This document shows, in pieces, positions 1 through 64,000 of a stretch of 64,000 bases of DNA (the stretch's first letter is position 1; each line of letters starts with the position of its first letter). The notes below the pieces were generated by a model. That model saw nothing but the letters and a program-made list of their open reading frames with translations, searched no databases and had not been told where the DNA came from. Origin of the DNA: an uncultured Acidobacteriota bacterium. GTDB lineage: Bacteria > Acidobacteriota > Terriglobia > Terriglobales > Acidobacteriaceae. The stretch is from positions 1,399 to 65,398 of the forward strand of contig CAVSYY010000012.1 in NCBI GenBank assembly GCA_963732315.1, in the 5' to 3' direction. A program made the position numbers and the translations under genes.

Positions 1-8
1 GCACCGGC

Positions 9-1274
9 TTGGCTTTCATGCTGCTGCCAGGGACCTTTCTCGGCGTTTGGAATCTGCTCTCCATCAGCAACAAGCACGCGGCTGCTTCGGTCTCCGCCTC
101 GTGGATTCAGGCGCACGGCCACGCTCAGGTCTTTGGATGGATCGGCACCTTCATTCTTGGTATCGGCTTCTACTCGATTCCGCGGGGTCGCAGCGCTCAG
201 CGATTCGGGCTGTGGGAAGCCTGGAGTTGCTGGCTGCTGTGGACCGTGGGCGTGACCGCAAGGTGGGCGGCCAGCGTTTACGAATGGCACTGGCGCGCCA
301 TCCTTCCTATCTCCGCTTTCCTTGAGCTGCTGGCATTTCTCATCTTCTTCCGCGCAGTGTCCACGCACAAGCCCCCGAGCTCGTCGCAAGAACGCCCCAA
401 GTTTGACACCTGGATTCTTGTGGTCATGGCCGGAACGGTGGGCTTGCTTGGAACTCTCGCTGCCAATCTTGGCGGTTGCATCTGGACAGCCATCCACGCT
501 GGCTCTCCCGCCTTTCCGCAAAGCTTCGATCAGCGCTACCTGGCGTTGATGGCGTGGGGCTTTATGGTGCCGTTCGTGTGGGGATTCAGCGCGCGCTGGC
601 TGCCCACCTTCCTGGGAATTCGCACTCCCTGCAATCGCGGACTCCTGATCGCGCTCGCACTCGACCTCGCAGGAGTAACGACTGCGTTGCTGGGTGCCTT
701 CCCCGCCGCAGTGGTTCTGCTGCTGGCTGCCGCCGTATTTTCAAACTTCGCCCTTCGGGTTCAGACCCGGTCGATTCAGCCGCCGAAGACGAGGGGCGTT
801 CATTCCGCCTTCCCGTACTTCATCCGCCTGGCTTACGCATGGCTGGTCGTTGCCGCCGTGTTGGGTGTGTGGGCAGCCTTCGCGGCGAACCCCGATGGCA
901 TCTGGGGCGCATCACGCCACGCCCTGACCGTCGGCTTCGTGTCTACCATGGTGTTCGCAATCGGCCAGCGGGTTTTGCCGGCGTTCAGTGGGATGCGATT
1001 GCTGTACAGCCCGCGCCTGATGGGCGCAAGCCTCGGCGTGCTCACCGCCGGATGCCTGCTGCGTGTCTCCTCCGAGGTGCTCGCCTACCAGGGCATTCTT
1101 CAAAGCGCCTGGAAAGTCCTGCCAATTTCGGCGCTCACCGAACTTGCGGCGGTCACGCTCTTCGCGGTGAACATGATCCTGACCTTCCGCTCCCAGCCGC
1201 CCTCCGCACAGTTGGTCCAGGTTGACCTGTGCGCCCTTCAAGCCGGTGCAGCCGGCAATGTCGTCCAGCTGTGA
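9..1274 (+). CDS. NnrS-family polytopic membrane protein (NO-stress associated); probably 5'-truncated by the window edge
   Basis: 421-aa ORF that is hydrophobic throughout. Conserved His-containing segments (WIQAHGHAQVFGW, SRHALTVGF...GQRVLPAFSG) are arranged as in NnrS. The ORF opens within the first bases of the window, so the true start may lie upstream. Confidence 0.6.
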   Translation: MAFMLLPGTFLGVWNLLSISNKHAAASVSASWIQAHGHAQVFGWIGTFILGIGFYSIPRGRSAQRFGLWEAWSCWLLWTVGVTARWAASVYEWHWRAILPISAFLELLAFLIFFRAVSTHKPPSSSQERPKFDTWILVVMAGTVGLLGTLAANLGGCIWTAIHAGSPAFPQSFDQRYLALMAWGFMVPFVWGFSARWLPTFLGIRTPCNRGLLIALALDLAGVTTALLGAFPAAVVLLLAAAVFSNFALRVQTRSIQPPKTRGVHSAFPYFIRLAYAWLVVAAVLGVWAAFAANPDGIWGASRHALTVGFVSTMVFAIGQRVLPAFSGMRLLYSPRLMGASLGVLTAGCLLRVSSEVLAYQGILQSAWKVLPISALTELAAVTLFAVNMILTFRSQPPSAQLVQVDLCALQAGAAGNVVQL

Positions 1275-1334
1275 CTTGAGTCGCTTCGGCGGCAACCGGA
1301 ATCTGCGAATCTGTAACAACAGTGAGGTGGCACC

Positions 1335-2507
1335 ATGCGGCAAAATGGGAATTCGGCAAGTCCGGCAGCTTACTTGAACATTGACTTCGACGAACGGCCG
1401 TTCCTGGTGATCTGGGAAACCACGCAGGCCTGCGACCTCGCCTGCCTCCATTGCCGGGCGTGCGCCCAGCCGGCGCGCAATCCTATGGAGTTATCGACGG
1501 AGGAGGCGAAGAGTTTGATCGACGAAATCGCAGCGCTCCAGGCTCCGCTCTTCGTTATGACCGGCGGCGATCCCTTGAAGCGGACCGACATCTATGAACT
1601 CGTCCGCTACGCGGCGGATCGCGAATTAAGACCTTCGATGACTCCCAGTGCTACTCCGCTGCTCACCCGCGAGGCCATTGTGAAGCTGAAGGAGAGCGGA
1701 CTTGCTCGTCTTGCCATCAGCCTCGATGGTCCCACCGCCGCTATTCACGATGGCTTCCGGCGCGTTGCGGGCTCCTTTGACTTCACCATCCAGGGCGCGC
1801 GCTGGGCACGCGAGATCGATCTTCCAGTACAGATCAACACCACGATCACGCGCCACAATCTAAAGTACCTCGACGCCATCATCGCGCTGTTAGAGGAACT
1901 CGATATCGCGCTGTGGAGTGTCTTTTTTCTGGTCCCAACTGGGCGCGGCGCGGATGTCGATTTGATTTCTGCGGATGAGTTCGAGCAGGTGTTTGCAAAG
2001 TTATATGAGACCTCCCGGCGGGTGAAATTCGACATCAAGAGCACGGAGGCCCAGCACTACCGGCGCTATCTGCTGCAGCGCCGCACCGAACTGCGGCGTG
2101 CTGGAGCGACCAAGCCATCCGATTTGCCTTCGGTACTCGGCACCGCCTCCGCTGACGGAATCGGACGTGCGCCCAAGGGAATCAATGACGGAAAAGGTTT
2201 CGCTTTCGTCTCCCACACCGGCGAAGTATTTCCCAGTGGATTTCTGCCAATCTCGGCCGGCAATGTACGGAGCGAATCGCTTACAAAGCTTTATCGCGAG
2301 AGTCCACTATTTCAGTCCCTGCGCGACGAGAGCAATCTGCTCGGCAAGTGCGGGCGTTGCGAGTATAAGCAGATCTGCGGAGGCTCACGCGCCAGAGCCT
2401 ACGCCTTGACAGATGACATTTTCGCTGAAGAGCCGTGTTGCAGTTATCAACCGCGCACGACACAAAACACCCAATCAGCCGAGGTCGCAGCTTCCATCTT
2501 CGGGTAG
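1335..2507 (+). CDS. Radical SAM / SPASM-domain enzyme (NirJ/AhbD/PqqE-like)
   Basis: CxxxCxxC cluster motif (QACDLACLHCRAC) near the N-terminus. Cys-rich SPASM-type C-terminus (GKCGRCEYKQICGGSRARAYA...EEPCCSY). 390 aa. Confidence 0.85.
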   Translation: MRQNGNSASPAAYLNIDFDERPFLVIWETTQACDLACLHCRACAQPARNPMELSTEEAKSLIDEIAALQAPLFVMTGGDPLKRTDIYELVRYAADRELRPSMTPSATPLLTREAIVKLKESGLARLAISLDGPTAAIHDGFRRVAGSFDFTIQGARWAREIDLPVQINTTITRHNLKYLDAIIALLEELDIALWSVFFLVPTGRGADVDLISADEFEQVFAKLYETSRRVKFDIKSTEAQHYRRYLLQRRTELRRAGATKPSDLPSVLGTASADGIGRAPKGINDGKGFAFVSHTGEVFPSGFLPISAGNVRSESLTKLYRESPLFQSLRDESNLLGKCGRCEYKQICGGSRARAYALTDDIFAEEPCCSYQPRTTQNTQSAEVAASIFG

Positions 2508-2587
2508 TCCGATTGCATCCGATACAGAAGCGTTTTATTACTTGTCGACAATCTGCTTTGCATAGCCGCACCAGGGAGAAACCCACA

Positions 2588-4345
2588 ATGAGCGAACCCC
2601 CCGCATCCGCCGCCAGCCAAACGCCCCGCCTGACCGGCGCTGAGATCGTCTGGGCTACCCTCGAGGGCGAGGGTGTTCGAGAGGTATTCGGCTATCCCGG
2701 CGGAGCCATCCTGCCCGTCTACGATGCCCTGCGCAAATACCCGATCCGCCATATCCTGGTGCGACACGAGCAATGCGCTGCCCATGCGGCAGACGGATAC
2801 GCGCGCGCCTCCGGCAAGGTGGGCGTAGCGATTGCGACCTCCGGCCCGGCCGCGACCAACCTGGTCACCGGCATCGCCACCGCTATGTCGGACTCGGTGC
2901 CAATGGTCTGCATCACCGGCCAGGTCTCCTCCAAACTGCTGGGCAGCGATGCCTTCCAGGAAGTCGACATCACCGGGATTACGCTGCCCATCACCAAGCA
3001 CAACTACAGCGTGACACGCACGGAGGAGATTGCCCCGGCGCTACGCGAGGCTTTCCTGATCGCACGTTCCGGACGCCCCGGCCCCGTTCTTGTGGACATC
3101 ACCAAGGACGCGCAGCAGGGCCTGGCCGATTTCGATTTCGATGCCGCAGCCCCGTCGCCTCACCGCCCCCACCCGATGCTTTCGGCCGAGCAGGATGCTA
3201 TCAGCCAAGCCGTCGAGCTGATTCTCTCGGCCAAACGGCCGATCATCCTGGCCGGGCACGGCATTCTGGAAGCAGGCGCGATGGACCAGGTGCGGACCCT
3301 GGCCGAGCGCCTGCAGATTCCGGTGGCCTCGACACTGCTGGGCCTGGGCGCCTTCCCTGCCTCGCATGAGCTCTCGCTAGGCATGATGGGCATGCATGGC
3401 GAAGCCTGGGTGAACAAGGCCATTCAGAAGTCCGACCTGGTCATCGCCTGCGGCATGCGATTTAGCGACAGGGTTACCGGTGTGCTGACGCGCTATGCGC
3501 CCAATGCCAAGAAGATCCACATCGAGATTGACCCGTCTGAGATCAACAAGAACGTGATGGTCGACGTGGCGCTGATCGGCGATCTGCGCGAGATTCTGGA
3601 AACCATCCTGCCGCGAATTGCGCCGCGCAAGGACAACAGCTGGCTGCACTCGGTGAACGTGATGAAGGGCGATGCTGCGGTGCGCGACATCAAGAACCTT
3701 CCGGATCTGGGCCATCTCTACGCCGCACACGTGATTCATGACCTGTGGCGCGCTACCGAAGGCAAGGCCTTGGTGGTCACCGACGTGGGACAGCACCAGA
3801 TGTGGGAGGCGCAGTACTACAAGCATGATTCGCCGCGCAGCCTGCTCACCTCGGGCGGACTGGGAACCATGGGATTTGCCCTGCCGGCGGCGATCGGCGC
3901 CAAGATCGCCTGCCCGGAAAAAGAAGTCTGGGTAATCGCCGGCGACGGCGGATTCCAGATGACCGCCGCCGAACTCTCCACCATTGCCCAGGAAAATCTG
4001 AACATCAACATCGCGGTGATCAACAATGGCTTCCTCGGCATGGTGCGGCAGTGGCAGGAGTTCATGTACGCGCGCAATTACGCCTGCGTGTCGATTCTTT
4101 CCCCTGACTTTGTGAAGCTGGCCGATGCCCACGGCATCCCCGGCGCCACCGTCCGCAGCCGCGCGGAGGTGCTTTCCGCGGTGGAGGAGGCGCGGCGCAC
4201 AAACGGCCCGTTCTTAATTAACTTCCATGTCGAAAAAGAGGACGCCGTTTACCCGATGGTCGGCCCTGGCTCGGCTCTCGACGAGATGATCCGCCGCCCC
4301 TCGAGCGAACCCATTCCGCTGATCGAGACATCGGAAGAGCCCTGA
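2588..4345 (+). CDS. ilvB: Acetolactate synthase (biosynthetic type) large subunit, ThDP-dependent
   Basis: Canonical motifs: GYPGGAILPVYDAL, GSDAFQEVDITGITLPITKHNY, GLGTMGFALPAAIGAK, IAGDGGFQM. The ORF track starts at 2435, but homology begins at the ATG at 2588 (MSEPPAS...). No ilvN or ilvC follows. Confidence 0.9.
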   Translation: MSEPPASAASQTPRLTGAEIVWATLEGEGVREVFGYPGGAILPVYDALRKYPIRHILVRHEQCAAHAADGYARASGKVGVAIATSGPAATNLVTGIATAMSDSVPMVCITGQVSSKLLGSDAFQEVDITGITLPITKHNYSVTRTEEIAPALREAFLIARSGRPGPVLVDITKDAQQGLADFDFDAAAPSPHRPHPMLSAEQDAISQAVELILSAKRPIILAGHGILEAGAMDQVRTLAERLQIPVASTLLGLGAFPASHELSLGMMGMHGEAWVNKAIQKSDLVIACGMRFSDRVTGVLTRYAPNAKKIHIEIDPSEINKNVMVDVALIGDLREILETILPRIAPRKDNSWLHSVNVMKGDAAVRDIKNLPDLGHLYAAHVIHDLWRATEGKALVVTDVGQHQMWEAQYYKHDSPRSLLTSGGLGTMGFALPAAIGAKIACPEKEVWVIAGDGGFQMTAAELSTIAQENLNINIAVINNGFLGMVRQWQEFMYARNYACVSILSPDFVKLADAHGIPGATVRSRAEVLSAVEEARRTNGPFLINFHVEKEDAVYPMVGPGSALDEMIRRPSSEPIPLIETSEEP

Positions 4346-4564
4346 ACTTCTGGATAGCCTTGGACCTCCGCGGTCGCTGACACACTGAGTTGTTAACTCA
4401 CTAACTTGCAAAAAGGTCAGGATGGGACAGACCCAGACCTGCAGCCGCGAATCGTTATATCGTGATACGATACAAGAAGAGTATCGCTGAGTTTCGCGTT
4501 CATTTCAATCGCACTCGCCCGGACGTGGGGAAGCGGGCCTGTGACTCAGGAGGAGAAGAAGACA

Positions 4565-6862
4565 ATGAAATTCAGAAAGCTTTGGATCGCCCTTGGACTC
4601 GTGATGGTCGTGTCTTTCGCTGTGCTCGGTGGCGTGGGCTATAAGGCCATTAGTAATGCTCCTCCGATTCCAGCCCAGGTAGTCTCCAGCGACGGAAGCG
4701 TGCTGTTTGACGCCAACGCGATTCAGACGGGGCAGAACGTGTGGCAGTCGATCGGAGGTCAGGAAGTCGGCACGGTTTGGGGGCATGGCGCCTACGTAGC
4801 TCCGGATTGGAGTGCCGATTACCTGCATCGTGAGTGCGTCATCATTCTGGACCGCTGGGCACAGCAGGAAGGCAGCAGCAACTATGCTGCGCTGAACGTG
4901 GAACGCCGCGCCGCACTGCAAGGCCGATTGCAAGCGATGATGCGCCGCAACACCTACGACCCTGCCACCGGGCAGATTACCGTCGATCCAGTGCGTGCCG
5001 ACGCCTTCCGCGAGCTCTCGGCTTACTACTACGACGTATTCCACAGCGGCCGTGATGCTTACGCGATTCCTCCGAACGCAGTGGATGATCTTGGGCGAAG
5101 CCGGCAGATGACTGCATTTTTCTGGTGGACGTCGTGGGCTGCGAGTACCGATCGCCCTGGCGGGGATATTACATACACCCAGAATTGGCCGCATGAAGAA
5201 CTCATCGGCAATCGTCCAACCGCCGCAACCATCGTCTGGAGCGTAATTAGTTTCGTTCTGCTGTTGGCCGGTGTCGGAGGGATGGTGTGGTGGTACGCCT
5301 CACAAAACGTCAGTTCCTCGGAACACGCCCTGGCGATGCCAGCGACCGATCCACTGCTGGGACTGAGCCCGACGCCGTCGCAAAAGGCTACGGTGAAGTA
5401 CTTCTTCGTGGTGGCGGCACTCTGGGTGGTGCAGGTGGTGCTCGGTGCCATCACTGCCCATTACGGAGTCGAAGGCAACGGATTCTATGGCTTTCCTTTA
5501 TCGAAGTGGCTTCCCTATGCGGTCACGCGCACCTGGCACTTGCAGATCGGTATCTTCTGGATCGCAACCTCCTGGCTGGCAACAGGCCTCTACATCGCTC
5601 CGGCGGTAAGTGAGAGCGAACCGAAGGGGCAAAGGCTCGGGGTCAACGTTCTTTTTGTTGCCCTGATAGCGGTCGTCGTCGGGTCGCTCGCGGGTGAGTG
5701 GGCGAGCATCGAACACAAGATCGGCAACCTCAATCTCTCCTGGTGGTTTGGAACTCAGGGCTACGAATATGTGGACCTGGGCCGCTTCTGGGCGATCCTG
5801 CTCTTCGGCGGTCTCTGCTTCTGGTTGTGGCTGATGTATCGCGGGCTGGCGCCGGCATTGCGAAAGCGTGACGAGAGCCGCCAATTGCTAATGTTGTTTC
5901 TGGTTTCGTCCATCGCCATCCCGTTGTTTTATGCGGCCGGATTGATGTACGGGCACCGCAGTAATCTGGTCACCGCCGAATACTGGCGCTGGTGGGTGGT
6001 TCACCTCTGGGTAGAAGGCTTCTTTGAAGTGTTCGCGACCGTGGTCATCGCGTTTCTCTTCACCCGCCTGAAACTTCTGTCGATGAGAACGGCGACTTCC
6101 TCGGTGCTGTTCTCGACGGTGATTTTCCTCTCGGGAGGCATCCTGGGAACTTTCCATCACCTGTATTTCACCGGGATGCCTACCTCTGTGCTGGCACTGG
6201 GAGCGGCATTCAGCGCGATGGAGGTGGTGCCTCTGGTGCTGGTAGGATTTGAGGCCTGGGAGAACATTCGTTTGGCTCGCGGCAGCGAGAGCGCGCCCTG
6301 GGTGACCGCCTATAAGTGGCCCATTTATTTCTTCGTCGCCGTGGCCTTTTGGAATTTCGTGGGCGCCGGCCTGTTCGGTTTCTTCATCAACCCTCCTGTG
6401 GCCCTTTACTACATGCAGGGTCTGAACACGACCGCCGTGCACGCCCATACGGCGCTGTTCGGAGTGTACGGCATGCTCGGCCTTGGCCTCATGCTCTTCT
6501 GCCTGCGTGCTCTGCGGCCGGGACGCGCCTGGAAGGGCAAGCCGATTGCTCTTGCTTTCTGGTGCATCAACATCGGTCTGCTGACGATGGTTCTGATCAG
6601 TTTGCTTCCCGTGGGACTGATGCAGGCCTGGGCATCGGTTGAGTACGGTACCTGGTACGCCCGCTCATCAGAGTTTCTTCAGACGCCTATGATGAACACG
6701 TTGCGCTGGCTTCGTGTCATCGGCGACACCATCTTCGCCTTCGGCACCCTGGTGCTGGGATGGTTTGTGCTCGGCCTGGTTACCGGGCACTCCTATGCCG
6801 AACATGGATACGTACGCGAAGGTGAATGGAAGGTCGAGGAGGAGCCCGTTGGAAAGCGTTGA
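4565..6862 (+). CDS. norB: Quinol-dependent nitric oxide reductase (qNOR, single-subunit NorB/NorZ type)
   Basis: About 765 aa haem-copper-oxidase-like polytopic protein with the long N-terminal extension typical of qNOR. The ATG at 4565 (MKFRKLWIALGLV) is preceded by AGGAGG. An alternative ATG lies at 4541. Confidence 0.9.
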   Translation: MKFRKLWIALGLVMVVSFAVLGGVGYKAISNAPPIPAQVVSSDGSVLFDANAIQTGQNVWQSIGGQEVGTVWGHGAYVAPDWSADYLHRECVIILDRWAQQEGSSNYAALNVERRAALQGRLQAMMRRNTYDPATGQITVDPVRADAFRELSAYYYDVFHSGRDAYAIPPNAVDDLGRSRQMTAFFWWTSWAASTDRPGGDITYTQNWPHEELIGNRPTAATIVWSVISFVLLLAGVGGMVWWYASQNVSSSEHALAMPATDPLLGLSPTPSQKATVKYFFVVAALWVVQVVLGAITAHYGVEGNGFYGFPLSKWLPYAVTRTWHLQIGIFWIATSWLATGLYIAPAVSESEPKGQRLGVNVLFVALIAVVVGSLAGEWASIEHKIGNLNLSWWFGTQGYEYVDLGRFWAILLFGGLCFWLWLMYRGLAPALRKRDESRQLLMLFLVSSIAIPLFYAAGLMYGHRSNLVTAEYWRWWVVHLWVEGFFEVFATVVIAFLFTRLKLLSMRTATSSVLFSTVIFLSGGILGTFHHLYFTGMPTSVLALGAAFSAMEVVPLVLVGFEAWENIRLARGSESAPWVTAYKWPIYFFVAVAFWNFVGAGLFGFFINPPVALYYMQGLNTTAVHAHTALFGVYGMLGLGLMLFCLRALRPGRAWKGKPIALAFWCINIGLLTMVLISLLPVGLMQAWASVEYGTWYARSSEFLQTPMMNTLRWLRVIGDTIFAFGTLVLGWFVLGLVTGHSYAEHGYVREGEWKVEEEPVGKR

Positions 6863-6915
6863 ACAAAACGGATAAACACTTTCGAGGCGAGAAGCTTGGA
6901 ACGAGGACGACAACG

Positions 6916-7476
6916 ATGACCAATCCGAAACCGACCGAAGTACTCGAGCGCGAGCATCATTACATCCAGCAGGTGGTCGCGTCTTTGTTGCTTTTCGCGG
7001 AAGATTTGGAGAAGGGAGAAGCTGTGTCGGCAGAGACCTTGGCCGACACATTGGAGTTCCTCAGCACCTTCGCTGATCGCTGCCATCACGGCAAGGAGGA
7101 GGCGTGTCTGTTTCCTCTCCTCGAACAGAAAGGCGTGCCGCCTCAGGGCTGTCCACTTGGTGTTTTGAAGAAAGAACATGTCGCCGGCCGGAGCCTGGTT
7201 GCGCAGTTTGCAACCGTCTCCGCCAGTTACACAAAGGACGGCAGCGAGAAGGAGCTGTTGCGAACTACACTGCTCAGCCTGGCCGAACTCTACGGCGGTC
7301 ACATGTGGAAAGAAGACTACCTCCTGTTTCCGATGGCGAACAAGATTCTATCCGCCGAGGAACAAGACCAGCTAACCAAGCAGTTCAACGAGGTCGAGTC
7401 CAGCATCGGGCCCGATGTTCAACGACGCTTTGAGGAGCTTGCGGGAAAACTCCAGCGCCGTGCTTTCCACGAATAG
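6916..7476 (+). CDS. Hemerythrin (HHE cation-binding) domain protein
   Basis: His/Glu ligand pattern EREHHYI, DRCHHGKEE, KKEHVAG, HMWKEDYLLFP. Internal ATG at 6916 with a GAGGA upstream. Lies immediately downstream of qNOR. Confidence 0.75.
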   Translation: MTNPKPTEVLEREHHYIQQVVASLLLFAEDLEKGEAVSAETLADTLEFLSTFADRCHHGKEEACLFPLLEQKGVPPQGCPLGVLKKEHVAGRSLVAQFATVSASYTKDGSEKELLRTTLLSLAELYGGHMWKEDYLLFPMANKILSAEEQDQLTKQFNEVESSIGPDVQRRFEELAGKLQRRAFHE

Positions 7477-7612
7477 TTCACGAGCGATATGAGGAAAGAA
7501 AAAACCGGAAGCGCCGTGATCATGTCGACCAGTTCTATCGCTAAATCGGCAGGCGGTAGGCAACTCATGGGCGGGTGCGCGCATTGGAAAGGGTTTAGGG
7601 GGAGAAGCAATC

Positions 7613-8194
7613 ATGCCGATGAATTACGAGCACATTGCGATTCCGGATTCGGATATTCCGTGCGCATCCCAGCCGGTGTTTCAGCACATGCTGAACACCT
7701 ACGCCAGCGAGACCAATAAGGTGATTTCAGTATGGCGCTGCTTTGATCTGCCGGACCTGGCATTTCGTCCGCATCCGCGATCCCCAACCGTACTCGACAT
7801 CATGAAGCATCAACTGCTGTCGGAACGCCGTTTCTTCGGCGAGTTCCTGGCGGCGCCGGAACCGCCGGCGTCGGAGGTTTTGCCGGCCGGCCAAACGCCG
7901 CAGGATTTCTGGATGCGAATGCGGGAGTTGGCACATCCGCGCATGGCATTCCTCGCCGTGCAGAGCGAGGTGTGGTGGCTTGAGGAGGTTCCGTTTTTCG
8001 ATGTTGCCCGCCAGCGGATCTGGATATTCTGGCGGCGTCTTCTACACACCTGCCATCACCGCACTCAGCTCACCGTGTATCTGCGGCTGCTGAATAAGGA
8101 GGTTCCCTCGACCTATGGACCGACCGCCGACGTTAGTTGGACAGGTGCCGATCCAACGCAGACGGTCGAGGCTGCGGGCCGCAAAACGGCCTGA
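7613..8194 (+). CDS. DinB-family (four-helix bundle, metal-binding) protein
   Basis: 193 aa. His-containing DinB-like segments (MKHQLLSERRFF, HTCHHRTQLTVYLRLL). Confidence 0.6.
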   Translation: MPMNYEHIAIPDSDIPCASQPVFQHMLNTYASETNKVISVWRCFDLPDLAFRPHPRSPTVLDIMKHQLLSERRFFGEFLAAPEPPASEVLPAGQTPQDFWMRMRELAHPRMAFLAVQSEVWWLEEVPFFDVARQRIWIFWRRLLHTCHHRTQLTVYLRLLNKEVPSTYGPTADVSWTGADPTQTVEAAGRKTA

Positions 8195-8313
8195 CGGATT
8201 CAGCACGCCCTGCGCGACTCGGCCGGCGCCGGCACCAATCAACAGCGCTACTGAAGCTAGCAGCCAGACGCCGCGATCCACCATGAAGTCGCGCAATGTG
8301 GACGGTCGTGACC

Positions 8314-8766
8314 TCATCGTGTGCTGCCATCGGCATCGCCGAGTGCATAGGCGCGGATGCGCTCCAGGGCTTCTGCCAGCCGCGGTGCCATCTGCAACTC
8401 CCGCGCATGGTCGGCTGAAAGTCGGGCTAGCAGGCGTTCGCCCTTGCGCGTCGTTCGCAGCAATACTCTCCGCTGATCGTCCACGTCCACGGTGCGCACC
8501 AGCAGCCCTTCACCTACCGCCCGATCGACCAGTTCGACCACGCTGTTATGCCGCAGCCCCAGCCGCTCTGCAGCATAGGCAATCGTGACCGCCGCATCAT
8601 CAGGCGCGGCCGCCACCTGCAGCAGGAGTTGGTGCTGCTGTGGATGCAGTCCTGCGGCCACCGCAGCTTTTTCGCTGAACTGCAAAAACCGTCGCAACTC
8701 AAAGCGAAAGTCCGCCAAACTCGTGAGCAGCAAGCTAGGGCGAATTGCCGATGGTCGAGAAATCAT
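8314..8766 (-). CDS. MarR-family transcriptional regulator
   Basis: Winged-helix region (LHPQQHQLLLQV...IAYAAERLGLRHNSVVELVDRAVGEGLLVRTVDVDDQRRVLLRTTRKGERLL). Divergent from the NUDIX gene. Confidence 0.85.
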   Translation of the reverse strand: MISRPSAIRPSLLLTSLADFRFELRRFLQFSEKAAVAAGLHPQQHQLLLQVAAAPDDAAVTIAYAAERLGLRHNSVVELVDRAVGEGLLVRTVDVDDQRRVLLRTTRKGERLLARLSADHARELQMAPRLAEALERIRAYALGDADGSTR

Positions 8767-8935
8767 ACTTATATCGTCTCACGATGTACGAAACTCCACA
8801 ACGGATTGCGCTCTTGCCGAATTCGTAGTGGCCAAGCAGACGTGCTTGCATCAGATGGGAAGCAGGCGCGGCACCATGGGAAGCCGTCACGCTGTTCCGA
8901 AGCGAATCGCCGTGGCAGATCGAACGTGCCAATAT

Positions 8936-9748
8936 ATGGACATGGCAGAACCCAAAGCCGCGGTAGCGATCGTCCTTGCACACCATCCGCTGGAATCCGT
9001 TCTGCTCATCCGGCGCTCGGAGCGACAAGAAGATTCCTGGTCGGGACACTGGTCGTTTCCCGGTGGCCGGCGTGATCCTGACGACCCCGACCTTCTGCAT
9101 ACTGCCCTCCGCGAACTTGAAGAAGAGTGTGGAATCCGCCTCGTCCGAGAACGTAATGGAGTGCCATTGCCGCCGGTGCTGGCGCGGCGGAGGACGGGCC
9201 CATTCGTTTTGGTGGCGCCATTTGTGTTCGAAGTGGAGGGCGAGCTGCCCACGGTTTTGGATCCTCGCGAGGCGGTGGAAGCGGTTTGGGTTCCTTTGGA
9301 TGTGTGGCGAGACCCCAATCGTCACTACCTCAGAGCTGTACCAGGCCTGCCTGGTGATTGGCTGTTCCCGGCAATCGACCTGAACGAACTGCCGCTGTGG
9401 GGATTCACCTACCGGCTGGGAACGGATTGGCTGGGCCTGCTCCCTGGGCAGAGCCCGATCGAAGAGGCCGGGTATCGGGTGGCTTGCCGGTTGCTGGATT
9501 TCCTTCTCTGCCATGGACTGAAGCTCAGGAGCGGATGGGAGGATCGCATTGAGCAGCCGGCAATCGGTGAACCGCAGATTGCGAAGGTAGCCATGGTGGA
9601 AGGCGCGATTCCCGCTGCGTTGGTGGTCGCCCATTTTGCGATGCCAGGAGAGCTTTTCCCACGCATCAACCTCCTCGAAGTACGGCCGGACCATATTCGC
9701 GTGGTGGGACTGGAGTTTGAGGAGTATCTGATTTTGGTTTCCGGGTAG
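8936..9748 (+). CDS. NUDIX hydrolase with an uncharacterised ~120-aa C-terminal extension
   Basis: Nudix box GGRRDPDDPDLLHTALRELEEECGI. The long ORF (8585) overlaps the MarR gene. The ATG at 8936 (MDMAEPKAAVAIVL) fits the domain start. Confidence 0.75.
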   Translation: MDMAEPKAAVAIVLAHHPLESVLLIRRSERQEDSWSGHWSFPGGRRDPDDPDLLHTALRELEEECGIRLVRERNGVPLPPVLARRRTGPFVLVAPFVFEVEGELPTVLDPREAVEAVWVPLDVWRDPNRHYLRAVPGLPGDWLFPAIDLNELPLWGFTYRLGTDWLGLLPGQSPIEEAGYRVACRLLDFLLCHGLKLRSGWEDRIEQPAIGEPQIAKVAMVEGAIPAALVVAHFAMPGELFPRINLLEVRPDHIRVVGLEFEEYLILVSG

Positions 9749-9833
9749 GGTAGTTAGAGCCCCTAACGTTGGAGATGGCGCCGGCTGGTCTGTCTGCAAC
9801 GGATAAGTAGCGTTAAATTAGGAGCGGAGCGAA

Positions 9834-10451
9834 ATGAGGATTCACAACCCCGAAGGCCCGAGGCCACCCGTGCACAGCGCGGAGCCGGAAAACATCTTTC
9901 TATTTCACGGGAAAGGAGGCAGTCCCGGCGGCTCCGTCCTCCAGCTGGAGGAATTGTTGCGCGGCAGGTTTCCGCGAACTCGGTTTGTTCGGCCTGCGCT
10001 TCTGCATGGCGATCCAGAGGTCACCGCAGAGGCTTCCCTTGAAGGTCTCCGTAATCTCGAAATCCCCAACCGATCCGCGGTAATTGGCATCAGCCTTGGC
10101 GGACTGGTGGCGGCTAAACTCCAGGAGAGCGGGCGGGACGATCTGCACGTAACCTGTATCAGTTCGCCGACCTGGGCCGACGGTGTGGCATTGTCGCAAA
10201 GGATGACTCGCCGGCTCGCCGTCTATTCATCGCTGGACGAGGTCATCAAGGGACGAACCGGCAATTGGCCGCAGCTCGCCCGGGCGTATGACCTGCCTTG
10301 GCTGACGCACGACACGGACAAGCACAAGGAAGCTTTGTCGCACATCGTCGCAGCCGATCTCGACAATGACGATGTCGTGGCTGGGATCATCGAGATGGAG
10401 CGTATCTTGAGAGACCGGGGGATGTTCTCCCAGGGGGGCCGACCGTCATGA
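9834..10451 (+). CDS. Alpha/beta-fold serine hydrolase (small esterase-like)
   Basis: IFLFHGKGGSP, nucleophile elbow GISLGG, later Asp and His (SSLDEV, THDT). GGAG-type RBS upstream. Confidence 0.5.
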   Translation: MRIHNPEGPRPPVHSAEPENIFLFHGKGGSPGGSVLQLEELLRGRFPRTRFVRPALLHGDPEVTAEASLEGLRNLEIPNRSAVIGISLGGLVAAKLQESGRDDLHVTCISSPTWADGVALSQRMTRRLAVYSSLDEVIKGRTGNWPQLARAYDLPWLTHDTDKHKEALSHIVAADLDNDDVVAGIIEMERILRDRGMFSQGGRPS

Positions 10452-10708
10452 TCCACTAACCTCAGAGAAGCCTCCGTCGATCATGGATCGGAAATGCACG
10501 TGTGGCGCAGCGAGTGCCCCGTTCCCGGTTTGTGCCGTTTTCATCCCGATCAGACAAACGATCACAAGCCGCAATCCAGCCCGCGGCCAACCCCAATCGT
10601 GACACCACCGTCAGAAGACACGAGGGACGCAACATTTTCCCTCTTAATCGATATCCTGAGTGGCTGGAGCAGCGGATGTTCAACTGATATGCGAGACGAA
10701 GGAACAGT

Positions 10709-11452
10709 ATGGCCGCCAACCAAGTTCCGATTGCCGATTACGTTTCCAGGTTGTTGAGCCGAGCCCAGGTCGCGGAAGGCACGATGGCCTTCCACTTCGA
10801 AAAGCCATCGCACTTTGCATTCACTTCCGGGCAAGCGGCGGACTTTACTTTGTCCGATCCTCCGGAAACGGACTCGGAGGGGAACACGCGCACTTTTTCC
10901 CTCGCTAGTTCTCCGTTCGAAAGCCAGTTGATGTTCACCACCCGCATGCGCGATACAGCGTTTAAGCGCTCACTCAAGCAAATACCTCTGGGTACCGAGG
11001 TGAGGATCGGCCCGGCGACGGGATCTTTCACGCTGCATAAGAACTCGGCCAAGGCGGCCGTGTTCCTGGCCGGTGGCATAGGGATCACTCCTTTTCTCAG
11101 CATCGTGCGGCAAGCCGATCACGATCGTCTTCCACACAAGTTGCACCTCTTCTATTCCAACCGGAGACCCGAGGACACCGCCTTTCTCGAAACTCTCCAG
11201 AGGCTGGAAAACAGCAACCCGAATTTCCATTTGATTTGCACCATGACCGATCTGGGGCAAGCCCAAAAGGATTGGAAAGGGGAAACGGGTTTGATCTGTA
11301 AAGAGATGTTGACGAGACATCTGAGCGCGCTGCAGGGGCCAATCTATTACAGTGCCGGGCCTCCCGCCATGGTTGCCGGCATGAAGGCGATGCTGGTGGG
11401 TGCCGGCGTGGACGAGGACGACATCCGAACTGAGGACTTTGCCGGATATTGA
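10709..11452 (+). CDS. FNR-like FAD/NAD(P)-binding oxidoreductase
   Basis: RTFSLASSP (RxYS-type FAD motif), LAGGIGITPFLSI (NAD(P) motif), YSAGPPAMV C-terminal motif. Confidence 0.8.
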   Translation: MAANQVPIADYVSRLLSRAQVAEGTMAFHFEKPSHFAFTSGQAADFTLSDPPETDSEGNTRTFSLASSPFESQLMFTTRMRDTAFKRSLKQIPLGTEVRIGPATGSFTLHKNSAKAAVFLAGGIGITPFLSIVRQADHDRLPHKLHLFYSNRRPEDTAFLETLQRLENSNPNFHLICTMTDLGQAQKDWKGETGLICKEMLTRHLSALQGPIYYSAGPPAMVAGMKAMLVGAGVDEDDIRTEDFAGY

Positions 11453-11531
11453 TGAGTTTCGATCTATTAAGATCCCATCGCGAAGCGACTTGCCGCGCTT
11501 TTTTTTGCAAGCGTCGGAGCCGCAGACGATC

Positions 11532-12698
11532 TCAGCCCCGCATCGCCCGCAGGCCCCTGTCGAGGTCGGCGATCAAGTCCGTTGTGCTCTCCAGTCCAAT
11601 GTTCAGCCGCACCAGGCGATCGCCGTACTCTGTGCGGCTGCGCACCCGGCTCATGTCGTAGGCCAAAGCCAGGCTGGCTACCCCGCCCCAGCTGTAACCG
11701 ATTTTGAACAGCTCCAGCGCGTCCACGAAGCCCCTTGTCTGCCTGCCGCTGAACTCCGGCTTCAACACCAGCGAGAACAGGCCCGAAGAACCCGTGAAAT
11801 CTCGCTTCCAGTGGTCATGTCCGGGGCAGGACTCCAGCGCCGGGTGCAGCACCGTCTGCACCTCGGGCCGGTTGGCCAGCCAGCGTGCAATCTCCAGCGC
11901 CGACCGTTCCACGTGTTCCAGCCGTACCGCCAGTGTCGTCATTCCGCGCAGCGCCAGGCTACAGTCATCAGGAGAGACCGCCAGCCCTAGCCACGCCCGC
12001 ACGTCGCCGAGCCGGTCCAGCTGGGCCGGGTCGCGCACCGTGACTGAGCCCAGCAGCAGGTCACTGTGACCGCCAAGGTATTTCGTCGCCGCCTGCACCG
12101 AGACGTCCACGCCGTGATCAAAGGCCTGGAACAGCACACCCGCCGACCAGGTATTGTCGAGCGCCACAGGGATAGCATGCTCATGCGCGGCCGCGCAGAT
12201 AGCAGGAACATCCTGCACCTCCATCGTGATCGAGCCCGGGCTCTCGGTCCACACCAGGTGAGTATTGGTGCGGAAGTGGCCGGCGATACCACCGCCAATC
12301 TCTGGCGGATAGAACGAGGATTCGATACCCAAGCGGCTTAGCAACTTTACGGCCAGTACGCGGTTTGGGTCGTAGACGTTCTCCGGGATGAGAACATGGC
12401 TTCCGGCGGATAGAAAAGCCAAGTCCACCAATCCGATCGCCGCCAGTCCGCTCGGAACCAGCAGAGTACGCGTGCCGCCTTCCAACTCCGCAATACGCGC
12501 CGCCAACTCCACGGTAGTGGGTGTGCCGTGCAAACCGTAGGAGTAGCCCACCTCTTCCTGATTCCACCCCGAGCGCGTTGATGAGCTATCCCGAAAAACG
12601 ACGGTGGAGCCGCGATAGACCGGCGGCACCAGCGACTCAAAGTCTTGGGGAACGTTCCCATCGGAATGGATCAGCCGGGTTTTCCAGTCTTTCGTCAT
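11532..12698 (-). CDS. metC: Cystathionine beta-lyase (PLP-dependent)
   Basis: Near-colinear with enterobacterial MetC motifs: ESPGSITMEVQDVPAI, DNTWSAGVLF, SVQAATKYLGGHSD (PLP Lys), HWKRDFTGSSGLFS, YSWGG, RLNIGLE. Confidence 0.9.
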   Translation of the reverse strand: MTKDWKTRLIHSDGNVPQDFESLVPPVYRGSTVVFRDSSSTRSGWNQEEVGYSYGLHGTPTTVELAARIAELEGGTRTLLVPSGLAAIGLVDLAFLSAGSHVLIPENVYDPNRVLAVKLLSRLGIESSFYPPEIGGGIAGHFRTNTHLVWTESPGSITMEVQDVPAICAAAHEHAIPVALDNTWSAGVLFQAFDHGVDVSVQAATKYLGGHSDLLLGSVTVRDPAQLDRLGDVRAWLGLAVSPDDCSLALRGMTTLAVRLEHVERSALEIARWLANRPEVQTVLHPALESCPGHDHWKRDFTGSSGLFSLVLKPEFSGRQTRGFVDALELFKIGYSWGGVASLALAYDMSRVRSRTEYGDRLVRLNIGLESTTDLIADLDRGLRAMRG

Positions 12699-12746
12699 AG
12701 CAGCCGGGTCCCGGAGCGCGCGCGAACGAACGCTCCCGAATGAATT

Positions 12747-13673
12747 CTACTGAGGACCGGGCGCCAGCAGGATGATTTTTCCGATGCCGCCCTTTTCCGC
12801 CAGCGCCTGTGCCTCCGCCGCATCGCGCAGAGCAAACCGGCGGCCGATCGGCAAAACGAACTTGCCGTCGCGCACATCATCGGCGAATTCACGCACCTTG
12901 GATGGATCGGGCTGGGCAAACACCCGCGTGATCTTTACCGCGGGGTACAGCGCCGCCGTGCCTTCCGGTAGTACAGATGCATACCCAAAAGCTCCCCCCG
13001 GCATCACCTTGGCGATCAACTTCACTGCCACTTCACCGCCAACCGTATCGGCAATTGCATCCAGAGAGCTGAGCTTCGCAATCGATTCGTCGTCGTCAAT
13101 TGCCACCACGCCGGAGACACCCAGAGAGCGAGCGCTTTCAATTTGCCGCTTGCGAACTCCCGCAATCACCTGTGCACCTATCTTCTTCGCCGTATGCACC
13201 GCAGCGCGACCCACGCTGCCCACCGCTCCCGTTACCAGTATCGTCTGCCCCTTCTGCAACTTCGCCGCATGGCGCACCAGTTGGTCTCCGGTCAAGCAAA
13301 CCAGCGGAATCGCCGCTGCATCCACCAGGTCCACCCCATCGGGCAGATGCGTCACCTCCGAATCAGGCACTGCCACCAGTTCGGCATAGGTCCCGTTGGA
13401 CAGGGCCAGTACCCGCTCCCCTGGCTTAAAGTGCTTCACATTCGCCCCCACGGCGCGCACGATGCCACTCACATCGCGGCCAAGAATCGCCGGGAACGAC
13501 AACGGGAAATCCTTCTGCCTTGCCCCCGAGCGAACCTTCCAGTCAATCGGATTCACGCTCGTGGCAGCCGCCGCAATCAGCACCGTATCTCCGCTCACCT
13601 GCGGATCGGCAACGTTGTCTTCATACTTCAGCACCTCAGGACCGCCATACTCATGCAGCACAACTGCCTTCAT
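12747..13673 (-). CDS. NAD(P)H:quinone oxidoreductase / zinc-type alcohol dehydrogenase superfamily (MDR)
   Basis: MKAVVLHEYGGPEVLKYED start, then TGAVGSVGRAAVHTAKKIGAQVIA Rossmann motif. The ATG at 13673 is used because the 364-aa ORF extension overlaps the patatin gene. Confidence 0.75.
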   Translation of the reverse strand: MKAVVLHEYGGPEVLKYEDNVADPQVSGDTVLIAAAATSVNPIDWKVRSGARQKDFPLSFPAILGRDVSGIVRAVGANVKHFKPGERVLALSNGTYAELVAVPDSEVTHLPDGVDLVDAAAIPLVCLTGDQLVRHAAKLQKGQTILVTGAVGSVGRAAVHTAKKIGAQVIAGVRKRQIESARSLGVSGVVAIDDDESIAKLSSLDAIADTVGGEVAVKLIAKVMPGGAFGYASVLPEGTAALYPAVKITRVFAQPDPSKVREFADDVRDGKFVLPIGRRFALRDAAEAQALAEKGGIGKIILLAPGPQ

Positions 13674-13803
13674 CGCGTTTCTCCATGCACGAGCGCCCGC
13701 GGCCGGAGCGGCGTCTGTCGCCGCGTACCCGCCGCGAAGCTCACGGCCGCTCACCTCGCGGGCATCGGTTTTCCATTCGATGCGCACCCGCCAGCCTTCC
13801 CCG

Positions 13804-15006
13804 CTATTGGATTGCATTCCAGGCCGCCTTGGCTGCCCCAAAACTACTCTGCCCCAGTTCGCATTTCAGAGTGTCTCCATTCATGCGTATCGGCTGATTC
13901 AGAGCCTGGTCCTTCAGCCATAGCTCGGCGTAATCGGAGATCGCGTCCACCTGTGCCTGTTCCACCGCATCCATTCCCAGGCTCGCCAGGTATTTGAATT
14001 GGATCTCATCCATCGTGCCCGGTGCAGCCCACACCTGCTGCCCGTTAACGGACTTCTTCACCGGGCTGATCAGCGGATTCATGCGCACCACCCGGCTGTC
14101 GGCATCCGGCAAGTTCAATCCAGCTCCGCCGCCCGTAACTACATGCGCCAGGAAGGAAGCGGCATCGGGAGGATCATCCAGGATCGAAGTCGCAAGCTTT
14201 TCGAGATCGTTCTTGATTCCCGGCTTTATGAGCTCACGGACGAATGCAGAAGGCTGCTCTCCCGGCTCCGGTCCGGGCAGGGCGACAGTTGCCGTCCCTA
14301 TACTGAGCACCGCAAGGTTATCCGGCGCCTGACCCAGCACAATCGCCTCCGTTACCGCGGCCAGCACCGGATTGTTGCAACCCGAGATCGCTCCATCCCA
14401 GTACCTCCCATCATCGCCGGGGAAGGTTGCCGGCGCGTCGAAATAGTTGACCGGCGCGTTGGTGGAGGCGTGGATGGCCTGTGCCACCGTGACATTGGCG
14501 CGTGAACCCTCGCCCCACTCCGGGCCGCTCGCCTCCGCCGAGCGGAAAAATACCGCGCGATTGCGGTCATAGTCGAATCCGATTACCAACGCGTGCAGAT
14601 CCGCATCGGCGCCGGCTCGGCGAATGCCCGCCACCGCCGTGGCCAGAGGCTGATCCCCCGTATCGACCAAAACTTTTTGCAGGGCAGGAAGCTTGTCCTT
14701 CGTGTCGTACTTCGGACCAAGCCCCGTCAGGTCGTGCAAAACGTGATCCCCGACTGATTTGGTAGGCGAGAAGATTGCCTTCCGCTGCGCTTCATCGTTG
14801 AAGAAGGCGAGGATCGCGGCCAGCGTGAAATTCTCCAGCAGGCATCCCAGCACAATGCTTCCGCCCGAGTTGGCCGCCACCAGATTGAAATCCCGCAGAA
14901 CCTCCCGGCCCAGCGCATCCGGCCCGTACAGCTCCATCAGTGCCTTCACCTGAATCAACGCCCAACTGCCACCGCCGTCAAGAGACAGAACGCGATATCG
15001 ATCCAT
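13804..15006 (-). CDS. Patatin-like phospholipase
   Basis: Oxyanion motif LSLDGGGSWAL, nucleophile motif ANSGGS, and a later DGA(I)S-type Asp motif (WDGAISGCN). Confidence 0.85.
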   Translation of the reverse strand: MDRYRVLSLDGGGSWALIQVKALMELYGPDALGREVLRDFNLVAANSGGSIVLGCLLENFTLAAILAFFNDEAQRKAIFSPTKSVGDHVLHDLTGLGPKYDTKDKLPALQKVLVDTGDQPLATAVAGIRRAGADADLHALVIGFDYDRNRAVFFRSAEASGPEWGEGSRANVTVAQAIHASTNAPVNYFDAPATFPGDDGRYWDGAISGCNNPVLAAVTEAIVLGQAPDNLAVLSIGTATVALPGPEPGEQPSAFVRELIKPGIKNDLEKLATSILDDPPDAASFLAHVVTGGGAGLNLPDADSRVVRMNPLISPVKKSVNGQQVWAAPGTMDEIQFKYLASLGMDAVEQAQVDAISDYAELWLKDQALNQPIRMNGDTLKCELGQSSFGAAKAAWNAIQ

Positions 15007-15030
15007 AGATGCCGCCTCATAAATCGGTTT

Positions 15031-15100
15031 TGAAAGGGCACGACTTCAGTCGTGCCGCAAGAGAGGCTCGTTTCACGCGGCTTTAGCCGCTGAGGGAATC
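15031..15100. repeat. REP-like intergenic element with two short perfect hairpins
   Basis: GGCACGACT-TC-AGTCGTGCC (15037-15056) and GCGGCT-TT-AGCCGC (15077-15090). From memory it resembles the dispersed intergenic repeats of Acidobacteria genomes. Only one copy was seen in this window. Confidence 0.4.
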
Positions 15101-15306
15101 GCCCTTCGGACGCCCCAAGCCAATTAAGAGACCGCTTCTAGTATCCTTCTCATGAAAGCGAAGTGTTGAATGCCACTGAGCCGGGCGTCGTACGCGCTCA
15201 GCTCCCGCAGGTCCCTGGAATACGAGCAGCAGAGTACGGGGCCAGTCCTGCTCCTGTCAACGGAGCGCGCATGTGCCCGTGGGTGTCCACATCTGAGGTA
15301 GGTTCA

Positions 15307-17343
15307 ATGCGATTTCTCAATTCGATGGTTGTTTTCGCCGCGCTGCTTACATGCGGCACCGCGCTGGCACAGGCAGCGCCTCCCGCGCCGGCCAGCTTTG
15401 ATCAGTCGGCGATGGATTTGAAGGCTGATCCCTGCCAGGATTTCTACCAGTACGCTTGCGGCGGATGGCGGGCATCGCATCCCATTCCCGCCGACAAATC
15501 GCGCTACGGACGATTCGACGAACTGCGCGAATACAACCTCTACCTCCTGCGCTCCATTCTGGAAGACGCCGCCCAGCCGGGTAAGCACACCGCAATTGAG
15601 AAAAAGGTTGGCACCTTCTACTCTGCCTGCATGGATGAAGCAACCATCGATGCCAAAGGCATTCAGCCCATCGAGCCGTGGTTGCACAAGATTGACAAGA
15701 TCAAGGACCGGCGGCAGATTCTGGACGTGATGGCCCATATGCAGGCCAAGGGACTGAGCTCGGCCTTCAACTTCGGTACGGGACCGGATCTGCACAACTC
15801 GACCCTCAACATTGCTCACCTCGACCAGGGCGGACTGACTCTGGCGGATCGCGACTACTACCTGAAGCAGGACGCGAAAATGGTGGAAGTCCGCGGCAAA
15901 TATCTGGAGCACATCCAGAAAATGCTGGCGCTCGCCGGAGAGACGACCCAACAGGCGCAGCAGGACGCCAACGCCATTCTGGCTCTTGAGACCAGCATCG
16001 CCGAAGCTTCCATGGATAAGGTAGCGCGCCGCGATCCGAAAAACCGCGATCACAAGATGACCGTCGCCGACTTGCAAACCCAGGCGCCGGAGATCGATTT
16101 CCCCCGCTACTTCAGGCTAGTGGGCGCCTCCAAGTTCGATTCGCTGAATGTGGCCAACCCGGAGTTTTTTCAGAAGCTCAGCGGACTGCTGGCCTCCGAG
16201 CCGCTCGACCACTGGAAGACCTATTTGCGCTGGAGGATCATCAAAAGCTCGGCCCCGCTATTGTCCAAGCCGTTGGTGGACGAGAACTTTGCGTTCCAGG
16301 GCAAGTATCTCTCCGGACAGAAGGAGTTGGCGGCCCGCTGGAAGCGCTGCACCGCGCTCACCGACAGCAGTCTGGGCGAGGCGCTGGGCCAGCTCTACAT
16401 CGTCCGTGCCTACCCCAAAGAGGCCAAACAGCGCATGGACGTCCTGGTGGCCGCCATCGAAGATGCGATGGGCAACGACATTCAAAGCCTGGATTGGATG
16501 AGCCCGGAGACCAAACAAGCCGCCGAGGCCAAGCTCAAAAAAGTGAGCAACAAGGTCGGCTATCCTGCAAAGTGGAAGGACTACAGCAAAGTCGTCATCA
16601 AGCAAGACGATCTCGTGGGCAACGTGCGCGCCGCCGCCGTCTTTGAAGAAAAGCGCGACCTGGCCAAGCTGGGCAAGCCGGTGGATAAATCCGAGTGGAA
16701 CATGACGCCTCCGACGGTCAATGCCTACTACGACGGAAGCGAGAACAACATCAACTTTCCCGCCGGTATCCTGCAGCCGCCGTTCTTCAGCACCAACGTC
16801 GATGAGGCAGTCAATTACGGCGGTATCGGCGTGGTCATTGGACACGAACTCACGCACGGCTTTGACGACCAGGGCCGCAAGTTCGACAGCGACGGAAACT
16901 TCGCCAACTGGTGGGGACCGAACGACGGAGCCGAGTTCGAGAAGCGGGCCGATTGCATTGCCGACGAGTACTCCAATTTCGTCCCGGTCAAAGACGACAA
17001 GGGCGAGGTTCACCTCAACGGCAAGCTGACGCTGGGCGAAAACACGGCGGACAACGGCGGCCTCAAGCTGGCCTACATGGCCATGAGCCGGCAGGCGGAC
17101 GGCCAACTCGTCCGGAAGGTGGACGGCTTCACCACCGGGCAGCGCTTTTTCATCGGCTTTGCCCAACTGTGGTGCGAAAACGTCACCCCCCAGCGCGCCC
17201 GTGAACTGGCGCTCACCGATCCGCACTCGCCCGGCAGGTTTCGCGTCCTCGGCACGGTACAGAACTCGTCTGGGTTCGCCCAAGCATTCGGCTGCAAAGC
17301 CGGGGACGCCATGGTCTCGCCCAACGCCTGCCATGTCTGGTAA
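15307..17343 (+). CDS. pepO: M13-family zinc metallopeptidase (PepO / endothelin-converting-enzyme-like), secreted
   Basis: Signal peptide MRFLNSMVVFAALLTCGTALAQA from the ATG at 15307 (GAGGTAGG upstream). HEXXH motif VIGHELTHGF. GENTADNGG motif. Confidence 0.9.
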   Translation: MRFLNSMVVFAALLTCGTALAQAAPPAPASFDQSAMDLKADPCQDFYQYACGGWRASHPIPADKSRYGRFDELREYNLYLLRSILEDAAQPGKHTAIEKKVGTFYSACMDEATIDAKGIQPIEPWLHKIDKIKDRRQILDVMAHMQAKGLSSAFNFGTGPDLHNSTLNIAHLDQGGLTLADRDYYLKQDAKMVEVRGKYLEHIQKMLALAGETTQQAQQDANAILALETSIAEASMDKVARRDPKNRDHKMTVADLQTQAPEIDFPRYFRLVGASKFDSLNVANPEFFQKLSGLLASEPLDHWKTYLRWRIIKSSAPLLSKPLVDENFAFQGKYLSGQKELAARWKRCTALTDSSLGEALGQLYIVRAYPKEAKQRMDVLVAAIEDAMGNDIQSLDWMSPETKQAAEAKLKKVSNKVGYPAKWKDYSKVVIKQDDLVGNVRAAAVFEEKRDLAKLGKPVDKSEWNMTPPTVNAYYDGSENNINFPAGILQPPFFSTNVDEAVNYGGIGVVIGHELTHGFDDQGRKFDSDGNFANWWGPNDGAEFEKRADCIADEYSNFVPVKDDKGEVHLNGKLTLGENTADNGGLKLAYMAMSRQADGQLVRKVDGFTTGQRFFIGFAQLWCENVTPQRARELALTDPHSPGRFRVLGTVQNSSGFAQAFGCKAGDAMVSPNACHVW

Positions 17344-17625
17344 AACAGCCGCCGGGCGCACGCGTCCGGGTGCCGCAGGTCCCGCGCCGCGTTTTTTTGC
17401 GGCGCTGACCTGGGAAAGCAGGACACGTCAATCCGGCAACAGCTTTGGCAGTGTCCGCTTTTGCCCGCGTTCCTGGCCGCTACGCTATTCCTGCTTGGCA
17501 AACCCGGCTGCTGCTGGTTCGCCGGGTTGCCGGGAGGTACAATAGACTCTTGGTATCGTCAAACTGAATGCGGCGTTCCGTCCGTCCTTTTCGGCGGCCG
17601 GAATCGCTATGCACCCTGGACCTCA

Positions 17626-19398
17626 ATGAAGAAGTTGGCTTTGTCGCTGATCGTACTCTGTTCCTTGGCCGCGCCTGTCCTTGCCGAGCAAGACTCCGCC
17701 GTTGCTCATCAAGACACCGGCGCGCAGCAGGACACCGTCGTCGAGGAGATCGTCGCGCGCGTCAATAACGCGATCGTTACGCGTGCCGACCTGCGCCACA
17801 ACGAGGAGCAATCCGCGCAGGACAGTAAGCAGCAGAGCCTCACGCAGGAGCAAATCGACCAGCGTCAGGCCAACTCCCTCCGCGATCTCATCGACCAGCA
17901 GTTGCTTCTGCAAAAGGCCGCCGAGCTGGGAATCTCCGCCGACGCCGAGCTGGTCAAGCGCCTCGACGAGCTGCGCAAGCAGATGAAGGCCACCTCCATG
18001 GAGGACCTCCAGAAGATTGCCGAGTCCCAGGGCGTCTCCTGGGAGGACTTCAAGCAGAACACCAAGAACGGCATCCTCACCCAGAAGGTGATCGGCTCCG
18101 AGGTCGGCTCCCGCATCCAGATCACGAAGGACGAGATCCAAAAGTTTTACGACGCCCACCTGTCGGAGATCGCCCAGCCCGAGCGCATCCGGCTCAGCGA
18201 AATTCTGATAGCCAATGACCCCAACGCGCCCAAGGGCGCGACGCTGGAACCCACTCCCGATCAGGTAGCCGCCGCCCAGGCCAAAGCCAGCCAGATCTAT
18301 CAGCAGCTCAAGGACGGCTCCAAATTCGACGAGATTGCCCGCAAGGAATCCAACGGTTCCACCGCCGAACAGGGCGGCGATCTCGGCTACTTCAAGCGCA
18401 ACGATCTCGCCAAACAACTCGAGGATCAGGCCTTCGCCCTCAAAGCCGGCGAGTTCACCCAGCCCATCCGCACCCGCCAGGGCTTCATCATCCTGCACGT
18501 GGACGACCGCATCGAGGCCGGAACGCCGCCGCTCGACCGCATCCGCGACCAGATCCAGGACCAGATCTACACCCTGAAGATCCAGCCCGCCCTGCGCACC
18601 TACCTCACCAAACTGCGCGAAGAGGCTTACATCGATATCAAACCCGGCTACACCGACAGCGGCGCCAGCCCCAACCAGACCAAGCTGATCTATGCCTCTG
18701 ACATCGGTCCCCAGACCAAGCAGGTGCGCGGCAAACTGGGCATGGGAAAGAAGAAGACCATCGTGATCGCCGGCGGGGACAAGAACGCCCCGATCGTCGG
18801 CAGCACCTCGGAACTCGGCTCCGCCAAGGCCGAGGTCGATGCCAAGCAGAAGGCCATCGCCGACCGCAAGTCCGCCGACGCCGCCGAGGCCGCCGCCGCC
18901 GCCGAAAAAGAGAAGATCAGCCACATGTCGCCCAAGGAGCGCTCCAAGTACCTGGCTGCCAAAAAACGCGACGCCAAAAAGGAAGCCAGGCTGCGGCGCC
19001 AGGAAAAGATCAAGCAGAGAGAAGCCGCCGAGAACGAAGCCGAGGCCAAGGCCGACCAGGCCAGAGCCGCCAAACGCGGGAAAAAGTCCGCCAAAGCCGC
19101 GCCCGCCAACACCACCCCGCAGGCCGACGCCGGCGACAAGGATAAGACCGCCAGCGTTCCCGCCAAGACCGAGGTCGCGCCCAAACCCGCCATGACGCCC
19201 CAGGAGGCCGAGGCAGCCAAGGCCGCTGAATTAGTGAAGCTGAACCATATGACCCGCAAGCAGCGCGCCCAGTACCTCGCCCAGAAAAAGCGCAACGAAA
19301 AGCTGGCCAAGGCCGGCAAGCCGATACCCGCCGACACCAGCCAGCAGGCCGACGCCAGCGCACCACCTAAAAAGAAGAAGTCCATCTCCTGGTTCTAG
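17626..19398 (+). CDS. SurA-like periplasmic chaperone / PpiC-type peptidyl-prolyl isomerase with a long Lys/Ala-rich C-terminal tail
   Basis: Signal peptide MKKLALSLIVLCSLAAPVLA at 17626. Parvulin core (SNGSTAEQGGDLGYFKRNDL...FTQPIRTRQGFIILHV). About 220 aa of low-complexity K/A/E tail. Confidence 0.8.
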   Translation: MKKLALSLIVLCSLAAPVLAEQDSAVAHQDTGAQQDTVVEEIVARVNNAIVTRADLRHNEEQSAQDSKQQSLTQEQIDQRQANSLRDLIDQQLLLQKAAELGISADAELVKRLDELRKQMKATSMEDLQKIAESQGVSWEDFKQNTKNGILTQKVIGSEVGSRIQITKDEIQKFYDAHLSEIAQPERIRLSEILIANDPNAPKGATLEPTPDQVAAAQAKASQIYQQLKDGSKFDEIARKESNGSTAEQGGDLGYFKRNDLAKQLEDQAFALKAGEFTQPIRTRQGFIILHVDDRIEAGTPPLDRIRDQIQDQIYTLKIQPALRTYLTKLREEAYIDIKPGYTDSGASPNQTKLIYASDIGPQTKQVRGKLGMGKKKTIVIAGGDKNAPIVGSTSELGSAKAEVDAKQKAIADRKSADAAEAAAAAEKEKISHMSPKERSKYLAAKKRDAKKEARLRRQEKIKQREAAENEAEAKADQARAAKRGKKSAKAAPANTTPQADAGDKDKTASVPAKTEVAPKPAMTPQEAEAAKAAELVKLNHMTRKQRAQYLAQKKRNEKLAKAGKPIPADTSQQADASAPPKKKKSISWF

Positions 19399-19415
19399 GC
19401 TTCTCGACGTATGCA

Positions 19416-19443
19416 GCGCGGGCCTCAAGCCCGCGCTTTTTTT
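19416..19443 (+). terminator. Intrinsic terminator after the PPIase gene
   Basis: GCGCGGGC-CTCAA-GCCCGCGC followed by T7. Confidence 0.6.
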
Positions 19444-19455
19444 CTTGCGCCCACG

Positions 19456-19488
19456 CAAAAAGGGCGGCCCGTTTCGCCGGGCCGCCCT
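19456..19488 (-). terminator. Intrinsic terminator after ppa (minus strand)
   Basis: AGGGCGGCCC-N8-GGGCCGCCCT preceded on the plus strand by A5, which is a T-run on the minus strand. Confidence 0.6.
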
Positions 19489-19507
19489 CGCACCACCCAT
19501 CGCTTCG

Positions 19508-20053
19508 TTATTTCCCAAAGCCTTTGCGACGCTGCTTGCTGTAGGCGGCCAGCGCCGACTCAATCACCGGATACGCATCCTGCGGCGGCTGCACTTCGTC
19601 CACCTCCACCGCTTTGCCTTCCAGCAGCTTGTAGTCCTGGAAGAAGCGGCGCAGCATCATCAGCCGGTGCGGAGGCATCTCCGCCGCCTCCGTATAGCTG
19701 TTGAACTCCGGGTCCTTGCTGGCCACGGCGATAATCTTGTGGTCCTTTTTCCCGCCGTCGATCATGGTCATCAACCCCACCGTCCGCGCCTGGATGATGG
19801 TCAGCGGAACCACCGGCTCCTGGCAAAACACCAGCACGTCCAGCGGGTCGTCGTCCTCCGCCAGCGTCTGCGGAATGAATCCATAGTTGGCCGGATAGTA
19901 CACCGCCGAATACAGAATGCGGTCCAGCTTGATCATCCCGCTGCTCTTGTCCAGCTCATATTTCACGCTCGAACCAAACGGAATTTCAATCACCGCGTTA
20001 AACTCGCCCGGAATATGCTCACCCGGCGTAATGTCGTGCCATGCATGGATCAT
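19508..20053 (-). CDS. ppa: Inorganic pyrophosphatase (family I)
   Basis: [35 protein letters not shown]-type motif (DDDPLDVLV). Confidence 0.95.
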
Positions 20054-20306
20054 GAAGCACCCCTGGGAAACCTGATCTTCCGCCTATTGTACTGAATCCC
20101 GCCCGCTTCGCCCATGCACGGCACCTCTCGGCAGCGGGATTGCTTCCGGCTTGCGACCAAACAACCACCGCTCGGCATCGCGGAATTTGTGCACCGTAAG
20201 TGAATCGGAATAGAATGCGCCTCATCTTTAATCCCGAATCAAAATGCGGATTGAAAACGCGGTTGCCCTCATAAAAGCATTCAATGGATTCCACCTGGAG
20301 TGCCGG

Positions 20307-22010
20307 ATGCGCCCCTTATGTCTGCTGCTCGCAGCTTCCGTAGCCTTTGCGCAAGTCGACGTGCTTACTCAGCACAATGATAACCAGCGCAGCGGACTCA
20401 ATACGCGGGAAATGGTTCTCAATCATCAGACCGTCCGAACCCGATTCGGTAAATTGTGGACGCTTTATTCGGACGCCAAGGTCATGGCGCAACCGCTTTA
20501 CGTTTCCAGCCTGAAGAGCGCGAAGTGCCCCGCCGGCTGTAACACCGTAATTTTCGCATCGATGAAAGGCACCGTGTATGCCTACATGGCCGACCAAAAG
20601 CCCTCAACCGCCAGCGACACACTGGTTTGGGCCAGGTATTTGGGCGAACCGCAAAAGGGCAACACAAGTCTCGACCCATGGGCCGCCACCGATGATCCTT
20701 GGTGGGGGATCCTGGGCACACCGGTAATCGACCGCGCCAGCAGTTCGCTCTACGTGGTGGCATGGAACGACGACGGCCAGTACCGTCTTTACAACCTCGA
20801 TCTCAACTCCGGAAATGTTAAGCAAGCTCCCGTGATCGTCCACGGATCCGTAGCCGGCCTGGACTTCACGGAAAATCGCAAGGGTTGGAAGCAAGTGCGC
20901 AAACAGCGTGCGGCGCTGCTGCTTGCCAACGGTGCTCTCTACGTAGCTTTTGGCGGCGACAATCCGGAGGGTCCGGCCGGTTGGTTGTTTGTGTACGAAG
21001 CCGCCACCCTGACTCTGAAGACTGTCTGGAGTCCCACGCCGGCCGGGCGCAACGGCGGAATTTGGCAGGGTGGCCAGGGTCCAGCCGCCGACAGCGAGGG
21101 AAACCTGTACCTCCAAACTGGCGATGGCGACTTTGAGCCGGCACGCCAACTCTACGGGAATAGCCTGCTCAAGTTACACCTTGGCAATGAGGGTCTCACC
21201 GTTGCCGATTACTTCACCCCCTGCAATCAGCTTTTTCTGGATCGCTGTGATCTCGACCAGGGCTCGTCGGGCCCGCTTCTGTTTAACGGCTTTGTGGTGG
21301 GCGGCGGCAAGGCAGGCGTTCTATATCTCATGCACGCCGACAAACTGGCCAAGTATTACCCCGCGCGAGCCCTTCCAAAGAGTGGTGCGTGCAACTCGAT
21401 TCCGATGTGCCAGGATGGCCCCCTGATGGTTCAGAAATGGAAAGCGGCCAAGGGCCACATTCATGGATCACCTGTGTTCTGGGAAGGTCCGGGAGGCAAA
21501 AGCTGGCTGTACGTAATGGGGGAAGGCGATCACCTCAAGGCCTTTCCCTTGGTGAACGGCAAATTTGAATGGACCGGACTGCGCCGAAGCAAGTGGGTGC
21601 CTCCCAAGCCTGGTGTCGTGCCCTGCGGCCCTCCAATGGAGAACTGGATGCCGGGCGGGATTATCAGCGTATCCAGCAACGGTAGCAACCCCGGTTCGGG
21701 TATCGTTTGGGTTTTGGTTCCAGCCAACGGGGATGCCAACAGCTACCGCGGTGTAAAGGGTATGCTCCTCGCGCTGAATGCGGAAGACGTAAGCCAGGAG
21801 CTTTGGCGAAGCCAGGGGCAGGATGCGCTGCTCTCAGACACTGGCAATAGTCTGGGACTGCTGGCGCGCTTCGCGCCTCCCACGATTGCCAACGGCAAGG
21901 TGTTTGTGGGCACAGCAGGCGACAAGGAGCCGCTGAAACGGTGGTGCGGCGGGTTACGGCCTAAGCACTTTCCAGAAAATTATGGAGTCGTTGTTTATGG
22001 TTTGAAGTGA
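20307..22010 (+). CDS. Secreted beta-propeller protein (PQQ-like repeat family); function unknown
   Basis: Signal peptide MRPLCLLLAASVAFAQ from the ATG at 20307. Repeated Gly/aromatic beta-strand units. No catalytic motif recognised. Confidence 0.6.
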   Translation: MRPLCLLLAASVAFAQVDVLTQHNDNQRSGLNTREMVLNHQTVRTRFGKLWTLYSDAKVMAQPLYVSSLKSAKCPAGCNTVIFASMKGTVYAYMADQKPSTASDTLVWARYLGEPQKGNTSLDPWAATDDPWWGILGTPVIDRASSSLYVVAWNDDGQYRLYNLDLNSGNVKQAPVIVHGSVAGLDFTENRKGWKQVRKQRAALLLANGALYVAFGGDNPEGPAGWLFVYEAATLTLKTVWSPTPAGRNGGIWQGGQGPAADSEGNLYLQTGDGDFEPARQLYGNSLLKLHLGNEGLTVADYFTPCNQLFLDRCDLDQGSSGPLLFNGFVVGGGKAGVLYLMHADKLAKYYPARALPKSGACNSIPMCQDGPLMVQKWKAAKGHIHGSPVFWEGPGGKSWLYVMGEGDHLKAFPLVNGKFEWTGLRRSKWVPPKPGVVPCGPPMENWMPGGIISVSSNGSNPGSGIVWVLVPANGDANSYRGVKGMLLALNAEDVSQELWRSQGQDALLSDTGNSLGLLARFAPPTIANGKVFVGTAGDKEPLKRWCGGLRPKHFPENYGVVVYGLK

Positions 22011-22266
22011 TGGAATTGCGTGACTCGCTTTCCGGGCCGGCGGCAACAACTGTCAGCTCGCCATCTTCGGTTCCGAGCGGCTAACGGGCAATCCGAGACC
22101 GACCCACTACCCACCTCCGGCCAACCGCTGCGCAGCATGTAGAATCGAGGAAAGCCAGCTCGATTTCACACCCTGGCCGCCCCTGCTCACTTTGGGCGGA
22201 ACGCTGCTCGAACCGTTAGAATAGATACATTCCTTCTATGCCTTCTTTATTGATTGCGGGACAGTT

Positions 22267-23871
22267 TTGAGCGAAGCGGCCAATACGGGTGTGCGGCCCA
22301 GCCCGGTCGCGCGCGTGCTGCGCGTGCTCCGGCCGGGCCATACCCATACGGCAGCCACGGCAACCCTGCTGCTAATGATCTCGGCGTTTCTCTCCCGCAT
22401 CATCGGCCTGGTGAGGGAGAAATTCACCGCCTACCTGTTTGGCGCGGGCGGCCAAATGGACGCCTACCGTGCGGCCTTCCAACTGCCGGACACCATCGCC
22501 TACTTTCTGGTGGGCGGGGCCGCATCCATCACCTTCATCACCATTCTGAACCGCTATTACGAGCGCGGCGAAGAGGCCGAGGGCGAGCGCGTCATGTCGG
22601 TCATCATCTCCGTCATGCTGGTGGTGCTGGGCGCAGCACTCGTGGTGGCGGAAGTGCTGGCCGGGGCGTTCGTGCGCTGGTACTTCGCCGGATACTCGCC
22701 CGAGAAGGCCGCGCTGGCCACGCACATGACGCGCATTCTGCTGCCGGCGCAGCTCATGTTTTTCATCGGCGGAGTGCTCAGCGCCGTGCTGCTGGTGCGC
22801 AAGCAGTTTGCCTACCAGGCGCTTTCACCCCTGATCTATGCACTCGGCATCATCGTGGGCGGCCTGCTGCTGCATCGCTCGCTCGGAGTCTCGTCGCTGG
22901 CCGTGGGAGCCACCGCGGGCGCTTTCGCCGGACCCTTCCTGCTGAACGCCATTGGAGCCCATCGCGCCGGCATCCGTTTTCGCTTCGAACTGGACTGGGC
23001 CGATGTGGGCTTGCACGAGTGGGTGCGGCTTTCCATCCCGCTGATGCTGGGGCTCTCTCTGGTTACGGTGGACGGATGGATCATCGCCTGGCTCACCTCG
23101 CATGAGAACGGCCTCTACGCCAAGCTCTACTTTGCCAAGCAGCTGTTCATGGTCCCCATCGCCATCGTGGGGCAGGCCGCCGGCGCCGCCTCCATGCCTT
23201 TCTTCGTAACGCTTCTGACCAAGGGCGAACGCGGCAAATTCGCCGAGGCGGTCAACGGCTCGGTCACCCGAATCCTGGCGCTCTCGTTTCTGCTCTCGGC
23301 GTGGATGATGGCCCTGTCGCGCCCCGCGGTGGATCTGGTACTGCGCGGCGGCGCGCTGCACCGGCCCGAAGCCGCAATCATTGCGGCCTTCTTCGCGCTG
23401 TTCTCCGTCTCCTTGAGCCTGTGGTCGGCGCAAGCCATTTATGCGCGGGCCTTCTACGCCACCGGCAACACGCTCCGCCCCATGGTGGCCAGCACCATCG
23501 TGACTTTTCTGTCAGTGCCCATCTACTGGACGCTCTACCACGCCTATGGCGGAACCGGGCTGGTGATCGCCTCCAATGTCGGCATCCTGGCACAGACGCT
23601 GGTGCTGGCGGGGATGCTGCACCACGCTGGACTGGTGAAGCTGAGCGGCCTGGGCTGGGCGGAGTTGGGGCGATCCCTGGCGGCAGCCTGTGCGGCCGGA
23701 GCGGTATGCGCCGCGATCCTTCACGCCATCCCCATGCCAAGCGGCTTCCGCTTCGACGCCTTGGTGCTGGCAGCGGCAACCCTGGCCTGGTTCCTGGTGG
23801 GCTTTGCGGCGCTGCAAATAATGGGATCGAGCCTGCCGGCAGAAGTGAAACGCAGACTCATCCGCAGCTGA
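22267..23871 (+). CDS. murJ: Lipid II flippase MurJ (MviN)
   Basis: LLLMISAFLSRIIGLVREKFTAYLFGAGGQMDAYRAAFQLPD is the canonical MurJ N-terminus, followed by about 14 TM segments. TTG start at 22267; the exact start is uncertain. Confidence 0.9.
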   Translation: MSEAANTGVRPSPVARVLRVLRPGHTHTAATATLLLMISAFLSRIIGLVREKFTAYLFGAGGQMDAYRAAFQLPDTIAYFLVGGAASITFITILNRYYERGEEAEGERVMSVIISVMLVVLGAALVVAEVLAGAFVRWYFAGYSPEKAALATHMTRILLPAQLMFFIGGVLSAVLLVRKQFAYQALSPLIYALGIIVGGLLLHRSLGVSSLAVGATAGAFAGPFLLNAIGAHRAGIRFRFELDWADVGLHEWVRLSIPLMLGLSLVTVDGWIIAWLTSHENGLYAKLYFAKQLFMVPIAIVGQAAGAASMPFFVTLLTKGERGKFAEAVNGSVTRILALSFLLSAWMMALSRPAVDLVLRGGALHRPEAAIIAAFFALFSVSLSLWSAQAIYARAFYATGNTLRPMVASTIVTFLSVPIYWTLYHAYGGTGLVIASNVGILAQTLVLAGMLHHAGLVKLSGLGWAELGRSLAAACAAGAVCAAILHAIPMPSGFRFDALVLAAATLAWFLVGFAALQIMGSSLPAEVKRRLIRS

Positions 23872-23967
23872 TTCGAGACGGAGAACAATTCCCGGGCGGC
23901 GCCAGGAATTCCGAACCAACCATTGCCACGAGAGTGAATCGTTTGGGGGGCCGATTGTTACCAGTGA

Positions 23968-24000
23968 GTACATCGTTCCGCTTTTTGCGCAACGATGTAC
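23968..24000. terminator. Strong hairpin between convergent murJ and a small ORF (possible bidirectional terminator)
   Basis: GTACATCGTT-N13(CCGCTTTTTGCGC)-AACGATGTAC, a 10-bp perfect stem. Confidence 0.4.
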
Positions 24001-24074
24001 TACTTTCTAACCCTGTGGATTGAAACCATTGACCGGACTGGCAATCCTTGCCCAATAAGAACGGCCCGCAGGAC

Positions 24075-24296
24075 CTACCCCGCGGCCTTCATCTTCGTCT
24101 TGACCACCCTCATCTCGCTCCAGTCATAACCAAAGCGCCGTCCACAATCCAGACACACTACATAGTGCGAGCAACCGGTTGGCAGCTCTTCCGACCAGTC
24201 CAGGTGCGCCTGATTTTGCCGTGCCGTCTCCATCGAAAACGGCACCGAAAGGCGAGTATGCCGGCAACCAAACAGATTAAAAACTTTTTCCAGCAT
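24075..24296 (-). CDS. Small zinc-ribbon-like hypothetical protein
   Basis: 73 aa with a C-x-H ... C-x2-C pattern (GCRHTR...VVCLDCGRRFGYDW). Co-directional and downstream of the bactofilin gene. Confidence 0.4.
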   Translation of the reverse strand: MLEKVFNLFGCRHTRLSVPFSMETARQNQAHLDWSEELPTGCSHYVVCLDCGRRFGYDWSEMRVVKTKMKAAG

Positions 24297-24454
24297 ATTC
24301 AGATCACACCTCGCGCCCTTCGCGCCTACCGCGGATGACTCCGCCCATTAGAAAATATCGTGAACGACTTCCAGACAGCGTCGCCCTCCTTGAAGTCCGA
24401 AGCCCGGCAGCACCGCTGCCGGGCCCTCGCAACTCGTCTCCGCAACTTTCAGGC

Positions 24455-24973
24455 TTAGACCCGGATCGCCGGCTTGTCCGCTACCGGGGCGGCAGCTTCC
24501 GCCGGCGGCTTTTCGCCCGCGTTCGGCTTGCGAATATCGATTCCGCCCTTAAAGAACGCGCCATCTTCAATGCTGATCCGCTGCGCTACCACGTCGCCGG
24601 TCAGCGAACCTTCGTTGCGAATGTCCACCCGGTCGGTGGCCGTGACGTTACCCCGCACCTTGCCCAGGATCACCGCTTCGCGGGCCGTGATGTTGGCGGC
24701 GACTACGCCGTTGCGGCCTACCGTTACGCGGTTCCCCGGCAGATGGATCGAGCCTTCCACCCGGCCGTCGATGTAAAGCGATTCCGATCCCGTGACTTCG
24801 CCCTTGATTACCAGCGACTTTCCGATGGTGGCCTGGTCGGAGACCGCGGTGGCCGAACTCAACGGCTTGGGCGTACTGTTGTTGTACTCCGGTGCAGGAG
24901 TCGGTATAGAGGGCTGGCGCTGCGCATCCGCAGGCGTTGGATTAGTGCCGGGCTGTGTTGACGGCTTCCACAT
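24455..24973 (-). CDS. Bactofilin (polymer-forming cytoskeletal protein)
   Basis: Beta-helical repeat core (IGKSLVIKGEVTGSESLYIDGRVEGSIHLPGNRVTVGRNGVVAANITAREAVILGKVRGNVTA...). Pro-rich N-terminal tail. Confidence 0.85.
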   Translation of the reverse strand: MWKPSTQPGTNPTPADAQRQPSIPTPAPEYNNSTPKPLSSATAVSDQATIGKSLVIKGEVTGSESLYIDGRVEGSIHLPGNRVTVGRNGVVAANITAREAVILGKVRGNVTATDRVDIRNEGSLTGDVVAQRISIEDGAFFKGGIDIRKPNAGEKPPAEAAAPVADKPAIRV

Positions 24974-25290
24974 GTTCTCTTGAGTCCTTTCATAAACAGG
25001 TCTGCACCTGTATCGCCATTCTTGCTGTTATGTGTAAATCTGAACCGTGCAATGGCTTCCAGGGTTGGCTGCGCTCCGGTAAAAGCCTGCCGTGCTCCCC
25101 TGTAAGCACTATATTCCACTCTGCGGGAACTTTCTGCACTGTTCGTACAACTTCCGAGGCTGTACTAAATCGCCCGTCGCGTCCGGATTAGCGCTCCGGC
25201 CCTGCGCCCGCAGCCGGCAGCGCAGCGTTACCCGCCGCCATCTCGATTCGCGCTCCGGCCACGGACGCGATACCATCGTGGGAGCCACGA

Positions 25291-27789
25291 ATGATCTCGG
25301 AAAGCGATCTGCTGCAGCACATCGAAGACCAGCCCCAGCGCGCCGCCGGATACAAGCAGCTCGTCCGCGAACTCTCGCTGCGAGGCCGCGAGCGCGAGGA
25401 ACTCGAATCGCTCCTCGCCGACCTTGTCGTGCGCGGCAAGCTCGTGCTGGTCGCCCGCGACCGTTATGCCATCGCCGAGGCGGCCATCAACCGCAATCTC
25501 GTCGTCGGCTCGCTCACCATGCACCGCGACGGCTTCGGCTTCGTCCGCCCGCTGGACCGCAAGGTGCGCGAGCGTTTCGAGGGCGATATCTTCATCCCGC
25601 CCTTCGACTCCGGCGAGGCCATGCACGGCGACCAGGTCCTCGTCGAACTCTCGCCACACTCCCGCCAAGGACGCACCGAAGGCCGCATCGTCCGCGTCAT
25701 GGAGCGCGCCCACCCCACCGTCGTCGGAACCTTCCACTACGGGCAGCGCCACAACTACGTGCGTCCCATCGACGACCGCATCAAGATGGATGTCATCATC
25801 GCCGAGGGCGATGAAATTCTTCCCGAGCCCTCCAAAGCAACCAGCCGTCTCCAACTCGACCGCGTCATCGGCAGCGAAGCCAGTCACCGTCCCTGGGAAG
25901 ACCTCGAAGGGCTGGTGGTCGATTGCGAGATCACCGGCTGGCCCACGGCGACGAAAAATCCGCGCGGCCGCCTCATCGAGGTGCTCGGCTACGAAGACGA
26001 CTTCGGCGTCGATGTCGAGATCATCATCCGCAAGCACCACCTGCCCCACCACTTTCCGCCATCGGTCATCGACGAGGCACGCGCCATCCCCCCCGCCATT
26101 GCGCCCGCCGAACTCAAGCGCCGGCGCGATTTCCGCGAACTCCCCATCGTCACCATCGACGGCGAAACCGCCCGCGACTTCGACGACGCCGTCCTGGTGC
26201 ACCCACTTCCCGGCGGAGACTTCGAACTTCAAGTCCACATCGCCGACGTTTCCCACTACGTCCGCCCCGGCATGGACATCGACCGCGAGGCCGAGATCCG
26301 CGGCACCAGCGTCTATTTCCCCGACCGCGCCATCCCCATGTTGCCCATCGAGCTCTCCACCGATCTCTGCTCGCTGCGCCCGCAGCTCGACCGCCTCGTT
26401 CTTTCCTGCATCATGCACATCGACGCACGCGGCGAGATCCGCTCCTACCAGCTCATGCCCGGCGTCATCCGCAGCGCCGAGCGCATGACCTACCAGGCCG
26501 TCCAACTTGTGCTCGATGGCGACGCCGAAGCGCGCGCCCGTTACGCCCCGCTGGTGGACAATTTCCTGCTCATGCAGCAGCTTGCCGAGATCCTCAACCA
26601 AAAGCGCCAGCGCCGCGGCTCCATCGACTTCGACCTGCCCGAGCCGCTCATCGAGTTCGACGAGAACGGCCTGATGAAAGGCGTCACGCGCTCCGAGCGT
26701 CTCTTCAGTCACCGCCTTATCGAAGAGTTCATGCTCGCCGCCAATGAGACCGTTGCCACCTACCTCGAACAGAAAGGCGTTGCCTCGCTCTACCGCGTGC
26801 ACGAGCCGCCCGACCCCAAGCGCGTCTATGACTTTGAGAACCTCGCCGCCGCCTTCGGCTACTCGCTCGGCATCGGAGCCCTGCCCATCTCACGCTTCCG
26901 CATCAAGCCCGATCACCGCCCGGCCAATGCACGCTCCACTGCGCACCGCAATAAGCCGAGTGAGATTGAAATCCCACAGGAGACGCCGATCACCCCGGCC
27001 ATGTACCAGAAGCTCGCCGCTAAGATCGCAGGCAAGCCCGAGGAGCGCATCGTGAGCTACCTCATGCTGCGCTCGCTCAAGCAGGCGCGCTATTCGGAAA
27101 TCAACGACGGCCACTTTGCCCTCGCCGCCACTTGCTATACGCACTTCACCTCGCCCATCCGCCGCTATCCCGACCTGCTCATCCACCGCATCCTTAAAGG
27201 CGTCCTCGCCTCCAGCGCCGAACAGCACGAGGGCGCACTTGCGATCGGCATCGGCGGCCACGTGCAGCAAAACGCGGATGCGCTATGGCCTTCCACCGCC
27301 ACGGCGGCCCGCAAGGAAGCGGCTAAAAAGCCCGCGGCGCAGCCTGCGCATCCTCACGCTCCCACCAGTCCCATCCCGGAGGACGATCTCCGCCATCAGG
27401 CCGAAGATGCCAGCTTCGCCGAACGGCGCGCCGATGCAGCCGAGCGCGAACTGGTGGAGTGGAAGAAGATGAAGTTCATGGCCGACCGTGTCGGCGAAGA
27501 CTTCGACGGACTCATCATCAGCATCACCAAATACGGAATGTTCGTCGAGCTTACCGATCTCTTCGTCGAGGGACTCATTTCCCTCAACAGCCTCTACGAC
27601 GACCATTACGTCTTCCACGAAACCACCCGCCAGATCATCGGCCAGCGCAGCCGCAAAACGTACTCGCTCGGAGACCGTGTCCGCGTCGTCCTCGACCGCA
27701 TCGACCAGGTCGAGCGCAAGTTGCAGTTCTCCCTCATCGGCGAGCGCCCCGCTCCCGCGCAACGCGGCCGTAAACGCCGCCGCTATTAG
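25291..27789 (+). CDS. rnr: Ribonuclease R
   Basis: 832 aa. Cold-shock-like N-terminal domains, RNB catalytic core (TIDGETARDFDDAV, YFPDRAIPMLP) and a C-terminal S1 domain plus basic tail. Confidence 0.95.
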   Translation: MISESDLLQHIEDQPQRAAGYKQLVRELSLRGREREELESLLADLVVRGKLVLVARDRYAIAEAAINRNLVVGSLTMHRDGFGFVRPLDRKVRERFEGDIFIPPFDSGEAMHGDQVLVELSPHSRQGRTEGRIVRVMERAHPTVVGTFHYGQRHNYVRPIDDRIKMDVIIAEGDEILPEPSKATSRLQLDRVIGSEASHRPWEDLEGLVVDCEITGWPTATKNPRGRLIEVLGYEDDFGVDVEIIIRKHHLPHHFPPSVIDEARAIPPAIAPAELKRRRDFRELPIVTIDGETARDFDDAVLVHPLPGGDFELQVHIADVSHYVRPGMDIDREAEIRGTSVYFPDRAIPMLPIELSTDLCSLRPQLDRLVLSCIMHIDARGEIRSYQLMPGVIRSAERMTYQAVQLVLDGDAEARARYAPLVDNFLLMQQLAEILNQKRQRRGSIDFDLPEPLIEFDENGLMKGVTRSERLFSHRLIEEFMLAANETVATYLEQKGVASLYRVHEPPDPKRVYDFENLAAAFGYSLGIGALPISRFRIKPDHRPANARSTAHRNKPSEIEIPQETPITPAMYQKLAAKIAGKPEERIVSYLMLRSLKQARYSEINDGHFALAATCYTHFTSPIRRYPDLLIHRILKGVLASSAEQHEGALAIGIGGHVQQNADALWPSTATAARKEAAKKPAAQPAHPHAPTSPIPEDDLRHQAEDASFAERRADAAERELVEWKKMKFMADRVGEDFDGLIISITKYGMFVELTDLFVEGLISLNSLYDDHYVFHETTRQIIGQRSRKTYSLGDRVRVVLDRIDQVERKLQFSLIGERPAPAQRGRKRRRY

Positions 27790-27875
27790 CGTGATTGTTT
27801 GTTCAGGCGGCTTGCCGAATAGGGGCACAGTGCTTGTACAATCTTTGTGAAACACTGAGAGCGAGGATCTCCCGA

Positions 27876-28148
27876 ATGGCACGAATGGTGCAATGCGCAA
27901 AGCTGGGACGCGAGGCCGAAGGCTTGGATGAGGCGCCGTTTGACGGCCCTCTCGGCCAGCGAATCTATGAGAACATCAGCAAACAGGCCTGGGAAGACTG
28001 GCAGCACCACATGAAGATGCTACTCAATGAGTATCGCCTCCAGCCCTGGAAGAAAGAGCACCAGGACTTCATCGTCCAGCAGATGGAGCAATACTTCTTC
28101 GGCACGGGTGGACAGGCTCCCGAAGGCTACAAGCCGCCTGAAGGCTGA
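27876..28148 (+). CDS. yggX: Fe(2+)-trafficking / oxidative damage protection protein YggX
   Basis: MARMVQCAKLGREAEGLDEAPFDGPLGQRIYENISKQAWEDWQHHMKMLLNEYRL. ATG at 27876 with GAGGA upstream. Confidence 0.85.
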   Translation: MARMVQCAKLGREAEGLDEAPFDGPLGQRIYENISKQAWEDWQHHMKMLLNEYRLQPWKKEHQDFIVQQMEQYFFGTGGQAPEGYKPPEG

Positions 28149-28420
28149 CCGAAGGCCGCCGAGCTTCGCGTCCCGAGCCCATGGCACACCGGTCCGTCGC
28201 ACGATAGCAGAATCCGGTTGCGCAGGATGGTCTGGCGCAACGCGCTGGCGATAGCGAACGAACGAAATCCGGTTGCGCAAAACGGGCCCCGGAGAATTGC
28301 CGGAGAAACGCGGCGCAAAAATACCAGACGCGGGCCTAGTGTCCGCGTTTTCCACTGCGCTGGCTCGTTCGCAGTGCTAAAATCGACTTACCCCTTCGGC
28401 GCACCCGCGCCGTAAACCGT

Positions 28421-28497
28421 CGGGATGTGGCTCAGCCTGGTAGAGCACTCGCTTGGGGTGCGAGGGGTCGGCAGTTCAAATCTGCCCATCCCGACCA
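28421..28497 (+). tRNA. tRNA-Pro (anticodon GGG)
   Basis: 77 nt folded by hand. Acceptor CGGGATG/CATCCCG, D-arm GCTC/GAGC, anticodon stem CTCGC/GCGAG with loop TTGGGGT, T-arm GGCAG-TTCAAAT-CTGCC, encoded CCA. Confidence 0.9.
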
Positions 28498-28668
28498 TTC
28501 TTTCCTTTTCGCCCTTTCAAAGATCATGTCGAACGGCCTTCTGTAGGTGGGAGTTACACTTACAGCGTCTATGGAGCAGTGCCAGAAGTCTTCATCTGCT
28601 CTCAATCGGCATTCAGCAACGAGAACACGTGGGCCGCTTACCGGAGGATGGCTGGCGTTGTATGTATT

Positions 28669-31600
28669 TCATCCACAGATCTCTGCGGAAAGTCTATCCG
28701 CGCGGCGAGTCGCGGGGCGCAGCTCCCAGTTCCACTTCCAGATGGCGAACAGCGGCGGATAGACCACCAGTTCCATCAGGAACGACGTCACAATGCCGCC
28801 GACCATGGGGACGGCGATGCGCTTCATCACATCGGCCCCCGCCCCGTTGGACCACAAAATGGGAAGCAGTCCGAAGAGCATGCAGGCCACGGTCATCACC
28901 TTGGGACGCAGGCGCTTCACGGCTCCGTGCTCGACGGCCTCGCGCAACTGGGGCCAGGTGAAAAGCTGGCCGCGCGCGGCCGCCTCGGCACACGAGAGGT
29001 CGAGATAGAGCAGCATGAAGACCGCGGTTTCGGCATCGACTCCCAGCAGGGCGATCAGCCCCACCCACACAGCGACGCTCATGTTGTAGCCCATCCAGTA
29101 GAGCAGCCACACGGCTCCGATGCCCGAGAACGGCACGGCCAGCAGGATGATGGAGGTTTTGGCCACCGAACCGGTATTGGCGTAGAGCAGCAGGAAGACG
29201 GCAAACAGGGTGACTGGCAGCACCGTGATCAGCCGCTGGCGCACGCGCTGGATGGACTCATATTGACCGCTCCAGACAAGCTGGTAGCCGGTGGGGACGT
29301 TGACTTTGGCGTCCACCGCGCGCTGCGCGTCGGCCACATAGCTGCCCAGATCGCGTCCGGCCACATCGACAAAGACATATCCGCTCAACCGGCCGTTCTC
29401 GTCGCGGATCATGCCGGGACCGCTGCGCAGGGAGAGCGTTGCCAACTCGCCGAGCGGCACCTGCGCACCGCTTTGTCCGTTAGCCCCGGGGATCTGCACC
29501 AGCACGCGCTCCAGCGATTGCAGGTCGCTGCGGTATCCGCGCAGGTAGCGCACCGAAACCGCGTAGCGCTCGCGGCCTTCGACGGTGGTGGTCGCAGTCT
29601 GGCCGCCGACGGCGGTCATCAGCACGGACTGGGCATCGTCGATGGTGAGGCCGTAGCGCGCCAGCGCGTCGCGCTTGATGGTGAAGTCGAGGAAATATCC
29701 TCCGGTGGTGCGCTCGGCGTAAACACTGGCGGTTCCGCCAACTCCGTGCAAGGCCTGTTCCACCTCGTGGCCGATGCGCTCGATCTCTTCCAGATTGGAG
29801 CCCAGAACCTTGATGCCGAGCGGGGTGCGCACGCCGGTCGTCAGCATGTCGATGCGCCCCTTGATCGGCATCGTCCATGCATTGGTCACGCCGGGCATGG
29901 TGAGGGCTTCGTTCAATCCGCCCATGCCGTAAATAAGATCGTTGGTGCTCTGGTGGTCGGGCCAGATGCGCGCCAGCAGCGAATGCGTCCACTTTGGCAT
30001 GCGGTGGGAGTACCAGCGGTCAACTACGGGCCACTCGTCGCGCGGCTTGAGCACGACGACGGTTTCCATCATCGAGAGCGGAGCGGGGTCGGTTGCGCTC
30101 TCCACGCGGCCCGCCTTGCCGAAGACCGACTGCACCTGGGGAAAGCTCGAAAGGATGCGGTCCTGCTCGTGCAGCAATGCGCTGGCCTGGCCCACGGAGA
30201 TACCCGGCGTGGTGCTGGGCATATAGAGCAGCGTGCCCTCATCCAGCGGCGGCATGAACTCCGAGCCCAGCTTGTTGTAGATGGGAATGGTGAAGGCCAT
30301 CATGAGCAGGGCAACCGTAATGGGCAGCCACTTGTGATCCAGGCAGAACTCCACCACCGGCTGATAGATCTTCATCAGCGGCTTGCTGATGGGGTGCTCC
30401 TCTTCGCTGCGGATCTTGCCGACCAGCACTGAGCTGGTGAGACGCGCCAGCCAGGCCGGACGGAAGGTGAAATCGTCGACGCGCGTCATCATCAGGCGCA
30501 TGGCGGGATCGAGAGTGATGGCTAAAATCGCGGCGATCACCATAGCCAGCGTTTTGGTGAGGGCGAGCGGCTTGAATAGCCGTCCTTCCTGCGCCTCCAG
30601 GGCGAAGACGGGAAGGAACGAGACGGCGATCACCAGCAGCGCAAAGAAGCTGGGGCCGCCGACCTCCTTCACTGCGTCGATCACCACGCGGCGGAAGTCT
30701 TCCTTGCGGCCGCCCGCCTCCCAGTGCTCCAGCTTTTTGTGGGTCTGCTCCACCACGACGATGGCCGCGTCCACCATGGCGCCGATGGCCACGGCGATTC
30801 CGCCCAACGACATGATATTGGCGGTCATGCCCGACAGCTGCAAGGGAATGAAAGCGATTAGAATCGTGATCGGAATGGTGACGATGGGAATGACGGCGCT
30901 GGGAAAATGCCACAGGAAGATCAGGATCACCAGGCTGACGATGATGAGTTCCTCGATGAGGGTATGCTTCAGGTTGTCCACGGCTCGGTCGATGAGCTCG
31001 GAACGATCGTAGACGGGCACCACGCGCAGTCCCTTGGGCAGCGAGGGCCCGAGCAGCGCGATCTGCTCCTTCACCCGCTCGATCACCTTCTCGGCGTTTT
31101 CTCCCACGCGCATAATGACCACGCCGCCGACGGCTTCGCCACGGCCATCGAGATCGGTGACTCCGCGGCGCTCGGCTGGTCCGTAGTTGATTGTGGCCAC
31201 GTCGCGCACGCGAACCGCGGTGCCGCTGCCGGCGTTGTTGAGCAGGACGATGTTTCCAATGTCGTCGAGCGAGTGCAGATAGCCGCGCCCGCGCACCATG
31301 TATTCACGCCCGCTGAATTCGACGAGGCGTCCGCCGACATCGTTGTTGGATTTGCTGATGGCGTCGGCCACGGCGTTGACCGGAATCTTATAGGCCTGCA
31401 GGCGGATGGGGTCGATCTGCACCTGGTACTCGCGGACGAAGCCGCCGACCGGGGCGACCTCGGCGACTCCGGGCAACGATTGCAGGGCGTAGCGCATATA
31501 CCAGTCCTGGTAGCTGCGCATCTGCTCCAGACTGTACTGGCCTGTGTCATCGACCAGAGCGTACTCATAGACCCAGCCGACGCCGGTTGCGTCCTTGGCC

Positions 31601-31983
31601 AGCTCCACGGTGGCTTCTTTGGGCAGTCGCGCGGTGATGGCATTGAGATATTCGAGGGTTCGCGAGCGCGCCCAGTAAAGGTCGGTGCCCTCGTCGAAGA
31701 TGATGTAGATATAGGAGACTCCGAAATCGGAGAAGCCGCGGATGTCTTTCACCTTGGGCATTCCCAGCAAGGCCGAGGTGATGGGATAGGTGAGCTGGTC
31801 CTCGATGATGTCGGGACTGCGGTCCCACTTGGCGTAGACGATGACCTGGGTGTCGCTGAGGTCGGGGATCGCATCGATTTTGGTGTTGCGCATGGCGCGG
31901 TAGCCGAACATGGCAGCCACGGCGACCAGAATCAGTACCAGGCCCTTGTGACGCGCGCAGAATTCGATGATCGGCCCGGTCAT
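28669..31983 (-). CDS. Heavy-metal efflux RND permease (CusA/CzcA family, CusA-like)
   Basis: 1104 aa with 12-TM RND architecture. CusA-like segment GGRLVEFSGREYMVRGRGYLHSLDDIGNIVL. ATGA overlap with the adaptor gene. Confidence 0.9.
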   Translation of the reverse strand: MTGPIIEFCARHKGLVLILVAVAAMFGYRAMRNTKIDAIPDLSDTQVIVYAKWDRSPDIIEDQLTYPITSALLGMPKVKDIRGFSDFGVSYIYIIFDEGTDLYWARSRTLEYLNAITARLPKEATVELAKDATGVGWVYEYALVDDTGQYSLEQMRSYQDWYMRYALQSLPGVAEVAPVGGFVREYQVQIDPIRLQAYKIPVNAVADAISKSNNDVGGRLVEFSGREYMVRGRGYLHSLDDIGNIVLLNNAGSGTAVRVRDVATINYGPAERRGVTDLDGRGEAVGGVVIMRVGENAEKVIERVKEQIALLGPSLPKGLRVVPVYDRSELIDRAVDNLKHTLIEELIIVSLVILIFLWHFPSAVIPIVTIPITILIAFIPLQLSGMTANIMSLGGIAVAIGAMVDAAIVVVEQTHKKLEHWEAGGRKEDFRRVVIDAVKEVGGPSFFALLVIAVSFLPVFALEAQEGRLFKPLALTKTLAMVIAAILAITLDPAMRLMMTRVDDFTFRPAWLARLTSSVLVGKIRSEEEHPISKPLMKIYQPVVEFCLDHKWLPITVALLMMAFTIPIYNKLGSEFMPPLDEGTLLYMPSTTPGISVGQASALLHEQDRILSSFPQVQSVFGKAGRVESATDPAPLSMMETVVVLKPRDEWPVVDRWYSHRMPKWTHSLLARIWPDHQSTNDLIYGMGGLNEALTMPGVTNAWTMPIKGRIDMLTTGVRTPLGIKVLGSNLEEIERIGHEVEQALHGVGGTASVYAERTTGGYFLDFTIKRDALARYGLTIDDAQSVLMTAVGGQTATTTVEGRERYAVSVRYLRGYRSDLQSLERVLVQIPGANGQSGAQVPLGELATLSLRSGPGMIRDENGRLSGYVFVDVAGRDLGSYVADAQRAVDAKVNVPTGYQLVWSGQYESIQRVRQRLITVLPVTLFAVFLLLYANTGSVAKTSIILLAVPFSGIGAVWLLYWMGYNMSVAVWVGLIALLGVDAETAVFMLLYLDLSCAEAAARGQLFTWPQLREAVEHGAVKRLRPKVMTVACMLFGLLPILWSNGAGADVMKRIAVPMVGGIVTSFLMELVVYPPLFAIWKWNWELRPATRRADRLSAEICG

Positions 31984-33362
31984 TTGGCGCCTCCCATGTC
32001 CATTCCGGGCATGCTTGTCCCGCTCGTTTTTGCCCCGCCCGTGCTGGTCCCGCCCGGATTCGTCCCGCTCATGCCCATGGGAGCATTCAATTGAGTCTCG
32101 GAGTCGAGCAGGAAGTTGCCGCTCTCCACGATGCTGTCGCCCTTCTTGAGCCCGGCGGTGATGATGGTCTGGCCATCGACGGTGGCGCCGATGGTGACCT
32201 GGCGCGGCTCAAAGGTCGCTGGGTCGCGCGCCACAAACACCGTCTGCATCGTGCCGCTGTCGAGCACCGCTTCTGCGGGCACGGCGAGATGCCGCCCGTA
32301 GGCGATGTGCAGTTCCACGTCGGCCAGCATGTTGGGCTTCAGCACCAGGCCGGGATTGGCCACGTCGATGCGGATCTTCGCCGTGTGGGTCTGCGGATCC
32401 AGCTCCGGGTAGCTATACCCAACCCGTCCGGTGATGATCTTGCCCGGCGCGTAGGGGAAGTGAATCACCGCCTGTTCGCCCACCTTCACGTACGGCAGAT
32501 CGGCCTCGAAGACATCGGCCGTGACCCAGACATGGGAGAGATCCGCGATGGTGTACAGGTCGGTATCGCCGGTGGCTGCGGCGTTGGGATAGACCTTGCG
32601 GTCGGTGACGAAGCCGCTCACCGGAGAGTAGATGGTGATGGTCTTGCTCACCTCCCCGGTGCGGTCCAGCGCGGCAATCTGCGCGTCGGTGAGGTCCCAC
32701 AGCTTGAGCCGCTCGCGCGCCGAGTCCAGCAGAGACTGCGAGCTCTTGGCCACTTCGTCGTAGGGCGACTTGCCCAGTTGCTGCTGTCCGCGGCGCGCAA
32801 TCAGGTACTCCTGCTGGGTCGCCACCAGGTCAGGGCTGTAGAAGGTGAACAGCGGCTGCCCCTTGTGAACCAGCTGGCCCACAAAGTTGGCATAGACGTC
32901 TTCGACCCATCCCGAGGTCTTGACGTGTACGTGCGCGATGTTGCGCTCGTCGGCCGTTACCACGCCGGAGGTTCGCAGGGTGCGGCTCATGTCCTGCTCA
33001 TCCACCGTAGTCAGGCGCACGCCGAGCGCACGCTGCTGGCTCTGCGGAAGGTGTATCAGTCCGGCGTCGGTCGTGGCCTGCTCGGCCGGAGTCTTCGACT
33101 CGTACATCGGCACCAAGGCCATCCCGCAATCGGGCGCAATGCCGGGCTTGTCCGAGTGATAGGCCGGATGCATCGGGTCATACCAGAAGAGAATGCGCTT
33201 CTGCGGCTCCGAGGCCACGGGCGATCCCGCCGTCGGCGCGGCGCTCTGAGGGGAGGAAGAAAGATGCCATGCGACTTGCTTGCCCACCAGCAGGAAGGCG
33301 ATCAGCGCCGCGGCGGCCAGCACTGCAAGGATGCGGAGTGCGATGCGGATACGTGGGGTCAT
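31980..33362 (-). CDS. RND periplasmic adaptor (CusB/CzcB family) with an N-terminal metal-binding motif
   Basis: WYDPMHPAYHSDKPGIAPDCGMALVP motif plus barrel-sandwich/beta-barrel adaptor body. TAATG overlap with the upstream OMF gene. Confidence 0.85.
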   Translation of the reverse strand: MTPRIRIALRILAVLAAAALIAFLLVGKQVAWHLSSSPQSAAPTAGSPVASEPQKRILFWYDPMHPAYHSDKPGIAPDCGMALVPMYESKTPAEQATTDAGLIHLPQSQQRALGVRLTTVDEQDMSRTLRTSGVVTADERNIAHVHVKTSGWVEDVYANFVGQLVHKGQPLFTFYSPDLVATQQEYLIARRGQQQLGKSPYDEVAKSSQSLLDSARERLKLWDLTDAQIAALDRTGEVSKTITIYSPVSGFVTDRKVYPNAAATGDTDLYTIADLSHVWVTADVFEADLPYVKVGEQAVIHFPYAPGKIITGRVGYSYPELDPQTHTAKIRIDVANPGLVLKPNMLADVELHIAYGRHLAVPAEAVLDSGTMQTVFVARDPATFEPRQVTIGATVDGQTIITAGLKKGDSIVESGNFLLDSETQLNAPMGMSGTNPGGTSTGGAKTSGTSMPGMDMGGAK

Positions 33363-34702
33363 TACTGTGCCTCCGGAGCGGCTGGTGCGGTACTGGGCTC
33401 GGCGTTGGTCGAGGCGCTGGGCACTGGGCTGCGCGTTGTGTCGAGCGTATTCAGGTCGCCGGTCAGCCCCTCGATGCGGGCCACAGCGATCTCATAGTCG
33501 GCGCGCTGCCGGCGATCGTCGAGTTCGTAAGAATAGATGGCCGTATAGTTGGTGATCACCGTGAGGAAGTCCACGTTGCCCACCGAGTAGGAGGACTGCG
33601 CGGATTCGCGCGCCAGCTCGGCCTGGGGCAGAATCGCCTTGTCGTACAGATCGCTCATCTGCCGGGCGGTCTGCGCCGCCGCGTAGGCCTGGCGCAGCTC
33701 GTAGCTGGCTTCCAGCCGCCGGGCCTGCTCGCCCTGCTGCGCGGCGCGAACCCGCAGCTCGCCCTCGGCTACCTCCTGGCGAAGCCGGTCGCGATGCAGC
33801 GGCAGGTTCACCGTGAACTGCGCCCCCTGCATGGTGGGATTCCCCGTCCGCTGCTGCACCATGTAGCCCACGGTGAGATCGGGCGTGCTGTCTTTGCGGC
33901 TCAGCGCCAGGGAGGCGCTCTCGCGCTTCTCCATGCTGGTCTCGCGCGCCAGCATGGGATCGTTGGCCTCGACCAGCGGTGCCAGGGTCTCCAGCGCCGG
34001 CAGGGGAGTCAGACCGTCTTCCGCCGCCGCAGCCGCCAGAGGCGAATCCGCGGGCCTTCCCATCAGCGTGTTGAGCCGCGCCGCCGAGGTCAGCCGCTGC
34101 TGCTCCAGCGCCGCGCTCCGCTGCAGCAGCATGGAGATCTGCAGCCGCGCCTGCAGCACATCCTGCTGCATAGCCTTGCCCACGCGGTAGCGCGCCTCGG
34201 CGATTTCAGCCAACTGTTCCAGGCTCTGGCGATTGCGCGCGGTGATCTCGAGCGCCAGTCCGTAGTAGCGATAATCGAAGAACGCGGCTTTGGCCGCGGT
34301 CACCAGGTCGCGCTCGGCCGCCGTGCGCGAAACCTCCTCCACCGCCACGTCCTTGCGCGCCACATCGCGCTGCAACCGAAGCTTGTGTCCCAGCGGCACC
34401 ATCTGCATAAAGCTGAAGCCCCGATAGCTCGACGGATCGTTGTCCTGCACCTGGAAGGGAACAGCGTTGCCCATCCAGGAGAGGGTGAACGAAGGGTCGG
34501 GCAGAACGCCCGCCTGCCCCACATGGGCGCGCTGCGCGTCGATCAGGGTTGCGGCGCGGCCCAGCGAGGGGTTCGCCGAGAGCACCTCGCGCACTACGTC
34601 ATCAAGACGAAGCTCAGCGGCTGCCGCTGTGGCCGCGGTAGAAGCCTGCTGCGCCCAGGCCATCGGCGCCAGCAGAAGCAAGCAAAACAATTTCTTGAAC
34701 AT
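33362..34702 (-). CDS. TolC-family outer membrane factor (CusC/CzcC-like)
   Basis: Signal peptide MFKKLFCLLLLAPMAWAQ. Two-repeat OMF architecture. First large gene of the efflux operon. Confidence 0.85.
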   Translation of the reverse strand: MFKKLFCLLLLAPMAWAQQASTAATAAAAELRLDDVVREVLSANPSLGRAATLIDAQRAHVGQAGVLPDPSFTLSWMGNAVPFQVQDNDPSSYRGFSFMQMVPLGHKLRLQRDVARKDVAVEEVSRTAAERDLVTAAKAAFFDYRYYGLALEITARNRQSLEQLAEIAEARYRVGKAMQQDVLQARLQISMLLQRSAALEQQRLTSAARLNTLMGRPADSPLAAAAAEDGLTPLPALETLAPLVEANDPMLARETSMEKRESASLALSRKDSTPDLTVGYMVQQRTGNPTMQGAQFTVNLPLHRDRLRQEVAEGELRVRAAQQGEQARRLEASYELRQAYAAAQTARQMSDLYDKAILPQAELARESAQSSYSVGNVDFLTVITNYTAIYSYELDDRRQRADYEIAVARIEGLTGDLNTLDTTRSPVPSASTNAEPSTAPAAPEAQ

Positions 34703-34789
34703 GGATCATCTCTCTCTACACAAACCAATGCCAATATAGGCGCGCGGTAGCCAAGAGGCTAGGCGCAGGTCAGCAGCAGCCCTGAGATA

Positions 34790-35197
34790 TCAGATAAGAA
34801 GAGTGCAGAGCAGAGACAACGGAGACGCAAGCGGTGGGGAAGAGACGAGGCTCTCGGCACGAACCACCGGCAGCACAGGCAGCGTGGCAACCGGGAAAGC
34901 CGAAGGCAATAACGCAACCTGCAGCGGCGCAACAATCACCGCCGAGGACTCGCCCAGAGCTGGCAGTGAAGCCCTGCGCTGGCAGCACGGAGCCACAGGA
35001 AGCTGCGAAGCCGGTCCTTGTTGGCGAGCCGAACTCGCACCCGAAGGATGACCCATCCTGGTGCAATGCGAGCAATGAGACATGGTGACAGCAGACGACA
35101 TGTTGCAAAGCGCAAGCCCCAGTGCCGGCGCCAGAAGCACCGCAAGGAGCAGCCCGGAGACGATGAGCCTGCGCAATTGCATGATTTGTTTATACAC
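34790..35197 (-). CDS. Small secreted Cys/His-rich protein leading the metal-efflux operon (hypothetical)
   Basis: GTG at 35197 or ATG at 35182 (MQLRRLIVSGLLLAVLLAPALGLALC signal-like). CNMSSAVTMSHCSHCTRMGH plus a CC pair. Lies 87 nt upstream of the OMF gene on the same strand. Competing overlapping ORFs exist in other frames. Confidence 0.4.
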   Translation of the reverse strand: MYKQIMQLRRLIVSGLLLAVLLAPALGLALCNMSSAVTMSHCSHCTRMGHPSGASSARQQGPASQLPVAPCCQRRASLPALGESSAVIVAPLQVALLPSAFPVATLPVLPVVRAESLVSSPPLASPLSLLCTLLI

Positions 35198-35361
35198 CAG
35201 TTGTACACAGAGAGGCGAATTCCAGTCGCGAGCAGGTGTGTGCTTATGAGTGCCTATAGCGGCTTACAACGTGCCGACGGGAAGCCGACCATTCAATGTG
35301 GTGTCAGAGGATTACAGACGTACCCGTGAATCAGGTTAGGACTCATTCGCGCGCGGGGCGT

Positions 35362-36603
35362 CTATCGGGGAGTTTCTGTTTTAGATTCCGGCTGGTCCAC
35401 GACTTGAAAGACTTGGACGCGACGATTGCCTGAGTCTAGTACGTAGGCCCGGTTTTTTTGGTCTGTACAGATCCCCTGGGGCCAGTGGAACTCTCCGGGT
35501 TGGTCACCGTTATGGCCGAGCCGGAACAGCAACTTTCCATCTTGATCGAACCCTTCAACCCAGCCGAGGGCCACGGTGAGAAGGCGCCCTTGAGCATCGA
35601 ACGCCATTCCCTGCACCTCACTCGTTGCGCTCCCCTCTAATGCGAATTGCCGTTGAAAACGCCCTCCAGAATCCAAAACCTGAATCCGGGCATTCTGCTT
35701 ATCGAGAACAAACACATCATTCTTGTAGATTGCAACTGCAGTCGGCTCCCTGAATTCGGCAGGACCATCTCCGCCGCCGCGTTTGCCCACTTGAGCAAGA
35801 ATTTTCCCGCTGAGGTCGAGGATGATGACAAATCCACGCGATGTATCGACCAGAAAAATGCGCCCGGTTGCGCGGTCAATAGCAATGGATTCGGGGCGCT
35901 GAAATAAGCCTTCGCTCTTAAAGTTTCCTATGTACCTTATGAATTTGCCTTGAGGGCTGTAAACGGCAATCCTGCCGCGCTCAAGGTCCGTGACATAAAT
36001 TTTGTCATCGGCGTCCGTGGCGATGGCGTAAGGAAAAGACATCCGGTCGCCTTTGGTGACATCAATTCGCAAAAACTTTTTGTTCGCAAAATCGAGAATA
36101 TGAACGGTCCGCTTGCCCGGCTCGGAGAGCAAAATACGCTGGTGGGAATCAACCGCAACCTTTGCGGCCTGGATCGGCTCCATTACGTCCTTGGGTAAGC
36201 GATTAGCCCTCCCTGCAATAATGTCGAGAACCTGATCGCATACCGCCGAGGATTCCGGAGCCACATCGTGCGCCGCCGCGGAAGGTTTCACAATGTCGCG
36301 AAAGCGCTGGCAAGGGGTACGGTCTCCCAGCACGTCGCCGTCGGCGCGGAACATGCCCACATATCGCATGGGAATGGCCTCGTTCATTCCGGCACTGCCA
36401 GTCTGGCCGAATGCCAGGAGCGATAGGATCAGGGGGAGAGCTAAGACACTACGGTAGCGGTGCCGCGTCAAATCGAGTTGAAGATCAGAATGGTGAGACA
36501 ACGCCAAAATATCCTGAGACTTAAAAGCACATTCCTGCGACCAGTTGGTTTTTGCGCCAAGCGGGTTGAGCGACCCCAGAGCGCTCAAGACCAGCCACGA
36601 CAC
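35362..36603 (-). CDS. NHL-repeat beta-propeller protein, secreted
   Basis: At least five NHL-like repeats (e.g. FPYAIATDADDKIYVTDLERGRIAVY, FQRPESIAIDRATGRIFLVD, FREPTAVAIYKNDVFVLD, FHWPQGICTDQKNRAYVLD). GTG at 36603. A TTG at 36471 would give a cleaner signal peptide (TRHRYRSVLALPLILSLLAFG). Confidence 0.8.
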   Translation of the reverse strand: MSWLVLSALGSLNPLGAKTNWSQECAFKSQDILALSHHSDLQLDLTRHRYRSVLALPLILSLLAFGQTGSAGMNEAIPMRYVGMFRADGDVLGDRTPCQRFRDIVKPSAAAHDVAPESSAVCDQVLDIIAGRANRLPKDVMEPIQAAKVAVDSHQRILLSEPGKRTVHILDFANKKFLRIDVTKGDRMSFPYAIATDADDKIYVTDLERGRIAVYSPQGKFIRYIGNFKSEGLFQRPESIAIDRATGRIFLVDTSRGFVIILDLSGKILAQVGKRGGGDGPAEFREPTAVAIYKNDVFVLDKQNARIQVLDSGGRFQRQFALEGSATSEVQGMAFDAQGRLLTVALGWVEGFDQDGKLLFRLGHNGDQPGEFHWPQGICTDQKNRAYVLDSGNRRVQVFQVVDQPESKTETPR

Positions 36604-36917
36604 TGGCTACTATAGCCACTATTTCAGACAAGCTCGCTGCTTTTTTGAGTTACCAACATAGTTGCGGGGAAACGGATCTTCGCAAGCCCTTGGACCAGCC
36701 AATGGTTAAGCGCCAATAGTCTTGAAATCCGCTTCGCGAAGAGGCAGTGCCAGACTTCCTCCATTATCCGCAGAGTTCTACGTTCCTTACCGCAGCTTGA
36801 AGACTTTGGTAACCACAGCGAGCGAGACTTCCGAGGAGTTCCCTTGATTCGTTTTGCTCTGGTTTGTAGGGTTGCAGGTACAGGTTCATCCGCCTATTCA
36901 GCAGGCTAAAACTGCCT

Positions 36918-37748
36918 ATGAGAAGTTCGCCAGAGACGCCGACAACGACGACCAGAACCAGACCGGGACTGCCCGTGGTAAGCAGGAACGAGCGGGAGAT
37001 TCGGAGAATACGCATTCTGCTGGTTCTCCTGGTTTTGATTGAATTGATCTCCGTGGCAGTGCCGAAAAATTCCAGCCTGTGGCGGGTCGAGATCAACGCC
37101 GTCCCGCAACTGCTGATCGGGTTCGTGTTTCTGGTGCTGATTTTCGCTCTGCACCTGGCCTCACAGCACAAATTGCTGGACGAGGTCTCGACGGCGCTGG
37201 TTGCCGCCAACTCGTATGTCAAACGGCTGGAGCAGCTCTCCCTGATTGATCCGCCGACGCAGCTTTTTAACCGGCGCTATCTCGACCAATTGCTTAATCA
37301 GCAATTAAAGTGGCTCTACCGCAGCGGCAAGTCGGCCACATTGTTAATGCTTGAGCTGCTGCCAGTGGGACGGGGAATCGCGGCAGAGGAGATTGTCATC
37401 GAGACGGCGTTTGTTCTGCGCACGAATTTCCGCGGCTCCGACTACGTGGTGCGCTATTCCAACGATCAGTTCCTGGTGGTTCTGCCGGACACGGTCGAGC
37501 AGCAGGCGCAGATTGCCCTGAGCCGGCTGATCGACAAGGTAGACCACTGGAACTTCGCCAACCAGAAATGCGAGATGGCGTTGCGGCTGGAGCTGTGCAC
37601 GTGCCCTCCGGGCGGGAACCTTTGGGAGAAGCTGGGCGAGTTGGAGGAGAGGATGCGGAGCGAATCCGGAGGCCGGACGCTGATTCCACAAAAGCCGGCT
37701 GCAGGCGACGAGAACGATCCTTGCCCTCAGGAACATGTTGTCGAGTAG
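36918..37748 (+). CDS. Membrane-anchored degenerate GGDEF-domain protein (probably catalytically inactive)
   Basis: N-terminal TM helices, then a GGDEF fold entry (DPPTQLFNRRYL). The signature reads RYSNDQF instead of GG(D/E)EF, and the DxD/GHxxGD region is absent. Confidence 0.65.
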   Translation: MRSSPETPTTTTRTRPGLPVVSRNEREIRRIRILLVLLVLIELISVAVPKNSSLWRVEINAVPQLLIGFVFLVLIFALHLASQHKLLDEVSTALVAANSYVKRLEQLSLIDPPTQLFNRRYLDQLLNQQLKWLYRSGKSATLLMLELLPVGRGIAAEEIVIETAFVLRTNFRGSDYVVRYSNDQFLVVLPDTVEQQAQIALSRLIDKVDHWNFANQKCEMALRLELCTCPPGGNLWEKLGELEERMRSESGGRTLIPQKPAAGDENDPCPQEHVVE

Positions 37749-37889
37749 TCGGTCCTGGTGGGAGACGCACACGAATACCTCTGCGGACGCGTGAGCGGCA
37801 GGCTTCGCATAAGCAGACTTTCCCTCCGGGACATTCGGGGTATCCCTACGACCGCTTCAACCGCCGGAGAGCTCTTTCCCGATCATCTT

Positions 37890-38057
37890 TCAGGCGCTCT
37901 TTTTGGAAGTGACGGCATAGAAGCGAGTGAACTCCTGGGCCACGTTTTTGCCGCCGCACTTCGGGCAGGTAACCGGCTCCCGGTCATGCGCCGCCAAGGT
38001 AAGAGTCTTGTCAAAAGTGCTGTGGCAATCCTTGCATGAGTACTCATAGACAGGCAT
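37890..38057 (-). CDS. FmdB-family zinc-ribbon protein
   Basis: MPVYEYSCKDCHSTFD...CPKCGG (CxxC...CxxC). The ATG at 38057 lies inside a longer ORF. Confidence 0.75.
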   Translation of the reverse strand: MPVYEYSCKDCHSTFDKTLTLAAHDREPVTCPKCGGKNVAQEFTRFYAVTSKKSA

Positions 38058-38200
38058 CGCTATACCGCCTCCTGGATAGGTAACGGGTGGGATTCTATCG
38101 CAGTTCCAGAGCTGGCCGTAGGGTCTCCGCCATAAATTCCGCAAAAATCGAACGAAGCGGCAGCATCCAAGGTAGGAGCGTGCCGGAGGCTGCTAGAAAC

Positions 38201-38893
38201 ATGGGCAGAAAGATAGTGTTGGCGGCGGCCGCCGCAGTGAGCGCCGCAGGAGTGGCCAGCTGCTGGCCGCAGGCGGTGGTGTGCCTGCTGCGGATGGCGT
38301 TTCCCGGTTTGATCTGGGAGTTGTCCACCACGGAGCGGGCGGTTGCGATCAGCTTCGATGACGGCCCGGACCCGGTCTACACGCCGCAGGTGCTGGAAAT
38401 TCTGCGCGAGCACGGGGTGAAGGCCACATTTTTTCTGGTGGGAGAGCGGGTGCGCCGCTCTCCGGAACTACGGCAGAGGATCGGCGAGGAAGGCCACGAG
38501 GTTGGCAACCACAGCGACTCGTGGCGGCGAAGCGTGCAGTTGAGCGCCACGGAATTCGAGCGCGACCTGCTGCGCGCCGAGCAATCGCTTGGCCTGGGGA
38601 GCGGGCGCAAGCTCTTCCGTCCGGCGGGTGGGTGGATCCGTGGCAGCCAGCTAGGGGTGCTGCGCAAGCACGGCTACCGCGCCGTCCTCGGTTCCGCGTT
38701 CGCGTTTGATCCGTATCGGCCTCCGAGAAAGTACATCGAGTGGGCGATCGGCCGGGGGCTCAAGCGGGGCGCCATCATTGTGATGCATGACTCAGGAGGA
38801 GACAGGTCGAAGACGGTGGGAGCGCTGCCTGCAATTCTTCAGCGCGCTCACGCCGAAGGATACCGGTTTGTGAAGCTCTCCGAGTACCTTTGA
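38201..38893 (+). CDS. Polysaccharide deacetylase (NodB homology domain)
   Basis: ISFDDGPDPVYTPQVLEILREHGVKATFFLVGE, then HEVGNHS, then RPAGG. ATG at 38201 gives an N-terminal anchor MGRKIVLAAAAAVSAAGVASCW. Confidence 0.85.
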   Translation: MGRKIVLAAAAAVSAAGVASCWPQAVVCLLRMAFPGLIWELSTTERAVAISFDDGPDPVYTPQVLEILREHGVKATFFLVGERVRRSPELRQRIGEEGHEVGNHSDSWRRSVQLSATEFERDLLRAEQSLGLGSGRKLFRPAGGWIRGSQLGVLRKHGYRAVLGSAFAFDPYRPPRKYIEWAIGRGLKRGAIIVMHDSGGDRSKTVGALPAILQRAHAEGYRFVKLSEYL

Positions 38894-38977
38894 GCCAGCA
38901 GGCCGGCAGATGACTCCACCGCTGTTTCTTGCTACTCTTGCGAACGGGTTATCGCCGACGGAGGCGAGCCAGGTGCG

Positions 38978-39442
38978 ATGAAGTTCAGAGCAAAAACCCC
39001 TCTTTGGCAGCAGATTTCGTCCACGGGCTCGATTGTGTTTGTCGCTGCCGCCGCCGGAGTGGCAGTACTCGGCGCCGCAATTCTGTTGCAGTGGATCATC
39101 TACAACGACTGGCTGCACCAGGCGGGGCTGCGGCTGGTGGGAAGCGTGGTGGCGGGCATTCTGACATCTCTGTTCGCCTATCGCTGGCAATGGGCGGTGC
39201 GCGAACAAAAGCTCGAGATGCTGCGGCGCTTTGAAACCATTTTGCGGATGAACGACCGGATTCGCAATGCACTGCAAATCATCGAGTGCGCCACGTATGC
39301 CAATAACCCGGAGGCCATCGAGCCGGTCAGGGATGCGGTGGATGCAATCGAAGGGGTTCTGCACGAAGTTCTTACCGAGACGCACCCTGCTCTAGCGAAA
39401 GTACCCGACGACAAGCCCATAGCGCCAATGCCGGAGCTTTAA
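38978..39442 (+). CDS. Hypothetical two-TM membrane protein with a helical cytoplasmic tail
   Basis: 154 aa with two clear hydrophobic helices. No recognisable motif. Its stop overlaps the 3' end of the convergent PAS pseudogene by 4 nt. Confidence 0.5.
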   Translation: MKFRAKTPLWQQISSTGSIVFVAAAAGVAVLGAAILLQWIIYNDWLHQAGLRLVGSVVAGILTSLFAYRWQWAVREQKLEMLRRFETILRMNDRIRNALQIIECATYANNPEAIEPVRDAVDAIEGVLHEVLTETHPALAKVPDDKPIAPMPEL

Positions 39443-40022
39443 CTGCGGTATTCGGGGTAATATTTTTCTACGCACGCAGGGCAGATTCCGTGGGAAAAAT
39501 CGACCCCGATATGATCGTGGAAATATTATTCGACGGTCTGCCAGTATTCGTCGTCGTTGCGAATCTTTCTGCACTGCATGCACATGGGAATGATGTCCTT
39601 CAGCTTGGACATCTCGGTGATGTCCTCGATGATGACCAGGGCCAGGGTGTCGCCGCCGCTGGTCATGGGACTTGCCGTGACTAACCGTTCCATGGCGTTC
39701 TGGGCGGTGACGGGCAAAAACTCCATTTTCATGCGGGCGCGGCTGACCGATTTTCCGTCGAGACAGGCGGTTACCGCATTGCGGATGACGCAGTGCGGGC
39801 AGGCCGGTCCGCGGCCGCATACCGTCTTAAACGTCGGCAGAGTGCAGGCAGTGCAGCACCTCTCCGCCGCGCCGCTTGAGAACGGTATCCTTCTCCTGCC
39901 CGGACATGGCGGAAGCGACGCGGTTGAGGTCCGCAATCCGTACGTCGTCGTCCACGACGAACACCGCTGAGGGGATAGCGTTCAGGGCGATGGACCAAAT
40001 GCGCAGGTTACCGGAGGAGCAT
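39439..40022 (-). pseudogene. PAS-domain signalling protein with a Cys-rich C-terminal module, disrupted by two +1 frameshifts and one in-frame TAA
   Basis: Minus strand: the ATG at 40022 (MLLR) hits TAA. The +1 frame continues LRIWSIALNAIPSAVFVVDDDVRIADLNRVASAMSGQEKDTVLKRRGGEVLHCLHSADV and then hits TAA. The next +1 frame continues KTVCGRGPACPHCVIRNAV...LALVIIEDITEMSKLKDIIPMCMQCRKIRNDDEYWQTVE. An in-frame TAA follows (39526-39528). Then 28 more open codons YFHDHIGVDFSHGICPACVEKYYPEYRS run to TAA at 39439-39441. Confidence 0.6.
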
Positions 40023-40112
40023 TTCGCCGATTACTTAGATCAGCTCCGGATGCTCCGGCGAATGGATGATAATGATAGGCTGGGAAGTTATTGCTAAAGA
40101 AAGAGGATATCC

Positions 40113-41567
40113 GTGCGCCGTTCTGCTTGGATTCAAAATCTGGTTCTGATCGTCATGGTGTCCGGTGCGGTGGCTGGAGCGGCGCAGAAATCTGCTTCCC
40201 AGCTCCCGGCCCCCACGGAAAAGGCCACCGGGGGTGCGGTACGGCACGGCCTGCTGGCGCTGGACGAGGATCTGCAGGCGCTGGCCGAGCGGATTGGGCC
40301 GTCCGTGGTGACGATCGACATCACCGGATTGACGACGGTGGAGGACCCGAACACGCGGCAGACAAACTACATTGCCAAGGAGCAGGCGCTGGGCTCCGGT
40401 ATCATCGTCGATCCGACGGGATACATCCTGACCAATAACCATGTGGTGGAGCATGCGACTTCGATCTCGGTGCTGGTGTACCGCCGGCGCAACAAGCCGG
40501 GCGGCGGGCTGGAAGAAGGCCAGCGCTTCCCGGCGACGCTGGTGGGGCGCGACTCGCTGACCGACCTTGCGCTGCTGAAAGTGACCGCCGATGGACTGCC
40601 TGCATTGACCCTGGCCGACTCCGACAATGTGCACGTGGGCCAGCTTTGCCTGGCCTTCGGCAGCCCGCTGGGGCTGGAGAACACGGTAACGCTGGGCGTA
40701 ATCAGCTCGACGCGGCGACAGCTCAACAGCGCCGCTCCGGTGGTGTATCTGCAGACCGACGCGGCCATCAATCCGGGAAATTCGGGCGGACCACTGGTGG
40801 ACATCAAGGGCGAGGTCATCGGCATGAACACCATGATCGCCTCGCAATCGGGCGGCAGCGAGGGCGTGGGGTTTTCGATTCCCTCCAACACCATCCGCCT
40901 GGTGTATGAACAGTTGCGCGAGCACGGTCACGTCCGCCGGGGGGCGATCGGCATCATTGCCCGCGACATCACTCCCGCGCTGGCCAGCGGGCTGGGCATT
41001 AAGCAGCAGTCCGGAGTGATTCTGGAAGACGTGGTTCCGGGTTCCTCCGCCGACCGCTCCGGGCTGCATCCGGGAGATATTGTTTTGAGCGTGGACGGCA
41101 AGTCTTTTCCGGATCCGCGGGCGTTGTCCGTGCTGCTCTTCCAGAAAAAAGTCGGCGATCTGGCGGTGTTCACGATTCAGCGCGGCACGGAGGTGATGAC
41201 CTTCAAGGTCCCGGTCACCGAGCGCGAAGGCGATCCGGAGAGCATTCTCGATCCGACTCACTCGGAGGGCAACATTATTCCCAAGCTGGGGATTGTGGGG
41301 GTGCAGATTACGGAATCGGTGGCGAAGTTAATTCCTCCGACGCGCCTTCCAGGAGGCATTCTGGTGACGGCGCTGACGGCGGGCGGCAACGCATCGCTGT
41401 TCGGTCTGGAGCCCGGCGATATTCTGCACGCTCTGAACCGCACGCCACTGGATTCGCTGGAGACGCTGCGCAAGGTGCTCTCCGATCTGAAGCCCGGCGA
41501 TCCGGTGGTGCTCAGCATTGAACGTGGGGGACAGCTGAACTACACCGCGTTTGATAATCCGGAATAG
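40113..41567 (+). CDS. HtrA/DegP-family periplasmic serine protease with two PDZ domains
   Basis: Catalytic triad context TNNHVV, DLALLKV, GNSGGPLVD. GTG start at 40113 with AAGAGGA upstream. N-terminal signal/anchor. Confidence 0.9.
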   Translation: MRRSAWIQNLVLIVMVSGAVAGAAQKSASQLPAPTEKATGGAVRHGLLALDEDLQALAERIGPSVVTIDITGLTTVEDPNTRQTNYIAKEQALGSGIIVDPTGYILTNNHVVEHATSISVLVYRRRNKPGGGLEEGQRFPATLVGRDSLTDLALLKVTADGLPALTLADSDNVHVGQLCLAFGSPLGLENTVTLGVISSTRRQLNSAAPVVYLQTDAAINPGNSGGPLVDIKGEVIGMNTMIASQSGGSEGVGFSIPSNTIRLVYEQLREHGHVRRGAIGIIARDITPALASGLGIKQQSGVILEDVVPGSSADRSGLHPGDIVLSVDGKSFPDPRALSVLLFQKKVGDLAVFTIQRGTEVMTFKVPVTEREGDPESILDPTHSEGNIIPKLGIVGVQITESVAKLIPPTRLPGGILVTALTAGGNASLFGLEPGDILHALNRTPLDSLETLRKVLSDLKPGDPVVLSIERGGQLNYTAFDNPE

Positions 41568-41594
41568 CGGCGAGCCGGTGCGGCGAATTTGCAA

Positions 41595-41810
41595 TCACTG
41601 ACTCTGGCTAGTTTCAGGGGAGTCTGGGCTGGTTTCTGGTTTATCCTGCACCAGCTCTGCGGCCGAGCAAATGGAAAGGGCCATGCCGCCGAGCACCAAG
41701 AGGACGCCAATCAGCGGCTTTGCCGTCAAGCCGAACAACCCGGCAAGCAGCGCCGAGTATCCGGCCAGCAATACGCCTACACTGACTGTCCTCCTGCGCC
41801 TCACACTCAT
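41595..41810 (-). CDS. Small two-TM membrane protein (hypothetical)
   Basis: 71 aa with two hydrophobic helices after an Arg-rich N-terminus. No homology recognised. Could be spurious. Confidence 0.3.
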   Translation of the reverse strand: MSVRRRRTVSVGVLLAGYSALLAGLFGLTAKPLIGVLLVLGGMALSICSAAELVQDKPETSPDSPETSQSQ

Positions 41811-42319
41811 CGGACTCGTCCAGTTGTTCCGGTCTCACGCACTTGACCGTGCCGAGCCAAAGACGTTCCACATTCGAATTCCGCCTCGTCCCGTTCCGAT
41901 CCCTCAACCCTCCGCGAGCGCCGAGTTTGAGTAACGTAGCGCAACCTGGGCCGGAGTGGAAATTGAAAGAATTTATGGTTTCGATCAGGCGTGGCTATGC
42001 AAGCGCAGCGCGACCGGCGGACGGCCAAGAAGTGAAAGAAAACACGTGGGGAGATCTCAACGGCACGCCTTTAAGATCGGCTACCGGTTATCTCTCCTAT
42101 AAATACTTTGCATAAGATGGTATGCGGGACACATGAGAACATGATGCTTTGGAGCGGCTTCGGAAAGGGGAAATCAACCCCACCGGTTTTTGGCGGTATC
42201 TCGACATTTTGCGGGTTCCATTCACGGGTGACAATGAAAGCAATCGGCAACGACCTCCGGCAAGACGCTTTAACGCGGGGGCGGCGAAGCGATGCCGCTC
42301 CGTCCCTAGGTGAGAGCTG

Positions 42320-45300
42320 ATGGGAATTCGCGTCGCGCTTCATCACAAGACAGTTTATGAATACGACCGGCTGGTCACGCTTTCGCCGCAGGTCGTGCGC
42401 CTTCGTCCGGCGCCGCACAGCCGGACGCACATCTCCAGCTACTCGCTTCGCGTGCAACCGGAAGAGCACTTCATCAACTGGCAGCAGGACCCGCAGGGCA
42501 ATTTCCTGGCCCGCCTGGTCTTCCAGAACCCGACGCGCTTCTTTTCGGTGGAAGTGGATCTGGTGGCCGAGATGGCGGTCCTCAATCCCTTCGATTTTTT
42601 TCTGGAGACGGAGTACGAGAAGTTCCCATTTCGCTATGGGAGCGGGGACCGGCACGAGCTGGGGCTGTTTCTGGAGGCGCCACCGCCCGGTCCGCGGCTG
42701 AAGGCACTCCTGGCCACCGTCGACCGGCGGGAGATGCGGACCATCGACTTTCTGGTCGGCCTCAACGCACGGTTAAACCGGGAGATCCGCTATGTGGTGC
42801 GGATGGAGCCCGGGGTGCAGACCTCGGAGGAGACGCTCAAGTTGGCCAGCGGCTCCTGCCGCGACTCGGCGTGGCTGCTGGTGCAAATCCTGCGGCAGCT
42901 GGGATTGGCGGCGCGCTTTGTCTCCGGGTATCTGATTCAGCTGAAGCCGGACGTGAAACCGCTGGAGGGTCCGGTGGGGCCGTCGGAGGACTTCACCGAT
43001 CTCCACGCCTGGGCCGAGGTGTACCTGCCCGGAGCGGGCTGGATCGGCCTGGACCCGACTTCGGGACTGTTTGCCGGGGAGGGACATATCCCGCTGGCGG
43101 GCACACCGGAGCCGGGATCGGCTGCGCCGGTCACCGGCCTGGTAAGCCCCTGCGAAGTCGAGTTTCAGCATGAAATGAAAGTCACCCGCATCCACGAGGA
43201 CCCGCGGGTGACCAAGCCGTACACGGACGAGGAGTGGCAGCGGATCTACGAGCTGGGAGAGCGGATCGATGCCGACCTAACGGCCAGCGACGTGCGGCTC
43301 ACCATGGGCGGCGAGCCAACCTTCGTCTCGGTGGACGACATGGACGGCGACGAATGGAATACGGAGGCGATGGGGCCAAACAAGCGCCGCCTGGCCGACG
43401 ATCTGCTGGTTCGGCTGCGCGACAAGTTCGCGCCCGGCGCCCTGCTGCACTTCGGACAGGGTAAGTGGTATCCCGGCGAATCCCTGCCGCGCTGGGCGCT
43501 TACCTGCTACTGGCGCAGCGATGGCTTTGCGCTCTGGCGCGACCCGCAGTGGCAGGCATCCCCCGACCGCAACTATGGATTCGGCCGCGAAGAGGCGTTG
43601 CAATTTGCCGAGGCACTTTCAGAGCGGCTGAAGGTCGATTCCGAGGCGGTGGTGGCGGCCTACGAGGACCCGCTCGCCTTTCTCCTCAAGGAGCGCCAGC
43701 TTCCGGTCAACGTCGATCCGCTGGAGAACAAACTGGAGAGCGCCGAGGAGCGCGAGCGGCTGCGGCGCGTCTTCGAGCGCGGCCTCGGCAATCCCGTCGG
43801 GTTTGTATTGCCTCTGCAGCGCGGCTGGGGCAAGAACGGACCGGAGTGGCAGACCAGTTTGTGGATGCTCCGAGCCCGGCATATTTTTCTTATTCCTGGG
43901 GATTCTCCGGTGGGATTCCGTCTGCCGCTGGAATCACTTCTCTGGGAGCCGGCTGGAGAGAGGCAGCAGCCGTGGCAGGTCGATCCGCTTGGCCCAGCCT
44001 CACCGTTGCCACCTCCGCCCAAGCCGTTTGATTCCTGGGTCCGGGGGTACGGGGTTCAGGCGCAACAGCGCGGGCGGCAGAGTAATTCGCCGTATTCCTA
44101 CACCCAGCTTGGGCCGGTGGTGCGTACGGCTCTGACGGTGGAAGCGCGGGGGGGAGTTCTCTATCTGTTCCTGCCGCCGCTCAACTCGGCGGAGGATTTC
44201 GTCGATCTGGTGGCCTCGATTGAGGACACGGCGGCCAAGCTCAAGATGCCGGTCTGCATCGAAGGCTACCCGCCGCCCTTCGACTGGCGCGTGCGGATGC
44301 TCAAGGTCACGCCGGACCCCGGCGTCATCGAGGTGAACATCCAGCCCTCCGCCAGCTGGCGCGAGCTTGCCGAAAACACCACGACGCTCTACGAGCAGGC
44401 GCGGCTGAGCCGCCTGGGCACGGAAAAATTCATGCTGGATGGCCGCCACACCGGCACCGGCGGCGGTAACCACATGGTGCTGGGCGGTCCGACCCCGGCC
44501 GACAGCCCGTTTCTGCGCCGTCCCGACCTGCTGAAGAGCCTGGTGGGCTACTGGCTGAATCATCCCTCGCTCTCCTACCTGTTCTCGGGCACCTTTATCG
44601 GGCCCACCAGTCAGGCACCGCGAGTGGACGAAACCCGCGCCGATGCGATCTATGAGCTGGAGATCGCGTTTAACCAGCTCAAAGACGCCAATCCGTACGG
44701 GCTTCCGCTGTGGCTGGTGGACCGGCTCTTCCGCAATCTTCTGGTCGATGTGACCGGCAATACGCATCGCGCCGAGTTCTGCATCGACAAGCTGTATTCT
44801 CCCGACAGCGCGACGGGACGGCTGGGACTGCTGGAGCTGCGCGCCTTTGAGATGCCTCCCCATGCGCGCATGAGCCTGGCCCAGCAGCTGCTGCTGCGCT
44901 CGCTGGTGGCTCGCTTCTGGCGCTGGCCCTACGAGGAGACTCCGATCCGCTGGGGTACGCGGCTGCACGATATGTTTCTGCTGCCATACTTTGTGGAAAA
45001 GGATTTCCGCTGGGTCATCTCGGAGTTGCAGCAGGCGGGTTACGAATTTGAATCCGAGTGGTTCGATCCGCACAAGGAGTTCCGCTTCCCGGTCTTCGGG
45101 CGGGTCTGTTATGAGGGCGTTGAGGTCGAGCTCCGGCAGGCGATCGAGCCGTGGAATGTGCTGGGCGAGGAACCTGGCACCGGCGGGACGACCCGTTTTG
45201 TGGATTCGTCGGTGGAGCGCATTCAGGTGCGGGTGCGCGGCCTGGTGAGCGAGCGCTACGCGGTTACCTGCAACGGCCGTCGGCTGCCGCTGCATCCCAC

Positions 45301-45646
45301 CGGGACGAATGGTGAGTTTGTCTGCGGCGTGCGCTATCGCGCGTGGCAGCCGCCGCGCTGCCTGCATCCCACCATTCCGGTGCATACGCCGCTGGTGTTC
45401 GATGTGGTCAATCTTGCGGCGGGACGTTCGGTGGGTGGATGCACCTACCACGTGGCGCATCCCGGCGGGCGAAGCTATGATACGATCCCGGTTAACTCGA
45501 ACGAGGCTGAGGCTCGCCGTATGGCGCGCTTCTTTGCCTTCGGGCACACGCCGGGGCCTATGATTGTGCCACCGGTCGAAGAAAATCCAGAGTTTCCGCT
45601 GACGCTGGATCTGCGGCGTGCGGCGAGCACCGGGGTGAGACGTTAG
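42320..45646 (+). CDS. Large transglutaminase-fold protein (N-terminal transglutaminase core + DUF2126-like body)
   Basis: 1108 aa. Cys-His-Asp papain-like triad context (SGSCRDSAWLLVQILRQLGLAARFVSGYL ... DLHAWAEVYLPGAGWIGLDPTSG). About 800 aa of conserved uncharacterised C-terminal region. Confidence 0.85.
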   Translation: MGIRVALHHKTVYEYDRLVTLSPQVVRLRPAPHSRTHISSYSLRVQPEEHFINWQQDPQGNFLARLVFQNPTRFFSVEVDLVAEMAVLNPFDFFLETEYEKFPFRYGSGDRHELGLFLEAPPPGPRLKALLATVDRREMRTIDFLVGLNARLNREIRYVVRMEPGVQTSEETLKLASGSCRDSAWLLVQILRQLGLAARFVSGYLIQLKPDVKPLEGPVGPSEDFTDLHAWAEVYLPGAGWIGLDPTSGLFAGEGHIPLAGTPEPGSAAPVTGLVSPCEVEFQHEMKVTRIHEDPRVTKPYTDEEWQRIYELGERIDADLTASDVRLTMGGEPTFVSVDDMDGDEWNTEAMGPNKRRLADDLLVRLRDKFAPGALLHFGQGKWYPGESLPRWALTCYWRSDGFALWRDPQWQASPDRNYGFGREEALQFAEALSERLKVDSEAVVAAYEDPLAFLLKERQLPVNVDPLENKLESAEERERLRRVFERGLGNPVGFVLPLQRGWGKNGPEWQTSLWMLRARHIFLIPGDSPVGFRLPLESLLWEPAGERQQPWQVDPLGPASPLPPPPKPFDSWVRGYGVQAQQRGRQSNSPYSYTQLGPVVRTALTVEARGGVLYLFLPPLNSAEDFVDLVASIEDTAAKLKMPVCIEGYPPPFDWRVRMLKVTPDPGVIEVNIQPSASWRELAENTTTLYEQARLSRLGTEKFMLDGRHTGTGGGNHMVLGGPTPADSPFLRRPDLLKSLVGYWLNHPSLSYLFSGTFIGPTSQAPRVDETRADAIYELEIAFNQLKDANPYGLPLWLVDRLFRNLLVDVTGNTHRAEFCIDKLYSPDSATGRLGLLELRAFEMPPHARMSLAQQLLLRSLVARFWRWPYEETPIRWGTRLHDMFLLPYFVEKDFRWVISELQQAGYEFESEWFDPHKEFRFPVFGRVCYEGVEVELRQAIEPWNVLGEEPGTGGTTRFVDSSVERIQVRVRGLVSERYAVTCNGRRLPLHPTGTNGEFVCGVRYRAWQPPRCLHPTIPVHTPLVFDVVNLAAGRSVGGCTYHVAHPGGRSYDTIPVNSNEAEARRMARFFAFGHTPGPMIVPPVEENPEFPLTLDLRRAASTGVRR

Positions 45647-45749
45647 GGGGAGTCCGCTGGCCAATAGTCGTGGGAACGGGAGCTCGGCGGCGACGCGCCG
45701 GAACGATTGGAAATATACCGGTGTCGAGGGGCACTGGGACGAGGTTCTA

Positions 45750-48203
45750 ATGCCTTCCGGTCTGCCGCGCCGCCACTGGAGGGCGCTCACGGCCGCCATG
45801 GGACGGCAGGGCCCGGAGGAGTTGAGCCGCGCCTGGCAGATCGGCCAGCAGCTTTTGCGCGCCAACGGCACCTCCTACAACGTAGGTGGAGACCTGAACG
45901 GGAGCGAACGCTCCTGGCCGCTGGATCCGCTCCCGATGGTGATCGAAGAGCACGAGTGGGCGCAGATCGAAGCAGCGGTCATTCAGCGGGCCACGCTGCT
46001 CAATGCCATGATGGCCGACTTTTACGGCCCGCAGCGTCTGCTGCATGAACGGCAGATTCCCCCGGCGCTGCTGCTGGCGAACCCGCAATTTTTGCGTGCC
46101 TGCCACGGCATCGAACCCCGCAATGGCGTCTTTCTGCATTCCTACGCGGCGGACATGGCGCGCTCTCCCGATGGCCGCTGGCAAATCACCTCCGACCGGA
46201 CGCAGGCGCCTTCGGGACTGGGCTACACGCTGGAAAACCGGCTGGTGAGCGCCCGCAGTCTAAGCAGCGTCTTCAGCACCTGCCAGGTGCGCCAACTGGC
46301 GCGCTTTTTCGACATTAGACGGGACGCGCTGCTAAATCTGGCGGCAAGCCAACAGCATAATCCTCGTGTCGTGCTGCTCACCTCCGGGCCGCACAGCGAG
46401 ACGTATTTCGAGCATTCGTTCCTGGCCGGCCACTGGGGCTTCCCGCTGGTGGAAGGCGCCGATCTGGCGGTGCGCGACAACCGAGTTTATCTGAAGACGC
46501 TCACCGGACTCGACCCCGTGGATATCATTGTGCGACGTCTCGACGACGTCTTCTGTGATCCGATTGAATTTCGCGGCGACTCGCTGCTGGGCGTGCCGGG
46601 ACTGGTGCAGGCGGTGCGCAGCGGCAGCGTGGTGATTGACAATGCGCTGGGCAGCGGAGTGCTGGAGGCCCCCGGATTCCTGGCGTTTCTTCCTGGAATC
46701 TGCCGTCATCTGCTGGGGGAGGAGTTGCGGATGCCGTCGGTCTCCACCTGGTGGTGCGGCGAGGAGGACGCCCGCAATTATGTGCTGGAACATCTTGACG
46801 AGTTGGTGATCCGGCCCAGTTTTCCGCGCTCGCACCGGCAGACGGAGACGCCGGCCGCGATGGATGCGGCCAAGCGGGAAGAACTGATCGGCCGGATCCA
46901 GGCGCAGCCGGAGCGGTTCGTGGCCCAGGAACAGGTGGCGCTCTCCACCGTGCCGGTGTACACCGAGAGCGGACTGGAGACCCGGCATGTCGTGCTCAGG
47001 GCCTTTGCCGCATGGGATGGAAGCTCCTACACGGTGCTGCCCGGCGGGTTGACCCGGGTCTCACGCGAGGCCTGGTCGCCGGCGGTTTCCCTGCACGACG
47101 GAGGTGGCACCAAGGATACCTGGGTGCCCGGCGGCTCGGGCGAGCCGGTTGCCGTATCGCGTCCGGCGCTGGGGCCGATCGCGGCTCATCCCAGCTGGTC
47201 GAATCTTCCCAGCCGGGTTGCCGACAACCTTTTCTGGCTGGGCCGCTATGCCGAGCGCCTCGAAGACCGGGTGCGCCTGGTGCGGGCCCTGCTGCCGGCG
47301 CTCTCCGGCGAAGAGGATTTTGGCCGCACCGCCACGCTGGAGTCGGTGGTCCGCTTACTGACCGGGCTGAAGTATCTGCCGCCGGAGGTCTCCCGCGCCG
47401 CCCTGGGAGAACAGCTATGGCAGGTGCAGCGGCTGCTGCCCAAAATGGTTCGCGATGAGAGCCGGCCCACCAGCCTGGGATGGACCCTGAAGCAGATGCG
47501 CCGGGTTGCCCTGAACCTGAAGGAACGCCTTTCGGCAGATACCTGGCGTGTGTTGCAGCAGATTGAAAACGATTTTTCGGAGGATATTCCCACCTCCGCC
47601 GGCCCCCGCTATGTGGCTGAGATAAATCTGCTCGACAAGGCGATTGTGACGCTCTCAGCCTTTGTCGGCCTGGTGATGGAGAATACGACGCGGGGCCCGG
47701 GATGGCATTTCCTGGAGATCGGCCGGCGAGTGGAGCGCGCCCGTCACATGGCGCACCTGTTGGAGGCGGGAGTGGCGCAGGCACCGGAGGAAATCGAACC
47801 GTATCTCCGCATCCTGCTCTACATCGCGGATAGCTCCATTACGTACCGCACCCGCTACCTGACCGCTCTGCGCACCGATCTGGTGCTGGATCTGCTGCTG
47901 GTGGACGAATCCAATCCGCGTTCCATCGGCTTTCAATTGGCCTCGCTGCTCAGCCATCTCGAGAAACTTCCGGAGCATGACCACGCGGTCTGCGATTCTG
48001 AAAAGGCGTTGGTCGCCAAAGCCATCCATGCGGTTCGCGTGGCGCCGATGGCAGAGCTCTCGCGCAGAGACAAGTTTGGCCGCATGGGTGCGCTGACCGA
48101 GCTTCTGGAGCAGCTGAAAGACGACATGTACGATCTATCGGATGCGCTGGCCTCGCACTATCTGAGTCCGGTCGTCTCCTCGCGCTTCGTATCGTCCCGG
48201 TGA
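45750..48203 (+). CDS. Fused circularly permuted type-2 ATP-grasp + alpha-E domain protein
   Basis: 817 aa. The N-terminal half matches the CP ATP-grasp pattern (RRHWRAL, NGTSYNV, WPLDPLPMVIEEHEWAQIEAAVIQRATLLNAMMADFYGPQ, VLLTSGPHSETYFEHSFLAGHWGFPLVEG). The C-terminal ~310 aa is alpha-E-like (NLFWLGRYAERLE, GWHFLEIGRRVERA, ITYRTRY). Conserved residues continue upstream of the first ATG, so the start is uncertain. Confidence 0.8.
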   Translation: MPSGLPRRHWRALTAAMGRQGPEELSRAWQIGQQLLRANGTSYNVGGDLNGSERSWPLDPLPMVIEEHEWAQIEAAVIQRATLLNAMMADFYGPQRLLHERQIPPALLLANPQFLRACHGIEPRNGVFLHSYAADMARSPDGRWQITSDRTQAPSGLGYTLENRLVSARSLSSVFSTCQVRQLARFFDIRRDALLNLAASQQHNPRVVLLTSGPHSETYFEHSFLAGHWGFPLVEGADLAVRDNRVYLKTLTGLDPVDIIVRRLDDVFCDPIEFRGDSLLGVPGLVQAVRSGSVVIDNALGSGVLEAPGFLAFLPGICRHLLGEELRMPSVSTWWCGEEDARNYVLEHLDELVIRPSFPRSHRQTETPAAMDAAKREELIGRIQAQPERFVAQEQVALSTVPVYTESGLETRHVVLRAFAAWDGSSYTVLPGGLTRVSREAWSPAVSLHDGGGTKDTWVPGGSGEPVAVSRPALGPIAAHPSWSNLPSRVADNLFWLGRYAERLEDRVRLVRALLPALSGEEDFGRTATLESVVRLLTGLKYLPPEVSRAALGEQLWQVQRLLPKMVRDESRPTSLGWTLKQMRRVALNLKERLSADTWRVLQQIENDFSEDIPTSAGPRYVAEINLLDKAIVTLSAFVGLVMENTTRGPGWHFLEIGRRVERARHMAHLLEAGVAQAPEEIEPYLRILLYIADSSITYRTRYLTALRTDLVLDLLLVDESNPRSIGFQLASLLSHLEKLPEHDHAVCDSEKALVAKAIHAVRVAPMAELSRRDKFGRMGALTELLEQLKDDMYDLSDALASHYLSPVVSSRFVSSR

Positions 48204-48210
48204 GCATCGC

Positions 48211-49098
48211 ATGATCTACTCGGCTACCCACATTACGCGCCACATTTATCAATCGCCGGTTTCCCAGTCTCTCAACGAGCTGCGGCTCACTCCGCGCTCA
48301 CTGCCGGGGCAGCAGGTGCTGGAGGCGAACATCTGCATCGAGCCCGAGCCTGCCACCTGGCAAAGCCGCAAGGACTACTTCGGCAACGAGGTAATCACGG
48401 TCGGTGTCTATGAGCCGCACAGCCGTTTCGTGATTGAAGCCAAGAGTGTGGTGGAGGTGGAGGCGCCATCATTGGACGCGCTTTCTCCCATGTCCTGGGA
48501 GCAGGCGCGCGACCTGATTGCTGCACATCCTGACGATGAATCGCTGGCGGCGCTGGAATTCGTTTACGATTCTCCATTCATCGCCGCTGCCGACGAACTG
48601 GCGGAGTATGCACGGCCGAGCTTTCCTCCGGGACGCCCGCTGGCGGAGGCGCTGCTCGAGCTCTCGCATCGCATCTACACCGAATTCAAATACAAGCCGA
48701 ACTCAACTTCCATTGAAATGCCCCTGCTCGAAGTGTTGGGAAACCGCCAGGGCGTCTGCCAGGACTTTGCGCACGTGATGATCGGCGCGCTGCGGTCGTT
48801 GCGTCTGCCGGCCCGCTACACCAGCGGATACCTGCGCAGCAGTCCCGGCAGCCATGGCGCCGAGGCCTCGCACGCGTGGGTTGCCGCGTTTGTCCCAGGA
48901 AGCGGGTGGTTGAGCTACGACCCCACCAACGACGTGATGCCCACCGACCGCCACCTGACGTTGGCCTGGGGCCGGGACTACGGGGATGTGACACCGGTCA
49001 AGGGTGTTGCCGTAGGGGGAGGCTCCCACAGCGTGGAGGTCGAGGTGATGGTAAAGGCGATGGAAAGCAACGAAACCGCCGGCCCGGTAGCGGACTGA
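48211..49098 (+). CDS. Transglutaminase-like cysteine peptidase-fold protein (bacterial transglutaminase N-domain + core)
   Basis: 295 aa. GVCQDFAHVMIGALRSLRLPARYTSGYL ... SHAWVAAFVPGSGWLSYDPTN (Cys-His-Asp). Starts 8 nt after the preceding gene. Confidence 0.85.
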   Translation: MIYSATHITRHIYQSPVSQSLNELRLTPRSLPGQQVLEANICIEPEPATWQSRKDYFGNEVITVGVYEPHSRFVIEAKSVVEVEAPSLDALSPMSWEQARDLIAAHPDDESLAALEFVYDSPFIAAADELAEYARPSFPPGRPLAEALLELSHRIYTEFKYKPNSTSIEMPLLEVLGNRQGVCQDFAHVMIGALRSLRLPARYTSGYLRSSPGSHGAEASHAWVAAFVPGSGWLSYDPTNDVMPTDRHLTLAWGRDYGDVTPVKGVAVGGGSHSVEVEVMVKAMESNETAGPVAD

Positions 49099-49106
49099 GT
49101 AAGAGG

Positions 49107-49150
49107 AAAAAAGCCAGGGCGTCCGGCGTATCCGGGCGCCCTGGCCTTTT
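49107..49150. terminator. Bidirectional intrinsic terminator between convergent genes
   Basis: A6-GCCAGGGCG-(TCCGGCGTATCCGGG)-CGCCCTGGC-CTTTT, a 9-bp GC-rich stem with an A-run and a T-run on either side. Confidence 0.6.
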
Positions 49151-49171
49151 CTGACCTCGTTCCAGCAGAGA

Positions 49172-51920
49172 CTAAAGCTCGATATCTCCGTGGGCGAGTT
49201 CACCGCCGGTTTCCGTGACCCGGAAGCCGAGTTTCCTGCAGATGTGGTGCATCTCCTGGTCTTCTGCAAGCATGTTGCAGTGCACGTGTTTCAATCCTTC
49301 ATCGCGGGCCACTTCCAGAGCGCGGCGGAACAGGTCCGTGCCCAGTCCCTTGCCCTGGTAGTCATCGCGGATGATGACCGCGGTGTAGGCGGAGTTGGTG
49401 CCGTGCTGCTTGCTCATGCGGCTGACTCCGACAATCTCCGGCGAGCCCTTCCCATTTCTGGTCTCGGCTACCAGCGCCATCTGGCGGTCGTAGTCGATGA
49501 AGCAGATGTGGGTGAGGCGCTCGTGCGCGGTGCGCTGCCGCAGGTTCATGGGTTGGAAGTAGCGCTTGGTAACCGTGCGCTCGCTCAGCTTCTCGTGGAA
49601 TTTGACGATCGCGGGCTCGTCCTCCGGGCGGATCGGACGGACCGAAAGGACCTCGCCGTCTTCCAAGGTCATGGAGCCAACGTACTGGATCGGATAGGGA
49701 CGGATAGCAGTCTTGGGCAGCTTGTCCTCCGTCATCTCCGGCCCGTGCACCACCACGCGCGCGTCCAGCGCCAGCAAGCGCTCGGGCGAAGCCAGCAGAG
49801 GATTGATGTCGATCTCCTTGATCCAGGGCTGCTCGACCACCAGGTGGCTGAAGCGGACCAGCAGATCTTCCAGGGCCGCCAGATCGACGGCTTTGCGGCC
49901 GCGCACGCCCTTGAGCGCTTCGTAGACCTTGGTGTGCTCCATCATGCGGCGGGCCAGGGTACTGTTGAGCGGCGGCAGGCCCAGCGCGCTGTCCTTGTAA
50001 ACCTCGACCAGCTGACCGCCGGAGCCGAACAGAAGCACCGGGCCGAACTGCGGATCGAGCGAGGAGCCGAGGATGACTTCGTATCCTTCCAGCTTTGCCA
50101 TGGGCTGCACGGTGACGCCCAGGAAGTGGCCTTCGCCGGCCTTCTCGCGCACCGAGTCTCTCGATCTGCTTATACGATGTCCGGACCGCTTCAGCATTGC
50201 GGACATTGAGTTGCACGCCGCCTACGTCGGTCTTGTGGGTGATGGTCTCCGAGTGCAGCTTGAGCACCACCGGGTAGCCGATCTCGTCGGCGGCCTTGAC
50301 CGCTTCCTCCGCGGTGTGGGCAATGCGGGTCTCGGTAACCGGGATGCCGTAGGCCTTCAACAGCTCTTTCGACTCGAACTCGGTCAGGATGGTGCGGCCG
50401 GTCTGGCGCACGTGCTGAATGAGTTCGGAGGCTTTCTCGCGATCGATCTGAGCCGATTCCGGCTTCACGTCCGGCGTCTCGTACAGAGACTTCAGGTTCC
50501 TGGCGTACTGCCACATATAGTTAAACGCTGCGCAGGCAGCATCCGGATAGGCGAAGGTTGGAATGCCGGCGCGGTTCAGAATCTGTTCGCCATAGGAGAC
50601 CATCGAACCGCCCATCCAACTTGCCAGGAAGGGCTTGCCAAGGGAATTGGCATAAGGGCGCAGGTTCTCGGCGATACTGGTCGGGTCGGTCATGCCTTGC
50701 GGCGTCATGATGACGAGAATGCCGTCAGTTTCCGGGTCCTGCGCCGCGACTTCCAGCGCCTTGGCGTAGCGGTCCGGTTCGGCGTCGCCGAGAATGTCGA
50801 CGGGGTTGCCATGGCTCCATGCGAAGGGTAGGAACTCGTTGTACTTTGCCATCGCCTCCGGTGACACCTTGGAGAGTTTGCCGCCGCCTTTGGAGAGCGC
50901 GTCGGTCGCCAGCACGCCGGGACCGCCGGCATTGGTGACGATGCAAAGGCGATTGCCCTTGGGACGCGGCTGCTTGGCCAGCACCTCGGACATATTGAAT
51001 AGGTCCTGGATGGAATCGACGCGCAGCACGCCGGCGCGCTGGAAAGCGGCGTCCAACACGCCGTCGCTGCCGGTCAGCGAACCGGTGTGCGAGGCGGCGG
51101 CCTTGGCGGCCTCGGCAGTGCGTCCCGCCTTGATGACGATGATCGGCTTCTTCATGGAAACTTCGCGCGCGGCGCTGAGGAAGCTGCGCGGATCGCCGAT
51201 CGACTCCATGTAGGCCACGATCGAAGTGGTATGCGGATCGGTGCCGAAGTATGTAATCAGGTCGCCCCAGTCCACGTCCAGCATGGAACCGATGGAGATA
51301 AAGGTGCTGAAGCCGACCATCGCCTTGTAGGACCAGTCCAGTACAGCGGTACAGAGCGCGCCGCTCTGGCTGATGAAGGCAAGATTTCCAGGCCGCGCCA
51401 CGGTATGCGCGAAAGTGGCATTAAAACCGGTGAGTGGGTTCATCACGCCGAGGCAGTTAGGGCCAATCAAGCGCATCTTGCCCCGGATCGCTTCCTTGAT
51501 CTGGCGCTCGTACTCCACTCCCTTTTCACCTATTTCCTTGAATCCGGCGGAGATGACGATAGCCGCAGGAACTCCGAGGCCTACGGCATCCCGGATCAGC
51601 TCAGGGACGCCATCCGAGGGCGTGGTGACCACGATGCAATCGGGCCGCTCGGGAAGGTCATGAAGATTCTTGTAGGCGTGAATACCGAGGATGTTATCGC
51701 GCTTGGAGTTGACCGGGTAAACGGTGCCGCCGAACGGTGAGCCGATCATGTTGCTTAGGACCATGCGTCCCACACTGCCCACGCGGTCGGTGGCTCCAAT
51801 CAGGGCGACGGACTTGGGCTTAAACACCGCGTCCAGCGGAAGAGTATCAGGTCGTAGAAGGTCATGTGCCGGGTCAATGAGAAGCGCGGCATCGGGGCTA
51901 GGAGCTTTCAGCATAGTCAT
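49172..51920 (-). pseudogene. Pat-like bifunctional NDP-forming acyl-CoA synthetase / GNAT protein-lysine acetyltransferase, frame broken by one extra base
   Basis: The N-terminal frame (49362..51920 ORF) is genuine up to ...[13 protein letters not shown] and then becomes Arg/Pro/Gly junk. The genuine sequence resumes in the +1 frame (49172..50206 ORF) at ...[19 protein letters not shown] through a C-terminal GNAT domain. The junction lies in a GAGAGAC context at about 50153-50162. Confidence 0.8.
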
Positions 51921-52282
51921 TTGGCTACTCCAAATTAGTTATGATTAGATCTTTCGACAGTCACGACAGTTACGGTGACTACAGAGAACACACTAATGAC
52001 TGAGAAGCGGCTACTTTCGGAACCCACACATCCGCTATGCGTGCACACCAATACATCTCTCACGCGGCCGCCTTGCTCAACCGCTGATGTCTGCATTCGG
52101 GCATTCAGGTACGCTGCTTGCTGGAGCGCCAAAATGCGGACTATACCATATCACACAGCTCTACCTCGTCCGGTACCGCTGGGGTCCTAAATTCTTTATC
52201 TGTATATTTCACTCCAAGCGAGCCCGGATGTCCGGACTTGGCCTGCAGTACCGCGTCAAGCGAAAGCGCGCGAACAACCGCT

Positions 52283-53683
52283 CTAAGCCGCGATGCGGAA
52301 ATCCTCTGCGTCCGTGGCGACGGGGTTATGCCAGCCTCCGGTCAGCGAAATTTTCTGGTCGACCTCACTCGGCCCCCAGGTGCCTGGCTCGTATTCATAA
52401 ATGGGAGAGTTGGCCTTTAATACCGGATCGACGATTCGCCATGCTTCCTCCACGTAATCCTGCCGGGCAAACAGAGTGGGATCTCCTGCCATGGCCTCGC
52501 CCAGCACTCGCTCATAGGCTTCCATCTCCTCCGGACGGGGATGGCGGCTGGCCACCATCTCGATGGTCTCGCCTTTCATAGCCTCGCCGGGAGTCATAAC
52601 CATGGCGCCCATGGCGATCGTCATCTCGGGACTGATCCGGAATCGCAGATAGTTTTGCGTCAAAGCACTCTCGCTAATGACTGCGGGCGGCTTGCGTAAA
52701 CGGCCGAGAATCTCCGTACAGGTCACAGGCAGGTTCTTGCCCGCGCGAATGTAGAACGGAACTCCCTTCCAGCGCCAGGAATCAAGCTCCAGCCGCAGTG
52801 CGGCGAAGGTTTCCGTCTTCGAATTGGTTGCAACGCCCTTTTCCTGAAGGTAGCCGCGGAACTGCCCGCGGACGAGATGTTCCGCTTCCAGCGGTGGAAT
52901 CGATTTCAATACCTTCACCTTCTCGTCGCGAATGCTCTCACTGTCCGTGCGGACGGCAGGCTCCATGGCCAGGTTGCAGAGGATTTGAAAGAGATGATTC
53001 TGGATCACGTCGCGAATCGTGCCGACTTCATCATAGAAGGCGCCGCGTCCCTGCACTCCGAAATCTTCCGCCATGGTGATCTGCACGCTTTCGATGTAGT
53101 TGCGATTCCAGAACGGTTCCATGAACGCATTGGCGAAGCGGAAGAACACCACATTGTTCACGGGTCGCTTGCCAAGATAGTGGTCGATGCGGAAGATTGC
53201 GGACTCGGGAAAGGCCGAGTGCAAGATCCGGTTCAGCTCCTGCGCAGAAGCGAGATCACGGCCGAAGGGCTTCTCGACGATGACACGGGCACCCTGCGCG
53301 CAGCCCGCGTTCGCAAGTTGTTTTACCACGGTTTCGAACAAGAGGGGTGGGATAGCCAGATAATGCGCCGGGTGTTGGGCTCCCTTGAGTTCGCCGCGGA
53401 GCGCCTGAAAAGTTGTCGGGTCCGCGTAGTCGCCGTCCACGTAACGCAGTAAGCCGCTCAGCTTATCGAATGCCGCGGCATCAACCCCGCCGTGTTTTTC
53501 CAGGCTGTCGTGCGCTCGCGCCCGAAGCTGTTCCAGGTTCCAGCCGGCCTTGGCGACGCCGATGACAGGCACGTCAAGGTGGCCGCGCTTCAGCATGGCC
53601 TGCAGCGCAGGGAAGATCTTCTTGTAGGCCAGATCGCCCGTGGCGCCGAAGAAGACCAGAGCATCGGCATGTGGATTCGTCAT
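52283..53683 (-). CDS. zwf: Glucose-6-phosphate dehydrogenase
   Basis: [24 protein letters not shown], and the [16 protein letters not shown] region. Confidence 0.9.
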
Positions 53684-53695
53684 TGGTTCACTCCT

Positions 53696-54730
53696 TTACG
53701 CGGCCTCTGTCTTGTCCTTCGGTTTTTCCAGGTGTCCGCCGAAGCCGAAGCGCATCGCCGAGAGCAACTTGTCCGGGTAATCCGCCTCACCGCGCGAGCT
53801 GAAGCGCTGGTAAAGCGCGGCGGAGAGAACCGGCGCCGGCACCGCCTCGTCGATTGCCGCCTTGATCGTCCACCGGCCTTCGCCCGAGTCCGAAACACGC
53901 CCGCTGAACTGGGAGAGATTGGGATCGTTCACCAGACTGGCCGCGGTCAGGTCCAGCAGCCACGATGCGATTACGCTGCCGCGCCGCCATACTTCCGCAA
54001 TGTCGCGCAAATCGAGGTCAAACTGATAATGCTCGGGGTCGCGCAGCGGCGTCGTTTCTGCGTCAGCCGCATGCTGCTGCCTGCCCACGTTGGCGCCGCG
54101 CAAGATGCCCAAGCCCTCGGCGTAGGCAGCCATGAGACCGTACTCGATGCCGTTGTGGACCATCTTGACGAAGTGTCCGGCGCCGCTGGCGCCGCAGTGC
54201 AGGTAACCCTGTTCGGCAGTGCCGTCCAACTTTTCCCGCCCCGGCGTGCGCGGCGCGTCACCGGCGCCGGGCGCCAGCGTGGCGAAAATCGGATCGAGAT
54301 GGCGAACCACGTTCTGTTCGCCGCCGATCATCATGCAGTAGCCGCGCTCCAAGCCCCACACGCCGCCGCTGGTCCCCACGTCCACGTAGTGAATGCTCCT
54401 GGCCGCCAGCTCTTTGGCACGCCGAATGTCATCCACGTAATAGGAATTGCCGCCATCGATGAGGATGTCTTCCGGGTCAAGATGAGGCACCAGGGCCGCG
54501 ATGGTGGTGTCCACGACCGCTGCTGGAACCATCAACCAAATCGCCCGAGGCTTCTCCAGCTTGGTCACGAAATCCTGCAGCGAAGAGCTGCCCGTCGCAT
54601 TCTCCTTGACCATCTCATTCACTGCTGCCGGCGACATATCGAATACCGCGCACTGATGGCCGCCCTTCAGGAGCCGCCGAACCATGTTGGCCCCCATTCT
54701 TCCCAGCCCAACCATTCCAAGTTGCATCAC
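53696..54730 (-). CDS. gnd: 6-phosphogluconate dehydrogenase, decarboxylating (short form)
   Basis: [20 protein letters not shown] Rossmann start. [29 protein letters not shown]. Confidence 0.9.
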
Positions 54731-54760
54731 TTGCTCCTTTTCGAATGTCGTTGCACGGCT

Positions 54761-56443
<1,683 letters not shown>

Positions 56444-56465
56444 CGTAGTGCTCCTTTGATTTCGG

Positions 56466-57552
56466 CTAGGCCGCTTTGAGAGCGGCGCTCTTGGAATCGA
56501 TCACCGCCATCAGATCGTTCCAGGACTGAACAAAGGACTTTGCGCCTTCCTCCTGAAGCTGGGCAGCCAGCGCGTCGGCGTCGATGCCGGCCTTGGCAAA
56601 CTGCGCCAGCACTTCCTCGCAGTCGCCGCCGTCGGCCGGCAGGATCGTGCCCAATTCGCCATGATCGGCCAGGGCTTTCAGCGTAGCATCCGGCATGGTG
56701 TTGACCGTGAATGGCGCCGCGAGCGCCTTGACGTACAGTACGTCGGATGCCTTGGGATCCTTGGTTCCCGTGCTGGCCCATAGCAGCCTTTGCGGGCGGG
56801 CACCGGCGTTGAAGACGCGCTGCCAGCGGAGGTGAATCCAGCAACTCGCGGTAAGCCTTGTAGGTACGTTTGGCGATGGCGATGCCGAGTTGGTCGCGCA
56901 GTGAGTCAGGCACTTTGTTGCGCCACCGCAACGTCCCAGCGGCTGATGAAGATGGAGGCGACCGAGCCGACATCGGGGTCGAGTCCGGCCTCGATGCGCC
57001 GCTCGATGCCGCGCAAGAATGCCTCGGCGGCTGCCAGATACTGCTCGCGCGAGAACAGCAGGGTGACGTTGATCGGAACGCCGGCAAAGATGGCTTCCTC
57101 GATCGCGGGCAGGCCTTCTTTGGTGCCGGGAATTTTGATGAGAAGATTGTGCTGTCCGGCCCGCGCGTGATAGATCCTTGGCCGCGGCCAGGCTGCTGGC
57201 TGTGTCATAGGCCAGCAAGGGAGACACTTCGAGCGACACCCAGCCGTCCACGCCGTTCGTCCGGTCGTGGACTGGTCGAAACAAGGCGGCGGCTTGCGTG
57301 AGGTCCTCCAGCGCCAGTTCGAAGAAGAGCGCCTCGCCCGATTTGCCCCTGCTCAGCTTCTCGCGGATCGCCAGAGTCGTAAGCCGTGCTGTTCTTGATC
57401 GCGTGGTCGAAGATCGTCGGATTAGAGGTAAGCCCCGTGACCGAGAGTTCGGTGATGTAGCGCTGAAGCGTGCCGCTGTCCAGCAGATCGCGCGTGATGT
57501 TATCGAGCCAGATGCTCTGGCCCAGATCGTGGAGCAATTGTGTCGCTTTCAT
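56466..57552 (-). pseudogene. tal: Transaldolase with four single-base insertions (otherwise well conserved)
   Basis: Five colinear in-frame segments on the minus strand. (1) [22 protein letters not shown]...NSTAYDS. (2) [24 protein letters not shown]...[28 protein letters not shown]. (3) HARAGQHNLLIKIPGTKEGLPAIEEAIFAGVPINVTLLFS...SRWDVAVA. (4) NKVPDSLRDQLGIAIAKRTYKAYRELLDSP. (5) RWQRVFNAGARPQRLLWASTGTKDP...ALKAA*. Each junction needs one base skipped, at about 57371, 57170, 56920 and 56828. Confidence 0.85.
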
Positions 57553-57619
57553 GACTCACTCCTATCTCGCCTCCAAGCAGATCGCTTTCCGACGTCGTCT
57601 GCCTTGCCTGCCAGCAGCA

Positions 57620-59396
57620 TTAGGCGGATGCCTCCAGCGCGTTCTTGACGATCTCCTGGGCCTCGGCGACGATCGCGTTCAGGTGGCTTTCGTCCCGGAA
57701 GCTCTCCGCGTAGATCTTGTAAATGTTCTCCGTGCCGGAGGGGCGGGCGGCAAACCAGCCGGTCGCGAGCCACCACTTTCAATCCGCCAATGGGGGCATC
57801 GTTGCCCGGAGCGCGGGTCAACTTGGCGGTAATCGGCTCGCCTGCCAAGTCCGATGCCTTGACCGCCTCCGGCGACAGCTTTCCCAGCTTCGCTTTCTGC
57901 TCGGGAGTCGCTGCTGCATCGATGCGCGTGTAGTAGGGAGTGCCGAACTCCGCGGTGAGTTCGCGATAGTGCTCGCTCGGGTCCTTGCCGGTCCGCGCGG
58001 TGATCTCGGCCGCCAGCAGGTCCATGATTAGGCCGTCCTTATCGGTGGCCCACGCGCTTCCGTCCCGCCGCAGGAAACTCGCGCCCGCGCTCTCTTCGCC
58101 GCCGAAACAGCACGAGCCATCGAATAAACCCGGCGTGAACCACTTGAAGCCCACGGGAACCTCGGAGAGCCTGCGGCCAAGTTTATGTACCACCCGGTCG
58201 ATCATGCTGCTGCTCACCACGGTCTTGCCCACCGCCGCGTTCTTGGGCCATTCCGGACGCTCCGTGAGCAGGTAACCGATGGCAACGGCCAGGTATTGAT
58301 TCGGGTTCATCAAGCCGGCAGAGGGCGTCACGATTCCGTGCCGGTCGGAGTCGGGGTCATTGGCAAAGGCGACGCGGTACTGGTCCTTGAGTCCGACCAG
58401 CCGGGCCATCGCGTACGGACTGGAACAGTCCATGCGGATCTTGCCGTCGTGATCCACGGTCATGAACGAAAAGGTCGGGTCGATCTTCGTGTTCACGACA
58501 GTGACGTCGAGTTGGTAGATGGAATTGATCGGCTCCCAGTAAGGCAGTGAAGAGCCGCCCAGCGGGTCCACCCCCAACTTAAGGCCGGCGGCACGAATGC
58601 TGTCCATGTCGATCACGTTCCTCAGATCGCGGACATAGGGCAGGATGAAGTCTTCCTGATGCGTGCTGCCGGATTGGATCGCTGCTCTGAGCGGTACCTG
58701 CTTTACCCCCGCGTTGCCCTCGCGAAGCAGTTCGTTCGCCCGGTCTTCGATCCATCGCGTCACGTCGGTATCGGCCGGACCGCCGTTGGTCGGGTTGTAC
58801 TTGAAGCCGCCATCCTCGGGAGGATTGTGCGAGGGCGTTATGACGATACCATCGGACAGGTGATCCTTGCGGCCGCGGTTGTAAACCAGAATGGCGTGCG
58901 AGATGACCGGCGTCGGAGTCACGCCGTCGTCTGGCTGGATGATCGTCTGCACGCCGTTGGCTGCCAGAACCTCAAGCGCGGTATTCTGCGCGGGACCGGA
59001 GAGCGCGTGCGTGTCTTTGCCCATGTACAGTGGTCCGTCCGTGCCACGACGGCGACGGTAATCGCAGATCGCCTGCGTAATGGCCAGGATGTGGGCTTCC
59101 GTGAACGATCCTCGCAGCGACGAGCCGCGATGTCCGCTGGTGCCGAAGCTCACCATCTGATTCGGGTCTTCGACATTGGGCCGGCGCTCGAAATATTCCC
59201 TTTGCAGCCGGGCCACATCCACCAGCATATCTTTGGTTGCAGGCTGGCCCGCCAGAGGAGAGATCGCCTCCAGGTTTTTCGCTGCATCCGGCCCGGACGG
59301 CACCTCGGTCTCACTACGCATGATTCCACCCTTCAAATATCCGCTGTGTATTGGATGATGGTGCGGTCCCGGAGAATTTACCGCCGTCCGCCACAT
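57620..59396 (-). pseudogene. pgm: Phosphoglucomutase (alpha-D-glucose-phosphate specific) with one single-base insertion near the 3' end
   Basis: [11 protein letters not shown] active-site loop and colinear Pgm motifs. After ...[12 protein letters not shown] the annotated frame turns to junk. The +1 frame gives [46 protein letters not shown] ending at 57620. Junction about 57761. The likely start is the ATG at 59321 (MRSETEVP). Confidence 0.85.
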
Positions 59397-59890
59397 TTAA
59401 GCCTATAAGCTAAACGAATAAGCCCAGATTTCTGTTGCACGCACACCCCAGAGCCGAAGTGCAATGCTTCCGGCCACTGCTATCCTTCGGTGCCGCGACC
59501 CTAATCATCCCTAGTTCCATTCGGACGCGGCGCTCGGGGATGCTCCGAGTGATGCTTGCGCTCGCTGGCGTGATGCCTTTCCCGCAGACCCCCGGGCGCA
59601 GCCGTTTTTTGAACGGCACATCGAGCGCACTTTCCGATCTGTTGAGTTCGGAACAAAGGGTTAGTCGTCTTAACGAGCAATTCACAATCATTTCAAAATA
59701 GACCGTAGCCGCTCATGCTGAATTGAAGCGCTCACCCTCTTACGGAGTGGAGTTCGAGCGTGAGTACCAGCTTGCTCCGCAGTCAATATACACGCACCGT
59801 AGGCTCCGGTGCTTTGCTTGAATTCAGCCGTGGTAGGCTGTGACGTAAGGTTTGTCACGGTTTCCGGCATTCGAGCTGTGAGGAAGAACT

Positions 59891-61756
59891 ATGGGAGTAG
59901 TCGATCTTCTGTTTGGGCGTCCGCTGGCGTCCAGTGAGGACCAGGGAGAGAGGATTACGCCATCACAAGGCGTTCCGACCTTCGGGCTGGACGCATTAAG
60001 TTCGGCCGCGTACGGTCCGGAAGCGGCATTGACAATCTTATTGCCTCTCGGCCTCGCGGGCGCTCATTATGTTGTTCCCTTGACCGGCGCCATCATCGTG
60101 CTGCTGCTGATTGTCTACTTCAGCTATCGACAAACCATAGCGGCTTATCCGAGCGGGGGCGGCTCCTACACGGTAGCCAAAGAAAACCTGGGCCCCGGAG
60201 CAGGTTTGTTGGCAGCGGCGGCACTGATGATTGACTATCTGCTGAACGTGGCCGTGGGAATTTCCGCCGGGATTGGAGCCCTGGTTTCGGCGGTGCCCTG
60301 GTTGCAGAGATACACCCTGCCGATGTGTCTGGCGGTGCTGGCAATCCTGACCGTTGTGAACCTGCGCGGAGTTCGTGAAGCTGGATCCGCATTTATCGCG
60401 CCCACCTATCTTTTTGTCGGCACCCTGGGCGTGGTGATCGCGATGGGCATTTTCAAGGTGATCATGACGGGAGGACATCCCCATGCCCTGGCGCCGCCCC
60501 CTCATGCACCGGTGGCAGCGGCGGGGACCGTGGGACTTTGGTTGCTGCTGAGAGCTTTTGCCAGCGGCTGCACCGCGCTGACCGGCGTGGAAGCGGTGAG
60601 CAACGGCGTGCAGGCGTTCCGTGAGCCTGTGGTGCCCGCAGCGCGAAAGACCTTGACCATCATTGTGCTGACGTTGATTGGCCTGCTGGGCGGTATCGCG
60701 GGCCTGGTGTACTTCTACGGCATTTCGGCGACAGATCCAGGCCAGCCGGGCTACCAGAGCGTGCTGTCGCTGGTCGCCGCGGCGGTGGCTGGCAGGGGAG
60801 CACTGTATGGTCTGACAATGTTTTCCGTCCTGCTGGTGCTTTGTCTTTCCGCGAATACCTCGTTCGCGGACTTTCCCCGATTGTGCCGCGCCGTCGCCAT
60901 GGACGACTACCTGCCGCACTCGCTTACGGTGCGCGGCCGCCGGCTAGTGTACTCCCAGGGCATCGGCGTGTTGGCTTTGCTGGCGGCTGTATTGCTCATC
61001 ATCTTCGGAGGTATCACCGATCGTTTGATACCGCTCTTCGCTGTGGGAGCCTTTCTGGCGTTCACTCTCTCGCAGGCGGGCATGGTGGTACATTGGCGAA
61101 AAAACAATGGGTCGTTCCATCATCTGCTGATCAACGGAATCGGGGCGGCGGCAACCGGAGTGACCGTCGTCGTGGTGGTCGCCGCCAAATTCACCCAGGG
61201 CGCGTGGATCGTAGTGTTGTTATTGCCGGCGGCGATTTTACTCATGGCGCGCGTACGGCGTCACTACCGCTTGGTAACGCGAGAGACCGAGGCCAAAGGG
61301 AGCCTGCTTGGAACCAACAACCAGCACCCGCCCATCGTGATTGTGCCCATCGATCAATGGAATGCGGCGGCCCAGAAGACCTTGCGCTTTGCCATGACGC
61401 TCTCTCCGGATGTGCATGCCGTGCACGTGGCCTGCGGGGAGGACGACAGTATCGCAGCGCAGTGGCAGAGCACGGTGGAACAGCCGGCGCTCGAAGCCGG
61501 AGCGCCAGTTCCACTTCTGATCACCCTGAGTTCCCCTTACCGGCTGGTCCTCCAGCCTGTCGTGGACTACGTATTGCAGGTCGAAAAGGAAAATCGCCAT
61601 CGGACGGTCGCAGTGGCGATCTCCACCATGGTTGAGCGCCACTGGTACCACTATTTCCTGCACAATCAACGGAGCGAGGTGCTGACCGCGATGCTGCTCC
61701 TGGGCGGAGACAGGCGCATCAACATCATCAATGTGCCATGGTATCTGCGCGCTTGA
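59891..61756 (+). CDS. APC-superfamily amino acid/polyamine permease with a ~190-aa cytoplasmic C-terminal domain
   Basis: 621 aa. 12 TM segments with an APC-type N-terminus (GVPTFGLDALSSAAYGPEA). A soluble C-terminal region of unknown function. Confidence 0.8.
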   Translation: MGVVDLLFGRPLASSEDQGERITPSQGVPTFGLDALSSAAYGPEAALTILLPLGLAGAHYVVPLTGAIIVLLLIVYFSYRQTIAAYPSGGGSYTVAKENLGPGAGLLAAAALMIDYLLNVAVGISAGIGALVSAVPWLQRYTLPMCLAVLAILTVVNLRGVREAGSAFIAPTYLFVGTLGVVIAMGIFKVIMTGGHPHALAPPPHAPVAAAGTVGLWLLLRAFASGCTALTGVEAVSNGVQAFREPVVPAARKTLTIIVLTLIGLLGGIAGLVYFYGISATDPGQPGYQSVLSLVAAAVAGRGALYGLTMFSVLLVLCLSANTSFADFPRLCRAVAMDDYLPHSLTVRGRRLVYSQGIGVLALLAAVLLIIFGGITDRLIPLFAVGAFLAFTLSQAGMVVHWRKNNGSFHHLLINGIGAAATGVTVVVVVAAKFTQGAWIVVLLLPAAILLMARVRRHYRLVTRETEAKGSLLGTNNQHPPIVIVPIDQWNAAAQKTLRFAMTLSPDVHAVHVACGEDDSIAAQWQSTVEQPALEAGAPVPLLITLSSPYRLVLQPVVDYVLQVEKENRHRTVAVAISTMVERHWYHYFLHNQRSEVLTAMLLLGGDRRINIINVPWYLRA

Positions 61757-61821
61757 CCGGGCTCCAGCAGACTCGCAATTCGTCCGCCTGGCGGTCGAGA
61801 ACCTCAAGAAATGAAATCGCC

Positions 61822-62022
61822 CTATCTCTTTGTCGGGGTCGTATGTTCCCATTCGCTTTCAATCGCCACGGCCATTAGTTCGTGTTTGGCACGCTCGGCC
61901 AGCGTATCGTTTTCCGTGTGGCACGCACACACGTACTGATTCAGCAGGTTGTTAAGCTTGTGAATATTAGCTCCGGTTTGATTCCGTTGGACAGCAACGA
62001 TCAGTCCCCAATCTGGTTTCAT
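61822..62022 (-). CDS. Orphan small ORF in a low-GC patch (hypothetical)
   Basis: 66 aa with no motif recognised. Lower GC than its surroundings. Could be non-coding. Confidence 0.25.
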   Translation of the reverse strand: MKPDWGLIVAVQRNQTGANIHKLNNLLNQYVCACHTENDTLAERAKHELMAVAIESEWEHTTPTKR

Positions 62023-62063
62023 ACTTTATCGCCCTAAGTCACAATCGACCCCGGTATTCACGT

Positions 62064-62615
62064 TCAGTCACTATGTTCGATGGTGCCGTCGTCTCGCGCA
62101 GTTAGAGGTCTCTGGGGCTCTGAACCATGACGGTAAACATGGCAGAGCATACCTCTCGCTGTATGGGCCACCAGCAAACGATCTATGACGGATTGTTCCG
62201 AGGTTCCTTGCGGGTCAAATACCACCTGTGCAGCTTTCTCAGTGAGAGTGCTGGTGGATATGGCGGCAATAGTAGCCATCGTGGTGGAGCAGGTCAATGA
62301 CTCGAAATCGGTGCAAAACCCGGTTTTCGCACCACCTTTGCACCCCTTTTTCACAGTTCATCGCCTGCAACCAGCAGCATTGCTTTTGCTCAAAATGAGC
62401 TGCGAGACTTGCACCTGTGAAGAGGCAATGAGCATATCGTCACCGCCCGGCTTCAAAACAAATGCGGAAGCCAATGTGCGCCGATTTGTTATCCGGGGCG
62501 CCCACGACTGATGAAAAGCCGCACCAGAGAATAAAGCGGTTATTTCAGGTTCTCTGTGCACCTTCAGTTCACCCAAAGCCAAAAACAGCAAATTGGTAGG
62601 TCGGCTGTCGATCAT
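62064..62615 (-). other. Orphan ~183-codon reading frame interrupted by one in-frame TGA (pseudogene or recoding candidate)
   Basis: ORFs 62358..62615 and 62064..62354 are in the same frame, separated only by TGA (62358-62360) and one codon. No family recognised. Low GC. Confidence 0.3.
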
Positions 62616-63024
62616 TTTAACTTTCAGTTAAGTCGTTTGGTTGCCATGCCATAGCGGAGAGAAAGGGATTTGGACCCGCGATACAGGTTGGCAACACCTA
62701 GGTAATCGACCGGCGTCGTCGAGTTGCTCTCACAGGGGCTTTCGTGCTCAGGCTGCGCGGAACCAGGTATCGGACCGCCAGGCGCCAGTGGAGCGCCGGT
62801 CACGACTCCTTCCCCTTCCCGCAAAACGCTGGTCACTTCCCTGCAATTACGAAGGTGCCTGTACCTTAGCGGTTTTGTCTTCCCAAAATCCCCGTCTTGA
62901 GCCGTTATAGAGGCAAGTGTCGGGTGCGGTCCTGCCACCAAAAGGAATAGGGCGGTCGCGGCGGAGTCCGGCGCGCGGCTGCAGTCCAGCGGGAACGCTG
63001 CCGCTGCAGGGAGTCCCAGTGACG

Positions 63025-64000
63025 ATGAATCGAGACGAGCAGAAGATCCGGACGCTTCGCCGCACCGAGCGGGCAAGAGAGCTGCGGAAGATTCTGCTGT
63101 TCTGTGCCAACTGGTTATCCACGCCGCTGTTCCTGGTTTTTTGGGGAGCGGATTACTTTTACGCCCGCAATCATTTCTTTCTTTTTGGATGTCTTCGGCT
63201 GTTGGTTCTACCGTCCGGCTGGCTGCTCAACATCGAGGTAAAAAAGACCCGCAACATTGTCCGGATTCAGAGCTGGGGAGCCTTCCACGTTTTCGTGGAC
63301 GCGATGCTCATTACCATCATGGCGTTTCTTGCGGAAGGAAAAACCTCGGTTTACTACGCGGGCCTGAACTTGTTGACCATCGCGGTGGGCTCGTTTATTC
63401 CCTGGACGACGCTCGCCCTCGCAGGCAATGTCGGTCTTATTTACTTTCCTTACATCGTCTGGTCCCTGCTGACATGGCGCAGGGGAGGACACGCAATCTT
63501 TCTCGTCAACTGTTTCTTCATGGCCACCACGATCATTCTCACGCTGGTGATCCGCAGCTTCAACGAAACCTACCGCGTGTCGGCCATTCGCAGCCGTGTG
63601 GCCTTGCAGAATGAATTGCACCGGCGCGCCGCCATCATTGAGGAGAAAACCGCCGAGGCGCTCGGCTTGCAGGAGCAGTTTCGGCAAGCGCAGAAGATGG
63701 AAGCGATCGGGCGGCTCGCCGGAGGAATTGCGCATGATTTCAACAATCTGCTGATGGTCATCCAGGGCTACGCGGAGGTCATGCGCGACGATTATCCCGC
63801 CGATGCCGCCCATCGCGATAAGACGGAGCAGATTCTGAAGGCTTCCAGCCGGGCGGCGGCTCTCACCCGGCAAATGCTGGCCTTCGGCCGCAAGCAGATG
63901 CTCTGCCCCGTCGTACTGGAGCTGAACGGTGTGATCGACGAGACGGCGAGGATGCTGAAGCGGCTCATCGGTGAAGATATCGAGTTTCGAGTCCTGCCCG
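63025..64000 (+). CDS. Membrane-bound sensor histidine kinase, 3'-truncated by the window edge
   Basis: Open frame from the ATG at 63025 to the end of the window. It is absent from the ORF track because no stop is reached. TM helices come first, then a HisKA H-box (MEAIGRLAGGIAHDFNNLLMVIQGY). Confidence 0.8.
   Translation, partial: MNRDEQKIRTLRRTERARELRKILLFCANWLSTPLFLVFWGADYFYARNHFFLFGCLRLLVLPSGWLLNIEVKKTRNIVRIQSWGAFHVFVDAMLITIMAFLAEGKTSVYYAGLNLLTIAVGSFIPWTTLALAGNVGLIYFPYIVWSLLTWRRGGHAIFLVNCFFMATTIILTLVIRSFNETYRVSAIRSRVALQNELHRRAAIIEEKTAEALGLQEQFRQAQKMEAIGRLAGGIAHDFNNLLMVIQGYAEVMRDDYPADAAHRDKTEQILKASSRAAALTRQMLAFGRKQMLCPVVLELNGVIDETARMLKRLIGEDIEFRVLP

Follow-up and report, generated by a model that had tools for sequence, protein, structure and literature searches.

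An Acidobacteriota copy of the widespread Rv2566/Rv2567-type amidoligase and transglutaminase-like gene cluster

Related Systems

The family of Mycobacterium tuberculosis Rv2566 (COG4196/DUF2126) combines a transglutaminase-like (TGL) domain with a carboxylate-amine ligase (Iyer 2008; PMC2588565), and a system of ATP-grasp, Alpha-E and TGL domains is credited to Iyer 2009 in the passages that PMC6376114, PMC5666114 and PMC3495828 devote to it. [quoted passage not shown] The Anbu operon, found in Pseudomonas, Yersinia and cyanobacteria, encodes a circularly permuted ATP-grasp protein, an Alpha-E protein, a transglutaminase and the Anbu Ntn-hydrolase, and is up-regulated in nitrogen limitation. 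Phosphate release from ATP has been reported for the ATP-grasp homologue of the Yersinia operon (PMC6376114). A preliminary description of the locus studied here had cited an amidoligase survey from the Aravind group and named no biochemical product, substrate or phenotype; the first point agrees with the 2008 and 2009 papers, and full-text literature searches likewise found no report of a product, substrate or phenotype for the cluster.

The three-gene cluster in the window (the whole 64,000-nucleotide stretch analysed) is a typical example of the Rv2566/Rv2567-type amidoligase-transglutaminase-like system, which is widespread in bacterial phyla. The system was already known from computer prediction (2008-2009), and the window copy is an additional, biochemically uncharacterised member, predicted to encode two putative ATP-dependent amide ligases and two cysteine amidase-like enzymes. 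Rv2567 (P9WL97) is presumably the fused ATP-grasp/Alpha-E partner in M. tuberculosis. The Rv2566/Rv2567 pair is uncharacterised, like the window cluster, and Rv2567 does not make GABA-trehalose. Gene 1 agrees with the Rv2566-family description of Iyer 2008, and the comparison concerns architecture; the 81-locus sample described below, from which gene order was read, holds no actinobacterial members. The Anbu operon shares the ATP-grasp, Alpha-E and TGL triad and the same predicted peptide-ligase logic, whereas the window cluster carries ATP-grasp and Alpha-E as a single polypeptide and has a giant transglutaminase-DUF2126 protein in place of Anbu.

Organisation of the Cluster

Three open reading frames on the forward strand, at 42320..45646 (gene 1; 1108 aa), 45750..48203 (gene 2; 817 aa counted from ATG) and 48211..49098 (gene 3; 295 aa), reproduce the co-directional arrangement described earlier. 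A bidirectional intrinsic terminator at 49113..49145 separates gene 3 from a convergent Pat-like gene. Its hairpin, located by scanning, has U-tracts on either strand, a stem of 14 bp of which 12 are G-C, and folding energies of -37.4 and -40.7 kcal/mol for the two strands (z-scores -5.9 and -5.2), in keeping with the strong terminator previously claimed. The tightly packed genes and the terminator very probably constitute one operon.

The 103-nt gap given earlier between genes 1 and 2 rests on the ATG at 45750. Translation and comparison with homologue N-termini revealed a conserved N-terminal segment (…RRNDWKYTGVEGHWDEVL) encoded in frame upstream of that codon, a probable 5' extension of gene 2 at 45657..45749 on the forward strand, and a Shine-Dalgarno-like GGGGGAG (45646-45652) lies ahead of the CTG at 45657. 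A relative with a 98% identical gene 1 product has ACG in place of the ATG and retains the CTG and the upstream frame. Initiation at the CTG would yield a protein of 848 aa, and the homologues listed are mostly about 840-848 aa, most commonly 846. Because the conserved N-terminus is encoded upstream of the ATG, and the ATG is replaced in the relative, the CTG fits better; judged from these comparisons, gene 2 most likely starts at 45657, about 10 nt after gene 1.

Predicted Ligases

Gene 1 opens with a transglutaminase module (42335..43057, forward strand) made up of Bact_transglu_N (aa 6-84; Pfam 1e-24) and Transglut_core (aa 134-246; 2e-15). The remaining 800 or so residues, previously regarded as unassigned, are a full-length DUF2126 domain (PF09899; aa 277-1099, 43148..45616, forward strand; E=0, 1330 bits, covering profile positions 2-826 out of 826). 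This domain belongs to the M. tuberculosis Rv2566 family and is a putative ligase of the glutamine-synthetase-like, carboxylate-amine type. The cluster would therefore hold two ligases, and the earlier picture of one ligase with two thiol enzymes understates the system. Among 82 aligned sequences 197 of the 1108 positions are invariant, and the invariant acidic, histidine and arginine motifs of DUF2126 are GGEPTF (E332), IEVN (E671/N673), GTGGGNH (H718), NTHRAEF (H816/R817/E819) and LELRAFE (E839/R841). The closest protein is a 98% identical 'transglutaminase family protein' from Candidatus Korobacteraceae.

A glutamine synthetase (GS)-like fold of DUF2126 is weakly supported. Foldseek returned one weak GS-like match (8x6z; E 0.086, prob 0.72), the PDB profile search with gene 1 gave transglutaminase matches only and no GS-like structure, and hhalign found no match between DUF2126 and the validated E. 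coli GlnA sequence. The predicted model of gene 1 is of moderate confidence (pLDDT 75) and is poor near the transglutaminase active site and in several DUF2126 motif loops. The entry 8x6z is the 1-naphthylamine GS, a gamma-glutamylating GS-like enzyme.

Gene 2 joins a circularly permuted ATP-grasp ligase (CP_ATPgrasp_2, 1.6e-147; aa 62-438, nt 45933-47063) to an Alpha-E domain (4e-67; aa 486-805, nt 47205-48164), both on the forward strand, and its GRYxER and GRRxER motifs are kept in the homologue alignment. The protein matches PDB 3n6x in sequence (2e-87) and in fold (Foldseek E 3e-27, TM 0.80). The ligase half also matched eukaryotic glutathione synthetases (1e-9), Cp1B (3e-8) and E. coli GspSA (1e-5), and for Alpha-E Foldseek yielded nothing significant. 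The ligase half is structurally close to the glutathione-synthetase/glutathionylspermidine-synthetase class of ATP-grasp enzymes.

Transglutaminase-Like Domains

The triad of gene 1 (C180, 42857-42859; H229, 43004-43006; D245, 43052-43054; forward strand) did not vary in the 82 aligned sequences, and the module matched PDB 3isr by Foldseek (E 1e-7). Gene 3 has the same domains (Bact_transglu_N, 2.5e-23; Transglut_core, 9e-18) and shares 31% identity with the gene 1 module. Its triad (C183, 48757-48759; H221, 48871-48873; D237, 48919-48921; forward strand) is at least 97% conserved among 61 sequences and aligns with the Cys/His/Asp of PDB 3isr and 6g49. The preliminary account of two intact Cys-His-Asp triads flanking gene 2 is upheld by these alignments, and its ATP-grasp, Alpha-E and transglutaminase assignments by very strong Pfam matches to all three proteins.

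A putative counterpart of gene 3 is M. tuberculosis Rv2569c, which lies on the opposite strand, judged by the 'c' in its name, whereas gene 3 is co-directional with its cluster. According to one report, Rv2569c is a secreted protease, sensitive to serine-protease inhibitors and insensitive to those of thiol proteases (PMC11081392). These properties do not fit a cytoplasmic thiol amidase.

Distribution and Regulation

Conservation of the neighbourhood was assessed at the loci of the 81 best-scoring relatives (56-75% identity), which are not an unbiased sample; the order transglutaminase-DUF2126, fused ATP-grasp/Alpha-E, transglutaminase was retained at 60 of the 69 with sufficient downstream sequence. 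These same-order loci span at least five phyla (Acidobacteriota, Proteobacteria, Planctomycetota, Verrucomicrobiota and Bacteroidota). Of the 61 downstream genes, 60 encode the ATP-grasp/Alpha-E fusion, and a gene 1 of about 1100 aa is the norm for the family, so the locus is not the compact version that it had been called. Gene 1 proteins are 56-67% identical between phyla. A second, split ATP-grasp and Alpha-E pair is present at approximately 40% of loci, and the split paralogues adjoining many DUF2126 clusters share just 35-37% identity with gene 2. No other conserved neighbour gene was found across the 81 loci. At least about 600 sequenced species carry the cluster. It lies on the chromosome or a chromid and never on small plasmids.

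Sigma-54 promoter-like sites were found at 16 of 79 loci in the 400 nt preceding gene 1 homologues, against about 0.6 expected from a background rate of 0.0074 per 400 nt; the window has none ahead of its own gene 1. The published NtrC regulon of B. cenocepacia most likely includes this cluster, which links it to nitrogen limitation, and a matching array of six genes in B. multivorans is preceded by one sigma-54-like site. Marine metagenomes show the domains of the cluster co-varying with those of urea metabolism (PMC3597751). In proteobacteria the system appears to be part of the sigma-54/NtrC nitrogen-limitation response.

Proposed Function and Alternatives

The reading that we favour, with a probability of roughly 0.55, is that the cluster makes an amide or short peptide conjugate with two acyl-phosphate ligases and reverses or processes it with papain-fold amidases. 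Each ligase (DUF2126 of gene 1 and the circularly permuted ATP-grasp domain of gene 2) would convert a carboxylate to an acyl-phosphate and couple it to an amine, with DUF2126 pictured as GS- or gamma-glutamylcysteine-ligase-like. The same two ligase folds serve two-step glutathione synthesis (GS-fold gamma-glutamylcysteine ligase and ATP-grasp glutathione synthetase), so stepwise assembly would be expected of a short amide or peptide conjugate, probably of gamma-glutamyl type, either free or on a conserved cellular protein. Eukaryotic glutathione synthetase is circularly permuted and is the best functional structural match of gene 2 (E ~1e-9), at just 11-14% identity. However, GshA/GCS2 enzymes are about half as large as DUF2126, and glutathione synthesis requires neither thiol amidases nor Alpha-E, both of which the cluster has.

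The two transglutaminase-like domains would act as thiol amidases that hydrolyse or transfer the conjugate, and its level would be set by the opposition of ligases and amidases. Alpha-E, as an obligate partner of ATP-grasp, may bind or present substrate, and in proteobacteria the system would serve the sigma-54/NtrC response. E. coli GspSA (PDB 2io7) is likewise a single polypeptide in which an ATP-dependent amide ligase and a papain-like cysteine amidase share the bond on which they act; there a CHAP amidase is joined to the ATP-grasp-like synthetase, whose fold matches gene 2, whereas in the window a transglutaminase-like domain is joined to the other ligase, and the comparison concerns fold and domain logic without implying glutathione or polyamine substrates. 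The Pup ligase PafA and the depupylase Dop, both GS-like, write and erase an amide-linked tag. Homology of PafA/Dop and TTL/vasohibin to the window enzymes is at fold level only, and, unlike pupylation, no small tag-like or Pup-like ORF was conserved near the cluster across the 81 loci.

Strict peptide-tagging of proteins is a tentative alternative, in which the ligases would attach an amino acid or short peptide to target proteins, at side chains or at the termini, marking them for turnover in starvation (compare pupylation, RimK and tubulin glutamylation/tyrosination), and the TGL domains would remove it. Transglutaminase-like enzymes bearing Bact_transglu_N usually have proteins or peptides as substrates, which favours tagging; the extreme conservation of gene 1 between phyla suits a universal macromolecular target and induction in nitrogen limitation suits protein turnover, but every one of the closest relatives of the gene 2 ligase with a solved structure is a small-molecule ligase. 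Tagging is the published prediction for ATP-grasp/Alpha-E/TGL operons (Iyer et al., 2009), and a related triad adjoins the proteasome-like Anbu in other genomes; yet neither in the window nor at the 81 loci does an Anbu, protease or AAA+ gene lie within or beside the cluster, and the Anbu-operon proteins gave no detected complex and Anbu no peptidase activity (PMC6376114). The literature searches found no modified protein on record.

It is unlikely that the cluster is a catabolic module for nitrogen scavenging, whose ligases would activate an amine or amide nitrogen source or add a gamma-glutamyl group to it and whose amidases would free ammonia or glutamate, on the model of PuuA/PuuD or GlnA-like gamma-glutamylation pathways. 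Ligating and then hydrolysing one bond would be futile, and two ligases with Alpha-E exceed the needs of such a pathway, although Piasecka et al. name ammonia release by transglutaminase as one possibility. The NtrC/sigma-54 dependence in Burkholderia, the enrichment of sigma-54 sites and the co-variation with urea-metabolism domains are consistent with scavenging, but the 81 loci show no conserved association of the cluster with an oxidoreductase, a transporter or any other catabolic gene, and the sole GS-like Foldseek match, to a gamma-glutamylating enzyme, is weak.

Biosynthesis of a secondary metabolite, such as an NRPS-independent peptide antibiotic, siderophore or protease inhibitor, is improbable. 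Such pathways do include ATP-grasp and GS-like ligases, and the gene 2 ligase is structurally similar to Cp1B, the ATP-grasp ligase of fungal E-64; however, the same three genes recur at high identity between phyla, with no conserved exporter, tailoring, resistance or regulator gene across the 81 loci. This conservation and the replicon pattern point to a core physiological function rather than a variable biosynthetic cluster.

A role in anti-phage defence or another conflict system, for which there is nothing specific beyond the transglutaminase-like and NTP-dependent enzymes that some conflict systems contain, is effectively refuted, as PADLOC models match none of the three proteins, the surroundings of the cluster are stable and of a housekeeping kind, a closely related strain retains the synteny, and conservation is very high, unlike that of fast-evolving defence genes.

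Organisation and conservation of the cluster

The cluster comprises three genes on the forward strand: gene 1 (42320-45646; 1108 aa), encoding a transglutaminase-DUF2126 protein, gene 2 (45750-48203 when read from its ATG; 817 aa), encoding an ATP-grasp/Alpha-E fusion, and gene 3 (48211-49098; 295 aa), encoding a transglutaminase-like protein. This co-directional arrangement had been proposed in a preliminary description of the DNA and is supported by the open reading frames and by Pfam matches far beyond chance; profile searches of the three proteins recovered all of the anticipated transglutaminase, ATP-grasp and Alpha-E families, and a search of NCBIfam returned no model for any of the three. 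The strong bidirectional terminator described after gene 3 was also found, as a hairpin (49113-49145) between gene 3 and the convergent next gene, with a 14-bp stem (12 G-C pairs), U-tracts on both strands and folding energies of -37.4 and -40.7 kcal/mol on the two strands (z-scores -5.9 and -5.2).

The cluster is a routine copy of a widespread, computationally predicted system, which had been identified correctly at family level. The preliminary description linked it to a 2009 comparative-genomics survey of amidoligases, and the literature agrees that it was flagged computationally in 2008-2009 (Iyer et al., 2008, PMC2588565; Iyer et al., 2009, as represented in papers citing it). The cluster occurs in at least about 600 sequenced species, including Pseudomonas, Burkholderia, Ralstonia and Serratia, and a pattern scan, with each species represented by a single genome, gave more than 598 confirmed relatives. 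A search with gene 1 at E <= 1e-30 gives approximately 2900 clusters (50% identity), some possibly matching through the transglutaminase part only. The nearest database protein to gene 1 (98% identity) is from a Candidatus Korobacteraceae (Acidobacteriota) metagenome-assembled genome (MAG). The best 80 of these more than 598 relatives were fetched; these share 56-67% identity in gene 1 and belong to the Acidobacteriota, alpha-, beta-, gamma- and delta-Proteobacteria (Pseudomonas, Serratia, Burkholderia, Variovorax, Marinobacter and others), Planctomycetota, Verrucomicrobiota and Bacteroidota. All locus counts below refer to such best-scoring relatives, a sample outside which distant members such as the actinobacterial ones fall.

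Neighbourhoods were mapped by tblastn in 69 informative loci with at least 4.2 kb of downstream sequence. ATP-grasp and Alpha-E follow directly on the same strand in 61 of the 69, as one open reading frame in 60 of these 61, and are displaced by an insertion in three further loci, which otherwise keep the gene order. The full three-gene order, including the gene 3 homologue, is kept in 60/69 loci, which answers the question of conservation across phyla raised earlier and makes the three genes the invariant core. Since both the fusion and the giant protein of about 1100 aa are common across loci, they are the norm, and the cluster is not the compact version it had been taken for. A second, split ATP-grasp and Alpha-E pair, 35-37% identical to gene 2, is present in 33 of 81 loci, sometimes with a third transglutaminase, and makes up five- or six-gene arrays with the core (L001, 5528-14796; L082, 2571-13296); one five-gene array is from a Bryobacteraceae MAG. 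The 64-kb window contains no second pair. All-against-all clustering of flanking open reading frames from the 81 loci revealed no other conserved partner or small tag-like open reading frame, and neither Anbu nor any other recurrent neighbour family. Recurring extra flanking "families" were rejected as antisense shadow frames or lineage-specific housekeeping genes (ComEC, a radical SAM protein, azurin). The cluster is not found on small mobile plasmids; among plasmid-like replicons, only megaplasmids or chromids carry it.

Domain composition of the encoded proteins

Gene 1 matches Bact_transglu_N (1e-24), Transglut_core (2e-15) and DUF2126, a "putative amidoligase" family (PF09899; E=0), a three-domain set common to more than 8000 homologues. 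The DUF2126 match (1330 bits) covers profile positions 2-826 of 826, and the approximately 800 residues previously described as unassigned are therefore a complete domain. It follows that the cluster holds two putative ATP-dependent ligases, rather than the one first proposed; the two thiol-dependent partners of that proposal stand. With its N-terminal transglutaminase and C-terminal full-length DUF2126, gene 1 belongs to the TGL + DUF2126 family (COG4196) that includes Rv2566 of M. tuberculosis, an example of the DUF2126 family described by Iyer et al. (2008; PMC2588565). Its Cys-His-Asp triad (C180/H229/D245) is intact, as had been noted, and shows no variation among 60 database homologues or among 82 sequences derived from genomes; across the latter, the whole protein has 197 invariant positions out of 1108. 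Some public DUF2126 records (P0314, P0344) are named "IMP dehydrogenase", apparently through a misannotation that has spread.

The published assignment of DUF2126 as a carboxylate-amine ligase resembling glutamine synthetase (GS) is plausible (Iyer et al., 2008; Pfam family name) but was not confirmed by the comparisons made here, in which independent support for a GS fold was weak and mixed. The domain has invariant acidic, His and Arg motifs (GGEPTF, IEVN, GTGGGNH, NTHRAEF and LELRAFE), and their order parallels GS by eye (GGEPTF/GPEPEFF, GGGNH/GSGMHCH, LELRAFE/IEVRFPD). The motifs used for E. coli GlnA (GPEPEFF, HHEV, GSGMHCH, IEVRFPD) came from a sequence validated by its match to PDB 7w85 over 1-469 (1077 bits). 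An AlphaFold2 model of gene 1 was obtained (pLDDT 75, pTM 0.72; pLDDT <50 across residues 201-266). With the full-length 1108-aa model as query, in which domain matches are diluted, Foldseek found the transglutaminase 3isr (E 1e-7) and, weakly at rank 4, 8x6z (E 0.086, probability 0.72), a GS-like 1-naphthylamine gamma-glutamylating enzyme. A PDB profile search using a 23-sequence family alignment gave transglutaminase matches only, and no GS even at E <= 10; hhalign of a 30-sequence DUF2126-domain alignment with E. coli GlnA gave no match (probability 1%), and the loci contained no GS-signature proteins for building a GS profile.

Gene 3 matches Bact_transglu_N (2.5e-23) and Transglut_core (9e-18). 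Its triad (C183/H221/D237), likewise described as intact, aligns to the Cys/His/Asp of the solved transglutaminase-like structures 3isr and 6g49 and is kept in at least 97% of the 61 sequences compared. The transglutaminase modules of genes 1 and 3 are paralogues (31% identical), and inspection of the N-termini of both proteins revealed no signal peptide. Cross-linking transglutaminases (e.g., TgpA, 6g49) share the fold and triad of these domains.

Gene 2 combines CP_ATPgrasp_2 (1.6e-147) with Alpha-E (PF04168; 4e-67), and its sequence matches PDB 3n6x (2e-87). In Foldseek searches with its predicted model (pLDDT 73), the best match of the N-terminal half was 3n6x, a structural-genomics circularly permuted ATP-grasp protein (E 3e-27, TM 0.80), accompanied by the permuted eukaryotic glutathione and homoglutathione synthetases (E 1e-9 to 1e-6), the fungal E-64 ATP-grasp ligase Cp1B (E 3e-8) and E. 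coli glutathionylspermidine synthetase/amidase (GspSA; E 1e-5). The model places the ligase half in the fold of the glutathione-synthetase/GspS class. The all-helical Alpha-E half had no significant PDB match in Foldseek; its motifs G498-R499-Y-x-E-R503 and G658-R659-R-x-E662-R663 are conserved. A circularly permuted ATP-grasp linked to Alpha-E with ER motifs, and an adjacent transglutaminase-like gene in a conserved neighbourhood, are the features of the system of Iyer et al. (2009) as later papers describe it.

The start of gene 2 is probably a non-canonical CTG at 45657, and not the ATG at 45750. Gene 2 homologues are mostly ~840-848 aa long (commonest 846), and at their N-termini they share a conserved W-x-Y-x-x-x-E-G-H-W-D-E segment, which the window encodes in frame directly upstream of ATG 45750 (…RRNDWKYTGVEGHWDEVL-M…). 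No in-frame ATG, GTG or TTG lies between this ATG and the upstream stop at 45636-45638 (window 45639-45749). A relative with a 98%-identical gene 1 product has ACG in place of the ATG, and there gene callers shortened the gene 2 product to 793 aa; its upstream frame is intact, with about half of the few changes synonymous as we read the alignment, and it retains CTG 45657. The CTG is preceded by GGGGGAG (45646-45652) and would give a product of 848 aa. The gap between genes 1 and 2, previously put at 103 nt, is then probably ~10 nt, and gaps of ~10 and 7 nt suggest translational coupling of the three genes.

Regulation and nitrogen limitation

Burkholderia multivorans carries on chromosome 2 a six-gene array (ATP-grasp / (Alpha-E) / TGase / TGase-DUF2126 / ATP-grasp-Alpha-E / TGase, where TGase is transglutaminase) with a single sigma-54-like site (AGGCACGCTCCTTGCA) ~100 nt upstream of its first gene. 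The array matches a four-gene annotation in the published NtrC regulon of B. cenocepacia, and we infer that the two are most likely equivalent. When such sites were defined as having at most one mismatch to TGGCAC-N5-TTGCW, 16 of 79 loci had one lying 39-95 nt ahead of the gene 1 homologue (L009, L020, L025, L028, L031, L044, L046, L052, L063, L070-L072, L074-L076 and L078). Given a background of 0.0074 per 400 nt, ~0.6 would be expected, an enrichment of ~27-fold. In three more loci, the site precedes the split ATP-grasp gene instead. This enrichment is consistent with the published NtrC dependence in B. cenocepacia. Furthermore, related operons of the Anbu type, which add an Ntn-hydrolase gene, are upregulated under nitrogen limitation in P. 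putida, and the cluster's domains co-vary with urea-metabolism domains in marine metagenomes (PMC3597751). In the window itself, the region preceding gene 1 has no sigma-54-like site; there, a sigma-70 promoter scan gave nothing on the + strand and an Rfam search found no riboswitch or other RNA family. The sigma-54/NtrC link indicates a condition, and tractable organisms, in which to look for the function.

Proposed activity

The analysis corrects the parts list to two predicted ligases, two predicted thiol amidases and Alpha-E, and adds to it the invariant three-gene core, the second ATP-grasp/Alpha-E pair that is often present and the sigma-54/NtrC link. Together, the domains predict ATP-dependent amide ligation with thiol-dependent reversal. 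Two acyl-phosphate-forming ligases, one of GS fold and one a permuted ATP-grasp, would work one after the other to assemble a conjugate, either an amide or a short peptide, which two papain-fold thiol amidases would hydrolyse or transfer, with Alpha-E as an obligate partner of the ATP-grasp. Glutathione synthesis uses the same pair of folds, and GspSA, in which an amidase is fused to a ligase, parallels the transglutaminase-ligase fusion of gene 1. A tentative proposal, to which we assign a probability of about 30%, is that the cluster makes an undescribed, nitrogen-starvation-linked amide conjugate common to many phyla. This would be either a new gamma-glutamyl peptide resembling glutathione or a new protein modification that is reversible (comparable in bacteria to tubulin-type glutamylation), written by the two ligases and erased by the two transglutaminase-like amidases, with Alpha-E as a new substrate adaptor.

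The two forms of the conjugate differ in their acceptor. To our knowledge, the characterised relatives of the gene 2 ligase half are all small-molecule ligases that act via acyl-phosphates, and this favours a small-molecule acceptor and a metabolite as product. A protein acceptor, carrying a reversible tag, is favoured by the TGase/Bact_transglu_N architecture, by the association of a paralogous triad with Anbu, by the extreme conservation and by a published prediction (PMC6376114, PMC3495828). A catabolic role in nitrogen scavenging is a third option beside these two. Natural-product biosynthesis is unlikely, as is anti-phage defence, which was rejected because none of the three proteins matches a PADLOC family.

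Experiments on related systems have been published. The ATP-grasp of the Yersinia Anbu operon frees Pi from ATP, and neither complexes among the Anbu-operon proteins nor Anbu peptidase activity were found (PMC6376114). Synthesis of GABA-trehalose by the mycobacterial Rv2567 and Rv2411c was assayed with a negative result (bioRxiv 10.64898/2026.04.15.718621). Rv2569c has been reported as a secreted protease cleaving E-cadherin, its conserved domains being taken to indicate a cysteine protease, and was blocked by serine-protease inhibitors but not by E-64 or NEM (PMC11081392); the inhibitor result is difficult to square with the fold, and it says nothing on the operon chemistry. In line with the preliminary description, which knew of no product, full-text literature searches returned no paper identifying one, and the term DUF2126 appears in none of ~8 million full texts. 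Among bacterial enzyme systems without a known product, the cluster type is one of the largest and most broadly conserved, and work on its chemistry could uncover a metabolite or a reversible modification of proteins that is new and connected with nitrogen starvation. To this, the copy from an uncultured acidobacterium adds little, being no more testable than those of Pseudomonas, Burkholderia or mycobacteria.

Genomic surroundings

The Anbu gene of the Anbu operon is absent here; instead, an HtrA-like protease gene flanks the cluster on one side and a convergent Pat-like gene on the other. The neighbours, which include an HtrA/DegP-like protease, a GGDEF protein, glucose-6-phosphate dehydrogenase, 6-phosphogluconate dehydrogenase and a tRNA (jointly 40113-41567 (+), 36918-37748 (+), 52283-54730 (-) and 28421-28494 (+)), are unrelated housekeeping genes, and a closely related strain preserves their synteny. 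Between the HtrA-like gene and gene 1, a gap of 750 nt holds a small hydrophobic open reading frame of ~70 aa (~41598-41810, - strand), which is also called in two related assemblies (L083, L084; 71-74 aa), with no Pfam match recorded there. The Pat-like gene (49172-51920, - strand) encodes a protein acetyltransferase (CoA_binding/Succ_CoA_lig/ATP-grasp_5 + GNAT) and is broken into two frames by an apparent 1-nt frameshift, with the junction near 50157-50160. In the closely related strain it is intact, as a single 915-aa open reading frame (L083, 15862-18609), and the split reflects a pseudogene specific to the strain or else an error in the assembly.

Follow-up and report, generated by a model that had tools for sequence, protein, structure and literature searches.

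The window, a stretch of 64,000 nucleotides, carries on its minus strand (52283-59321) a pentose-phosphate/glycolysis operon made up of pgm, tal, pgi, gnd and zwf (Table 1). As deposited, tal is not one uninterrupted ORF. Three-frame translation of the minus strand showed that the sole way to read the gene, from its start ATG at 57552 to the stop TAG at 56468-56466, leads through frames 0>1>2>0>1, that is, over four +1 frame steps, confirming the five frame segments with all the transaldolase motifs that an initial annotation of this DNA had described. The pieces tile the Pfam domain TAL_FSA (PF00923) consecutively, at positions 1-42, 45-101, 102-169 and 197-283, and the third segment carries NLLIKIPGTKEG, the (L)IKIP motif, whose lysine we take to be the catalytic Schiff-base residue of the transaldolase family. 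Correcting the frame yields a protein of 360 aa with 0 stops. Thousands of transaldolases of 360-364 aa match this read-through protein along 100% of its length, at 86-92% identity, and the enzyme of the relative G015 (see below) is 91% identical to it. Membership of the transaldolase family thus extends over the full length of the gene, by the tiled fragments as well as by the 360-aa read-through.

The adjoining pgm gene stays in frame up to residue ~518, and its last ~48 residues, which make up domain IV, are encoded in the +1 frame. A tblastn search with Pgm of G015 as query returned residues 1-518 in one frame and residues 510-566 in the next. The tail in the +1 frame corresponds to PGM_PMM_IV (PF00408), a domain absent from the ORF as it stands, so that domains I-III are the only ones of the four phosphoglucomutase domains found in a single frame in the deposited gene. 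The placing of the genuine pgm C-terminus in the +1 frame, and the statement that pgi, gnd and zwf are intact (dN/dS 0.05-0.105), likewise agree with the initial annotation.

Table 1. Genes of the operon, extra bases and other frame-breaking events. Positions are those of the window unless a contig is named; inserted bases are bracketed in the sequence context, which for the five extra bases is that of the coding strand.
Feature	Position	Strand	dN/dS	Description
pgm	57620..59321	-	0.13	alpha-D-glucose-1,6-bisphosphate-dependent phosphoglucomutase; one +1 break
tal	56466..57552	-	0.17	360-aa transaldolase, PRK03343/mycobacterial type; five frame segments (0,1,2,0,1)
pgi	54761..56443	-	0.105	intact (ORF list; 0 indels vs G015)
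gnd	53696..54730	-	0.05	intact (ORF list; 0 indels vs G015)
zwf	52283..53683	-	0.095	intact (ORF list; 0 indels vs G015)
Extra base in pgm	57766	-		G, CTC[G]CGA; absent in G015
Extra base 1 in tal	57374	-		ACT[C]TGG; absent in G015, G014, G009
Extra base 2 in tal	57168	-		ATC[A]CGC; absent in G015, G014, G009
Extra base 3 in tal	56921	-		GGC[G]CAA; absent in G015, G014, G009
Extra base 4 in tal	56827..56828	-		CCT[C]CGC, placement ambiguous by one position; absent in G015, G014, G009
Single extra base	50160	-		CGA[G]AGA; splits gene 51920..49175
Single extra base	39821	-		CGG[T]ATG; splits 193-aa gene 40000..39442
Two extra bases	12717..12718	-		GC in GCGCGC run; shifts frame of 461-aa gene 12919..11535
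gyrA	G000:C1:253496-256152			frames -1,-2,-3,-1,-2,-3; five +1 steps, same staircase as tal
ftsH	on C1, near gyrA			two frame breaks
gltX	on C1, near gyrA			two frame breaks
ddl	on C1, near gyrA			one frame break; 99% aa identity on either side
mnmG				one frame break
RND permease				four frame breaks
828-aa gene with enolase domain				six or more frame breaks

Comparison of pgm and tal with relatives

G015, a congener of 93-95% nucleotide identity, aligns collinearly with nearly the entire window (93-97% identity), and its Tal protein bears the NCBI organism name 'Candidatus Korobacteraceae bacterium'. Alignment of window positions 56440-57800 (minus strand) with G015 placed exactly five 1-nt gaps in G015 inside pgm and tal; the two sequences also differ, harmlessly, by 3 nt between these genes. 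From the first to the last of the five insertions there are 939 bp, and 214 nt separate the pgm lesion from the tal start downstream of it, close to the ~930 bp and ~210 nt given initially; the junctions placed by hand at 57761, 57371, 57170, 56920 and 56828 proved right to within 1-5 nt. None of the five extra bases lengthens a homopolymer beyond two.

The G015 genes are open at these sites. Its Pgm comprises 566 aa and scores 910 bits against TIGR01132; its Tal comprises 360 aa and scores 452 bits against NF002881 (cut-off 367). Two further relatives, G014 (83% identity) and G009 (76% identity), were also compared base by base and are without the four insertions in tal; the open tal genes of G015, G014 and G009 measure 360, 359 and 354 aa, respectively. 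The polarity of the insertions therefore rests on three genomes for tal and on G015 for pgm. As the extra bases are absent in relatives with intact genes, they are specific to this assembly. We also searched for a second, independently assembled genome of this strain in which tal is intact and found none; among database proteins, the one most similar to the read-through Tal is 92% identical.

We also calculated dN/dS by the Nei-Gojobori method against G015, with the extra columns dropped (Table 1). Neither tal nor pgm contains an in-frame stop after frame correction, and dN/dS together with the frame-corrected translation revealed no signs of a pseudogene at the two genes, be it relaxed selection, stops or deletions. 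The initial impression that no other decay is visible is borne out by these values. Frame-corrected tal is a normal transaldolase under purifying selection.

Frameshifts elsewhere in the window and in the genome

All indels between the window and G015 were sorted by their location inside or outside credible genes. This left three further frame-breaking events, at 50160, 39821 and ~12717 (Table 1). The first of them lies in a 915-aa gene of the ADP-forming acyl-CoA ligase/acetyltransferase type, directly downstream of zwf, which is split into 587 and 328 aa, each 99% identical to G015.

Larger differences from G015 were seen as well. A 92-bp segment at window 62587-62678 is present only in this genome and not in G015, and at window 61789 a 400-bp segment of G015 is absent here; both sites are in an intergenic/variable region upstream of a 621-aa transporter-like gene. 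Outside the window, ~44 kb past its end, a 774-aa gene is broken up by an insertion of 1,028 bp that G015 lacks (G000:C12:109326-110367). It encodes a 319-aa DDE transposase-like ORF that resembles the IS481 family, and, unlike the 1-nt events, the segment looks like a genuine mobile-element insertion.

We compared intact ORFs of G015 from 880 kb, drawn as two samples, with the whole genome to which the window belongs. The main count used per-gene MAFFT global alignments, with nearby compensating indels netted, and covers a 13% sample of the genome. In sample 1, 78 of 322 genes were hit, by 181 net frameshift events in total; in sample 2 (contigs C9, C18, C7 and C2), 45 of 167 genes were hit, by 104 events. 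Together this makes 285 net events among 489 orthologous genes, which cover 523 kb of coding sequence on seven contigs, with 25% of the genes affected. A conservative count of tblastn frame junctions gave 102 junctions in 71 of 475 genes (15%). Frameshifts of the insertion type occur on every contig sampled, the mean event rate in the assembly is 0.2-0.54 per kb of coding sequence, and extrapolation to the full assembly gives ~700-1,900 single-base indels in coding sequence, biased towards insertions and lying outside homopolymers. The initial annotation had considered a local low-quality patch; its reading as an artefact is strongly supported, but the patch is not an isolated one, with 15-25% of genes broken and every contig sampled involved.

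Raw megablast gap counts were dropped as an estimate of frameshifts in favour of the netted MAFFT events and tblastn junctions, as divergent stretches contain pairs of gaps that cancel out and push the numbers up. Likewise, the asterisks inside tblastn HSPs (28 in 103,000 aa) were not taken as a count of nonsense codons, since HSPs overrun frameshift points, as the HSP of the pgm tail exemplifies. In the reciprocal test, with ORFs of the window's genome as reference and G015 scored, we found 37 junctions in 32 of 407 genes, indicating that G015 also carries some consensus errors; per aligned residue the window's genome is ~2x worse than G015. Despite its own frame junctions elsewhere (L011-L057), G015 is intact at all five pgm/tal sites.

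Essential genes and further copies

The frame-broken genes include gyrA, whose five +1 steps form the same staircase as those of tal, and, near it on C1, ftsH, gltX and ddl (Table 1). A tblastn search of the genome for a second orthologue of gyrA, ddl or ftsH found none. As these single-copy genes are broken and no cell would be viable with them in this state, all lesions of this class must have a technical origin.

The search for second copies of the operon genes returned one tal paralogue, the only one in the genome, on G000:C11 at ~11257-12300 (minus strand), with 47% identity to the operon Tal. It is itself frame-broken at least once and was not accepted as a functional backup for tal. As for pgm, the other Pgm-like match is only 27% identical and was discarded as a backup.

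Signature of the insertions

Single-nucleotide insertions exceed deletions by ~3:1 (98 against 38 in sample 1, of which 97 and 37 are clean 1-nt events, and 69 against 17 in sample 2). The clean +1 insertions, 166 in number, favour no codon phase (60/54/52), and the composition of the inserted bases matches the genomic GC. No flanking motif, slippery sequence or phase bias was found among these 166 sites. In sample 1, 75 of the 97 clean insertions have no adjoining identical base. Events of -1 and +2 are also present.

The events are clustered, with a variance/mean ratio per gene of 3.5. Sixty-two of the 285 begin a stretch with at least 5 events per kb, the maximum being 9. The pgm/tal cluster is denser than the mean rate of the assembly; given the patchy clustering across the assembly, it is a typical patch and not an outlier.

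Discussion

The comparisons presented here indicate that the five extra bases are very probably residual consensus errors, arising in base-calling or polishing, in a draft metagenome-assembled genome of a soil bacterium. In the organism itself, tal and pgm are almost certainly undamaged and part of a normal pgm-tal-pgi-gnd-zwf operon. It is a Korobacteraceae-group acidobacterium, and the operon is an ordinary one.

The errors would fall in patches of poorly supported consensus, of which the pgm/tal stretch would be one. Their technical cause may lie in low or uneven long-read coverage, in patches of near raw-read quality, or in polishing against mixed strains. Local densities of 5-9 indels per kb are roughly those expected of sequence close to raw-read quality, suggesting that the patches probably rest on few reads or on mixed strains, and the position of most insertions outside homopolymers points to poorly supported consensus patches rather than to systematic homopolymer miscalling. 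The assembly, a MAG-like bin, is probably a long-read metagenome bin: it totals 4.0 Mb in 18 contigs, the longest of them 1.37 Mb, its completeness is 97.8% at 3.6% contamination, and one contig, of 362 kb, includes a complete 16S. Many of its nearest public relatives are Nanopore soil MAGs, and the Nanopore soil MAGs among these relatives were assembled with Flye and given one round of Medaka (PMC12313526). Detecting gene-fragmenting errors against a reference is established practice (PMC12007338).

An artefact could also have come about by strain chimerism of the bin or of the consensus, polishing on mixed strains, and not low coverage, making indels where the strains diverge. We regard this as possible though rather unlikely. 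The strong clustering of events, up to 9 per kb, and the estimated bin contamination would suit such an origin, and soil Acidobacteriota populations are typically strain-rich; on the other hand, divergence from G015 is not visibly higher in the pgm/tal patch than in its flanks. Strain-mixture polishing is in any case a variant of the main error explanation, and here it is inseparable from low coverage.

Genuine and very recent pseudogenisation, with the transaldolase and the C-terminal domain of Pgm lost via five independent 1-bp insertions, is highly improbable. The extra bases are present in the deposited sequence, and the only tal paralogue is also frame-broken, so that no obvious backup is at hand; the same error process is nevertheless the simpler account of the broken paralogue. 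Four independent insertions of the same direction, in a gene of 1.1 kb that shows neither a stop nor a deletion nor a raised dN/dS, do not match the way in which pseudogenes decay, and a process affecting 15-25% of the genes with no sequence or codon-phase bias does not fit it either. Above all, identical lesions in single-copy gyrA, ftsH and ddl cannot all be real. We have set aside the notable metabolic loss that the initial annotation had put forward as one option, since these three genes, each present once, are broken in the same manner.

Slimmer still is the chance that the five pgm/tal insertions exist in the organism, with most of the assembly's other frameshifts being errors, in which case the operon transaldolase would just have been inactivated and Pgm truncated. 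If true, this would mean a rewired non-oxidative pentose-phosphate pathway, perhaps following one error-prone repair event that inserted bases across a 1-kb tract. Recoding is next to inconceivable. In it, the frame would be restored by quadruplet decoding, by editing of the transcript or by programmed ribosomal frameshifting in the +1 direction, which accords with the fact that the four tal shifts and the pgm shift are all +1 and that no segment meets a stop before the next junction. Yet no motif, codon phase or slippery sequence is common to the 166 insertion sites; G015, G014 and G009, whose genes are simply in frame, do not conserve the sites; and, with -1 and +2 events existing too, the system would have to work at hundreds of unrelated places.

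Taken as residual consensus errors, the frameshifts are an assembly-quality problem of no biological importance, and their value is that of a quality flag. The genome appears to serve as a species-representative, yet ~1 gene in 4-7 is frame-broken. Automated annotation of it would give false pseudogenes and pathway gaps (transaldolase, Pgm and even gyrase) as well as too many short hypothetical ORFs, and attempts to reconstruct the metabolism of this Acidobacteriota lineage would be misled. Any other frameshift, split gene or lost pathway noted in this genome should carry no weight unless borne out by reads, and the assembly needs polishing or frameshift-aware annotation.

Comparison with known systems

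Set beside the transaldolase family (NF002881/TIGR00876/PF00923), frame-corrected tal keeps the Schiff-base lysine motif LLIKIPGT; the difference is that here the deposited ORF is interrupted four times. Similarly, pgm resembles the four-domain alpha-D-phosphohexomutases of TIGR01132 in having domains I-III in frame, including the TPSHNP active-site serine loop, and in possessing domain IV with its loop, and it differs from them in that domain IV is here in the +1 frame.

Pseudogene-rich genomes, such as those of Mycobacterium leprae and of recently host-restricted symbionts, show a mixture of stops, deletions and IS insertions under relaxed selection, and their essential genes are intact. The present genome shares with them its many interrupted genes. 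In contrast to them, almost all of its lesions are 1-nt indels, the signatures of selection are intact, and essential single-copy genes are hit.

A close likeness is to the indel errors of long-read (Nanopore/PacBio) assemblies, as addressed by IDEEL-type tests and frameshift-aware tools (PMC9262707, PMC12007338). There, too, conserved genes are split into adjacent ORFs, the breaks are genome-wide and include essential genes, and the thresholds set for MAG completeness and contamination are passed all the same. A MAG with very many frameshift errors can still be classed as high-quality, and consensus quality depends on coverage (PMC9262707). Homopolymer indels are the classic Nanopore error (PMC9262707), whereas here about three quarters of the insertions lie outside homopolymers and insertions outnumber deletions ~3:1.
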